NCBI GenBank assembly: GCA_002104905.1
Contig: MCFE01000159.1
Span: 62,001 to 126,000, forward strand
Length of the DNA: 64,000 nucleotides
Source: Basidiobolus meristosporus CBS 931.73
Taxonomy: Eukaryota; Fungi; Basidiobolomycota
Reading direction: 5' to 3'
The notes beneath the pieces were generated by a model, which worked only from the letters and a program-made list of their open reading frames with translations, had not been told where the DNA came from and searched no databases. The translations under genes and the position numbers were made by a program. Positions 1-64,000 of this stretch are shown in pieces (positions within the stretch are counted from its first letter, which is position 1; every line of letters starts with the position of its first letter).

Positions 1-1971
1 TCGAGTGCACTTGCTTTCTTGGCTTCCTGGAGTTGGTTCACAGCCTTTTGTAGTTTCTGAGAAGCATCCTTGGCCTCCGTTTTAAACAGAGTGTTCTGGC
101 TCTCTAGAAACGCGATATAGCTACGGTTTGGTTCATGGTCAGACTCTAAAACAGGTAAAACTTGATCATCGTCTGCTGAGTTGGAGAATATACCACTAGC
201 GGAATCATCGAGCAGTGAGGATAATTCAAAATGTAGGTTTTTCTCGCTTTCAACCGCAGAAACCTCTTCAAGCTCTTTGAACGATACATTTACCGGCTTG
301 TTGACACCTTTGATAGCATCATCAAGATCGTGTCGCAAGCGGTCAACTACATCCCGAAGATGTTGGTTTTCGTCCTTTAGCTCTTCAACCTCTTGTTCAA
401 GTGTCTGCGCGAATGCGACCTCCTGCTCCAATCTGGAGACATGGGTCTCAAATGCCGTACGTTCTTGTTGGTATTTCTTTTGCTCCATTGCAAGGCCTTC
501 AAGCTCCAATTCGGATTTAAAAAGTTCCTCTTCTCGAAGCCTTAATAAATGTTGTATTTTTTCCGTTTCCTCTCGTTTTTCGTCATATTGTCGACGTAGA
601 TCACTGTATAGGTTCTTGTGGTGTGAGAGCACTCTGGATATTGACACGATCTCGGATTCCAGCTATAATTGTTAAACAATAGGCTTAATATTTGAGAGGG
701 GAAACCGATAGTCACTGTTGCCACAATACCATAACTATTTGCTGCAGATGAGCTTTTTCATTCCCCTTGTACTCCTGAATTTCTCGTTTTTTGACTGTCA
801 ATTCTGTCTTCATATCATCAACGCGAGATTGAAGTTCAGAGATTCGCTCCTCATGCTGACGAACCGAAAGAGTAAGATTCTTCTCCGTTTGATGGAGCCT
901 CTTGTTCAGTTCCAATGAAATACGACTTAGATGGCCAATCTGAGATACGGCGTCTTTAGACTATAAAACCCATGCACTAAGCGTAAGAAATAGATATGGA
1001 AAGCGCAATAGTATAGATACATACGTTAATACCAAAGTCGTCTCCACCAAATCCTTCGAAGCTTTTTTCGTCCCCAAGGAAAGAGTCGTCAAGGATATCA
1101 TTACCATACAATTCCATGAAGCTACGGCTATATCTCAGAGACTTGGGGGATTTTGTGGGCGATGCCTATTTGGGTGACCTAAATGAGTGAAACGTCTTGG
1201 ACAATCAAGCCTAGAAGCACAATACCTTGTCAAACTTTGATTTAGCAGAGTTGCGGTTAACAGAGCGTTCGAACAAATAAGAGTCTTCGCCTTCGAAGTC
1301 ACTAAGTGTAGGGACTGCTGCGTATGCATCCCGTCTCTTGTCAACCTCTGTTGAGGGAATGAAAAATGAGTCAGCCGTATGTTGAAACTTATATATCATA
1401 ACCAAGGAAAGACACATTACCGGCTGCAGCCTTGCGAGTTGAAAGTGTGCGCGTAACCGGTGTGGTTCTCTGTCTTGAAGAAAGCGGGGATAGGGGGTGT
1501 GCAAAACCTAAAGTAGTGTGGGGTCTTGGAATGGTAGAGGGGCGATTGTTTCTGACAGGAGTCTTAGGGCTTGATGAGGTATTGGGGGAAGGTGGGGGTG
1601 CAGAGAGTTGGGAGATTAGTCTATAGAGGTCTTGTGGGGAAAGTTCCAATTCAGCATTCTTTAGGCAAAATTTCTGCAATAGCTTTTTAGGTTCTGAATC
1701 TAGGAGCTCAACTCCCTGTTCGCGTTCAAAGATATCCAGTATAGGAAACAAATCTCGAGCCACTATAGAGCCGCGGTTATCTTGGTCGAACTTTGTGAAT
1801 ATTGCCTCAAGGTTCGAATGGAGGTTTGAAAGAGTGCTGGTAGGGTCCACCTAGGTTTAGTCCACTCTTGTTTAGAGAGGGAACAAATAGAACTACAGAT
1901 GAATAGGAAAGGCGGGCTGCTACCTTTTTTCTAATTTCTACTTCAGTGTTTTGAGTCCGAGTGGTTGACAT
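1..1971 (-). CDS. N-terminal EF-hand-like plus long coiled-coil protein, KASH5/Kms1-like candidate; multi-exon, 3' part lies beyond the left window edge
   Basis: ATG at 1971 (MSTTRTQNTEVEIRKK), GT-AG intron 1923-1851, then VDPTSTLSNLHSNLEAIFTKFDQDNRGSIVARDLFPIL (EF-hand-like DQDNRGSI loop). Later exons give heptad coiled coil (LELNKRLHQTEKNLTLSVRQHEERISELQSRVDDM...; ENQHLRDVVDRLRHDLDDA). Frame is still open at position 1. The KASH label rests on architecture only; the C-terminal TM is not in the window. Confidence 0.6.
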
Positions 1972-3024
1972 TATTAGTATGGTTCTCAGCTTGGTACTGA
2001 CTGCGTTTGAATAAAAACCTAATGTTGAAGTACGTTTAGTTAAAGAGCAGAGTATCTTCGTATACAAATGGCTTACAAAGATGAAATGGGACAGAAGGTG
2101 AATAGGTAAGGGCTTAAGGAGCTGAAGAGAGAGAAAAAGATATAGCCGACATAAGAATTGATGACCTTGGGCTCCTTCTGAGGATCACAGGTAATTAAAT
2201 CAATGCATCTCATTCTATTAAGAGGAATGTTATTTTGTGATCTTGATATTTTATCAATACATATCCTTAAATGCTACTCCACCGACGAACATTGAATTGA
2301 TTTGCCATTGTAGAAAAGTCATTTTACTGTTCAAGCGCTTATTTAGACGTCGATTAGGCTACATGAAGCATATTGACTGGTTTGTAAATTGCATGCTGCT
2401 TAGATGAAGCCTGCAATATTGTGTATTTGTTTAAATGCTGCATGGATTTATGTAATCTAACTATGAACTATCTCGCCTCAGGTTCAATGCCACGATGATG
2501 GTAACACAAACCTCCCCAAAGTGTGTATTTCACTGTCCGTTTTACTTTATCAGCGTGATGGAAGATGCTATATTTAAACCAAGCAACTTGTTTATATTTG
2601 GGAATAAACTGTACGGATAGCCTACCTGTTCAGCCCAATCATTGAGCGAATGGTCAGGTTTGTGGTTTGTGGTTTGTGATGCACGCCTAGCATTATTAAA
2701 TTCACTATTATGCGATTTACCCTGAGACGGTTAGTTTTTCGGATTTTCGACGTGCATTTGCTCAACCACTTGTGCAATCTCCGTTTATTTTATCTACTGT
2801 CAAAATGGAGCTATTAATATCCGTTCGCAATTTGAGTATTTTGGTAACTCCGGTGTAAGTCTCTTTGTGACGACAGATATTTCTAGAGATCCATATAGAA
2901 TATCCAAACACGTTTCCGACGTGACTCCCGTTTTTTATAGTGCAACACGTAAACGGCCCCACGCATCGCCAACTGAAAATCGATCCCAACCTACCTGACA
3001 TAGTGCACAAGAGGCTCGAAAGCC

Positions 3025-6000
3025 ATGTTCACACTTCCTACTCTTTGTGAAAATTCTCACTTTTGGGAGGATATATTAAGCAATGAGTATTTTCTCGCTC
3101 AGCGTGCTCTAGGTTCCAACAATTCTTTACTGAAAAACGTCATAGGAACCATTCAAAATGTGTCAGTACCTCGCTTTACTTTACTATGGATAAATTGGCG
3201 TACTTGCAACGTTTCTAAAGTTGATACAAAGTATATTTCTGTTCACTAATACTTTCATATGTTCAGTTTGGATACAAAGCAAGCACCTTTCCGTATCTTA
3301 TTTCGGCCCAACAGGAACGGAGAAAGAATGCATCTAATAGCCGAGTCCGATTCCCGAGAAGGGATTGAAAAGCCGTGGAAATGGCTTGAAGGTATTGTCT
3401 ACAAGAAACCTTTGCTGAGCCTGCGAGGGTTATTCATCTCGTTTGATAGACCATCTCGTCAAAGAACTGCAGGCATTAGACGATCCGTTCGAAAGAGAGA
3501 CTTTTGTTCTAACGAAGATCAATTCGTTGGTATCAAGCTTGGACGCAGGAGATGATTCGGCCAATGATGAAAAGCTTAGAGCGGCAACGAGAGCATTTAG
3601 ACAAACATTCAATTTACCTATGAGTGAAAGAGTGGTGAATTTCTATTCGTGTGGGTATCATCGTAACTTTATGATCAACCAAGGCTGGATGTACATAAGC
3701 GAGCACTATCTATGCTTTTACTCCTTTATCCTTGGTATCGAGGCCAAAATTCAGATCCCGTTAAGAGATATAGAAAGCTTGCACAAAGAAATGTCCAAAA
3801 GAGGGTTGCTCTCGGATGCAATCAAAGTTATTACCAAAGATAAAACGGAGGTAAACGGGCATTTGTAGTAGACATACGGCAGCCTGTGGTTCAAAGCTAA
3901 CAAGAATCTTACCGCCACAGTATTTTTTCTCCAATCTGTTTCGTCGTGACGAGGTAAGCGAGCGTGATTGTACACGGTATCATTAGCAAGAGTTAATCTA
4001 GGATTTTGTAGACGTACGATCTCTTGGTTCAGCTAACGAACTTGTCGATGCAAAAGCTGTTGCAAAACGCTGCTATGGACTTCGCACCAGGGTTATCGTT
4101 GGATGCGCCAACCGCAGCAGAATCTCTCTACGACTCGTCAGACATTAAACTTGGTGCGAAATCCTCGAGCCAGAGTCTACAGAACCGCTTTCAAAAAATG
4201 ACCTTGAAAGAGGATCTCAAGCAGCAGAAACGGAATGCTGCGTTCCAGACAACCTTCCGCCTTCCGTCGTCGGAACATTTGCTTGTCGAGACAGATGCTA
4301 TTCTTTCTGTGGTCAATCGCGAAGAGAAGTATCACGGCAAGCTCAGTATTTCCGAAACATTCATCACATTCTCATCTACCGATGGACGATCATGTTCCAC
4401 TACCATTCCGCTGTTTGTCATTCGCAGGGTAGAGAGAATCAATCCCAAATCGAACCTGTGTGTCCTAGCAATCACTACCTGGCATCACATGAAAGTGGTT
4501 TTTCAAATACAAGGCTCGCGCAAACTCGGCGAAAGCTACTGCACAGCACTCAAGACCAATCTCAAAGATCAAGTCGATGCCATGAAAGCGCTCAAGCCGT
4601 TTTTGCAGACGTGTGCCTCCGAAGCTATCTTGAAGGAGAAGGATGTTCTGAAAAGCGGTGGGCTTGGTTTGAGGTTTGGGTATCCTGGCGATGCAAAGAA
4701 GTTGCGGGAGAAGGGGAAAAGCAAGTACTGGGCAAGCTATCTCAAAGACAACGGCCGCAACCTCACCATCCTAAAGTTCCCGGATTTCACTCGTCTGGTG
4801 AGAATTGGACTCCCGAATAATCTACGGGGCGAAATCTGGGAAATATGCAGTGGATCCATCTATCTGAGAGCAATGAACCCTGGCCTTTACGAGAAAATCA
4901 TCGACGAGAATGCTGGCAAAGTGTCCTTGTCAACCGAAGAAATCGAGAAAGACTTGAACCGCTCGTTGCCGGAGTATCCGGCTTACCAAATACCAGAGGG
5001 CATCGACACGCTGAGAAGAGTATTAACGGCGTATTCTTGGAAAGATCCTGCCCTTGGCTATTGTCAGGCCATGAACATCGTCACATCGGCCATTCTCATC
5101 TATATGAGTGAAGAGCAAGCGTTCTGGACCTTGAGCGTGCTCTGCGATCGATTGCTCCCTGGATATTACAGCACATCAATGTATGGCGCACTTCTTGACC
5201 AATCGATCTTCGAGCACTTGGTCGAACAATGCATGCCTATTCTACACGACCATTTAAAGAAGACCGATATCCAACTGTCGGTGGCCTGCTTACCCTGGTT
5301 TCTGAGCCTCTTCATCAATACCATGCCGCTATCGTCTGCCTTCCGGGTGTTGGATTGCTTTTTCCTTGAAGGGCCGCAAGTGTTGTTCCAAGTGGCTCTT
5401 GCAATTATCAAGATCAATGGAGACGAGCTGATGGAGGCAGGTGACGATGGTGCATTTATTCACACGCTCAAACATTATTTCACCAAGTTGGATGATCCCC
5501 TCTACCCAAATAGCAAAAGCCCAAGGGCAAAATTGTTAACCAAGTTCCACGAGCTTATGTTGGTTGCGTTCAAGGAATTTGCGCATATCAATGCCGAGTG
5601 TATCGCAGAGCTGCGCAGGTCCCACCAATTCCGGATCGTTCACAATATTGAGAGCTTCACAAAACGTACGCATATTCGGAACCTCATTGACACGTCAAGG
5701 TTCAACAAAGAAGAATTATCGGTCATTTATGACAAGTTCTACGATGTGCAGTTCTACAGCAGCAAAAAGCAATCAGAAAAGCCTGACCTCAAAATGGACT
5801 TTTGGAATTTTCGGAAGTTCCTAGGCACCATTACCCCGTGGGCTATCATGGAAACTAGTACTGAATCTCAGCGGCTATTGAAGGGACACGGGTCATTAGT
5901 GGCCCAGAAGAAGACTGTAGGCAGCTCATTCATCGAAAAACTATTCAAATATTTCGACAAAACCGAATGCGGGAGCTTGTCCCTTCAAGACATCATCAAC

Positions 6001-6717
6001 GGTCTCCAGGACATAATGTTTGGTGATCTGATGTCGCAGATCCAACTTTTCTTCCACCTTCACGACAGCGATGGTGATGGCTTCTTGTCCAAAGAGGATA
6101 TTCTACAATTATCCGAGAGCTTCCTGTTTCTCTTCCGAAAAGAGAAAGATGATCGGTATCTTCGGGCGGTTTCCAATCTCCTCCAGAACTCCATCCAGTA
6201 TTCCGAATCTGCTTTGCATTCGGCGGATCCACAGGTCTTGGAAACTGTGGACGGAAACGGCGACATCCTCAGCACTGTGGTGGAAAGAGAAGATGATGGA
6301 ATAATTGTGTCATTGCCTACATTTCGTATGATTGTTCTCACTGACGAAACATTGGAGCAGTTCTTCGATTACAAGTTCGCCGCATCGTTCCAACTGACGG
6401 CGAATTCTAGCACTGATCGACAGAAAGGCCTTGGCCGAGAGATCTTTGAATCACTGCTTAATGAAGGCTCGCGCCTCGCCGACCGCGTGTCTCAATTTCC
6501 TAAAAGAAAGCTCACCAAGAGCTCGCCTGTCCCGGATGTACATTCACAAGTAGAGAATCTGATCGATATCTCGCCGCCATCACTTCCATCCTCAGACTCC
6601 AGCAAGGATCCCCACGAAGAGAACGACGAAGATGAAGATGATTTAATGGCCGTGGATCATCTACTTCGACATCTGGACGAGCCTCACAAAGAAGGTTCCA
6701 TAGTCGATTCTCCATAG
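3025..6717 (+). CDS. GYP2: GRAM-GRAM-TBC-EF-hand Rab GTPase-activating protein (Gyp2/Mdr1, TBC1D8/9 family)
   Basis: TBC motifs EIEKDLNRSLP and GYCQAMNIVT; GRAM-like segments (NFYSCGY...QGWMYISEHYLCFYS; YHGKLSISETFITFSS); EF-hand DSDGDGFLSKED. GT-AG introns join 3025-3163, 3267-3387, 3447-3849 and 3921-3951 (approximate) to the long exon ending at 6717. Confidence 0.92.
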
Positions 6718-7115
6718 CTGAGCGTTCTTTGTTACACTCACAAAACACAGCCTCATTTCTTCTTTCCACGACTTTAGAGGAGCCTCAGACTGCTCGATTT
6801 CGATATATAAGTGTCTACGCCTGTATACCTTTACACCTTCAATGTAATAAAGATTCACCAGAGTACATGTTACATTCTAGACACCTTTTTTACAAATGCC
6901 AGGGCTGCTCTATTTCCCTGAGTCTAGTGACAACTCGTTAGAGAACGAGAGGTCAGGGCAGTGCTAAAGATAAGACACTCTCATAACCAACAGTGAATTT
7001 ATTTCTAGCCTCTAAATGCCACTATAGGTGTTTAGGACTGGGAAGGTGTATTTATACATAAATTGATTCAGTAGCTCCAGATATTCGTATTCACAGAAAC
7101 ATCGCCAGCAGTGTA

Positions 7116-8191
7116 TCACTCGTCATGGGGATCTGTTTCCTCAGTGTCGGCCACCTCGTCAGTCCGTTGGAACTTATGTGACTCCTCCTCCTCTCTTTCT
7201 TCTAATTCTAACGCACGGGATCTCTTACGCGCGGCCAATCTGACCAAGGCTCGCTCGCGATTTTCTCGAATTCGGCGTAGCTGATCCGCCTCAATATCAG
7301 CACTGGAGCCTGTTAGCTGCACCCCACCATCAGCATCGACCAGGGGGGCTGTATTATCTTCTGGCAGATTACTGCCAGTCTCTTCGTGGTCACCGAAACT
7401 CCATTCAGTGAGGGTCTCGGGTCTGTATACTCCTAATTAACCACCACGTAGTTCTTATATTCTGAAAGGTTAGCTTACCGGTTATTGTCGAGCTGGACCT
7501 GTATCTCTGTTGTAATACTCATGAGCACTTGCTACGTTCCATGCATTCACTATAAACATACCAGGTGCCGTTTTGCGATTAGAAAGCTCTGTCTTGATCA
7601 ACTCTTCCCGAAAAACCTGTTGTGTAGGGATGGTCAGCTTCGTGTTGTTGTGTTATCAACGTTTTCACTACCTTAAGCCTTCTTTCCGAACACAAGTTTT
7701 CGATCTTTTTTATTGCGTCTGGAAAGCACATTTTAGGAAACAACTGATGGCACCATAGTTGATAAAAATCCAATAGATGCTGGAGATCTTCGAACTGTAG
7801 TAAATGTAACGAATTAACGAAGCTCCGGCGAGATACGTCCATAGAAAAGTTACCTCTTGCCCTTTACCCTTGAATTTCAACTTGGGGCCTTTCTCCTTAA
7901 TAAGCATCAAGCCATTTGGTTGAAGTAAACTAGGCAAAAATGAGATGAGCGAACCCGTTTCTTTCAATGATTCTTTTGCTATATGGCAGTTTACCGATTG
8001 GCATCCAATTTGGGCAGTGGCTCTCTCCTCTGACGAGTCTTGACTTTATCGAGATTCTCCGCGGAGAGGGAGCTGGTGGAGATGGGCTGGTCTAATTGTT
8101 GGTTCTCTTCCAAATCCCCCACTTGCTCATCCTCGAAAGGTGCAGAAGGGATTTTGTTGCCACTTTTAGCGTCTAGCTCGTATTCAAACAT
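7116..8191 (-). CDS. CSM3: Replication fork protection complex subunit Csm3/Swi3/TIPIN, multi-exon
   Basis: Swi3-domain text across exons: EPLPKLDANRLLQPNGL...KLKFKGKGQE|FEDLQHLLDFYQLWCHQLFPKMCFPDAIKKIENLCSERRLK; C-terminal DQLRRIRENRERALVRLAARKR. Start codon uncertain. Confidence 0.88.
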
Positions 8192-8778
8192 GAGTGTTGC
8201 TATCGAAATTATCAGGACTCTCACTACTCAGTCTAGTAAACACCATTTCGCGAGTGCCATCTCTCAATTATGTTTGTTTATGATTCAGGCCTAGTATTAT
8301 TGATTGGTGTGTCAAAGATATGCGGTTGTTGCTCACCTACTCCTCACCTTATGCCGGAAGTTAATCGGGTAACTAACCAACCTTACGAGAGTATTTCCTA
8401 ATCAGATCACCACGCCAATCGTAGCGAATTAAGGTAAAAATATCCTGGATATCTATTTATATTTTTTAATGGAATGTTCATGATCTGATAGGTTGAGCCA
8501 ATTATTTCCACCATTGATACGTCTCCGACGCGTTTTTGACAACCGTAGAGAAACTGTCATTGGATGTTCAAAAGCCATTCCTCAAGGACAGCTATCACTC
8601 TCTGGGATCGTTCTTGTATCCGTATTTCGAAAATTCGGTTCCCTTCTTTGGACATTACAATAATATCCCAATCATTCTTTTTTTCTCTACTTCTACTTCG
8701 CTTAACGAAGTGATATTACCTCCGAATCTCGAACCCTTCGTTCGACTCTGTATGGATCTCGGTTTAGCAAAGTACTGT

Positions 8779-10124
8779 ATGCTCCGGCTCCAACTCCTCT
8801 TACTTTTCGGCTTGAACGCGTTTGTTCGCGGGATGGATGACGTCCCCGACAATATTATTGGGGGTAGGTGTTTAGTCACACGCGCCTTGTCGCAAATGCT
8901 AATCTCTTTATAGGAAGTTACCTCGATTCCAACTGTGGCCCGGATCTCTACTGCCTACCGGTGGAAGATGAACTATGGCGACCACTTGAAAGTGGGCTTG
9001 AGAATGGGTTTGTTAGGTGGAACAGGTACTACCCCACTTTCTCAACTTACGTCAACATATCGCTATTCAACACGGAGTCCGAGGTGCCGGTGAAGGAGTG
9101 GCACCACTACAAAAACGAAGGCCTACTGGTTATCAACAACTTCCCTTCCAGCTGGTTCATTGGGGTGAATTTGACCGCCAACGTGACTCAAGAGTTTTAC
9201 TTCTATATCACTGGCCCCTATACGCCCACAGTTGTCATCCCAAGAGGTCCCAGCTTTTACATACAAAGTAGGTGGTTTCGATGTACTTGTGTCTGCCAGC
9301 ACATGTGCGTATTTCTCTATCTACCGAACAGGATTTACTAATGTTGATGCGGGTTGCTAGAACCGGTAATATTGCCCGTTCATTCCAGTCCTGCCACCAC
9401 CTCCGTGTCTTCCTCCCACATCAGTACTTCTACATCCTCAACCTCTACCACACATTCATCTGCCGTCGCTACTATGACTCCAACTGCTGTTGCACCGTCG
9501 CTAGGCGCACAAAACTCAAGCTCCAACAATCTCTCAGCAGGCGCGATCAGTGGGATCACCGTTGGTAGCGTGGCCGGAATTACGATAATTGCTTGATATC
9601 CTTTTTTCACGCGATCACCTTCCTGGTCTACACATTCCATGCCATCTCCATCTTTCCTTAACTTTGTCTCCCTTACTCTAGTCTATTTTCTTCGACGTAG
9701 ACGCAGAAACCAAGCACACTGCTATGTGGCCAACACGGATACTGATTCCGATCCCTCATTGGTTCGCAGCCTCCATTCCAGCTCAGCTGATGCTCCCGAC
9801 CTTGAAGTAGATGCCGCCATGGAGATGGCCGAGCCGTCAAGCCCCGTAAGGCGAAACTCGCTTCGCCTGACGGTGAAGGGGGCCCAAGAGCTTGCCCATG
9901 CCTACCGAAAGATGCTCACTAACCAGGAAATGGCGGAGGAAAGCCCGGCCCAGAACCAGACTCGGATCTTGTACAGTGATGAGCTGCTTCGTCGGGAGTT
10001 GGCGGCCGACGGCCACGGCGTGAAATATGTCTCTACCGCGCCAGCGATCGTTGTGATGGGTGACGACCAACAAAGTCTACATAGCATGGCTGCTAATACT
10101 TCCGATTCGAGTGAGATCCCTTGA
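8779..10124 (+). CDS. Single-pass type I membrane protein, Mid2/Wsc/Skg6-like architecture (signal peptide, small extracellular domain, Ser/Thr-rich stalk, TM helix, basic stop-transfer, cytoplasmic tail)
   Basis: ATG 8779 MLRLQLLLLFGLNAFVRG; two GT-AG introns (about 8866-8912 and 9268-9360); S/T-rich exon; TM GAISGITVGSVAGITIIA|CLVYFLRRRRR is only completed if the AT-AC intron 9596-9676 is removed; stop at 10122-10124. Confidence 0.8.
9596..9676 (+). other. U12-type (minor spliceosome) AT-AC intron, 81 nt
   Basis: 5' end ATATCCTTTT, branch point TTCCTTAAC at 9654-9662, terminal AC at 9675-9676 (14 nt after the branch motif). Removal restores the frame (TG+T = Cys) and an intact TM helix; no GT-AG solution gives a full TM. 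Confidence 0.92.
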
Positions 10125-11634
10125 GAAATCCCGGCCACTTCCTCACCTGCATCAAACTCATCCACCCAATACCCCGCCCACCTCAAAATACCCTTTGATT
10201 GTGTAAAAACCTCTGTTCCCCCACCCACACCCACACCCTTTCCCTTCACCTAATGTAAGTAAAGATCATACCCACCGCTTGACCTCATTTGATAAGCTGC
10301 TGGTTTGTGTGCTAGATCAACTTCATTTAACCAAGTGGGCGAAGGTCCTATATCTGGCTGATCTGTTGCACATTTGCCCAATAACCATCACGATGCTTCA
10401 TCCCGCTGGCTTCTGCGGGTGGCGGCAGAAGATGGCGCGCGATGGGCGGGATGGTCGATCTGCCATTCTAGACCATAACACAAGTGTAACCAACAGATCT
10501 GACCGCAAATCCATTTTCACTACCCATGGCTCATTGGGGCTGTTTCCAATTGGTAGCCCCGGCTGCTTGGAATAGTAGGATTCTAATGTCATCAATTGAT
10601 TGACCACCTGACCGGCTTTCGTATTTGGTTGGACAGTATGACAAGCCTAGGGGTTTCGGTCGTTTCTGGCGCGTCGAAGGTCCATTCTGCTTCGTTCAAT
10701 TCTTTCTCGAGTCCACCAGCACCCATCCAAACTCGGAAAACCACTGGCTGAGACCTCCTTGATACAGCCGCACAGTGCCGGAATGTACCCAACTGAATAT
10801 TGACACAGGTGTGAAGCTGTACGAGAATCTTGCCACTCCTGACCGGAAACAGATGGGTGTGTCTAGCCTCGAGCTAAGCTGCTCTGAATCCTATCGGCGA
10901 AATAGCTTGAGTTGGCCTTTCTACAGCCTATCCCCCGAGCCGGAAATTCCAAGAAAATTCGGATATACGCCCTTGGGAGAACGATTCGAATTGTCAGGTA
11001 TGCGTAGTTCTGTCTAGTAAACCCTTTCATTTGGGGGGTAGTGCGCGGTTGAATTTCCCAATTGCCACTCTCCAAGGTCTTAGTGTGTAGACAGGTAGCC
11101 TCGGTGGAGTGTCAGTGGGGTAGGAATTTTATCCTGCTCCAGGAGTATTGTGGATTTGTATTAGTGCAATGTCATTTATATTGGAGGGTAGTTGGACCAA
11201 CATATCAAATTTGTATCACAATTTCTAGTTGATTGGTAGCAGTGGGAGTTTCAGCACAGAATTCTTGCGTGCTGGTGGTGATTATCAAGGGTTCATACAA
11301 GATTGCTATCACCAAAGTTGCTCCCATGTACTCTAGCCCTCTGAGCTATTGCTCATTGGAATCTAGGCTGGTCCTGTTTGCAGACCCTAAGAAAAAAATT
11401 GAGAAAAGACCTGCAGAATGCCATCATAATATCAGCTGAACTCCAAGTGTCTTGAAACAAACTACTTGCAATATCTCTGGTTCTAACTACTGAGCAAACA
11501 TGCAGACATATTTTTCAGGAGCAGACTAGGCCAACTAACATTCATACCAAATCTGGTAGTCAACTGCTTGTTACTTCCACCAATAATTGCAACTGAGAGT
11601 TTGAAGCAAAAACACCAGCTGAATACCAGCTAAT

Positions 11635-11814
11635 TGCTGTAAAGATTTGTAATCACACCTATATATTCACTCAACTTAGTCACTTGGACCATTACCTACA
11701 AATCTCAGAGAATTCTGACAAAATTACTTGTAATGATTTACTAGTAATATTTTCACCAAAACATCAGATACCCAATACAGGAGATTTCTCAAAGTTGTCC
11801 AAACAGCTCCAAAC
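11635..11814 (+). repeat. Truncated, diverged Copia LTR (5' half)
   Basis: Begins TGCTGTAAAGATTTGTAATCACACC, aligns by eye to the first about 180 nt of the LTR at 14645 and breaks off at AAACAGCTCCAAAC. Confidence 0.8.
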
Positions 11815-11853
11815 TGTTGTAAGAGTCTTGGAGATATACAAATTTTTACAACA
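11815..11853 (-). repeat. 39-bp miniature LTR consisting only of the two LTR termini
   Basis: TGTTGTAAGAGTCTTGGAGATAT (identical to 12728-12750) joined to ACAAATTTTTACAACA (matches the other LTR end); 8-bp terminal inverted repeat. Confidence 0.8.
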
Positions 11854-11888
11854 GGATTATCCTCATTTCCTGGCACTGTGGCACATAC

Positions 11889-12234
11889 TGTTAAGAATTT
11901 GTAATTCCACCTAAATATTCACCTAACTTAGTCACTTAGATCATTACCTTCAGATCCTAGAGAATACTGACCAAATCCTTGTTGGGATTTACTTGGAATA
12001 TTTTCACCAAAATACCAGGTACCCAGAACATGAGAACTCTCAAAGTTGTCCAAACAGGCCTAAACTTTGCACACATGCTCTTGGGAGCTTCCTTAACCTA
12101 TTCTACATGTTTGTTAGGCCAAGACCATTTAAAAATATAAATAGTACTTTTACATTCAATAAATCATCAAGTGAAAACTGCATAATCTACTTGTCCTCCC
12201 AATCACTTCCAATATCTCCAAGATTCTTACAGCA
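11889..12234 (+). mobile_element. 5' LTR of a Copia element
   Basis: TG...CA ends, clear similarity to the other copies, followed directly by the PBS and gag. Confidence 0.9.
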
Positions 12235-12247
12235 GGTTATAAGCCCC
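12235..12247 (+). promoter_or_regulatory. Primer-binding site of the Ty5/copia half-tRNA(iMet) type
   Basis: GGTTATAAGCCCC directly abuts the LTR 3' CA and resembles the GGTTATG(A/G)GCCC PBS of Ty5 and Drosophila copia. Confidence 0.7.
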
Positions 12248-12265
12248 ACGCTGTCACTCTCTGCA

Positions 12266-12727
12266 ATGTCTACTACTACTATTACTGGAATCTTTCCCTC
12301 TGCTGAAAAGTTGGATGGATATAACTACCAAGTGTGGAAGGTGAAGGTGAAGATGAAGATGCTGCTACAAGAAAGTGGCCTTTGGGATACTGTCATGGGA
12401 GAAGAATGCCCTCCTAAAAATGTGGGAGAGGAAGCCTTAAAGTAACAGAAGAAAGAACAAAGTGCCTTTAACTGCATTTGCCATAATGTTAAAGACAAAC
12501 TGCTAATTCAATGCTCAAGAGCAAAAACGGCAAAGAATGCCTGGAAGGCATTAGAAGACACCTACCAGTCATGTTCAGCTGCTAAGAAAATGTATCTGAG
12601 ATGAAAATTCCTTACTACAAAGATGCTGCCAGGAGAAGAAATGAAAAACCTGATTTAAAAAAATTACCCTGCTGGTGGATGAGATGGAATCTGTGGGCAT
12701 ACCAGCTACTGATGAGGAGGTGATAGT
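12266..12727 (+). pseudogene. Copia gag N-terminal fragment (UBN2/Retrotran_gag_2-like), interrupted by an inverted LTR
   Basis: MSTTTITGIFPSAEKLDGYNYQVWKVKVKMKMLLQESGLWDTV...K*QKKEQSAFNCICHNVKDKLLIQCSRAKTAKNAWKALEDTY...YLR*KFLTTKM; in-frame stops and a frameshift. Confidence 0.9.
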
Positions 12728-13076
12728 TGTTGTAAGAGTCTTGGAGATATTGGAAGTGATTGGGAGGACAACTAGATTATGTGGTTTTCACTTGATGATT
12801 TATTGAATGTAAAAGTAGTATTTATACTTTTACATGGTCTTGGCATAACAAACATGTACAATAGACTAAGGAAGGTCCCAAGAACATGTGTGCAAAGTTT
12901 GGGGCTGTTTGGACAACTTTGAGAATTTTCATGTTCTGGGTACCTGGTATTTTGGTGAAAATATTCCAAGTAAATCCCAACAAGGATTTTGGTCAGTATT
13001 CTCTAGGATTTGAAGGTAATGATCTAATTGACTAAGTTCAGTGAATATTTAGGTGGAATTACAGATTTTTACAACA
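12728..13076 (-). mobile_element. 3' LTR (reverse orientation) of the Copia RT-RNaseH segment
   Basis: 349 bp, TGTTGTAA/TTACAACA ends; on the minus strand it is directly preceded by the polypurine tract GAGTGGGAG (13077-13085). Confidence 0.93.
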
Positions 13077-14644
13077 CTCCCACTCAGCTAAATGTTTATA
13101 CTGACTAGTCCTAATTTTGACCTAAGATATTCAAACTTGTCTCTAGCTAATGGTTTGGTAAATATGTCTGCAATCATCTCTTCTGAACAACAGTAAACTA
13201 AGCTTACTAAGTTATTCTCTATAGCTTCACTAATGAAATGATGTCTAATATCTATGTGCTTAGTTCTACGATGAAAAGTTGGATTTCTACCTAATTGTAT
13301 ACATCCTTAGTTATCTTAAAATGAAGTAATAGGCGTTTTTTGACATAGGCCTAAATCTGTAAAAAGCTTTCTTGATCACATTGCTTGTTTGTAGCTTCAC
13401 AGGCTGTCATATACTCTGCCTCTCTGGTAGAAAGTGCTATGGTTGGTTGCTTTCTTGAATTCCTTGAAATTGCCCCTTTACAGTAATGAAAGGTGTATCC
13501 TGTGGTGGAACTTCTGTCTTCCAAACTCTGTCCCCAATCAGCATCAGAGTATCCCACAAGATCCTGTTCTGAGTCCTTATAAGTGCATTTTAAGCAGATA
13601 TCAGCAGTGCCTTTTAGGTATCAAAAAATCTGCTTAACTGCTGCAATATGATCAGATCCATAATTCTGATTATGTTGGCTGACAACTCCCACTGAATATG
13701 AGATATCTGGACGTGTTTCAAGCATTATATACATCAGACTGCTAACCATAGATTGATAAGGAAAGTCAGGGCTTTCAGATGACACCAAGCTCTCTTGATT
13801 TGGTTGTGTTTTGACCAAGTTTTAAGGTTTGTTTCCATTGGGGTAGCTGCTGGTTTACAGTCTTCCATTTGGTACTTCTTTAGTATATCTTGAATATATC
13901 TGGATTGGCTTAGGGTAATAGTCTGGGTACTTCTGTCTATGGAGAACTTAATCCCTAAGTAGTAACTGAGTTCTCCTAGATTGGGCATCTTGAACTCCTT
14001 GGATAGGCTGGCTTTAGTCACTTCCAATGTTTCTAGGTTATTGGTGGCTATAACAAGATCATCCACATATAGAGCTAATAGAACTGGATTTGCTCTATCT
14101 GGCTTATACTATATACTATAGTCAGCATTACTCCTTTTGAAACTCAAAGATTTCAAATAAGAATCAATCTTGCAATTCCAGGCTCATGGTGATTGTTTAA
14201 GACTGTATAGTGACTTTTCAAGCTTGCAGACCAAATGGGGGCTATCTTGGTCAACAAACCCATCAGGCTGGTCCATATACACGTCCTCATCAAGTTCTCC
14301 ATTCAAAAATGCAGCTTTTACATCCATTAGATGAATAAAAAACTTATATTTGGCTGCAATAGCCAATATTGATCTGATTGCATTAAACTTGGCCACCAGT
14401 GCAAAGGTCTCAGTATATTCAAGTCCTTTTATTTAAGAGTATACTTTGGCCACAAGTCCTGGGGCTATTTAGGGCCCCTTTTACAATCTGGGGTTCATCA
14501 ATATGGACTAAATCGGCATAGGCTAAGTTTGTACACTCATTGATATAGTAATTTGGGCTATTTCTTGTCTGATTGGATCTCCAGGCATTTGATACTGGAA
14601 TGATCACTTCTGGAATATTCCTGGGCACTGTTTTAGACTGAGCC
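13077..14644 (-). pseudogene. Degenerate Copia reverse transcriptase-RNase H with PPT
   Basis: RT motifs MDVKAAFLNGELDEDVYMDQPDGF and LYVDDLVIA; RNase H GYSDADWGQSLEDRSSTTGY...SRKQPTIALSTREAEYM and ADIFTKPL; stops, frameshifts and a deletion at the RT N-terminus. Protease and integrase are absent. Confidence 0.95.
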
Positions 14645-14993
14645 TGTTGTAAAGATTTGGAATTCCACCTAAATATTCACCTAACTTAGTCACTTAGATC
14701 ATTACCTTCAAATCCTAGAGAATACTGACCAAAATCCTTGTTGGGATTTACTTGGAATATTTTCACCAAAATACCAGGTACCCAGAACATGAAAATTCTC
14801 AAAGTTGTCCAAACAGCCCAAAACTTTGCACACATGTTCTTGGGACTTTCCTTAGTCTATTGTACATGTTTGTTATGCCAAGACCATGTAAAAGTATAAA
14901 TACTACCTTTACATTCAATAAATCATCAAGTGAAAACCACATAATCTACTTGTCCTTCCAATCACTTCCAATATCTCCAAGACTCTTACAACA
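14645..14993 (+). mobile_element. Copia LTR, forward orientation, inverted partner of 12728-13076
   Basis: 349 bp; 11 mismatches versus the reverse complement of 12728-13076 by manual alignment (about 97%). Confidence 0.93.
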
Positions 14994-15064
14994 GTAGCCT
15001 GTGGAGCCTCTGAGGAGCAGTGTGGCTAGGAAAGCTTTTTAAAGACTTATGACATGGCCAAAAG

Positions 15065-15620
15065 TGTTGTAATTATTGAGCTTTCACTTAAATGCTCATG
15101 TAACTTAGTAACATAGATCTTGTTCTGTGATTAGCCTTCTGTCCTCACCAAATTACCTGTTGGGATTCACTTGGAGTAATTTCACCAAATTGTCAGGTAC
15201 TTAGATTATGACCTTTCTCAGAGTTTTCCAAGAGACCCCAAGCTTTACACACATATTCTTGGAACCTTCCTTAACAAGCTCTGCATGTTTGTTTGACTTT
15301 CATCATCAAGAGTATAAATACAATACTTTTGATGAATAAATCTACAAGTGAATAACATGCAACTTCTCTAGTTCTCCACATCACTTCCAATGTTCAGGTT
15401 TTATTTACAATATGTTCCCCAAACATGTTATTTCTCAAAGCTTTCCAAACAGCCCCGTATTTGCACTTGAGACCTTCCTCAGCATGTTTCATATTCTTTT
15501 GTTGCCAAGACCATGTAAGAGTATAAATACTACTTGTATGCTCAATAAGTCATGAGGTGAGAACCATATCATCCACTTCTACTGCCAGTTGCTTGCAGTG
15601 TCTCCAAAACTCCTATAACA
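15065..15620 (+). repeat. Two older, diverged LTR copies in tandem (15065-15412 full length, 15413-15620 3' part)
   Basis: TGTTGTAATT...TTACAATA with recognisable internal blocks (GTTGGGATTCACTTGGAGTAATTTCACCAAA; GTATAAATAC; TCACTTCCAAT); the second piece retains GCCAAGACCATGTAAGAGTATAAATACTAC. Confidence 0.75.
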
Positions 15621-15823
15621 GTCTATTTTTTGAGAGGTCTGAAGTACCTTACACAATAGATGCCATTGCTCACTAAGGCATCATCTTCTTCCTTCTTGTT
15701 GGGGCTTGATATTCTTCATTTTTCATCTAAAAGACCTTCATTTACAAAATTTAAAGTCAGATCCTCAGTTCTGGACTTGTGGGATGATACAAGGCCATGA
15801 AATCTCTCTGTCAAGCTATTCAG

Positions 15824-16154
15824 TGTTGTAAGAGGCTTGGGGATATTGGAAGTGACTGGGAGATAAGTAGATTATGGGGTTGTCACTTAATGATTTATTT
15901 AATGTAAAAGTAGTATTTATACTTTTACATGGTCTTGGCATAACAAACACAAAGAATAGACTTAGGAAGGTCCCAAGAGCATGTGTACAAAGTTTGTGGC
16001 TGTTTGAACAACTTACCTAATTTTCATGTTCTGGGTAAATATTCTAAGTAAATCCCAAGAAGGATTTTAGTCAGTATTCCCTGAGATTTGAAGGTAATGA
16101 TCTTAGTGACTAAGTTAGGTGAATATTTAGGTGGAATTACGAATTTTTACAACA
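15824..16154 (-). mobile_element. Solo LTR with intact 5-bp target-site duplication
   Basis: TGTTGTAAG...TTTTACAACA flanked by TTCAG at 15819-15823 and 16155-16159. Confidence 0.93.
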
Positions 16155-17058
16155 TTCAGGAGGGTAACTATCTCATCCACATCAGTGGTTTGAACTCCCA
16201 CTGATTCCAATTAAGAACTTTAAGCATATATGCACAACTAGATGCAAGATTGCAATAGGAAGTTCTCACTTGTTGACAATGTCTTGAAAAGAAACACCCT
16301 AGACAATAGCTGTAACTTAGGAATTAGTTAGATGATGTCTTGAAATAAATAAATAAATGATCCAGATACTAAAGTAAGCAGTCTTGCTTTCATGCACAAA
16401 CATCCACACTGTAAGCAATGTCTTAGGTCTTTACCTATACTAAATATTTTTATATATCTATGTGCTTGTTTCTATCAAAGTGAGTGCATACCTAACACAT
16501 CAAAAAGTGGCCCAGATGTATAGGCAGCTTGAAGCCAGCCAGCTTGTATACCCCTGTTGGATCTGTGCCTGCCCTAGAGCAAGCATTTATACTACTTGAA
16601 GCGCATGCTTTATCTAACTAATGAAAAGCACCTTATTTCAATTTGCAAAGCTACCACTAGTCCATACCCTTTTCCAGCAGGATTCCGATTGTTTAGGCTC
16701 AAATTATAAGTATCCTTACTACATTTGGGCTTACTTTATTAACCTACAACTAAGCGGACTCAACACACCAATTGGGTAATATGTCTAAGCATTGATCGAT
16801 CTCAGATGGCTTCTTTGTTCTATTTAAGGACTAGTTTTAAGCCAGTGCAGAGGTTGTAGCTACTTGACACCATTTCCTCCTCTCATTGTTCCCCTCTGAT
16901 CTAAATCCTAGACCGAATATTCAATACAACTTGTATATGATTTTACTCAAATGAATATGATTTACGAATAATGCATCAAATATTACCACATCAACTTTAT
17001 TCAAAATCATTGTGATGCCAAGGTTTAGCATACAGCCAAGTGAAGTTAGAAATAGAGT

Positions 17059-17676
17059 CTAATGTGGTATCATGTCCGAGCCATACCCAGTCTCGTACCC
17101 ACCTTTTGGAACCGAAATGCCACCATAATTTCCGGCTGGTTCCTTATTCCCGGGAAATGCGCCATCCCCCATCCCAGATTCCCCTTCTATTTGTCTATCT
17201 CCTTTTCCACAAGTCGAGGTGCAGTAGTAGTATTCACTTTGACATAAGCGAATACAGAACGCGTCACCATCACACTTGGGTGTGCAACTGTGCTGATTTA
17301 TTGCGCACTCTCGGTGGTACTCGGCGCACTCCTTGCTCCCTGCACCTGGCATTGGACCCAGTTTTTGGAACGGTGAGTAACATTGTTTGAACTTATCATA
17401 GGCGGATCCCACATCCCCTCCTTCTCCACCAGGCCCTCCCTCTCCTTCAGAGTATCTATCACCTTTGCCGCAGGTTGAAAGGCATTTAAAGTGGTAGCCA
17501 TTGCACTTCGCGACACAGAAACTGTCCCCCTGGCACAAAGGCAAACAACTCTGATGGGCTAGCCCACAGCGATGATGAAAGGCTGCACACTCAGGAGTAT
17601 TTGCACCGGGTATTGGTGGTAACTTCTTTGCTAGTACGCCATTCAGAGCAATAAGGGCAACGAGTAACGCAAGCAT
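17059..17676 (-). CDS. Small secreted cysteine-rich protein (205 aa) with two 8-Cys repeats
   Basis: ATG 17676 MLALLVALIALNGVLA signal peptide; two units with identical spacing C-x6-C-x6-C-x3-C-x5-C-x3-C-x6-C-x3-C, each ending STCGKGDR. The upstream in-frame extension to 17898 looks non-coding. Confidence 0.85.
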   Translation of the reverse strand: MLALLVALIALNGVLAKKLPPIPGANTPECAAFHHRCGLAHQSCLPLCQGDSFCVAKCNGYHFKCLSTCGKGDRYSEGEGGPGGEGGDVGSAYDKFKQCYSPFQKLGPMPGAGSKECAEYHRECAINQHSCTPKCDGDAFCIRLCQSEYYYCTSTCGKGDRQIEGESGMGDGAFPGNKEPAGNYGGISVPKGGYETGYGSDMIPH

Positions 17677-20000
17677 TGCGGAAGAGCAGCGGGAGATGTA
17701 CTGTACGTATTTGAAGGGACTATGACGATTATATACAAACCTGGATAGCGTTAGTCCAGCAGGAGTGAAACAGCTCAAGCGCCTTTGGAGTAAGCATCCG
17801 TTCACCAGACAAGCCCTGTATTGCATGAAACAAATCGACCGCATGGTTTGGACAATGCTGGAGATATGCTTGGTTGAGATATTTGCGGCTATAAACATGT
17901 TCCATCACAAAACCTCTTAGTGGATTGATTTCTATGTTCAACCAGACTGTACTCACCAATGTATAGTTTTATCACCCCGTGATCCTTCACGGGTGCTTTG
18001 CTCTTCCTTTAGCTCCCCTCTGACTACATAGGTGCCTTGCTATAATGAGTGAAAAATCGAATCATGAGTAGTAGAGGTATACATCCAAGACGGACTTTTC
18101 CTAATGATTTCAATTTGTAATATATGGCTAAAAGACCATTTTGTAACTTTGAGAGACCACTTTTAAGCGGACCTTGTTCACTAGAGGGTGTACGCCTGAA
18201 ACTAAGCTCTTGTATTGTAAGAGCGGTGGTCAATTCACCTTTCAGCATGTGACCTGGTTGGCGTACTATTTTCTTCGAAGCCCTCGATATGGCACGGATT
18301 TGCGCAGTGACCAATTGCCCATACGTACATGTTTAGAGATATATTGGCATCGATAGGACCGGAAATCAAACTTGTAGATGTGATGGAATAGGTAAAAAAC
18401 ACCTTGGTGTTTGGAAATAGCCCTAATCGCACTCAGAAGCTCCACTTTCGGCAACGGAGAACTGGTAGTATATTGTGCACGCTTAAGGTAAGTGGCAATA
18501 ACCATGTATTTCGGGAAATTTCCATCGCTTTGAGGCGAACTTCTATTGGAGAACAAATGCATAGAGCGGCTGATCCAAGAGCGAAGCTGGTGCATCATGG
18601 TCAAAACTCCAAATAATGCAAGAATAGTTGTTTGTTTCTAGTCTATTTTAAAACTAGTCATTAAACAGCCCGGCCAATCGATTTCGATCTATCTCCTGTC
18701 ACATGACGTGTTACATGAAACAACAGCCTAATCACTCAGCAACTGTTGTTTATTCAAATCCCTTCACTATACGTTGGGTACAGCTCTAATAGCCCGTAAC
18801 AAGGCCTCTTTACCTCTGAAGGCTATTCATTCAATAAGGCCACATCACTTTGCTTATTTGTAAGTCTGTGCAGGTCAGTGTTGAAACTAGACTGACCAAT
18901 AATATGACATCGCCAACAGGTGTATTTATAATCGGCCTTGTATAGCATATTTGGAACACACTTTGATTGTTGAGTATGTGATGCGCTAAGGCTAATGGCC
19001 TAATCCCCCCAGTAAATAAATGATGACTTGAACTTGCGTTTTGGCTTCATTAATATTTCGAGATGAAAAGATTCCCTTTGTGAACAGATTCAGCCTAGTC
19101 GGAAAAGCTTCAATTAAAGCGAATGGCTGGTATTGCGCCAAACTATGCATCTATCACCATTAGCCCCTAGGTTTACACTCGTTTCCAAGATTATCCGCAT
19201 AGTAGCTTCAATATGGCTCTGAAAAGGATCCAGCGGAAATATAGATTGAAAGGCGCGCTCTCCTAAACAATCCCGACATTCTTGGAAGCTCTGAATCCCA
19301 CTTTCTTGGCAGACTGCTCAGCCAAAAACTCAACTTCCTTGGAACACACTGGCCACTCAGCACACTCCAGGTATTTGAATTCAAGCCATGATTGCAAAAC
19401 TATATTCTTGAAATCGGTGACAATCACAGATCGACGCATGATCGGCTGCAGTTGTTGCATTCAATTTCGCGAGGTACGCCGGCCTGTCTAAGAGCTTGGC
19501 CTTGATCCTTCTTGGGTAGGACTACTGGGCAACCTGATCCGTGTTCTATCCTGCTGACATTTTCGTAATTTCATGCGTTGAGAAGCCCGCACCTGACTAA
19601 TAGACAGCATATGAAATGCAAGCCTACTGATGACCCCAAGCTATACACATTGCACTGCGATGATGCCTACAGTATTCCATTCGCAAGGCACTGTTGAGAG
19701 TAGAATCACCATTTCTTCGTCATTGACAGGCGTTAGATTTTGGAGATGGAAACTGATTCAAGCCCTATTGACATTATCCCACTCCTACACAAAAAGCTCG
19801 GATATCCAAGCAAGCTTGATGTTGAAAGATTTTTATTGGTCTAGATGCTGAGACCTATAGTACATATTTCCAGATATCCGGAACTTCTTTGGCAATAAGA
19901 AGTTCTACAGCTAGTGGGTTAAGGGGAATTTAGATCTATCATCGCATAACGGAATGTGAGACTAGGGCTACAAAGGACTCGTTCCTTGCGAAGCTTTAAC

Positions 20001-22946
20001 TTATTGCTTCGACTGCAACTCGGCGATCCTGTTCAATGCCGAGCCAGCCTTGAACCACTCGATTTGATCTAAGCTCATGGTGTGCTGGCACTTGATCTCA
20101 ACTGGTTTATCATTCTCGTTCCTGCGCACCTTGAGTACAACGGGTTTACCGGCTTGAAGATCAGCAACACCTGAGGTATCGACAATGGCCCCACCGGACA
20201 AAAGATCATAGTCTGCTTCATTGACGAATGTGAGAGGTAGAATGCCCTGCTTCTTCAAGTTGGTTTCGTGAATTCTGGCAAATGACTTGGTGACAATCAA
20301 TGGGCATCCAAGATAACGTGGCTGCATGGCTGCGTGCTCACGAGCAGATCCCTCTCCGTAGTTATGCTACAATTACTCATATCAGTAATCAACTTCTCAC
20401 TTGGCAAGTTCAACAGTACATACATCAGCAACGACCATCCAAGATATTCCCTTGGCCTTGTAATCTCTGGCAACATCAGGAATACTTCCCTCCTGAATGA
20501 AATCGACCATTAATGAGGATTATTTTAACTAGTTGAGTGGTAAATTGTGCTTACTGTGCCGTCAGTGAGGTTATTCACAACATTCACTTGGTTGTTATCG
20601 GCGTTCAGAGCACCAATTAGTGTGTTGTTGGCGATATTCTCCAAATGGCCCTTATATTTAAGCCATGGTCCAGCAGCACTTTTCCAAAGGGATTAATTTT
20701 CGTCATAAGTAGGGCAATTCAGCAAATTCTTACCTGATATGATCTGTAGTGCACTTTCCTTTGACCTTTACCAACACTCTCAAGTCTTTGAATTCTTTAC
20801 CATCCCATGGAGAGAATGGTTCAAGTAGCTGCAAACGACTGGATTTAGGGTCGACGGTGATTTGCACGTTCTCATCACAGTCAGAATTGGGCTGGAAGGT
20901 GTCACGGCCTGTGTGCGGAGCATAAGTATATAATCTTCGTCATCATGATGCCCAAGCATGCAGTTACCTTGATCGAAACCTTCCTGTGGCAACTCATCTC
21001 CATATGGAGACTCTAGCTTAAATGCGTTTCCATCCTTGTCCAACAAGGAGTCAGTGGCAGGGTTGAAGGACAGGCGGCCAGCAAGGGTCATGGCGGTTAC
21101 AACCTTGAGGGTTAACAGGAGTATCAGCACTGGCTTCTGGAAAGACCTGGCAGTCGGTACTTACCTCTGGTGAGGCCAAGAAGTTCATGGTCTTAGGATT
21201 ACCGTCATTTCTACTACGGAAGTTTCTGTTGAAAGAGGTGACAATGGAATTCTCCTCATTTTGGTAATCGGTACGGTTCCATTGGCCAATGCAAGGCCCG
21301 CAAGCATTAGCTAGAACCTTGCCACCTACAGCTTCCAAAACATCAGTTTGGCCATCTCTTGCAATTGTTGCTCTAATCTGCTCGGATCCGGGGGTGACGA
21401 AGAAATCCGACTTGGCTTTGATTCCCTTCTCGATAGCCTGGCGAGCAATGGAAGCCACTCTCGACATGTCTTGGTAACTACTGTTTGTGCAACTTCCAAT
21501 CAAGCCCGCCTTGACCTCGTCTTTCCACCCGTTCTCTTTGATGGCTTCCTTGAACTTGGACAAGGGGAAGGATAGATCAGGAGTAAATGGACCATTGATA
21601 TGAGGCTCCAATTTGCTCAAGTCAACCTCAATCACCTTGTCGTAGTATCTTTCAGGGTCAGCATGGACTTCAGGGTCAGCTCTTAGCAAATTGTGCTGGG
21701 CAAGTGCCTGATCAGCGGCTTCAGCTACAGGTGCGCGACGTGTGGCACGTAGATAGCGGGCCATGCTTGGAGAATAGGGGAATACCGAGGTGGTAGCACC
21801 AATCTAATGCGAACAAGTTAGTGATCATCTCGTGAAGCCAACTCAGAATAAGAGTAACCTACTTCCGCACCCATGTTACAGATAGTGGCCATTCCGGTAC
21901 AAGAGAGAGATTCAGTTCCTTCTCCGAAATACTCCACAATATGGCCAGTGCCTCCCTTTGAAGAACAATATTAGATCGCCTTCCTAAATACCCATACACG
22001 CAACACTTACTCTGACTGTGAGTTGACCAGCCAAGTGCAAAATCACATCTTTGGGACTAGTCCAGGCATTCAACTTGCCGTTCAATTTAACACCGATAAC
22101 TTTAGGTGCCTTCAACTCCCAAGGGATGTCAGCCATAGCATCAACGGCATCAGCACCACCTACTCCGATAGCCAGCATGCCCAAACCTCCGGCATTTGGA
22201 GTATGGGAATCGGTACCCAACATCAGAATACCAGGGGCAGCATAATTTTCCAACACAATTTGATGGATGATGCCACTTCCGGGTTTCCAGAACTCAATTC
22301 CGTATTTCTTAGCAGCACTTTCGAGGAAATCAAAGATCTCCTTGTTGGTGACTAGTGCACTTTCGACATCTTTGTCGGCACCTTGAAAGGCCTCGATGAG
22401 ATGATCGCAATGAATAGAACTGGGTACGGCAGTAGTTTTCATTCCAGAGAGCATAAATTGCAGCAAGGCCATTTGTGCGGAAGCATCTATTTCATGTAAG
22501 TCAGCTACTAGCATATAATCAAACAGTCCAGTTAAACCCACCCTGCATTGCCACACGATCTAATATTAAGAAAAAATTAGCGCCAACCCCGCGAGTTGAA
22601 GTTCACAAAAAACCAACCTGGCTTTAGCTTCAAATAAGTCTCTCCCTTCTTTGGAACGCCCTCAGTTGGATCATTCAGATGCGAATAGAGGATCTTCTCT
22701 GCCAAAGTGAGCTTCTGTCCGTTGGAATTCTTACGGACTTGCTCCAAATTCTTTGTTAGTTTATCGTAGGCGGGCACCAAACGGGAACAATCCTTAGGAG
22801 TCGGTACTTTGACGTGGGTAGCCAAGTTACGAGCACCCTAGGTTCACAAGGGTAAAACAAGTTGATCAGTACGTGGCGGACTTGTTGGATGGTTCAAAGA
22901 CACTTACTCCTATGGAATTTCGAAGATTCAACAGCTTAACTACCAT
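20001..22946 (-). CDS. ACO2: Mitochondrial aconitase family protein, Aco2/AcoB type, multi-exon
   Basis: [94 protein letters not shown] and FDFLES resemble yeast Aco2 more than Aco1 as I recall them. About ten GT-AG introns. Confidence 0.9.
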
Positions 22947-24562
22947 GATAGTTAGGGAATAATAGCTATGCTGAGAAGAAAGAGTGCTTCAAAGTAAGTG
23001 ACCCTCGATGTATTTAAATGCCCCAATAGGCATTTATGGAAACACCTTTTGTTTCAACAGTAATATGATCCGACTTACCCCACAGAATTGCACACCGAAG
23101 ATACCTTCTGTAAGGTTGTAATAAATAGTCATTCTCAGTCATTTCCATATAAGGGATCCTGGGTTCCACGATCAACTTCCAATGCTTTGACCGTGACTAC
23201 AGATTCCTCCCGCATACATGTCCCAAGTTAGTATATCACCATCCTTACATGTCATGTGTATGTGGAAGCTTGCCTTACTACTTATTACATCGTTGTCGAC
23301 GCTTGATGCTTGGATCGCTTTAATGGGCACAACTGGGATGGATCCGAGTGCAATTGGATGCGCATATGTGCCCCGCCTTTCATACAACAACTGAAGTTGC
23401 AGTGATATGGTCAGAAGCGCAACGCACTAGATTGGGACATCTGATGAATGATAATGAATGATTCATCAGTGGATCACGATGACTCCTATTTGTGTATAGG
23501 CCATCCTTATATCCATCCACTGATATTCCGAGATGTGACACCAAATGATTATTATGAAACAGACTGATATACCTAATGGAAATCAAGTAGGATAGTCTTA
23601 AAATCAGATGTGACAATTTGAGGAGGAAAATATTCAAAAAATCACTGGCATTAACCCCATCCAAACTCTGCGACAGAAGGATGAAATCCAGATGGGCAGA
23701 CCATATTGGAGCACCTCGAATCTGCACCAATCGCTACATTAACAAAGCGACATCCTAGCAATACTTGCCTGAGCATTAATTATGCACAGTGTAGTTATGG
23801 GTGTTCGATTTACTTCAAAATGCATGACAGCGAAGTCCAGAACACTGTGTTAGCACATTATTTTGGATCAGTGGGCTTGATCAAAGCATTACAGCATGAC
23901 ATCCACCGGTGCAGGCCGTATAAAGACATGGGGTTATTGTCAATTTATTCAAATTTGTAGCATAAACTAGTAGGTTCTGAAGAAACCAGAAGGTTACCGC
24001 AAACACCTTTTTATACGAAACCAGCGATTGCAAAATCTCGATTTCGGGATATATATCAGATAATCAAATCTGTGATGCAGTTCTTCCATTGGCCATGAAT
24101 ATCGAAAATTCATATTAAGCCATGCAATTTCACCGACCAAAGTTCATACTTGGTCTAAATCTTGGATTGCAGAAATTTGGGTTAATATTCTCAATTGCAA
24201 AGATGCAGTCTTGCACTTTGGGCAATAGATTTCGGTAGATATCTGTTATTGCTACCCTTGAGTTGGATAATGTTTATACCAATGAATTGTTTGGCTGGTT
24301 TGGATATTCCAGGGATCTTTAGATTTATGGGCTTTGTCTGAATATACAGGGCAATCACCCAATGTTGGCTATGGAACGAAAGATCTCATAATTCAAGCTA
24401 TTTGTGGAATTTTCTCAATTCCGACCTTTGTGCGACGCCACCTATACTTCTTGTTGCAAATACATCGCAATGAACGTATATAAAAACGCGAGTGCTTGTA
24501 GTGCTTTCCATCAGTTCACGGCGAACAATACATACTTCCGAAATTCGCAAAAGGTTGATACC

Positions 24563-25600
24563 ATGGCTAGCTACACCCAACTTCCCATCGACAGCTTCAA
24601 AAACTCCCCTCTCACCAACTATATCGATCTTGCCAATAGTAAGTTAGGATCCAAGGTTGTCGCTGTTTCCGATGAGTTCTTCGCCGCTGCATCTAATATG
24701 CTCAACCCAAACCCATCTGTCCGCGAGGCCAACAAATTCATAGAAACTGGTGCGTGGTTTGATGGCTGGGAAACTCGCCGCCATAACCCAGATCACGATT
24801 GGGCCATCATTCAACTTGCCTTCGCAGGTACTGTTGTCGGATTCGATATTGACACCGCTCACTTCACCGGAAACCACGCACCAGTGGCATCTGTTGATGT
24901 AGCATTCGTTAGCAGGGAGACACTTGCCAAAGGTGGTGAAATCAACTACGAATGGAAAGAGGTTCTACCTAAGGTTGAATTGCAACCAACCTCTAAGCAT
25001 TACTTCCTTCTGAACAACCCTGATAACACACCCTATAACTTCGTCCGTATCAACCAGTATCCCGATGGTGGAATTGCCCGCTTCCGCGTATACGGCAGCA
25101 TAGTTCCTATCTTCCCTGAAAACAAAGATGAATTGGTGGATCTGGCCTACGTTGGTAATGGCGCACGTGTAGTTGTTTCTTCAAATGACCATTTCTCCCC
25201 CGCCTCCAATGTCATCTTGCCTACTCGTGGTGAGAACATGGGCGATGGATGGGAAACCAAGCGCTCCAGAACTCCTGGCCACATTGATTACTTAATTGTC
25301 AAGCTTGGTGCACCCGGACGCCTTGAAAGAGCTATTTTTGACACCCTTCATTTCCGCGGCAATTTCCCCGCTCAAGCCTCATTGGAGGCTTGTAACTCTC
25401 AGGAGGAAAATCCTGATAATGACCCAGCTGTTAGTCAGGAAGGCTTTTGGACCACTATTTCTCCTAAGCAAAAGACTGCAGCTGATGTCGAACACGAATG
25501 GGATTTGACTCCTAAAGATAAGATCTTCACACATGTACGGGCCACTCTCTACCCCGATGGCGGCTTCAAGCGTCTCCGTATTTACGGCTACAGACTTTAA
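24563..25600 (+). CDS. DAL2: Allantoicase (two allantoicase repeats), intronless
   Basis: SDEFFAAASNML, WFDGWETRRHNPDHDWAIIQL, DIDTAHFTGNHAP, YPDGGIARFRVYG; second repeat MGDGWETKRSRTPGH...YPDGGFKRLRIYG. Likely start is MASYT at 24563. Confidence 0.96.
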   Translation: MASYTQLPIDSFKNSPLTNYIDLANSKLGSKVVAVSDEFFAAASNMLNPNPSVREANKFIETGAWFDGWETRRHNPDHDWAIIQLAFAGTVVGFDIDTAHFTGNHAPVASVDVAFVSRETLAKGGEINYEWKEVLPKVELQPTSKHYFLLNNPDNTPYNFVRINQYPDGGIARFRVYGSIVPIFPENKDELVDLAYVGNGARVVVSSNDHFSPASNVILPTRGENMGDGWETKRSRTPGHIDYLIVKLGAPGRLERAIFDTLHFRGNFPAQASLEACNSQEENPDNDPAVSQEGFWTTISPKQKTAADVEHEWDLTPKDKIFTHVRATLYPDGGFKRLRIYGYRL

Positions 25601-25916
25601 AGCATATTCTCCTAAAAACCCATGATGCATTTGCAATAACTTAATAAAGATCGTTATTAAATCATTCATATATATGTATATATATGGTTGCTTTAGACAG
25701 TTGATTTAATCAATTGGGATGTGGCAAGAAGCATAATTACCTACAGGAAACCAATTATTCCGTAAATCCAGGTTTCTGGAATTGCACTCCTTGTTGCTAG
25801 CCATTCAGGTTAATATCACATGGCACATTAAAATCGATTATATTAGATAGTTTGATATTGATCTCTATTTAGGTTTGTATTGGATGTAATGCGATGTCTA
25901 TCAAGTGGTCGACTAT

Positions 25917-28050
25917 TTATCGCCGAATTAAACTAGAGTAAAACTCAACAACTTTGGGATGGGCCATGATTCGGCGCTTGTCGAAATTTAATACTTGCAA
26001 TCCTTCCAATCCCGTGGCACGACTAAGTGCCACATATGCCTGGCCTGAGTGACGTTTTGTTAATATGTTTGGTTAGTTTAAGGAAATGATGAAGTAACTA
26101 AGCTACCTTTTTCGAAGACTTTGGCAAGATCTACTACAACACGTGGCAATGTTTGTCCTTGTGATTTATGAATCGAGATGGCCCACGCAAGGATCAACGG
26201 AACCTATGATCAGAGTACCAATTTAACTGGAAGTGCCAGGTGATGATAGAAATGTCAGTCTACTAACCTGTGTTCTAGTGGCGACCTCGCCTAATCCAGG
26301 GAGCTCCATTTTCCAACTTTCAGGCGATACTGTGATTGTTAAATACTCCCTGGGGTTTCCGCCAATGTTGGAGAATGTAACAACAGGATAGCCTGTTTCT
26401 TTTTCAAACCCGGTGACTTTTCCCAAACTACCATTGACGAGATTGGCGTCTAGATTTTTTATAAGCATCACCTGTGCATTCAGCTTCAGTTCCAATTCTT
26501 GTGGTGCAATGCAGTTGTTGCTTAATTTTTTCTTGTGGTGTTCTTCTCCAGTGTCGGATGCAATATATCGTCGCTTTTCGCCTGGGAGAATATGTAACTT
26601 TCGAGTGTTAGCTGCTTCGACTTCACCTCTCAACGCGAACCTAAATGTGAAGAATACATTTGAATATAAATTTCAAACATGGCGAAGCAGGTGGAGGAGT
26701 TCATCTTACAGTTGGGTTGGCTCAATACCATCGTTAGGATATTGTGGAGCTCGCTTGAGGGAGTGAAATATTGCTTCCGATTCGGGTGTCAACACGCCGA
26801 CACGTAAATCATTGAGCATCTTAATGAAATCTACACGAATGAGTAGTTGAGACAACGAGGCACGCTACATCAAGGATTGGCAGGCACTTACTTTTATCGC
26901 GCTGACGGAAAACTTGTGTCAAGTGAATAGTATTTTGAATTACATTTTTCCATTGGGCAGCTTCGAAGCAGAACTTGCTATCTTTACTAACAGGCGGTAG
27001 CTGGAAAAAGTCCCCAGTTGCTACAATCTAAAAGTATGCAAATGTCAGCAACATGGGATGTATGCTGCTGCGAATCATCCAAAACTAGCCTGAATTCCTC
27101 CAAATGGTTGATTACTCTTACGTATTCTGCGCGCAATATATTCGAGCTTGTCGAAAAAATCTCCGTCCAGCATGGATACTAAGATGTATTGTTAAGTACT
27201 CACCAAAGAAAGCAATATTTATATAAACGAGTGTTACTTTCGTCGATGATGAGTATCTTGGTGTTGGTCCATCGCATGGTTGAGAATCTATTTTTTAGCA
27301 CAACGTTCAACAAACTCTCTGCAGGTCCTTGGCCTATCCCAACCCCCGAGAAACTATGGATCGTGGATCCGCCGATATTGCAAGCGGCAACGCCAGTAGA
27401 CGCAGTGACCGCCACCTCGTCTCTCTTATACTTGTTTTTCATTTGGTAAATGAGTTCTTGTAACAGCAGAGATTTACCAGTTCCTAGTTTTAAGCCTGAA
27501 TTAGATACTACGGAATCTTCAACCTTGGGTTTGAAATTATGCTCTGACCTGCAGAACCAGTAAAGAATATGCTTTGGTGATGATCCAAGGCAAGATATAG
27601 AACTTTTTTTTGCTCTTCCGAGAATGCTACGTTGGGTCGGCTTTGAATAGCTGAAGTTTGGTTTGATGCCTTTCCAGCCGCTGAAGCCCAGGCTGAACCA
27701 GGGCGAGCCATAGGATTAAATCGAGCTCCGGGTACAGCCTTGCTACGAATCGCACCATTCCCGAAGAAATTATTCGGAGAGTTCTTTTGTACAGGTTTAG
27801 TCGGTCTAGATAATACAGAAGAGGTTTTTGGCATTACGGCGAGTATAGGATTCCCCTCGTGAGAACTACGTGACCCGTTCCAGCCAGAGCCGAATCCCTG
27901 AAATTTACTTTTTGCTGGGTAAGCGCTCGCCGGATTTTGATAGTTTTGATTGGTGCTAGGGTTGGTGGTGTAAGGCCTTGAGGAGCTCATAGAGCGAGAG
28001 CTGGTTTTCACCTTGGGACCGCCACTCTCTTTCTTCTTCTGGACGAACAT
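25917..28050 (-). CDS. PIF1: Pif1-family 5'-3' DNA helicase, multi-exon
   Basis: FFTGSAG|TGKS (Walker A split by an intron), [28 protein letters not shown]|[42 protein letters not shown]; stop at 25917-25919. Confidence 0.95.
27028..27089 (-). other. GC-AG intron in PIF1
   Basis: Exon ends GGAATTCAG, intron starts GCTAGT and ends TTTTAG; removal gives the conserved [18 protein letters not shown]. Confidence 0.85.
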
Positions 28051-28567
28051 TTCAGTACAAGTTTAAGGTATGTACGATGCGAGAAGTGTTGACAAATTGC
28101 AATTCTTATTTGCCCTGAATACAGTCAATCCTCTGGAAAAATAAACAATGGTGCGATGGAATCATCCCAATTACCAAGGATTAAGATGCACAGCCAATGA
28201 GCAACCTGATATCGACCAATATGAAGATAACAATCATGAGATACGTTTTAGCTTAGAGGATAAACTAGTGATGGATTAGAGTTACTTTGGCCAGGCTTCA
28301 TTATCTCGACACTACATTAAATGTCTGTTAAGTACGATGCGAAGAATATATATATTCTCACACGTTACGCGAATATAGCTGTTTGCAGGAAGTACTGCGG
28401 CACCTCGGGAAGACATCAGGAAGCTGTTGGCTACTACCTGACCGAGGCTATTGGCTGAATTTATTTGTGATTTCGGGGAGATAAGTTGGTTTATTTTGTA
28501 GACTTCAACATTGAGTGTATATACAGTTGATCATCTAGGTTGTCCTCGGCTAAAACCTTGGGGGCAT

Positions 28568-30427
28568 TCATTGTTTGGGCAAATAGAACCCGCCAGGAAA
28601 TATCTCTTGTTCTTTTTCGGGTTGTTGCTGCTGTTGGTAATTTTCAGGCGTAGGGATCGACGATAGCCCAACAAATCCCCCAGGCGGGTAATTTGCTCGA
28701 TAAGATTGCGGCCCTGATGGTGGATTCGAGATTTCTCGTGAACCCGACTGGAATCCTTGAGAGCCATTATACCCACCGCCAGCCTCATAGTTCGAGCCGT
28801 TGTGAGTTGCTTGGTAACTAGAATTTCCTTGCTCTGATGGTCGATAATTGCCTTGACCTTGTGGTTTGCCATAATTACCCTGACTTTGAGGTTGATTGTA
28901 GCTCCCTTGACCTTGCGATTGGTCATAACTACTCTGGCCTTGTGGTTGGTTATAACTCCCTTGGCCTTGCATTTGGCCGTAGTTGCTTTGGCCCTGGGGC
29001 TGATTGTAGCCTCCTTGACTTGACGTCTGGGCGTAGTTATCTTGACCTTGCGGTTGGTTATAACTCCCTTGGCTTTGCGGTTGGCTGTAGTTGCTTTGGC
29101 CTTGAGGTTGATTATAGCCCCCTTGACCTTGCGACTGACCATAGTTACCTTGACCTTGTGGCTGATTATAGTTCCCTTGGCCGTAGTTACCCTGCCCTTG
29201 TGGTTGGTTATTGTTTCCTAGAGTTTGATTGCTGTGACTATCATGACTTTGCTGTTGGCTGTAATTTCCTTGATTTGGTGGTTGATTGAAGCTATTCTGA
29301 CCAGACGATTGATTATAGCTGCTCTGCGGTTGATTGTAGGTGCTTTGGCTAAGCGGTTGATTGTAGTTTGATTGATTATAGTTGCCTTGGTTTGAAGATG
29401 ATCCATAGTTGCCCTGACTAGAAACACTGCTGTAGTTGTCTCCTTGAATTTGCGATTGGCCGTAGCTTTGGCTACCCATACTTGGGGAGTAACCGGAGTT
29501 GCTATTAGATTGGCCTTGTGAGGAATTTGCATAGTCTCCAGATGATCCTCCAGCAGATTGATTATTGCTGATGGTACTGGCACTACCGACAGCCCCAGCA
29601 CCCAACACGCCGCCAAGTAGAGTGCCAAGATTGCCAAGTTTTCCTAGTTCGATCTTAGAAGCAAACTTCTGGACAAAGCCTAGAACCAGGTTTTGGTCAG
29701 GCACTTTGTTTTCTAGCTCTCGCTGAATGTTTTGTAGGATTGATTTCTCAAATGTAGGCATGATGTTTCCTACTACCTGCTGCACTACTTCGCGCACACG
29801 ATCGAGAATTCTTCGAAATTTGTCGTCAAAAATTCCCCTGGTCGCTTCTCCACTCCCACCAGGCGTTAGAAGTTGTTGTACGGCCTCTGGCATGTGTGAA
29901 ACCAACTTGTTGTAGATTTCGAGCCCACTTTCATGAACTTTTGGTTCTATTTTCTCCATAGCTCTACTGATAGCTGCTTGTCGTCCCTGCGTAATGAAAT
30001 CAAGATTAACCCCACGACTCCCCTCTTCGCCTTTCTTTTTCTGATGGGCCAGGAGGCTGCTAACTTTACTCGTTACACATTCCTTGCTTTCTCTCACGAT
30101 GGCTTGAGTAAGGAAGTCGACGGTACCGGTACTAGCCCTGTCTACCTGTTCTCTGGAGATCGTACGAAGCTTCTCTTGAATGTTTTCTAGGACATTTCCA
30201 AATTTATTTTGGACCTTGTTCATAATGGCATCTACCAAGTTCCGGTCAAGAGATCGCTCGCCTGTCCCTCCATTGCTGAAAATTTCTTGTATAGCAGGAG
30301 GTAATCTCTGTACCAAGACGGCTTTTGTCTCATCGACATTTCGCTCGACATGCTCACGAATAGCTGGCTCGAGTTTATCAACAAATCCACCAAGTAAATT
30401 GGTGGCAGCATCCATAGGATTAGGCAT
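28568..30427 (-). CDS. 619-aa intronless protein: helical N-terminal region plus Q/N/G/S/Y-rich prion-like C-terminal region
   Basis: Long open frame; probable start MPNPMDAA at 30427; C-terminal half is low complexity with tandem nonapeptides. No family recognised. Confidence 0.85.
   Translation of the reverse strand: MPNPMDAATNLLGGFVDKLEPAIREHVERNVDETKAVLVQRLPPAIQEIFSNGGTGERSLDRNLVDAIMNKVQNKFGNVLENIQEKLRTISREQVDRASTGTVDFLTQAIVRESKECVTSKVSSLLAHQKKKGEEGSRGVNLDFITQGRQAAISRAMEKIEPKVHESGLEIYNKLVSHMPEAVQQLLTPGGSGEATRGIFDDKFRRILDRVREVVQQVVGNIMPTFEKSILQNIQRELENKVPDQNLVLGFVQKFASKIELGKLGNLGTLLGGVLGAGAVGSASTISNNQSAGGSSGDYANSSQGQSNSNSGYSPSMGSQSYGQSQIQGDNYSSVSSQGNYGSSSNQGNYNQSNYNQPLSQSTYNQPQSSYNQSSGQNSFNQPPNQGNYSQQQSHDSHSNQTLGNNNQPQGQGNYGQGNYNQPQGQGNYGQSQGQGGYNQPQGQSNYSQPQSQGSYNQPQGQDNYAQTSSQGGYNQPQGQSNYGQMQGQGSYNQPQGQSSYDQSQGQGSYNQPQSQGNYGKPQGQGNYRPSEQGNSSYQATHNGSNYEAGGGYNGSQGFQSGSREISNPPSGPQSYRANYPPGGFVGLSSIPTPENYQQQQQPEKEQEIFPGGFYLPKQ
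28836..29205 (-). repeat. Coding tandem repeat, 27-nt unit (9 aa) with 54-nt higher-order period
   Basis: QGQGNYGQS QGQGGYNQP QGQSNYSQP QSQGSYNQP QGQDNYAQT SSQGGYNQP QGQSNYGQM QGQGSYNQP QGQSSYDQS QGQGSYNQP QSQGNYGKP QGQGNYRPS. Confidence 0.92.
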
Positions 30428-30827
30428 TTTCTTTTTACTTTGAATACAAAAACCTGGAAAATCAAGCAAAACCCAACAATCGGAAGTGAAGGTTAAGTAG
30501 CTAGTGACATCAAACAATGATACGAAACGCCACACTAGCAACCACTCAGAAGCCTATCTACTAGGCCTTGGTTATTTGGAGTTCGATTTGGAAATCATGC
30601 ATGGCATCATCATGGATACGTCACCGGAATGATGCAATTGTGACACAACCATCTGGAAGTTGATGCTACGCCGTCAATCAGATGGGTTGTTTAGCCTTTG
30701 GCAAGAGCCTAATCGGAATGGAGCAAGCCGATGCAGTCGCCAAGGATGAAGAATTCGTTAGCCAAGCCAGCATACACGCATGGTAATGATTTATTTTGAA
30801 GCCTTTAGTGAAGTAATTTTTGCATTC

Positions 30828-32078
30828 CTACTCTTCCTCATCATCTATTATCAAATCATCCTCAGCAGGATCTAAACCTACTCTTGGCCCGCCGGCTAAT
30901 ACACTGGTGTCGATTCCTCTGTCCTCGTGGTAGTTCATATATCTCATCCGTGGATCTACGTATCTCGGGCCGGAGCCGTAGTATCTCTGGTCATTGAACT
31001 CTCTTGGACCATAGTAGCCCCAGTTTGGCTGGCCTGGATATCCGGGCCAGACCCTGGAATTCCATGGAGCAGGGGGGGTAGTGACGGGTCTTCGATTTCT
31101 TCCCATGGGGCCAATCACCGGCTGGCTACTTCCGTAGTCTGCCTCATTAACGATTCTGAAACGCTCAGCATCAGTGGTGAAATCCATCCAGGGTTGCTTG
31201 TCGGGGTGCTTGGGTGTTTCGACCCGAATAATCGGTCGAATAACCTCTACTTCCGAAGGAGTGCCAAGGGTTCTTACCCGATCAACTTTCGTTTGGAACA
31301 GGACTGGTATTCCACTACGCTGCGGAATAGGGATTACAATGGGTGCATTGTTGAAATTGGGTGGATGAACTGGTTGCACCTCTCTGATAGGAGTGAGAAC
31401 GTTTGGTTTGACCGGATCAACTGGTTTTGGGCTCACCTCGGGCTGCCATCTAGGATATCCGCCAGGAAATCCCCTACCTGGTCCTATGTATGCCGAGTCA
31501 TCCAGGTAAGGCAAGCCAAACGGACCATCTGAGAATGGCCAGACGACCCCGCTATTTCGTAGCTCCTCCACTCGGTCGAAGAATCTGCTTCTTGATGGAT
31601 GCTGCTCGAAGTATTGCGGCCCAAACTCCTCCAATGGGCCACCAGCACCCCTCCAAACCCTCCAATTCCTGATGATCCCTCTTCTTGCGGGATCTACGGC
31701 GAAGAAACTGCGGCCGTACCGGTTCATGGCTAGAGTCCGAGGAATGAAAGCACTCCCACCTACGCTATTATACCTTGAGATATAGGGGCGGTTGGGGAAA
31801 TACCCTTGTCTGTAGAGGCTGCCTGGTTCTGCGTAGTAGGGTCTACCTCCGGAATTGTAAGGAATCCCTCCATACCTATTCCAATAGCCACTATTCAGGT
31901 AACGGGCGGTGCCATCATCAACATATCCAGATAGTTGTTGGAACCCTGATCTTTTAGGGTCTCCCCCTCTGGATGCAGATAGCAGAGCATACCCTGAAGC
32001 TCTATTGTCCCCAGGCTTTACCAAGGTACATGAGACTAGAGTGAAGCTAGCCGCGACCAAAATAAAGGTACACTTCAT
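30828..32078 (-). CDS. Secreted Gly/Tyr/Arg/Pro-rich low-complexity protein, intronless, unknown family
   Basis: 416-aa ORF with signal peptide MKCTFILVAASFTLVSC; no Cys after the signal; Tyr/Gly/Arg-rich ends, Pro/Val-rich middle, acidic tail. Confidence 0.8.
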   Translation of the reverse strand: MKCTFILVAASFTLVSCTLVKPGDNRASGYALLSASRGGDPKRSGFQQLSGYVDDGTARYLNSGYWNRYGGIPYNSGGRPYYAEPGSLYRQGYFPNRPYISRYNSVGGSAFIPRTLAMNRYGRSFFAVDPARRGIIRNWRVWRGAGGPLEEFGPQYFEQHPSRSRFFDRVEELRNSGVVWPFSDGPFGLPYLDDSAYIGPGRGFPGGYPRWQPEVSPKPVDPVKPNVLTPIREVQPVHPPNFNNAPIVIPIPQRSGIPVLFQTKVDRVRTLGTPSEVEVIRPIIRVETPKHPDKQPWMDFTTDAERFRIVNEADYGSSQPVIGPMGRNRRPVTTPPAPWNSRVWPGYPGQPNWGYYGPREFNDQRYYGSGPRYVDPRMRYMNYHEDRGIDTSVLAGGPRVGLDPAEDDLIIDDEEE

Positions 32079-32679
32079 CTTCGTCAGGAAGGTGGTTACT
32101 TGGATGAATGGAAACTACTCAGAGTGTCTAAAAAGATGTACCTTCAACCAGACTGAAAATAGAAGTGACTATAAGGTCGAAGGGTTCCTGGCAAAGAGAA
32201 ATGGGTTGAGTACTTCACCTTGCTGACAGCAAAGGAGCCACTGTTTACTTTTATACAGTAGTGTGGCAGAGCGATTTTTGCGCAACTTCTGGGACACGAC
32301 ACTCGAAACTTAATGTATACATGGATCATCTGAAACGTTTGCCATGCTCTGTACATCTGACACTTGGTCTCAATGTGGGGTGATTGTTGTAGGGATGATC
32401 CCACTATTTCGCTGGGAATTTTTCTCGAGTCGACATGGTGTTTGATGTTATCCTGGTTGATCAATAGGAATAGCCACATTTGGCATGATAGTGTGGCGAA
32501 GTGTTGATGTGGTCTTGAGAGATCAAACATATACTAGACAGATGGCCATACTCGCTAGCCTACATGCTGTAAACCACTCGCTTTATTTTGCTGCAGGCAG
32601 TACATGGCCTTTCATTTACGTTACCTGAATGTCACCTAGCCCTTGAATCAGCCCAAACACTCGATGGGCATCCTCCACA

Positions 32680-33525
32680 CTACAGAATCTCATCGCCCAC
32701 ACTAAATTCGATATTTCGGAAATACAGGTATGTGTCCACGGGTGTTGCGAATCTCGGATCAGAGCCACCGAAAAACGAACTGAACATCAAGGAGGTGATA
32801 CCAAGCCTAGGAGATTTTCTGTATTGTAGCGAGCTCATGGAGAAAACTTTGGTTCGGTTGAGATAAACCTCCGCCAGCCCATTACTTTTGTTCGGATCGT
32901 TCACCTGAATGAATATGCGGATGGTATTCCAACCCTTGAGAAAGCCAAAGTTTCTTCCTAACGAGACGCCATAATCCTTGTTGCATGTCACTAGTTTCTC
33001 TCCACAGAATCCCTGTCTCTGGGCAGGCATGTAATTGTATAGCTCACCAATCCCATTTTTGCGCCACATCAGTCTCGTGGAGAAGCATCTGACGCCATCA
33101 GATTGAGCTCCACCGGAGCAGCCCGATGCAGCCTTTCCTGCAAACAATCCAGGGAGTTTACCACCTTCCACCCAGTTGAAGTTATGTGGGACACCAAGAT
33201 CGTAGGACAGAACTGCCTTGCGGAAACGCCTTTCGCCAAACGGCTTAAGGTAGAAATGCACTCCGCCGCTATCTCTCGATCCAGAGGGAGAGTAACTCCC
33301 CTTTGGATAGAACACGGAGTAGACCGACTCATTGGTTCGGGAGATAGGATCCTTGGTGATTCGTAAGCGGGGTTGTTGTTTTTTTCCTTTAGCAAACCTC
33401 ATATCAGCTGGTGTAACGGACATTTTCCAGGAAGCACTCATCCTGTATAGGCCTGCTGTTTGCCCATAAAGGCATAGCGGCATGTAGAATGGAAGCGACA
33501 CAAAGGCGAGCAGGAATGATTTCAT
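32680..33525 (-). CDS. Polysaccharide lyase family 14-like (alginate/glucuronan lyase) protein, probably secreted
   Basis: FNWVEGGKLPGL, SGCSGG...CFSTRLMWRKNGIGELYNY, CNKDYGVSLGR, WNTIRIFIQVNDP, FSSFFGGSD are typical PL14 motifs; hydrophobic N-terminus MKSFLLAFVSLPF (alternative start 33570). Confidence 0.85.
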   Translation of the reverse strand: MKSFLLAFVSLPFYMPLCLYGQTAGLYRMSASWKMSVTPADMRFAKGKKQQPRLRITKDPISRTNESVYSVFYPKGSYSPSGSRDSGGVHFYLKPFGERRFRKAVLSYDLGVPHNFNWVEGGKLPGLFAGKAASGCSGGAQSDGVRCFSTRLMWRKNGIGELYNYMPAQRQGFCGEKLVTCNKDYGVSLGRNFGFLKGWNTIRIFIQVNDPNKSNGLAEVYLNRTKVFSMSSLQYRKSPRLGITSLMFSSFFGGSDPRFATPVDTYLYFRNIEFSVGDEIL

Positions 33526-34288
33526 AATGCCAGAGGATGAGTAGTTGATTCGAGGGGCTACTTCCTCCATGCTCGATTATATAGGTAGATCTCTCGCCAT
33601 TCAAAGCATTTGCTGTACTCAGAATTCTCCTCTTGCGATAGCACGTTGTAGCGGAAGGGCAGAAGCTTGATCGAACGTGAAGACGAATTCGCGCGCGATT
33701 AATTAAACAGTGGAAAGCTATTCGTTGGCAATTGAGTCGCTTGCCAATAATCAGGGAGAGAACAGGGGGCAAAAATTCAATTCTCTGGTGCTGATCCCAA
33801 TTGACTAACCAAGATACGTTAATTCACTTGGCATCTTTCCAATTATCACTTCATGAGTTCAGTGGTAAGGATGTCGCCAAATTCATAGCAAGTATATTAG
33901 TGGCACAAACACCTCCAATTTTAGCAACGCCTTGCCATTGACATGAATCTTACCTGACATGCGCATCCAAGGTAATTGGTTGGCCTAGAGATCGAGATCT
34001 TGTTTGTTCACGTCCTTGGTAGCGAGTTGTTAACATCCATATTAGTTTCAAATTGGGTGTCTGGATGATAACTGCACTCAATGGCTAGTGGATCCCCATA
34101 AAACATGTAAATGTATGCAATGATATTTTATTAGCTACCGGGTTCATCCATCTGCCAGGCGTGGATGTGGAAGTTATTTGTACATTTAAAGTTGATACAA
34201 TTTGGTAACGGGTGTAGATAGGGACCTTGAAGTGCAGTGAAAATGTCGCTAGCTTGGCAACTGACGTGTCTTGGGGATGTGCGAGACA

Positions 34289-35284
34289 TTAGACCAAGTC
34301 CTGGGCCTCTTCACCCTTTTTTGAGCTACCTCCTGGTATCCCCTTTGACGATGAGTTCCAACTCCAGAAGGGAATGTCATGAACGCGATTCCTTGAGTTC
34401 TCTTGTCTGCTGCTGCCCTGGGAACTGTGGCTAGCTGAGTCCTCGATGAGCCTGTAATGGTAGATAGTCATTTGCTCGACGCACAGCTTTGATTCAATGG
34501 CCCCTAAAACTACAATTAGATCTCACAAAGTAAACAGGACAAGACTGGGAATTACTTTACATTTCGTCTGAAGCAACACTTCCGGATTTAAGCCTAATGT
34601 CGTGTTCTGTACCACCATGGTCATCAAGGTTATGGTGAATAGGTTTGACAGCATCGTATAACCGGCACCCTCATCTCGAATAAGGCTTCCAAACTTGTAA
34701 GATTTGCGGCTTAGTAGACGCACCAATACACCTATCCACCAAACAAATAATACGGCATTCATGTATATTTCTGTTTCCAGCAAGAATGGCATGGAGATTC
34801 CACCTGGGAGTGCTACGCATTCTCTGAATGTTCCAACCTTGGCATCCAGACCGAAGACGTACATGAGTGCGCTGATGAGCTTGGTAATATGAAAGCTGAC
34901 CATGATGAACAGAAATACGTAACGCAATGGGGTTACTCTGTAGCATCTTATCACAAAAATTCCCATCACCAAGGCTGTGGAGATGTAGTAGAAGACGCCG
35001 TTGTAGTATCCCTTGAAATGACAATCCGTTACGAAAAAGTAGTCGGATACACGACACAGATGGCATGAAACTCCGCTGCACGTCTCCACCACATTCATAA
35101 TGAACAGATAGTTGCTGGGATGCTTGGTGTACATCCGAAAAGCTCGATATGCGTTGCTAATGTGCACAATCAGCGTAGCAGAAAAGATCAGCATTGCCAT
35201 GTTCATCGTGTTGTACCATGTGGTATCAAATGTAACCATATCCCCAGCATTTAGCTGATGTGTGCCGGCATCGGTTGTATTCAT
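34289..35284 (-). CDS. Seven-transmembrane (GPCR-like) membrane protein, two exons
   Basis: About seven hydrophobic segments, Cys in predicted extracellular loops 1 and 2, N-terminal NTT sequon; a GT-AG intron near 34503-34560 links ...LLQTK-W-AIESKLCVEQMTIYH to a Ser-rich tail. Confidence 0.7.
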
Positions 35285-37231
35285 CTTACTACAGCTGGAT
35301 GGCAAGACTTGCGGTTGTTAGACGGTGATTTCAGAACGAAAATCAGAACAGTGACCTGTTCAAGCAATTCTTCGAGTTACTTGGAACGTGGTTGATGATA
35401 TTAAAATTAATTAGCGATTATGGTTTGTGGAAGTTGGATGCGGTCGGGAGTTGAGCTTGAGCAAGGAAAGGGCAGGTCTATTTAAGCAGCTTCATGCACG
35501 ATACACATCCGAGTCTGATCCAGCCGATGGGGCTCGACAGAAGCAAGACAAAGTTCTAGGGGTCTCGTATTTCCAACCAAGTACAACAAGAGTAAGTAGT
35601 GTCAGTGGTTACCGAAAAGACTTTCAGTGCTTGGATGTCTTAGCCAGATAAAACCAACAGATCCAACCAACAATACGATCTACAAAGCGTAGAACAAAGT
35701 ATACCGATCCTCGAACTAAATTTGGTATATTTACGTCAAGTAGTCTTGCTGCACATTGTGCAGATGAGATTTACCGCCAAACCTTCCAACCAGTTACAGT
35801 TGTTCCTTGAGCAAATGTTACTTCATCAATGGACTCTCGTTCCACGACCACAATCAAAGTTCGATCGTCTGCAATGGAAAGCTCCCCTGGTCTTAGGGTC
35901 AAGCAACTAACCATACGAATTCCGGATGCCCCTTTACCTTTCCGTCACTTGATTGACAATACGCCATATCCAATCTCTCTGTGGCTGATTGGATTTTAGG
36001 AAATAGTACGTACCTCAGCTTGTGATCAAACCTGTGTGAAACTTTGTGCTTGCCCATTTCACACAGTATCAACAAAAAGTGTCTATTCAGCATGCGTATT
36101 GCCCGAACTCTGACTGATGGGCAGTTCTCCTAGAGACGGGCTCTGAACACATCAGACTCGATCCTACGTAACACCACCAAAGACTGCTACGGGAAGGTCT
36201 CCACCGTGCTGATTAATCCGCTTTAACAACCAATCCTGGTCCTAGGGAAATGGATGATTGGCTCCACATGCCCGCATGCTCCAATAATGGTCAAGAATAG
36301 CTGTCGCAATAGTGCAACTCGATTGAAGGAGGACGGGTGTCTGCCCACATTGCCTGTCTCCCAACAACAGGCATATCTTCGCTCGTCAGAGCACCTCACC
36401 AAGTTGCCAATGATCGAGAGCCTTCTGCCCTTTGGCGTGGCATAGATGACAGACAACCAGTAGTAATAACGACCTCATAATCCCACAGGGGACCCTATGT
36501 CCAGTTCTAAAACCTTGCGAATTGTTGTACAGAGTCTTACTCTGGTTGACTGATCAAGGTGGAATGAGCAGAGTGCATGCCTTTGCCGATGTATTTGGAT
36601 GCATCTGGACGCAGCTCTAAGGAACCTTTGTAGGAATGCGGCTATTAGTTTCAATCTGAATCCCAGTGAGAACTCTTCAGAGGTTTCTCTGAGGAACTAT
36701 AACCTTGCATTGAATCGGGCATTTTGCGGCGAGGTTACACGAATCCCCGAATAGAGAGCCATTACTGATGAAATACCAGGCATAGGCTATTGCTCTTTGT
36801 ATGCGTCAACTTCACGAATAGGAGGCCTGGATATCAAGAAATAATTCGACGTTCGTGCAACCGGAATTCTAGTCCTTCCAAATTGGTGTGATCTCCAGCT
36901 TGGAGTCCCCTTTTACAATAACGACCGATTGATTCGGTTGATGGACACTTACATTAGGTCCCTTGTTACGCTTAATTTTCCTAGCGATGCACATTGGTCA
37001 TGAAAATTGATGAGTTGCCTGGTATGGTATCCTCATCTTCATTCCACTCTTTAGCATTATCGTTTATCCTATTCCTCCTTTCTCTTAGAGTCACCCAGTG
37101 TGATTGAGCCTTATATTTCTACCTCAACAACTCTTTCTTTGTAACATACCTGACACATCTCTATAGCCTTCCCTATATTGTTCTAGTGGGACAAACCAGC
37201 ACTGCATCTCCTACATGAATCTTAGCTAATA

Positions 37232-40200
37232 ATGAAGCAGCCAATCCAACCCCTAACCATTAATACAGAACGGGATGACCGTTCTACGATTGGAAGTGCT
37301 GGACACTCCCCATATGATGCTCAAAGCGACTGCATCATGTCTCCTGAAACTCCAGATGAAAACATTGATTTTAATTTAGTCTACGCTTTATTTGCTTTTG
37401 AAGCCTCAGTTGAGGGCCAAGCAAATGTAATCCAAGGAGAATCACTGATGCTTCTGGATGATAGCAATTCCTATTGGTGGCTGATTCGAGTATTGCGAGA
37501 CAACAGTGTGGGCTACCTTCCGGCGGAGAATATAGAGGTCAGAAATCATGCCTTGATATACGCGCACTCTCACGTTTCAATGTTGAGAAAGTTGCGGAAG
37601 GCAGTCATACCCCGGAGCCTATACTAAACAAATTCTCTAGACACCCTACGAGAGATTGGCTCGTTTGAATAGACATCGTAATCAAAAGGTAGCGCGGGGA
37701 TTCTATGAGGTCAATCCCGTACTTGATACTAACTGTCCCTTTCGATGAAAAAGCTTGTTACACTGGATTCCGACCTGATTGAGGCAAACAGTAGCCGTCT
37801 GGCCTTGCGCCCTCCAAACAACAAAAACGTATCATTTCAGACGCCGTTTATGCCAGAGATATTAGGCGATTCGGACGACGATTATTATACCGACGATGAG
37901 GATGATGACAGTAGCAGGGAAGGTAATAATAAGAAAAGCCATCTTTTCAAAAAATTCTTTGGAGGTAATTCAAAGAAGCAAAAGGCGACTTCTCAAATAT
38001 CAAATCAAATAGATTCCCCAAGGAATACCACAGTTACCTCTGATGTTAACTCCTCTTTCTACCATCTAGATCAGGTTAGTTGCTTGTTTAGCAATCCCTT
38101 GTGTGCCTCGCTTTATTAATGTTGTGTATATTATGTGTTTTACGAACAAGGTCCAGAAGTTATCGTCAGTCGATATTTCCATGTCTTCAAACCCAGAGGC
38201 AGTAGAAATTCTTACCGTTCATACGGGAAATATCGATCTCAGTGCTTCCTGGAAGCCAGTGACAACGAGCAATCAAACGGTGATTCTGGATATGATAGAG
38301 GAGGCTTTGGAGATGTTTAGCCTGGAAGAATGCACCTCGTCAAACTACTATGTGGTTGTATACGATTCAGAAGAGCAAGGTACTTTCCAGTATAGTTGTT
38401 AGTCGTTGAGTGGCGTTCTAAATGCTTCCCCCCTGTATCGACCCATCTTAGCCGTCTATCGGTTGGACGATTACGATGACCCAACCGAAGTAATTGAATG
38501 CATTCACGAGGGAACCTTTCAGGTGCCGACGAAAAACAGAATCCAGGACACTCTTTATATGTACCTCTCCAGCCACCTTACCACCACTGCTAGCTTGCCC
38601 AATGCTACCAACAGCACTAGTAGAGCCCATCCACTGACCTTTTATCTGAACCGCAAGCTTCGCACAGTCCGAAAAGACGAAGATATCGTTCTCAGATTTC
38701 CTATACAAATGATCGCTCTTCAAGAAAGCGGACAAAGTCAGAACAGGATGTGTATCATCAAAGCCAAACCTTCCACCATGGTTGTGGACTTTCTAAGATT
38801 GGCATTAAGTGAGCTAGATATTAGTGTCGACGAAGCTACTCAGTTGAGTAGTGAATATCAAGTATCGCTGAGTACATCAGATTTCGGTAATAATGCAAAG
38901 CTCATGCCACTCTTCAGGTTGCTCTAGTCAGTCCATTTCTAACTAGTTTTTTCCCTCTGTGAAGAGCGTCCACTGCCCTTTGATAGTACTTTGACTACCG
39001 TTTTCCAAGTGATCCTAGGTTCGGATGTGGATCACGACAATGAGGATATCCTGTTTGTCGTCCGTAAGAACTTCTCCCCCAAAGTCAGCCCGCTTTCACT
39101 GATTGGTGAGAATATCGTGACCTCTCAAACCCTGATAGATTATAAGCAGCACACAGTGCCTGTGATTGAAGAGACCTACGACAGCGACTCGGAAGAAGTG
39201 GAAAGCTTCATGGAAGACCTCGAGGCCGTGAATGGGTCAAAGTTGAGCGTCCATCAAATGAGTATCCGACTTTCCATCGTCGAAAATGACAAGGATGATA
39301 TTAGCGAAGTGCTTGATGATGTGATTAACGACTACAATGACAATGAGGAGGAGGGTGATGATGGTGATGATGAGCCTAGCGCACAGACAGAAAAGCCTAC
39401 GAGCAGCCATTCAAAGGAAGACAACTCGACAGTCCCACAACACCCAGGCACCAACGAAAATGCCTCTCCCCATCCCAGGCCGAATGAGCTAGCAGAGATT
39501 ATTTCGGAGCACGTGGATATTACTCCAGAATCCACAAAGATGCAGACATCCATGATTACTGGTGCTGAGGAGCCAACGAAGGAAGTGGTCACTAGACGAA
39601 TGGGAAGCCATGAAGATATTCGTCCAACTTCTATGGAAATAAAGACACGCGCCATAGTCAGCTCAGTATTGCGAAGAATAGCTCCGCCCCCGAATTCACC
39701 GCCACCCCCCAACTTGATTGCGCGCCGGAAGAACTCTAGCCCACAAATTCCCATCAACGATGCCAACAAGGCTGCTGTTCAAGAGGACACCGATGAACAA
39801 ATCATTGCTGATCTAATCATCAATACGCAGCTTATTAAGACTGTTTGCAGTGAGGAGATGGCTGAAGATGTTCCATTGGCAGACCTGCACGGCCACCAAA
39901 TCATGGACAAGCACAGCTACTTCACAAGCTCGGAGTCCCTCATCGAAGCGGTTGGCCTAGCAACCCAGGAAGAAGTCACAAAGAACCCTCCTGTAGATCA
40001 ACCCATGGAGAAGCAAAACGCGATTTTAGACATCTCACCTCGCGCGGACAATAGCCAGCCGCAAAACGAACAGCATGCGGATGGTGGGGCAGCTTTAGCT
40101 CAAGCTGCCGATACGAAATCATCTAATATTACGGTCGAGATTGTGCACGACAGCAAGCCCAGGCAAAGCTCGGGAGATTCACCCATTGCTTATCTGGAAG

Positions 40201-40887
40201 AATATCTTGGTACAATGAGGAGTCAATCAGTGAGGCGTAAGAACAAAGATGATAAAAAGGTCGTGAAATTGGAGGAGATCCTGGGGAGAACAGCACCTTC
40301 CAGGCTAGTTGCTGGGAAAGCTGCTGAGTCGGATAGTATGCAGAATAACTCCACCCAGCAAACACCGGCAAGCTCTTCTCAAAACACACAGTCTTTAGTC
40401 CCTGCGCCATCGCAACCCACCAACAACCATAAAGAATTGCGGCAGTCGCCAGACGCTCCTCGGCCTGACTCCGCATCATCCAACGCCGAAGGATCCGTAG
40501 CGACAGACTCCTCTGGCCTTAACTCCCAAGCATGTAAATTATTGCCGCTCTACAACATCCAGCAGACAAACGACTCTGGAGTTGCCCTATTTTACAATGA
40601 TGATGAAATCAACAACCTAATACTACTGGTCAGAGGAGCGGTTCGTTTCGATTATGACCATGGCGAAGCCGATGGCTCACTGGATCCTAGGGAGTTTGAT
40701 CAAGGAGAAAGCATTAACCAAGAAGTTCGAAACATATTTGCCTCGACTGAAGAACATTTGCGGGAAATTGAGCAGGTATTCAATAACAGCAATAGTGCGT
40801 CAATTTACTCAATATTCGACGTTGTTAATATGCTATTTATGGTAGGAACTCGACCAAGTAATGACCGCAATTGTCAATGTCTTCTGA
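37232..40887 (+). CDS. Tea4/Bud14-like polarity protein: SH3 domain, RVxF motif, RA-like (ubiquitin-fold) region, long disordered C-terminus
   Basis: IDFNLVYALFAFEASVEGQA...LLDDSNSYWWLIRVLRDNSVGYLPAENIE|TPYERLARLNRHRN is the Tea4/Bud14 SH3 signature; KNVSF is a candidate PP1-docking motif; last exon ELDQVMTAIVNVF* ends at 40887. Confidence 0.82.
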
Positions 40888-41687
40888 GTAGCCAGACAGA
40901 TTATCCAAGTACAAATACACCATCTTTATTCCGATTAACCCTATTCGAAGTTTACCTCCATGATACATGAATAATTTTATGTCGTAGAATACCGCAATAC
41001 ATTATGTAAAATTTGTGAACTATTTTGGAACCGCTGGCTATGCCTAACATCCTATTGCCATAATAAATACGAGTCAATTTACACCTACGAATCATCGAAG
41101 CGGCAGCCTTTGTATCATTGGCCACCACTAGCCAAAATAGGCAGCTGCCTTTCAAAGGACTTGTCCATTATTAAGCAGCGCTTTCAGCCTACGACCTGGA
41201 ACCCTCCATCCTACCTCAATATGGGCAGGCGACAGAAGGTTGTTCACAGCATCAGGGCTTGTGATATGGCTACCAGTCGGAATGGGTGCTCGAATAGAGG
41301 CTCCATATAAGCAATACAGTATAGGTATCATATAGGAGCAAGCGTGAAGTTTCCTGTGAAATCGGTGATAATTAGGAACGGATTGCGGCTTTACTGCGTT
41401 CCTTTGGGATGGAGAGAGGATTCGACAAGGCCGCAGCATTCCTCAAAATTCACATCTAACAAGAGCGATGTGAAAATCCAGGCGGCCTTTCCTGCCAGTT
41501 TACGCAAGTGAGTGCGGCGGATTGATCAACTGCGGTATAAAGATAAAGGATATTTTATGTTCAGGCCGATATGCGTTCTTCTTGCTCTTGTTTTTCGCAA
41601 TTGGATTGCTCTTGCTCACTGCTTTCCCAACTGGCAATCCTCAGTCCAGAGTAATACTATTAGTCTTTCCTACATCCATCGCTCCCT

Positions 41688-42506
41688 ATGTATTCCACCA
41701 ACTCCACCGACCCTACTACCAGAAAGTATCCCGAGTGTGAAGCCCGGGGGGACTTATCAAGGAGGGTCGTTACAAAGGCTCGCCATAGTAAACGTAAATT
41801 CGTGGAAAACTTGGTTGGTAAGATAATAAAGCATTTGGCAGTAGACAGTACGCCGGCCTTCCTTGTATTCGTGGTAGATATTAACCGATTTCTCCGCATC
41901 GTAGACGTATCCGCCATTGTCATCGAGTCTCTTTGGACATGCTCGCCAAGCTCCAACTCCTCCACCCAGATATTAGGGCTGAGGGGATTTATCCGAGAAA
42001 CGCTCAAACGGTCGAAAACCACATTCTCCACTCTTCTCACTGCCCTCATTTACGTTCTACGAATCAAAGAGTACATCCCCCGGACAGACAACGTTGTTAG
42101 CAGCGAAACTGCGTCGGGCTCACTGTTGGGTAAACCGCTTGGTGCTGTTCCTGACGAGATAGATGCCCAGTCTTTTATGCTGGTCAGATGCGGAAGAAGA
42201 ATGTTCTTGGCTGCACTCATTCTAGCTTCGAAGTTTCTGGTTGATCAGAGTTGCTCGATCCGTGGCTGGGCAAGGATCACGGGGCTCGCGGTCTCGGAGA
42301 TCGCGGCTTGTGAGCTGACACTTCTTCATTTGCTCGACCACCGCCTCTTCGTATCTTGTGCAGTATTCTCACGGTGGTCCACCTTGCTCTTCGACCAACA
42401 CCGAGTCCCTAGCCAGACCCAGGGCGGTGAGGTTGGCGAGGGCAAGACCCCTGCCCACCAGGCGTTGCCTCTATCTACACCTACGGTTTTATTCGGCCAA
42501 CACTAG
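41688..42506 (+). CDS. Pho85-type (Pcl family) cyclin
   Basis: Cyclin box FIRETLKRSKTTFSTLLTALIYVLRIK...CGRRMFLAALILASKFLVD...WARITGLAVSEIAACELTLLHLLDHRL; probable in-frame GT-AG intron near 41818-41904. Confidence 0.85.
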   Translation: MYSTNSTDPTTRKYPECEARGDLSRRVVTKARHSKRKFVENLVGKIIKHLAVDSTPAFLVFVVDINRFLRIVDVSAIVIESLWTCSPSSNSSTQILGLRGFIRETLKRSKTTFSTLLTALIYVLRIKEYIPRTDNVVSSETASGSLLGKPLGAVPDEIDAQSFMLVRCGRRMFLAALILASKFLVDQSCSIRGWARITGLAVSEIAACELTLLHLLDHRLFVSCAVFSRWSTLLFDQHRVPSQTQGGEVGEGKTPAHQALPLSTPTVLFGQH

Positions 42507-43386
42507 CATCCCCCGGGGTCTCGAAGTCCAATCGAGCGCCCGTGAGCCCCATAATATTCAGTCAGGCAAAGTTTGAGAATAGGTTTCGTTGTAACTGCTC
42601 ACCCAGTAAACAATTCACTTTTCTTTTTTCTGGCATCCAACTTGGGCCACACCAATTATGTACAACTACTTTGAATATACGCAAATCATTCTGCAACTGT
42701 TGATTCGAATCCATGGATCACCGGATTCCATTTTCGTTGCCACATTCCTATTCAACAGCATCCAATCGGGTGGCACTTCGCCCAAAGAAAGAACATTCAG
42801 CAAGGAGTAAACTATGATCAAGGGATTCTTGTTGCACGACCCTAAGTGTGGAGTTTGGAAAGCAGGCGCAAATAGCCTGATTGCAAGCCAACCAGATTTG
42901 TCGCCATGACAAGCTCAAGCGTTGTGCGCATAACGAGACCCATATGGGAGGTTTGAATTCCCGGTGTTCGCTGCGGCTGATCCAGGGCTGTATGGGGGGT
43001 TGGTCACCTTGTCTCATTCGGGTTAGGGACGAATGCACTGTCATGGTGTGCCCTAGTTACTCAGCATCCACTAACTAAGTATCCGGAAATCTGGCAAGAT
43101 CGTAGAAACGTTCTAAACATTGTGCTTGGTTCAGGCTACTGGAGATCTGACTTCCAATAGATTGGATCAGGATCCTTGCCATGGCCAGAGGGATGAGTCA
43201 GCAGGAAGTGTTCAACAATCTCGAGCCAAGTGCTGATTTGTAATCACCGGTCTAGTCTCCACATGCACAAACAATCAAGAAAGGTTTGGGCTTCGTTGCA
43301 GGCATATCTGGCCAAAACAGGTCGATAAGGTTCTCACGTTTAGGAGATCTGACTGTCTCCACAATAAATTCATCACGAGAGACAGC

Positions 43387-43394
43387 TATAAATA
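43387..43394 (+). promoter_or_regulatory. Candidate TATA box of the MOSC gene
   Basis: TATAAATA about 120 nt upstream of the ATG at 43511. Confidence 0.35.
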
Positions 43395-43510
43395 TACCAC
43401 GTCCATGGCTTATTTGGAGTAGCTAAACAGTAATACAAGTAGTGGTGCCCAAACCATCATCTGCCTCCTCGATCAATCCTCTATCAACTGTATTTCCGCA
43501 CCAGAAAAAA

Positions 43511-44717
43511 ATGACAAACTGCGTAGTCACCGGTATACATATTTACCCCGTCAAATCCTGCAAAGGGATCTCGGTAGACGGCGCGACCATCAGTCGCAGT
43601 AAGTTGTTCACTCCGCCGATGCAACTTCGTATTAGACCTTTTCGCTGATCCTTTTACCAAACCAGCTGGCCTGCTTCACGACCGTTTCTGGATGATCATT
43701 GATGAGAAGGACAAGTTTGTGACCATCAGAGAGCAACCCAAGGTGTGTGTGTTCTCGTTGCGGCTCGCAGTTACTTCCCCTTACTAACCCTGACCCATGC
43801 AGCTTGCCTTGGTGAACGTCGAGATTGTCCTTAACTCAGAGACTTCCGAAAAGGACCACTTGAAGCTCTCTGCTCCCGGGATGGAGCACACTGTAGAGTT
43901 GCCGCTCCAACCAGAGTATGTTTCCCACCATTCTCTCGAGTTCTTTGCTGCTTTCTCATCCCTTCTTCGTACCTTGAAGGCCGGAGGTCTACGCTACTCC
44001 GGAGATCAAGACTGCCGTATTCAAAGACACGGTCTTTGTTCATGTGGCCAGCAAGGAAGCTTCTCAATGGGTATCGGATTATCTCGGCGTCCCCGTTCGA
44101 GTAGTAGTCAAGAGCCGCGTTGTTCGTGCGGTGACCGAGTTTATGCCCCCCAAAGAGGAGTTCGAATACGAACCAGAGGTATGTCTCGTTCATATCCCTC
44201 CGGAGCCATTGGGCTCAGCCCGCGTCGCATAGTTGATTTACACCCCTTCGAATACAGACCGCATTCGCCGACGAGTATCCTATCAACATGGTATCCGAGG
44301 AATCCCTAGAGGACTTAAATACCCGTCTCGAGGTCCCCGTGCAGATCCGTAACTTCCGACCCAACATTGTGATCCGCGGATGTGCCAGCTACGAAGAGGA
44401 TTCCTGGAAACGGATCACCATCGGGGAGAAGGAGTTCTTCGTGGTCTGCCCGGTTGCCAGATGCCAAATGCCCAACACGGATTTTGACAAAGGGGAGCGC
44501 ACCAGTCTTCAGCCCCTAAAGACCCTAATGAAATACCGTCGTGTGTTCGAGAAGAAACCTTACCACGCGTGTTTCAGCGTGAGTCTTGCGCCGGTCAAAC
44601 TTGGTACGTTCCCAACTCTTCATTCCCATATCCATCCCACCAACTGACCCGGTTTCCCTTTCTGTAGGCGGTGAGATTCGTGTAGGTGATGTGGTGAAGG
44701 TATTGGAGACTAAATAG
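43511..44717 (+). CDS. MOSC domain protein (mARC/YcbX-like molybdoenzyme), multi-exon
   Basis: IHIYPVKSCKG, DRFWMIID, FADEYPINMVSEESLEDLN, RNFRPNIVIRG, CPVARCQMPNTD, GEIRVGDVVKVL*; five GT-AG introns. Confidence 0.92.
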
Positions 44718-45187
44718 ACCTTACTCCAGTATCAGTTGCCAGCCCTATTCTTTCTTTACCACAGATGGTCACGTCTCCTTCGATGCTTCCTGATGTTTGG
44801 CACCAGCTCAATTGGTTTTTGTATCTGGCCAATGTGTCTGAGCAATCATTCTAATGGATACTAATATATCAACTAAATAAATATTTGCTATTTTGCCTGT
44901 CATGCGTGGATACTGCCACTGAGATAGCGATCTAGTCGTTCCTGGAACATGCCATAGGGGGCTGGTTGATGGTGGATATACTCGGGACATCTTTATTGTG
45001 TGTGGGTCGGTGGAGGGAGGGGTAAATGGCTTAACAGAAGGGTGGGACTCGAGTTTCAGGCGAGGACGATGGTGGTTATAAGTATACGGGGATGTTTAAC
45101 CTCTGTTGAGGGAGGGAGGGGAGAATTGTCAATGGGATCAGCAGTTCCGAAAATCCAGTCCGGATGCGTCGATGGGTTCCGCGTGGC

Positions 45188-48089
45188 TCAGTTGGTGATG
45201 TTTCGAATGGTGCGGGTCAACGGCTTGAGTCTTTTGGAAAACTTGCTAGACTTGGTGGGGGTGGAGACTGGAGTGGGGCCGGTCTGACCGGGATACTTGC
45301 TGGAGTCGGGTTTCTCCCTATCCGAGGTGTCGTAACGACGTTGCTTCAGGAGCTCCATTAGCTCCTCCGTGGGGAACGAATCCTCTTGCCCGATGGATTT
45401 TTCCCGGATAAGCTGGGGAGGGGGAGGGGGCAGCGGGGGTGGATTGAGCATGTGATTTAGCCTACCGCTGGAGGAGATTTTTCGGAGTCCCCGCAGGCTT
45501 TCGGCGCTCTTACTTGGCCTGGGGACCTTGGAAGTCATCGGGTGGCGGATGCCGGTGTTGAGCGGGATCGGCGAAGAGATCTCCAATCCGGAAAAGGAGA
45601 ATTCGTAATTGGGAGACCCTTCGGCGGGAGGGGTTCCGAGGGCGTAGCGTGCTCGATGCAAATTCGGCAATGACGGCTTGCGCGAGCCAAGCTTGGATTC
45701 GCCATGATCGTACTTGCTGGGGGAGTGGCCAAGGTTAAAGTGCAGGTGATGTTTGATGGTCCCCAAGGCATCTCGGATTCCACTAGTGTTCTGCTTTTCC
45801 CAGTTGCTCTCCTCTTCCATGGCGCTATGATACGACGAGGAGGTAGACAGGGTGGACCCGGTGTTGGATGTAAAGGAGAAGGCCGCTGCTCTGTCGGCCG
45901 GTTTATCGTGGCCTTTCTTGGGCTCCCGGATCTTACTAATCTCGTCCACCTGGCGCTCAGACATCCATAGCTGGCAGAGAATATGGTGCAGTATCACCTG
46001 TTGGGTGGTGTATATACTATCCAGCTCCTTCTTCTTTCGTCGCCCGTTCACCGATCTCTCGTGGCCCGACGGATGGCCCTGATTTTCCGAGGAGAGCGAG
46101 TTGGTGCTGAAGGTGAAGAATTTCGACTTAGACTTCAAGAAGTTGGGCGGTGGGTCGGGTGGATATTTGGGACCCGCTAGATAGCACCGGAGCACCGCCA
46201 GTAAGGTTTGCACCCGGGGGTCTTCCTCAAGACGTGCTGTCGAGTTCGATTTCCCTTTGGTTGGATTCACACTGGGGGTGCCGGGCGTCGTAGTGGCCGC
46301 GTTCGCTCCGGATTTCTTCGTGGCGGCCAAGAGGTAGGTGATGTCCATGATGAACACACCGAGGAACGGGATGGTGGGCTTGGTGAGCGGGAGGATGTGC
46401 TTCGAGGCACTAGTGTCTGACAGCATATCCCCACCTATGGTGATCTCCCGGTACTTCCCATAGTTGTTATCCTCGCTCATCAGTTCCCGAAGAGAGTCCA
46501 GCCGCGACAGTGATTTCTTGGGGATGCACGCCCACGTACGTTTCAGCCTTTCTACTGGCGGAGTCCCGGTGGCACTTAAGACAGCCTTCAACGTCTGGAA
46601 ATTGTTTAGGTCGTACAGTCGGGAAGCGATCCGAATCCAATGGTTCAGGATTTGCGCCCGGTGGGACGCCTCCACTGGAGACAGAATGGAGATCTCGATG
46701 ATTCGCGTCAGGTAGTTGAAGAAGTCGGTCGAGGCGACAATGGCGGGGTGCGGGCTCCGCGGAGAATGCGTCAGGACTGCATTCGGCGGGATCCGCTGGA
46801 ACAACGCGGACTCGATCAAGGTGAGCTGGTAGGCCACCAGACGAGGAGAAAAGGTGTAGATGGTGGTGGAGGTGGTGGCCAATTGGACCAGGTTATTGAT
46901 CTTCCCCAGGGTCGACTGCGTCTCTGTGATGGTCACATTCAGGCTCTGGGCTTTCTGGAACATGGCCAGGTCCTCTTGGTTCGTATCCGGCTGCTCCGAG
47001 TCTTGCGTGGGTGTAGCGTGGGTTCGGCAGACGTTGTGCAATGCCACCATCTCAGTGTTGATGGCCTCTAATTTCTCGCTCAGCATGTGGTAGCTGCTAA
47101 GCAGCGGGGATTTCGGAATCGACGGGACGTGGTCGGTCTCAAGGACACTTTCGTCCGCTTGTGCCGGCACAAGATTCAACGGATCTACACTTCCTTCGGG
47201 AACGATGTGAATATACGTTTGTTGCGGAAGGATCATGTTATTAGGTATGGACAGTACGGGCGCCTTGTGTGGGTGAAAGTTAGGGGACTCTGGCGGGGAG
47301 ATGGCGGAGAACAATCGGTTCTCCGGGGATTCGTCGCATGTGGAGAAGAGGGGGGACTCTGGGGGTGAGATGGCTGAAAACACTGCCTGGTCCGGGGAGT
47401 TTGGGGTGGTGGACTGGTCCGAATCGTCGCAACTCCAATCTTGGCACGCATCCGCAGTTAGTTGGTGCTCAGGTTCAACCAGCATCTTCGAAACCAATAC
47501 ATACCATAATTCTCATCGCTGAACACCGGCAAAGGCTGGGAATCGTCATGGACGATGGCCAGCCGTCTTAAATACTTCGTTGTGCCAACTCGCTTTCTAG
47601 GAGTGGTCATTTGATATGTTGTCTGGATCTCCACCTTCCCGTTGGTATCAGGCTGAGGCGTATCCTGTGGGGACTGGGGCGGAGGTTGAAAGGCTCGCCG
47701 ATGGGTGTCAACGTTGATAGAATGCTGCTGTATAATCGCCTGTGCACCGGCGACCGATTTTTGGCAGGACTCGAAGAGATGATTTACTGAGCGGGGCTTC
47801 TTGATAATCACTAAAGCATTGAGTGTGGTTCAGTTGTCCGGACAGGCGCAGACACGCAAGACTTGCTCCGACTTACCCTGGTTCTCAAAAACAACGGTTT
47901 TCAGGCTATTTGCAGCAACCTCCAAGGCATATAGGTAAAGAAAATAGGCCTCCTATGGTTACAAGGGCCAGTGTGGCTCGGTTAGCTTAGGCTGGCAGCC
48001 CCAACAATACAAGCAGCCTGGTCTACCTCAAACCCCCCGTCACCTTGGCTGGTGGAGGCCTTCGTCAGAAGTTGTTGTATCTCGTCCAT
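45188..48089 (-). CDS. CDC25-type RasGEF with an N-terminal MIT-like three-helix domain
   Basis: Catalytic motifs VAYQLTLIESALF, WIRIASRLYDLNNFQTLKAVLSA, LMSEDNNYGKYRE, PTIPFLGVFIMDITYL. Upstream exons (ATG 48089) splice by GT-AG to give MDEIQQLLTKASTSQGDGGFE|EAYFLYLYALEVAANSLK. Confidence 0.85.
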
Positions 48090-49298
48090 CCAGAAGATTG
48101 AATAGGTGAGGAATATTCGTCACTCTCCAGCACACCGGGAAATGTTTGGAAACAACGGGGAAGTGGGGTGTCGGTGGGGTTCTGAAGTGCAACGAGAATC
48201 GCGCGAACAATATGCTATGAGGGTAAACTAAAAGTGGGACGGTGCTAAACGGAGAAAAGTGCTGGCTGTACGAAGCAGGAAAAAGGATTTCCAAGGTAAA
48301 TTGCCACCCAAAAGGAAATAATAATACCAACTCGAGGAAACAATGGTCAAGAACAATGAGCAGGGTCGGTGGAGAAAAATCCGTTAGCAATAGGGTGATT
48401 TCAATCTTAAATCGTAATTTAAAATAGCTATGCGATCAACATATAGCCGATATACGGATCGGTGGGTTGGATATCGTGGATTCTATTCGACCCACGCCAA
48501 CTGAGGGAACAGTCAGTGTGGGTTGTGTTTGGGTTGGTTGAATGCGTGTCGCTTATTTATCATTTCTTCGGTCCAAGCTGAGCTAATGTACAGGAGGTTC
48601 AGTCATATGTGACTAGGCTTTTGTTGAGATGCGAGATTTCCTTGAATGAGAACGGCTTGCTACTGCTGATTGGTGGGGCTGAGGTGCCTATCGAGTTCAT
48701 TGGCAGATTCCCCGCGATTGATTGTCTAATCGAAGCCATCTGGTTGTGGTTGGGTCATCTGTGAGCAGCTGGGTTGATGTCATCTAATCCATGACATGTT
48801 TGGAGCCGATCACAGCCAGGTTCTAATCCCGTAGTACAGTGGCGGAATAATTTTGGCTTTCCAACCACACAGTGCTTATTTTTACACAACCAGGTTTGCA
48901 ATGGATGAGGTACAGCAAGCTGCATTTCAAGCATGCGTTCGGTCGTCAGCTGAACCGGAATGTGCGATGCCCTTTGTGTGGCGATCGAAGCCAACCAGTG
49001 TGCTGGTCTACGGTCTTCACTTGAGCAAGTTTATTGAACATACAAGGGCTGTATTGCACAATGTTCCTGGCATTGATCAGCAACATAGGTCGCACATGCT
49101 TGCGTGACTGGCTAACCATTTGGATGCCTCGTATGAACACCAGGGTGAGTGCCATCCGAGTCAGAAACGGGTACTGTGAACTCCTCCAGCATAGACACTA
49201 TGTCTCCCGTTGCCTGGCATCTATGGTGGCAACTCACTGTCACAAACAAGGGACAGCGTACATTCAGGGTGAATGTGTCTTTACTTATCAATTGACTG

Positions 49299-49938
49299 TT
49301 AAACAGATTCAGTGGTAATTGTACTGTTGTCGGACAAATTCCCATCTATCCTGATGTTGTTTGCTGCTAGTATACTTGCCTCGATCGCCTCCAGTATGTC
49401 CAGCTCCCAAAATCCCATCTCGTAGTCCACAAGGCCGTATCTCTCCAATATATCACACCACGCAATAACCGAATCTCGGAGATGAAACAGATGGGTTTCA
49501 CGTAGCTGGTCCTTGTCGCTCCTTGCCGTGGTGGTACGGGAGAGGGCGTACAGCCAGCAATGGTTGATGCCTTGCCAGAAACCTTCCCGATCATACACAT
49601 TGAAGGGTGCCTCGTCACTTGTCAAACCTAAAAGTCACTTATTCTTGAACTTTAATCAGCCGTTGGGAAGGGTGGAGGGGATGGTTGTAAACTAAACCTA
49701 GTGCTTCGCAGTTCGACACAACCACGTCGGTTATGCTCACCAGGACCTCGAAAGCCTTCAGAATGGCCCCCTGCTCAATGTGGTCCAGTGCTTTCTTGAG
49801 CTCGTTCTGGATCTCCTCAAAGTTGGTGGTGAGCGCGGCGGTGGTCACTACGGTTGTCGTGGAGGAGAGGCTTGAGAGATGAGTTTGCATGGGCCTGGAG
49901 GTGTTTGTCGTGAGTGTCGGAGGATTCGTGTTGGCCAT
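49299..49938 (-). CDS. Small fungal protein of unknown function, two exons
   Basis: ALDHIEQGAILKAFEVLVSITDVVVSNCEALG|LTSDE...DREGFWQGINHCWLYAL...WCDILERYGLVDYEMGFWELDILEAI. The GLVDYxxGxWE motif is one I recall from conserved fungal hypothetical proteins. One GT-AG intron near 49696-49626. Confidence 0.75.
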
Positions 49939-50819
49939 AAGAGTATTCAGATAACAAGTTGCCTGCTTGTAGTGGACATCGAACTCATATCTGGCCGATG
50001 AAAGCCACTGTCATAGGTGTGGCCAATAGGAGATGGCTGGTTGGCTGAGATACAGTATAAAGGGACTACCGCATATTCAGCTATATTGTATGAATCCCAT
50101 CTGGCATTGGAGAGGTTGTGTTTGCTCAGCAAGATCAAATGAATAGGCTACTCTGCTAGAATTGATGGCATTCTAGACAATTGTCCATATTGACTGCCAT
50201 ATGTGGCTAATCCATGCCAAAGCGCTTAGGGTCAATGATTCATACTGGCCTGCTGCCGGCTATCGTTTGTGCCAGTCGACGTTGCGATGGAATGGGAACC
50301 CACGCCAAAGGGTACATCCCATTTGATAAATCCATCGATGACATCATTCCCTGGTGTGAATTGGTGATGTATCGAGCTGGTTTCAATATCAGCAATATTC
50401 CCAATGAGTTGCATTTTGGCCTCACACCAATCACTTTGCTGGGATTCGAAAACCCTGCGTGAGAATCAGTGTAGTCTTGTTACTAGAGCCATGGTAAGTG
50501 GAGTTGGCTAGATGCGAGCTCCATAGCGTTGCCGAGTGCATGGTCTCTGAGCCACCCGAAAATCGGTAATTCATTGAAGCCGAGAGGTGACAAAGTTCTG
50601 GTTGCGTGGCATCTGGCTATGATGTGTTAGCTTGCTCTGTTGAAGTTAATTCTTGTTCATGTTATACATCCGCAAAGTATCCAAATTCTGTCACAGCTCG
50701 CAGTAATCACCAGGAAACTTGTTTGCTGGATGATTCCATATACAAAAAAACACTCCTGAGATAGTCTGGGAAGGTCGGAGGCTGAGACGCTGCTATACGT
50801 ATAGCACAAGCTTCTATGA

Positions 50820-53071
50820 GAATCTGAGGTTCTGGGAACATGTTTCTGCCTTCCTTTGCTGAGTTTGCTTGCACACTTCAATTGCAGTGCAAAATCTTTG
50901 GCAATATTCTACCAAGAAGATTCTTGACCAATCTAAGGATGTTACTTGCTTTCTATGGCCATGCTGGATACAAAGCTTGGTGCTCCCTCTGCTGAGGTTT
51001 CCTCTTACTATGCAGCCTCTCTCTGTATATTCCTTGGTTCTTATTTGGGCATTGACATGTATCATACTTCAATGCAAGTAGAAACCTAAATTGGATGCAT
51101 GATCCATGTAAAAATCAGGCAATCTATTGCACTCCCACACTTCTACTTGCATACCTAACCACACTTAGTATCTATATGTGGAAATTCTCTTTCTTAATTG
51201 ATGTAGCTCTCACTTGAGAGGTACTCTATAAGCCTGAAATAGCCATGAGCTAATTATCTGTGAGAAAGGCTACATCAGAAGAGTTTGGTTGCAGTTTTGA
51301 TAAATCTGAAAACAAAATTACAGATAAATATGAACTTTTGTGTAAACAGACTTATACTTCATCTTTTATGTTGCTAACATAATAGACTTACTCATTTGTG
51401 TCATTGATAGATGAAGCAAATTGTACTGTGACTTTGCTATCTGGGTGTTACATTTGAGTGATATAGAACATAAGCTTTGTGCTAACATCTGAATCTTCCA
51501 CCAACTTTTCTACCAAGACCATAGCTTAAAAGCTTCAGTATTTCTGCTCAAACCCTTTGCTCCTATTTGCATACAATATTTCTGTCAAAGTGTTAAGTAC
51601 TCAAGATACAAAGACTCTCAGCTGCTGCAAGAGTTTGAGAGATACTGGAAGTGAACAAGTAGATTATATGGTTTTCACTTAATGATTTATTGAATGTAAA
51701 AGTGGTGTTTATACTTTTATATGGTCTTGCCATAGTAAACACGCAGAATAGGGTTTAAGAAGGTCACAAGAACATGTGTGCAAAGTTTGGGGCTGTTTGG
51801 ACAGCTTATCTAATTTTTGTTCTCTGAGTACCTGATACTTTGGTGAAAATATTTGAAGTAAATCCCAACAAGGAATTTGGTCAGTATTCTCTAAGATTTG
51901 TAGGTAATCTGACTTCTTGATGTTGTAGCTTTGCTCACCAGTTTGGCTTCCACACTTTCTACAACAGAAGATGTGTAGGCTTTGGCAAAAGTACCTTTCT
52001 CTGCTAGATGATCTACCTCACTGAAATGTAGCACAACTAGCAGCACCTCAAACTCTTGTCAAAACAGCTGTTGCCTTATTGTCCATTCTTCTTAGCTATT
52101 ACAGGATTTGGACTGCACTTGGTAGATAGGGTTGATTTGTGAAAGCTGCAGCTTTTGTCACATGCTTCTCTGTCTCTGGATTGGTTGAGCTTTCCTTTCT
52201 TTCCCCTTACCTTTATAACTGCCAGGACCTGCATTGCTACACTGGCTGAGTGGTTCTTGAATTGTATTGTATTTTTTCCTCAAAAAATGCTGCACTGATG
52301 CTTCTGTTTCTGCCTTTCTTTTCCTGACTGGCACTCTTCCAGCTACCAGATGTTGCATTGCCACTTGTTTGGAGCTTTCAGCTTTACTTGTAACTGGCAC
52401 TTGTGAAAGTTACTTATTTTTTGCAGTGGCACCCTTGTACTTCTGCCTTTAATAGTTTCAACTATTTGTGAGATATCTTCTTTGCATATCAATGCTGGCA
52501 TTTGTTTGTCTCCCTTTCTCTTTGTAGCTGCAAATTGGGTTAGGAGTCTTGCATACATAGGAACCAATACAGTGAACAAACAAGTTATGCAGGTATCTAT
52601 CAATTATATATTAGATGAAAAAGAAGTATTTGAGTTTTTGCAAGTCCTAAGCAAAAAATGCACATAGAGTATACTTAGTGAGGCTTCAAGAGCATATGCA
52701 CAGAGTTTGTAAATTCTGGATTTCTTCCATGCAGGGTGCTGCAAATACTTGGTCTACACCATAACAGTTCATATTTCAGAAGATTCTAATTTGCATATTG
52801 CCAAGCTATTTGTTACTTACTTGGGATTTAGTATGTATGATATTAGCTGTGATTTAGAAGTAGTGATGGCCTGAAGGTAATTGTTATTATCAGACCTGTT
52901 CAAAAGGCCTCAACTCTTGCTTACAGCTTCCTGAGGTCTTTTTTGAGGTATGCCCATCAACTTTTTGAGGCTCTTTTGGCGGTAAGAGTCTTGGAGATAG
53001 GGAGAATGATCTGGATGAAAAAGTGGATTATGTGGTTTTCAATTGATGATTTATTAAACGTAACAGTAGTA
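50820..53071. mobile_element. Decayed, CpG-depleted repeat island with Copia LTR remnants
   Basis: Almost no CpG; contains a truncated LTR at 51623-51908 and an LTR-end fragment at about 52977-53071 of the same family as the 11.6-16.2 kb cluster; no intact ORF. Confidence 0.7.
51623..51908 (-). repeat. Truncated LTR of the same Copia family
   Basis: TGCTGCAAGAGTTTGAGAGATACTGGAAGTG...GATTTATTGAATGTAAAAGT...TGCAAAGTTTGGGGCTGTTTGGACA...AAATCCCAACAAGGA aligns by eye to 12728-13020. Confidence 0.88.
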
Positions 53072-53819
53072 CGCATTAGAATACCAGTAGAATGCTAGAA
53101 GATTGCCAGATGAATTCTAAGTATGGGACTTTTCATAGGGCTACCCTGTAGGTGAAATGATTGCGGACATATTTATGATATTATTAGCTAGTCACGTTTG
53201 TATATTTCCCTATTTTAAATTAACCATACTATATTCTGTCCAAGCTCACTGTCAGGATCTAATCGGAATTGGTACACTCCTGGAATTTGATAGTACTGTG
53301 AATGTATATGATCATCCACATCTGATACACATGGCGCTTCCGGAGGCACCAGAATAAACTGGAGACTTTCTACCGGAAAGTCGTACATTCAAGATTACGG
53401 GATGATTTCATAATATAGAGCACGGCAAGAGTGCTGTTGAGTCTTCCAGAGCATTTTCTGTAGTATGCCTCATTAAATGTTGATATTGCGAATGGTACCA
53501 CGTGGATTTATTTACCGAAGGTAGAACGCCCCGTCGACCTAACTGAGATTTACAACAAAAACAAAGGGGTCGACCCTACGTAAGCGATCGAGGAGCATTG
53601 GGGTGATTAGGAGCTTGGGACATCTTCAGTATAACACTCTGTCTACTGAACCTTTACAGTGGAGGAGTCAAAGTCCCGGTGGGTCTTTATTTATTTGGAT
53701 TCGGCTATCAGCGTGGTGAAAAATGGTCAGGAAAGAAAACCGACACAAAGCCCGTCGAGAGGGCTGGTTTCTACCAAAACTTCCTGACGTCTTAGCGGAT
53801 ACAGTTGTGTGGACGGGAA

Positions 53820-56800
53820 TCATTCGGACTGCTGGTCGAAACTATCGCTATCAGTATCCTTCTGAGCCGTTACGTTCACCGAGGAGAGCCTCACCAGCTG
53901 GCTAGGCGTGTGGTAGCCCAACTTCTCCACGTCTATCTTCGAACTACCATAGGTGCCCATCTCAGTCAGGAACAGGTTGGCCTTGCGCCGCTTCAGGGCC
54001 TCGAATTCCGACCACTTACGTAGAGTGATTTTACTTGGGTCGAACTCCCCTTCTTTCTTGCCGTGTGGCCCATCCTCTTGCGTCTCCCCAAGAACCATAC
54101 GGGTCTGGCCCCAGCTGAAGTCGTCGAAGTGCCAGAAGGCGTACACTGGGAGAATCAGATTCCACACCGGAAGGGAGACCAGGTAAATGATCATCCAGCC
54201 GATGTACACCAACTTCCGAGTAGTCATCACGATGAGGATGGCCGGCAGGCCTAGAATCACTGCTAACAGGGTCAACGGGATGATCGGAACCGGGCTCACC
54301 ACCAAGGAGATCACGATCAAGTAGATGGTGAAGCAAATGGCCGCCGGCAGGACGGTGGTGCCCAGTAGCTCCATGAAGATCACGAACTGCATCGAGAAAC
54401 AGAAGGTCCCGCACAGATCGCGGATCAGCACCAACTCCAGTAGGTTGTGAACAGTGGAGTTGATCCAACGCCGGCGCTGGGACAAAAGCACTCCGAAGGA
54501 GTCGGGCACCACCGTTTTGCACACCGCCTGTGGCACGAAGATCATCTTTCGCTTTGGGAAGGTTCGCAACATGAGCGTGGTGAGGAACCGGTCCTCCCCC
54601 AGCAGGAGGAGGTTCTTCTTGTGCAGTGTATTGACCACGTTCTCCGAATAGTGCTCCACCACCTCCGGACTTGCCAGGATGGGCACCCAAAGCCCGCTGC
54701 TACCCTTGGGGGCCTTGATTCGGTACATGCAGAAACACCCCGGGAGACAGGTCACTCCGCCAAACACCGACTCGAAAGCCTTGCTCTGGTGATGCGAGAT
54801 GTAGTACTCGAACACTTGAATCATCGACACCCAGCTGTCCTTCTTGTTGGCGATCTTGGTTTCTCCGCAAAGGCCCATGATCTGCGGATCCCGTACCATG
54901 CAGGACACCATCCGGGTGACCGAGTCTGTATAGACCTTGGTGTCCGCATCCACCATCAGAACAATCTCGTAGCGGTCGGCGCTCACCCCAGTGGTGCTCC
55001 AGATGGCGTTGAATAATTCGTACTCCATCTCGGTCATACGGTCATCGAACATCACATGCTGCAGAAAGGACATCAGGATGATCTGGCTATCGCGCTTTCC
55101 TCGATTCCCCGGCTTGGAGGAGCTCGCCTCTTCCGGGGTTCCACACTTGGCGATCAGGATCATGGGGACCCGCTGTTGCCGCGCCAGGGGGACGGTCCGA
55201 TGGTCGAACTTGTAGTAGCCGGCATACACCTTGGCCATGTTGTGACGTTTGGAGCCGTCTGCGATGGCGACGTAGGAGAATGGCTGGACATTCTCGGGGG
55301 AGATGACGAAATCCTGGATCATCGAGAGGCATATGTCCGGGGTAGGCACGGCGTTCTCACTCCCAGTGATCATCCCGTCGGCAATCACCAAGATCAACTT
55401 GTGGGATGCTGGGTAATCGGTGAGGGCGAGCGAGTCCAGCGTGGTGCGTATCCCCTCGGCACCCTCAGAGTAACATGTAACCAGCATGATGGTGTGGGCT
55501 AGAGGGAAGTTAAACGGCTGAAAGGAGGTTTGAGGAGGCGAGGGCGGGGTGTGTGCCCTGAATATGGCCCCTACTGAGGTGTTCGAAGACTGGCGAGAGA
55601 GCGTGTGTGAGGATCCACTTGAAGAAGAGGCAATGGTTTGCGCTGACCCCGAGTTTTTGTAAAGGGCGGGGGGCATGAGGGACGGGGTGGATACAGGGGC
55701 CATGCACGATTTGGTTTTACTCTCGTTAGCAAAAGGGCTTGGGTAGCCACCGCCTCTTTTCCCATGGTACTCGGCCACGACCGTGGGTGACGAGTAGCGA
55801 CTTGTGGTTGGCAAGAAGCCAGTGCTGGATTTGTGAGTGAGGGTGGAATTGGACCTTGGCGAGTAAATGGCCAATTTCTTTGGGTTCTCGCTCCACTGCT
55901 CTATGGCCTCCAGTCGTTTCATCCGCTCCTCGTAGGTCTCCTCTCGAAATGAGCCGAGACGCCAGCTAAGAACCCAACCAAAATAGATGGCCAGGAAGAA
56001 CTTGGTCAAGACAACCCCAAGTATCACCAATAGAGACACGTAGAGAACCACGTTGGATATGATGCACCCCATACTGGTGCTGTCTAGCACGCCGACCCGA
56101 AGTATGTCCATGGCACAGTCTGCCTCCGCTTTGTAGAAGTTCTTGAGCAGGTATGTCACGTCAGTTCCGCGATAGGGAGACTTGGGATCCTGGATCTGAT
56201 AAAATATGTCTGGTGCCTGGATACCTGGAATCAACCAGGATATCAGGTCGAAGTTCAGCACATGGCCGTTGTATACAACCAGGGCTTTGTCTGTCGATTG
56301 TATGTCGTTCCAATTATAGAATATCTCCTTGGTGTGCCGGCCGGTGGCCTTTCTGGATAGCGAGGTAGTGTGGCAGGCTGATTCAGGATAGGCGGCCAAT
56401 GGATTAGGGGGGCTATCGGTGTCTCGGATGACACAGGGGAAATATTTCGGAGCAGTCAAGTTGCTACCGACTGCATTGCTGGACATGAGTACACCATCAC
56501 AGTGCTGGTAGTGTAGTTGGAACAAGAACGATACATCTCTACCACCAGCTATCGCTGCCAGGCCTTCATTGGGTGGAAAACCTGGTACGGCGGGGTGCTT
56601 AATGTTCCCGAGTTGAAAGGCTTTACCATTCAAGTTACTCTCCATTGAACTCAACACACCCTGCCTGATGCGGCCAACGTTATCAAACCCACATATCACT
56701 TGTTGAAAGCCAAATGTCAGGAATCCTACGATGCCACAGAGAAAGAATATGATGGAACAAAGGGTCATCTTCTCCCTCCAAGCCTGCCTCACTTCAGGAG

Positions 56801-57265
56801 TCTTCATGCCTTGTGAAACAGAGAAACTGGTTAACTGACGACATCTTCTCGGATGGCTGCACCTGCTTACTAACCACAACAGTCCAATACTGGGGACGGC
56901 GCGTAGAAGGTGACGATCCTTGAAACGATGATCCAGCAATTTGGGAATCTCCTGATTTTAGACAGATGTGAGCCTTTCTTGGATATACTTGCATTCGTGA
57001 AGCTGTCGCATCTTCCGAAGAGATTCCGGCGATTTGGATGCTCTTCTCGCATTATCGCCTCTTGACGAGATAGCCGCCTAGTGGTTGAATACCTCTTAGG
57101 ACGTACCAACGATCTTCTTCTGGTGTGTGACACGGAGCTAAGGACGGCCTCTGCTTTATTCTCGGTCACTATGGTTTGGAAGCAACGGTTAACGGCTGAT
57201 CGAGCTCATTGTCATCACGCTAAATAGATACCATCAAAGGGACGCCCAATATGATCCATCTCCAT
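53820..57265 (-). CDS. CHS3: Chitin synthase, class IV (Chs3-like; division 2, no myosin motor), three exons
   Basis: VTCYSEG, NRGKRDSQ, LMVDADTKV, QVFEYYISHHQSKAFES...TCLPGCFCMYR, LLLGEDRFLT, QRRRWINS, WHFDDFSWG; RQAWREK and a cytochrome-b5-like luminal region; ATG 57265 (MEMDHIGRPFD) spliced to VTENKAEAV. Confidence 0.95.
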
Positions 57266-60200
57266 GGTGGTGCTTACGCTTATTTGAGGTAGTTCTAGCA
57301 AATGAAACAAAATCGAGTCAATAAAGCGGTGACAGGCGCACAGTTTGGGCTTCCCCACTACCTTCAAAGGGCATATACGCGAGCGGAGGCCGAGGATTTG
57401 CGTCGCTACGAGCTTGCTGATGAATGTACAAAAGAGAGGATTGGTATGCAGAAATGGGAAGGATTGAAGTATTTGAAGGAGGCTTCGAGGATGTCGCCGA
57501 GTTTTATTTCATCCTTGAAGCTCCTTGATCCATACAGATTAATCAGGGCGGAACGCGCAAGGACTACGATTTTTTGGGAGCGTTCATGGGAATGCAGCAG
57601 CTACGTCTTCCCTCATAGCTCACCTGTCACCAATTCCATGGTGGATTTCAAATGAAGTCTCTCAATCACGCCAATCATCGAGACACCCAGACTAAATTGG
57701 CGGCCAGAGATTTGCGGGAGTTGATGAGTTGATTTATTGCCGATCGCATCCTGATGGCCATTATTGGCTTGGGCAACCACGGCCGCCCACATTTGCTTAT
57801 CGACTCCGTTCAAATATACATCCAGGAAATCTCAACGAATACATGAAATGAAGTCCGTAATCATCTACAGATGTATGGTGTTTTACCAAATAGATCTCCT
57901 ACTCGCACTGACTAATTGCCAAGATTTCCTGTACGTTGAGACGCTCCCTAGGGATCACTTGCGCTTTGCCTCATGTGCAGCCTCGTTGGTACGAGCAACC
58001 TCGATCCTATCGGGCCTAAAGGTTCCGAACGGCTAGCGGAAACTCCATCAAGAACCAAGGAGCATGTTGTGTCTGGGGGCAGTATGCAAGAAACCTAGAT
58101 GAGATTCCAAGCCGATGTTGATCTGAGTCTACTCCAGAGATTACCTGGACCCCATCAATTCGTCTATCGCATCACGGCTGCACTCCCATGTAATCCCAGT
58201 GTTGGTTGCGAAGGTAGATGTGTTTAACGCCATCGAGGGTGTAAATTACTCGGTCTGGCCCAGACCAATATAAGTGGGCCTTGAGTCTCACTTTATTGCT
58301 TGATCTGCATCCTCGATCAAATTTCGATGCCTGACATGCGTAGTTTGGGACAGCCTGGTTGCGAATACCGGTAAAATAGAGTTGGTCATTTGCACATTTA
58401 CGTTAGGAATCTGTCAACAGCCTCTGCAAATCGTAAATGCTTGGTCACTGAGGTATTATAAGGTCTCACTCTGATATAAATTCAACCTATTGATTGGCTT
58501 AATTCTTGATGGGTTTGTGAACAGCCAATGGCTCCAGAGTTAGTGCCTTTGGATCTAAGGGTTTTCAGCTGGTGTCAGATCAACCAGTGAATGAATTTGT
58601 CTCATTTCAATTATACCTTGGCGTATTGCAGCCGTATCCATCAGTCTACATGTAAATATCCAGGTGTGGTGAATCTATTGGTGTTGTCACTGAACCAGCC
58701 TCGTACCTATGAAATACTATCCAACCCCTCATCCATCGTAGCCTATGTTGAGAGATCAAGAAGCTTTGACTTGGGGGAAACGTACTGCAACTTTTGGTAT
58801 GAATCATCAGGTTAAACGAAGAATGCTAGACCAGAGCATGATATGAGCTTGTACATTGTGGAGCGCGACTGAAGAAACGATATCAATAGGCAAATATTGC
58901 ATTTCATTGTTTTGTGGAATAGCCTATTTGGCTTTCCGGGTGTTGACAAATGATCCAGGCCCATTGACTGCTCCACCATTCCATAATCACTAGTCAAATA
59001 ATATTCTGGTTAACTTGTGTAACGCGAGCCATCTTTTAAATCCTAAGAATCGGGAGGACTCCAAGCAATCCTTGTGGCATAATTTAGGAACCCTTATCGG
59101 CCAAGTCAGTCTACACGAGTGTGACTGTTTCTGGATAAAAAGTGTTAACAATTGAGTCTTCGAACATGCACACTGCTCCGGCTTCCAGAATCTCAACCCT
59201 TTGACACTATCAGAAACTTACCTGCGTTTGAGCTGGGGATTTGTGGGGAGATGTCAATGGATGATGAGGAAAACCTGACAATCCATTTCGTTATGCGGCT
59301 CAGCTACGTAGGGCTGTATAGGATGAAATGGCATTCGCCCTATGATTAACGCTCAGCGTTTACTTGGTGGAAGGATGATGCTCTGTAATTCCTCAAGCAT
59401 TCATACCTTTGAACCCTCCAACTCCACATCGGCCGTGTACCGGATGGGGTTGGGGGCTAACGTAATCACCTATCATTTCGCGAATCGCAAACTTCATTGG
59501 TAGGAGCATCAGCTACGAGATATCAAGCATCTCTGGACCTGAGCCAGACTATTCTTTTGGATGAAGCGCACTCTAGTTGGGAATCCGGTCTGGGCTTTCG
59601 CCAGCCATAGTGGAGCTTTTCAGAGGCGTGGACGGACAATACTTTGGTGAGACAAACCAAGCTCCAGAAGCTGGAGACATTTGGGTGCTGATAGATCGGT
59701 CGAGTTTCATTCTCATTGAATCTTGCCCACAGACACGCATGATTATGTTCGGTCAGGTTGGGTATTTGTGTGCTTGACTGATTCGGAGATTCTAGAGTAT
59801 GAGCCCGATGTTGTATGGCATTACTCATAAATCTCATCACCAATGAGAGTGCACCCTACCGCCGATGACCTCCCAACTCACGAGGACACTTCGCATTCAA
59901 GGGAAAGACTCCACCCACTGTTGTCTGGATGAGTCATTGTGGGAGCGAGGTGAGTAGAATCCAGTCGGGAATCGGCCCACCTGTTGCTCTTCACTGAAAC
60001 TCCCTCATATGAACCTTAAACCTTCTGTGCTTCGCCCCTGAAATTGATCTTGGCCGGTAGCGCACATATGCCCTATGTTACTCAGACTGGGATTGCTGAG
60101 GCATTGTCTCCAGGTTGTGCAACCAAGGCCTAGCTAAGTGCCTCTTGATTTGGAGGGTGCCACCAATCAGCGCACGGGAACTGATTGGTGTAGCCACAAC

Positions 60201-60711
60201 AAACTATCACCAAACTGATGATGCCACCTCATAACCCTCGATTTTTGTTAGAAAACTGGATTAGGGGACTTGCCATAGTTAATCTTACCACTTGATTCTA
60301 GGGGAATTTTTTCCTCAATCAAGTCGCTCAGAGTCAGTTGACCTGGATATCAACGTAATCTATGCTGCATAAGATATGCGGTAATGGAGGGAATCCCTAG
60401 TGATTTTATGATGGCTTTCCCGCTTCACACCTGATTTAGTAAATTCGCAGGCTCTGACTACGGGGCTAATAAAATCAATGATTGAATGAATTTTTCGAGG
60501 GTCCATAATATTGCTGGCGAAAATACTCGGCCAGCACGTATTTTCTTGGTTCACTTGGTTTCCACCGTATCCAACCTAGGCCCCTTCCTCTCGTAAACGT
60601 GCCATCGTTCGATTGATTTTGTTTCCACTGGTTTGTCCAAGTCTCCTCCGCCTTTCCAACCACCTCGCCCTTTCTAACCCCGCTGGCTCTTGCCTCTCAT
60701 CTTGTCCGTAG

Positions 60712-61771
60712 ATGTCTGACATTTCCGCCGATATAGGTGCCATAGATGCTTGGATTGAGCAACTCAAGGAATGCAAACAGCTGCCAGAAGCTGAGGTGAA
60801 GAAATTGTGCGACAAGGTAACCTGATTTTTCATCTCGCTGTCTCTCATCATCCCCTCTTACTCACGAAGCCATCCTTGTGTTTAGGCCAAGGAGGTCTTG
60901 AAAGAAGAGTCAAACGTGCAATATGTCAAATGCCCAGTAACCGTGTGTGGTGACATCCATGGTCAATTCCACGATCTGATTGAGTTGTTTAAAATCGGAG
61001 GCAATTCCCCCGATACCAACTACCTGTTTATGGGTGACTATGTAGACCGTGGCTATCACTCCGTCGAGACGGTGACTCTCTTGGTGGCCATGAAGCTTCG
61101 CTACAGAGACCGTATTACCATTCTTCGTGGGAACCACGAGTCTCGCCAGATTACACAGGTCTATGGTTTCTATGACGAGTGCCTGCGTAAGTATGGTAAC
61201 GCCAACGTCTGGAAGTACTTCACCGATCTATTTGACTTCCTCCCGTTGACCGCTCTTATAGAAGATCAGGCAAGTCCCCCCACCTCCCCCGTTCCTGGCC
61301 CACTGATGCTTACACAGCCTATATTAGATCTTTTGTCTTCATGGTGGGCTGTCGCCTTCCATCGACACTCTTGACAACATCCGCTCCCTCGACAGAATAC
61401 AGGAGGTTCCACACGAGGGCCCCATGTGCGACTTACTGTGGTCTGACCCTGATGATCGCCCAGGATGGGGCATTTCACCCAGAGGTGCGGGCTATACATT
61501 TGGTCAGGACATCTCCGAGGCATTTAATCACAACAACGGCCTTACCCTGATCGCTAGAGCCCATCAGCTTGTCATGGAAGGCTATAACTGGAGTCAGGAT
61601 CAGAACGTAGTCACCATCTTCAGTGCGCCAAATTACTGTTACCGCTGCGGTAATCAGGCGGCGATCATGGAGATCGACGAGCACATGAAGTACTTCTTCC
61701 TCCAGTTCGACCCTGCTCCCCGAAGAGGCGAGCCACATGTCACCCGTCGTACGCCCGATTATTTCTTGTAA
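60712..61771 (+). CDS. PPH21: Serine/threonine protein phosphatase 2A catalytic subunit, three coding exons
   Basis: [35 protein letters not shown] and the diagnostic C-terminal TPDYFL; introns near 60817-60885 (GT-AG) and 61270-61327 (GC-AG). Confidence 0.97.
61270..61327 (+). other. GC-AG intron in PP2A catalytic subunit
   Basis: CAG|GCAAGT donor and TATTAG| acceptor; removal gives the conserved [18 protein letters not shown]. Confidence 0.9.
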
Positions 61772-62398
61772 TCCCACCCAAATTACACTTTTTTATTGTT
61801 TTCAAAGCCTTTCATCTCTCTTCATTTGTCACCAAGTTGATCACTTCGTCGTCGATTTGGCTTGAATTGAAAGAACAAAAAGCCATGTATCATAAACTAA
61901 TTGATAAAGCAAAAGAATGGTATGTTCCCTTACCCACCGGAGCAAACACACTTCTCATAGGACCGATTCGGAATTTGTGTGGGATTGGATTGCATAGATC
62001 TCCATCGTCGCTACCAACGCCTATCACGCTTGCAACCTTCAGCCGCCCTGGGGTATTCCCTTGTATCCCTTGTTGCTCGTGGTTCGCCACAGTTAGACTA
62101 TTCCCTGGGCCCTTTGTCTTCCTTTCCGCTTGGACATGTTTGTTACTTTGGATGTTGTGGCCCAGATTAGCACTAGCAATCTTCCGTGTGCGCTGCGTCA
62201 AAGGCTGTAGTGCCAAGTTCGTGGGGATTCAATTTAGGCCAAGGTTCATCGTGAGACAACATACGAACCTTTAGGTATGACTGAAAGGGGTGTAGCATGG
62301 TATGTTTATATGAAGCGCATTGAATGGGTACAAGGGGAGTGGTTTATTATTGATGTTAGCTGATGTGAGTGGAGATTCGGTTTGGAATCCATGGTAAA

Positions 62399-63481
62399 TC
62401 AGTATCTCCCGCCCTCGCGAAAGACCTGCCTCCACTTTTCGACAATGTAGTCTCCAAAGGCTGGCAGTGTTTCCACCCCTTTCCCGGCAGAGGCAGAATG
62501 GTCACTGTTTCGTTGATTGTTGAATAGACTGTAGTCTTGCGCGGTATCCCCGTTCAGGATGGGGATTTCTGCATCGTAGCTTGGATAGAAGAAGAAAACC
62601 ATGGAGTAGCGCTCCTCTTGGGCTAAACTCACCCTGTGCAGAGGACTGATATAACGACCTTGCGTTAACAAGGACATGTAATCCCCGCAATTGACAAATA
62701 TAGTTTGTGGTTTGGTAGGAACCTCATGCCAGGCATTATCCTGGAACACCTCCAACCCGGGCACCATGGTTGGTTGTAAAATAAGAGTCAGAAAGCCCCA
62801 GTCGGTGTGCGGTGAAGAGCCAATGCGCTCTTTGGTAGTATCATCCGATTTGAAGGAGCTCTTGAAGTAGTGAAACAGGCGCAACAAGGAGATTTCGTTG
62901 GAGCCCTTGCAGTACTGTTCGAAGTAATCTTCTGGCTGGCCTAGTGACAATGAGAGGCCTCGAGATAACACATGGGATATCTCGCACATCCCATCGTAAA
63001 ACTCGTGCAGGACATTTTTCCACTTCTCGCGGTCGACATCGCTTTCACCTACAGCTTTGGCTACAGCTGAATCCAACTTGCAGAGTGTATCAGATGGGGG
63101 CCATTCGTTGTTACCCTGCAGTCCATTATCAGGCGTCCGGCCCTCTGGCCAGTTGTACCCATAAGAGAAGGCTTCCTTTACCTCCAACCTCTCGCTTCCG
63201 CTCTCTCCGCCAAATGGGATGTAGCCTCTCGTAAAGCCTCCAGGCTTGATCAGGGGTAGCCGGTCTTTCTCTGACCTCTCCAGCTCGAACAGAGCCCTTG
63301 CTGCGGCGAGAATTCCGCCAGGGTTAAAGGTCGGATGGCTCAGACTGGTAATGTAAAATGCCCCATAAGTCTCTGCTGCTTGACGAAGCTGCTCGGCAAC
63401 TGACTGCTTCGCTTCCTCCTTCTGGTTGAGCAGTAGGGGGGTGATATCAATGGTAGGCAAATCCAACTTTTTGGCCTGCAT
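62399..63481 (-). CDS. 2-oxoglutarate/Fe(II)-dependent oxygenase (isopenicillin N synthase/DIOX family), intronless
   Basis: N-terminal LPTIDITPL...GAFYI, facial triad PHTDWGFLTLILQ...SPLHRV and RYS 2OG-binding motif; first ATG at 63481. Confidence 0.92.
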   Translation of the reverse strand: MQAKKLDLPTIDITPLLLNQKEEAKQSVAEQLRQAAETYGAFYITSLSHPTFNPGGILAAARALFELERSEKDRLPLIKPGGFTRGYIPFGGESGSERLEVKEAFSYGYNWPEGRTPDNGLQGNNEWPPSDTLCKLDSAVAKAVGESDVDREKWKNVLHEFYDGMCEISHVLSRGLSLSLGQPEDYFEQYCKGSNEISLLRLFHYFKSSFKSDDTTKERIGSSPHTDWGFLTLILQPTMVPGLEVFQDNAWHEVPTKPQTIFVNCGDYMSLLTQGRYISPLHRVSLAQEERYSMVFFFYPSYDAEIPILNGDTAQDYSLFNNQRNSDHSASAGKGVETLPAFGDYIVEKWRQVFREGGRY

Positions 63482-64000
63482 CTCCAGTTTGAAGGGCTTA
63501 GACAAGCGGAAGGGCCAATTTATTTGCTATGATATAGCGAGAGTATTTTGTCGGACAGGCCTCTGATTGGCCAGCATCATGAGAGCAACCCATCACATCG
63601 GGTTATGGGAAAATCTGGAGAATTTGGATTGACGATTTGCGCCTGGAGGCGCACTCATGCACTCAGCAATCATTTGGTGGAAACTACGCCTCATATGGGA
63701 AGAATTAGCGAGATCTGGCAATTGTCGAACAATATGAAACCCACCTGAAGTCATAGTTCAGATAGATTCATGGCGTTAGTTTTGGACGAGGTAGTTACGT
63801 TCACATCCTATTTGGACAGGGTGGGAAGCTTTCCACACGCAATAAATGTGCGTCTGCGAACAAGTGGCCCCAGGTGGTCAGGTGCCGAATTAGTTTGTGC
63901 GTCTGGATGGAGCCCAACAGGCTGTTCTATATAACCGCAGAGTTCAAGGTGAGCGGGGCTCTGTCTCCCATTATCCGCTACATGGATTCGAAAAATCAAG

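Follow-up and report, generated by a model that had tools for sequence, protein, structure and literature searches.

The last of the three introns of gene K493DRAFT_407323 of Basidiobolus meristosporus CBS 931.73 is very probably a genuine U12-dependent AT-AC intron, ancestral to a family of Basidiobolus paralogues, kept in most of them and most likely spliced constitutively. It is found on the + strand at positions 9596–9676 of the window, by which we mean the whole stretch of 64,000 nt of contig MCFE01000159.1 which we have analysed. The intron is 81 nt long, has phase 2 and lies inside the segment which codes for a transmembrane (TM) helix. Its junction, 9595/9677, is already annotated in the GenBank/JGI gene model and is used by the public coding sequence (CDS). 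A preliminary description of this DNA had placed a U12-type AT-AC intron within the TM-coding segment; the signals, the reading frame, the public CDS and six further genes which carry this intron all bear it out.

The product of the gene has 382 amino acids and will be called P0013. The locus which we retrieved from the assembly (L011, GCA_002104905.1, MCFE01000159.1) shows 100% identity with positions 2752–16124 of the window. The public protein maps letter for letter on segments 8752–8865, 8916–9266, 9363–9593 and 9678–10121, with split codons for Lys156 and Cys234. Exon 1 (8752–8863), defined by this exact mapping, contains the start codon, the signal peptide, residues 1–37 and the first base of codon 38. 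It is followed by a U2-type intron of 50 nt (8864–8913, GTAGGT ... GCTAAT ... TATAG). Exon 2 (8914–9267) codes for the conserved beta-sandwich ectodomain (CGPDLYCLP ... RWN..YPTF); it is supported by the mapping of P0013 and by pLDDT values of 75–94 over residues 45–160. A second U2-type intron of 93 nt (9268–9360, GTAGGT ... ACTAAT ... GCTAG) separates it from exon 3 (9361–9595), which contains the Ser/Thr-rich stalk and, from about 9543 onwards, two thirds of the TM helix on its N-terminal side. The 3' end of exon 3 is the TG of the split Cys234. Exon 4 (9677–10124) supplies the third base of this codon, LVYFL (9678–9692), RRRRR (9693–9707) and the cytoplasmic tail with its conserved helices SLRLTVKGAQELAHAYRKML and YSDELLRRELAADGHGVK; the stop codon is at 10122–10124. 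All these features are on the + strand.

The signals of the third intron were located by pattern searches. The 5' splice site ATATCCTTT (9596–9604) includes the donor core /ATATCCTT (9596–9603), and its 9 nt are identical in the seven introns which we have compared, this one and six homologous ones. The branch-point box TTCCTTAAC (9654–9662), with the core TCCTTAAC at 9655–9662, agrees with the consensus TCCTTRAY, and the intron ends with AC (9675–9676). In U12 introns the branch-point box is expected about 10–15 nt upstream of the 3' end; here the distance from the branch A to that end is 15 nt. The donor, the box, the AC, the TGA and the CTAG (9678–9681) listed in the preliminary description are all found where it had put them. 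In splicing, U11 and later U6atac would pair with ATATCCTTT and U12 with TTCCTTAAC; cleavage after the AC would then join TG to T and create Cys234, which is situated in the TM helix, in its middle-to-C-terminal part.

The reading frame gives the same result. The junction region reads ...ATT GCT TG/ATATCCTTTTTTCACG...CATCTTTCCTTAACTTTGTCTCCCTTAC/T CTA GTC TAT TTT CTT CGA CGT AGA CGC AGA. When 9354–10124 is translated in a single frame there is only one stop, the TGA at 9594–9596, made of the exon TG and the first A of the intron. It separates a Ser/Thr-rich open reading frame which ends in ...GSVAGITIIA from another with ...LVYFLRRRRRNQ..., and both are in the same frame. Excision of 9596–9676 joins TG to T (Cys) and gives ...GITIIA-C-LVYFL-RRRRR: a hydrophobic segment of 23 residues followed by five arginines. 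As had been claimed, the 9595/9677 junction is the only one which yields a TM helix with an RRRRR stop-transfer like that of the homologues. The spliced product ...IIACLVYFLRRRRR is that of the public P0013, which reads ...GITIIACLVYFLRRRRRNQAHCY... around the junction, and it aligns with its homologues without any gap, for example with P0001 (...VTIVACLFYILRRRRR) and P0003 (...VTTIACLIYFIRRKR).

In the 64-kb window a combination scan found a compact pair of donor and branch box only at this place. From 1000 dinucleotide shuffles we estimate a chance frequency of about 0.05 per window for the strict triple motif; at this rate chance alone should produce it tens of times in the whole genome, so that further evidence is needed. 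The position of the intron on the sole stop, the match of the spliced product with its homologues and the six other genes with the intron place it far beyond chance.

The window also contains RTATCCTT words at 2261, 16710 and 53854 (+ strand) and at 1091 and 41546 (− strand), none of them with a branch box within intron range. The total of six such words compares with a mean of 4.8 in the shuffles; since this count is at chance level, the other five are probably not introns. An Rfam scan of the 64-kb window found no minor snRNA and no other family, and there is no paralogue of the gene elsewhere in these 64 kb.

By mapping proteins onto their genomic loci we have found six further genes, from two Basidiobolus species, with an AT-AC intron of phase 2 at the homologous codon. 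In B. ranarum the orthologue P0001 has it at L001:3833–3909, with split codon TG/T; this gene is syntenic with ours, as RabGAP-TBC/GRAM and Swi3 genes are found upstream in both species. B. ranarum P0002 (L002:3773–3847) has the split codon TG/T and B. meristosporus P0003 (L003:3788–3858) has TG/C. The other three are also from B. meristosporus: the P0004 gene (L008/L009:3216–3300, AT/A), the P0019 gene (L012:2386–2465, GG/G) and the P0011 gene (L007:3242–3340, GC/T), the latter with its intron in the same alignment column as the others. All seven introns start with ATATCCTTT, have a (T/A)(T/G)CCTT(A/G)A(C/T) box 11–15 nt from the end and finish with AC; the distance from the branch A to the 3' end is 15 nt in the window intron, as against 11–14 nt in the paralogues. 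Their lengths are 81, 77, 71, 75, 85, 80 and 99 nt, mostly not multiples of 3, and their interiors are unalignable: only chance words of 7–8 nt are common. The proteins in which they are found are 24–51% identical. Invariant signals at one codon, with saturated interiors between them, argue for selection on the U12 signals and thus for a functional, inherited intron. As to the alignment of orthologues suggested in the preliminary description, the same U12 site is found in the syntenic B. ranarum orthologue and in five paralogous genes; three genes of the family do not have the intron.

The preliminary description also expected that gene finders designed for GT-AG introns would be misled here. 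This is the case for three relatives, but not for the window gene, whose public model already uses the AT-AC junction. The public model of the P0002 gene (JASJQH010008232.1) stops at the TGA (L002:3771–3773), and the exon C-LIYVARRRQK... and the tail lie unannotated downstream. In K493DRAFT_343781 (P0004) about 199 nt are removed with a GT-AG pair (L008:3118–3316), a cut which deletes the whole TM helix; the sequence supports instead the 85-nt AT-AC intron, after whose excision the product reads ...WVVVGIGASCLVTVLVSA-I-LIFVVRRRH. In K493DRAFT_334152 (P0019, on MCFE01000042.1) the 80-nt AT-AC intron is partly translated: the model enters it as '...GYPLIPNLFEFTRLP...' and then removes a GT-AG pseudo-intron of 32 nt, which is implausible. 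These three public models (K493DRAFT_343781, K493DRAFT_334152 and one of B. ranarum) are wrong at this intron and can be corrected, which is a modest practical value of the comparison.

Some other features of these loci should be mentioned. The TM region of P0020, a B. ranarum relative of P0019, looks mis-spliced too. The P0004 gene is present on two contigs, MCFE01000004.1 (L008) and MCFE01000621.1 (L009), which differ in 26 of the 2000 bases compared; they would come either from a recent duplication or from alternative haplotypes. Next to the P0019 gene, in a gene of the NTP_transferase/GMPPB-like type, there is a candidate U12 intron of the GT-AG subtype (GTATCCTTTAAC ... CCCTTAAT ... CATAG) at L012:4391–4469. 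It has 79 nt and phase 2, and its removal joins the frames as ...AVEKKDE-D-VIDNEAGFVE.

The protein was taken at first for a Mid2-like sensor with poor conservation and no evident deep relatives. We do not find it so. An exhaustive HMMER search with exon 2 as a query gave 12 relatives, and a word search seeded with the best of them, P0001, listed the family with two source species, B. meristosporus CBS 931.73 and B. ranarum, in which the gene has at least 18 relatives. Exons 4 and 2 gave nothing in word-index searches; these cover only proteins with a length similar to that of the query, so that it is this length window, not an absence of relatives, which explains the result. The Pfam model PF14610 (Psg1/Ykl077w) is matched with E ≤ 0.01 by 10 of the 14 aligned members, and its gathering score of 30.1 bits is passed by P0003 (32.0), P0006 (39.5) and P0011 (32.4). 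P0013 itself has no match with PF14610 at E ≤ 0.01, and its four exon translations taken singly match nothing in Pfam at E ≤ 1, Mid2 included. Nor does P0013 match the Mid2 model (PF04478) at E ≤ 0.01; the best Mid2 match in the family is that of P0011 (E = 0.027, 14.7 bits vs a cut-off of 23.2). What agrees with Mid2 is limited to the general architecture and to the UniRef label of P0013, 'Mid2 domain-containing protein'. Judging from these profile matches, the gene probably belongs to a distant branch of the Psg1/Ykl077w family, expanded in Basidiobolus.

An AF2 model of P0013, calculated with the family alignment as input, has an N-terminal helix (residues 3–29), beta strands across residues 50–155 in a beta-sandwich which is confident over residues 45–160, a disordered Ser/Thr stalk and a TM helix (215–251), with RRRRR after it. 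Two cytosolic helices of the model coincide with the most conserved motifs of the family, SLRLTVKDAQ.LAH.YR.ML and YSDELLRRELAAEG.GVK. The sequence and the model have the features of type I topology: a signal peptide, an N-terminal domain, a single TM near the C-terminus and a basic start of the cytosolic part. P0013 is thus a predicted type I membrane glycoprotein, with a signal peptide, a beta-sandwich ectodomain, a Ser/Thr stalk, a TM helix, a polybasic stop-transfer and a helical tail. A Foldseek search of the model against the PDB gave only generic matches with FN3/Ig-like beta-sandwiches (E ≥ 0.006) and no functional lead. The look-alikes in the Atlas are hypothetical fungal proteins, some of them labelled Psg1 or Kre9_KNH, which we take only as a lead.

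The history of the intron can be read from its distribution in the family. The TM-coding region is uninterrupted in three genes: P0005 (L004) and P0006 (L010) of B. ranarum and P0016 (L013) of B. meristosporus. We have placed 19 family proteins in a maximum-likelihood tree, rooted at its midpoint, whose deepest backbone nodes have low support (56/35). Intron-bearing genes are found on both sides of its deepest split, drawn by the midpoint and with weak support: one side holds P0004, P0019 and P0011, and the other the P0003/P0002 and P0001/P0013/P0014 clades. The genes without the intron are nested among these: P0006 is a sister of P0011 with 100% support, while P0016 and P0005 are in well-supported clades of their own. 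Since the intron is present on both sides of the split and three genes do not have it, it would go back to the base of the family and have been lost later in some genes. The distribution is best read in this way: ancestral presence and at least three losses are far more parsimonious than at least four gains at one codon. The intron should thus be older than both the radiation of the paralogues and the split of B. meristosporus and B. ranarum. The recent, lineage-specific gain proposed in the preliminary description does not agree with an intron common to the orthologue and the paralogues on both sides of that split, even if the split itself is weakly supported. In summary, the ancestor from which the Basidiobolus paralogues descend would already have had the intron, whose signals would have been under selection in most lineages, with clean loss in at least three.

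The flanks of P0006 (L010, B. ranarum, without the intron) and P0011 (L007, B. meristosporus, with it) are not syntenic within 2.5 kb. The contrast between these two genes represents either a loss at the level of the species or a difference between paralogues.

A gain could still be placed further back: the U12 intron may have arisen after LECA, at the birth of this receptor-like family in Basidiobolus, and not have been inherited from an older Psg1-type gene. This we consider unlikely, although several observations fit it. Among 1.84 billion representatives, the relatives of the ectodomain exon are proteins from Basidiobolus or without a locus, together with one environmental, transcript-like contig (P0010, with an uninterrupted CDS); a metagenome scan with the tail motifs gave no relative, and the density of minor introns in B. 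meristosporus is unusually high. However the family is linked to the Psg1 family, which is found throughout the fungi, and the gain of minor introns is in general very rare (PMC10639083). A gain in the window gene itself is excluded by the presence of the site in the orthologue and in paralogues over the whole tree. If it were true, an origin with the Basidiobolus family would be a rare case of post-LECA minor-intron gain in fungi. A further step would be that the TM-embedded U12 intron was created with the Psg1-like family in Basidiobolus and has been retained in most of its dozen or so paralogues because slow minor splicing co-regulates the whole family; we find this rather improbable.

An inherited intron, which we prefer, might in addition act as a regulated switch. 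Minor splicing would be slow or conditional, and retention would lead to the TGA inside the TM and to a tail-less or shed ectodomain. That retention would end translation at once, at 9594–9596, was correctly noted in the preliminary description: the TGA appears because a TG/Y Cys codon meets an intron which starts with A. Besides the window gene, the three genes which are nearest to it (P0001, P0002 and P0003) have this immediate stop. It is not a feature of the family, however: the split codons are AT/A, GG/G and GC/T in the genes of P0004, P0019 and P0011, whose first stop comes 47, 28 and 8 codons later, respectively, and three paralogues do not have the intron at all. Minor introns are reported to work as rate-limiting switches in human cells (PMC3728624), and in the last intron of a gene retention would give a transcript with no downstream exon junction. 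On the other hand the product, with 16–17 TM residues and no stop-transfer, would more likely be degraded than be a functional isoform. A regulatory role of retention we consider very unlikely; the inherited intron is most likely simply constitutive.

Two readings do without a U12 intron, and we give practically no credit to either of them. One is an ordinary GT-AG intron at 9565–9681 (GTAGCG ... CTCTAG, 117 nt), with the U12 motifs as a coincidence. It is in frame, it uses the CTAG which the preliminary description called a decoy, and the strict motif has the low but finite chance rate given above. Nevertheless its donor GTAGCG is unlike the other donors of the gene (GTAGGT), this GT-AG intron is absent from the public model and six other genes have U12 signals at the codon of the AT-AC intron. 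Its removal deletes GSVAGITIIACL, whose residues align one by one with the TM of every homologue, and leaves a hydrophobic stretch of only 13 residues. On account of this TM homology we have rejected it. The other is that there is no intron, so that the gene either is broken at the TGA, as a truncated protein or a pseudogene, or is read through the 81 nt: these nucleotides are otherwise open, with no further in-frame stop, and one B. ranarum model (P0002) does terminate at the TGA, but the tail beyond the 81 nt shows strong in-frame conservation (SLRLTVK..., YSDELLRRELAA...) and must therefore be translated, the homologous inserts of 77, 71, 85 and 80 nt are not multiples of 3 and have interiors without similarity, and the 27 residues which read-through would add have no counterpart in the homologues.

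The U12-type AT-AC intron has little weight as a discovery: its junction is in a public gene model and the species has already been published as rich in minor introns. The family offers a natural series for the study of minor-intron retention and loss in a fungus, with one U12 site still present in at least seven genes and absent, by loss, from at least three. Larue and Roy (2023, PMC10639083) give a total of 249 minor introns (0.554%) for B. meristosporus, whose density is among the highest outside Amoebozoa. Their criteria for the presence of minor introns include at least two minor snRNAs in the genome, and they have also analysed the age of the B. meristosporus genes with minor introns (PMC10639083). 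Compared with their catalogue (PMC10639083), the window intron is from the same species and has the same features: a /ATATCCTT donor, a TCCTTAAC box near the AC end, a phase different from 0 and a short length. It is present in the annotated CDS, which is the basis of such catalogues. The gene is of a different kind: typical minor-intron genes are old, conserved and of the housekeeping type, whereas this one belongs to a fast-evolving family of membrane proteins which has expanded in its lineage.

The gene may be compared with the retention switches of Younis et al. (2013, PMC3728624): it has one U12 intron, its other introns being of the U2 type, and retention would abolish the full-length product. 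It differs from those switches by a stop-on-retention geometry which is not conserved in the paralogues.

As to the protein, the predicted product resembles yeast Psg1/Ykl077w by its signal peptide, a glycosylated lumenal or extracellular domain, one TM close to the C-terminus and the basic residues which follow this TM. Yeast Psg1 is a type I protein of the Golgi and COPI vesicles, processed by Kex2, O-mannosylated and needed for the stability of Pma1 (PMC5607100); it is only in yeast that the cleavage by Kex2 and the role in Pma1 stability are known (PMC5607100). The window protein differs from the Psg1 Pfam model by its long cytoplasmic tail of about 140 amino acids, with two conserved helices which lie outside the model. 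In Saccharomyces there is no minor spliceosome. With sensors of the Mid2/Wsc type (PF04478) it has in common a Ser/Thr-rich stalk, a single TM and a cytoplasmic tail; unlike Mid2, it has a folded N-terminal beta-sandwich.
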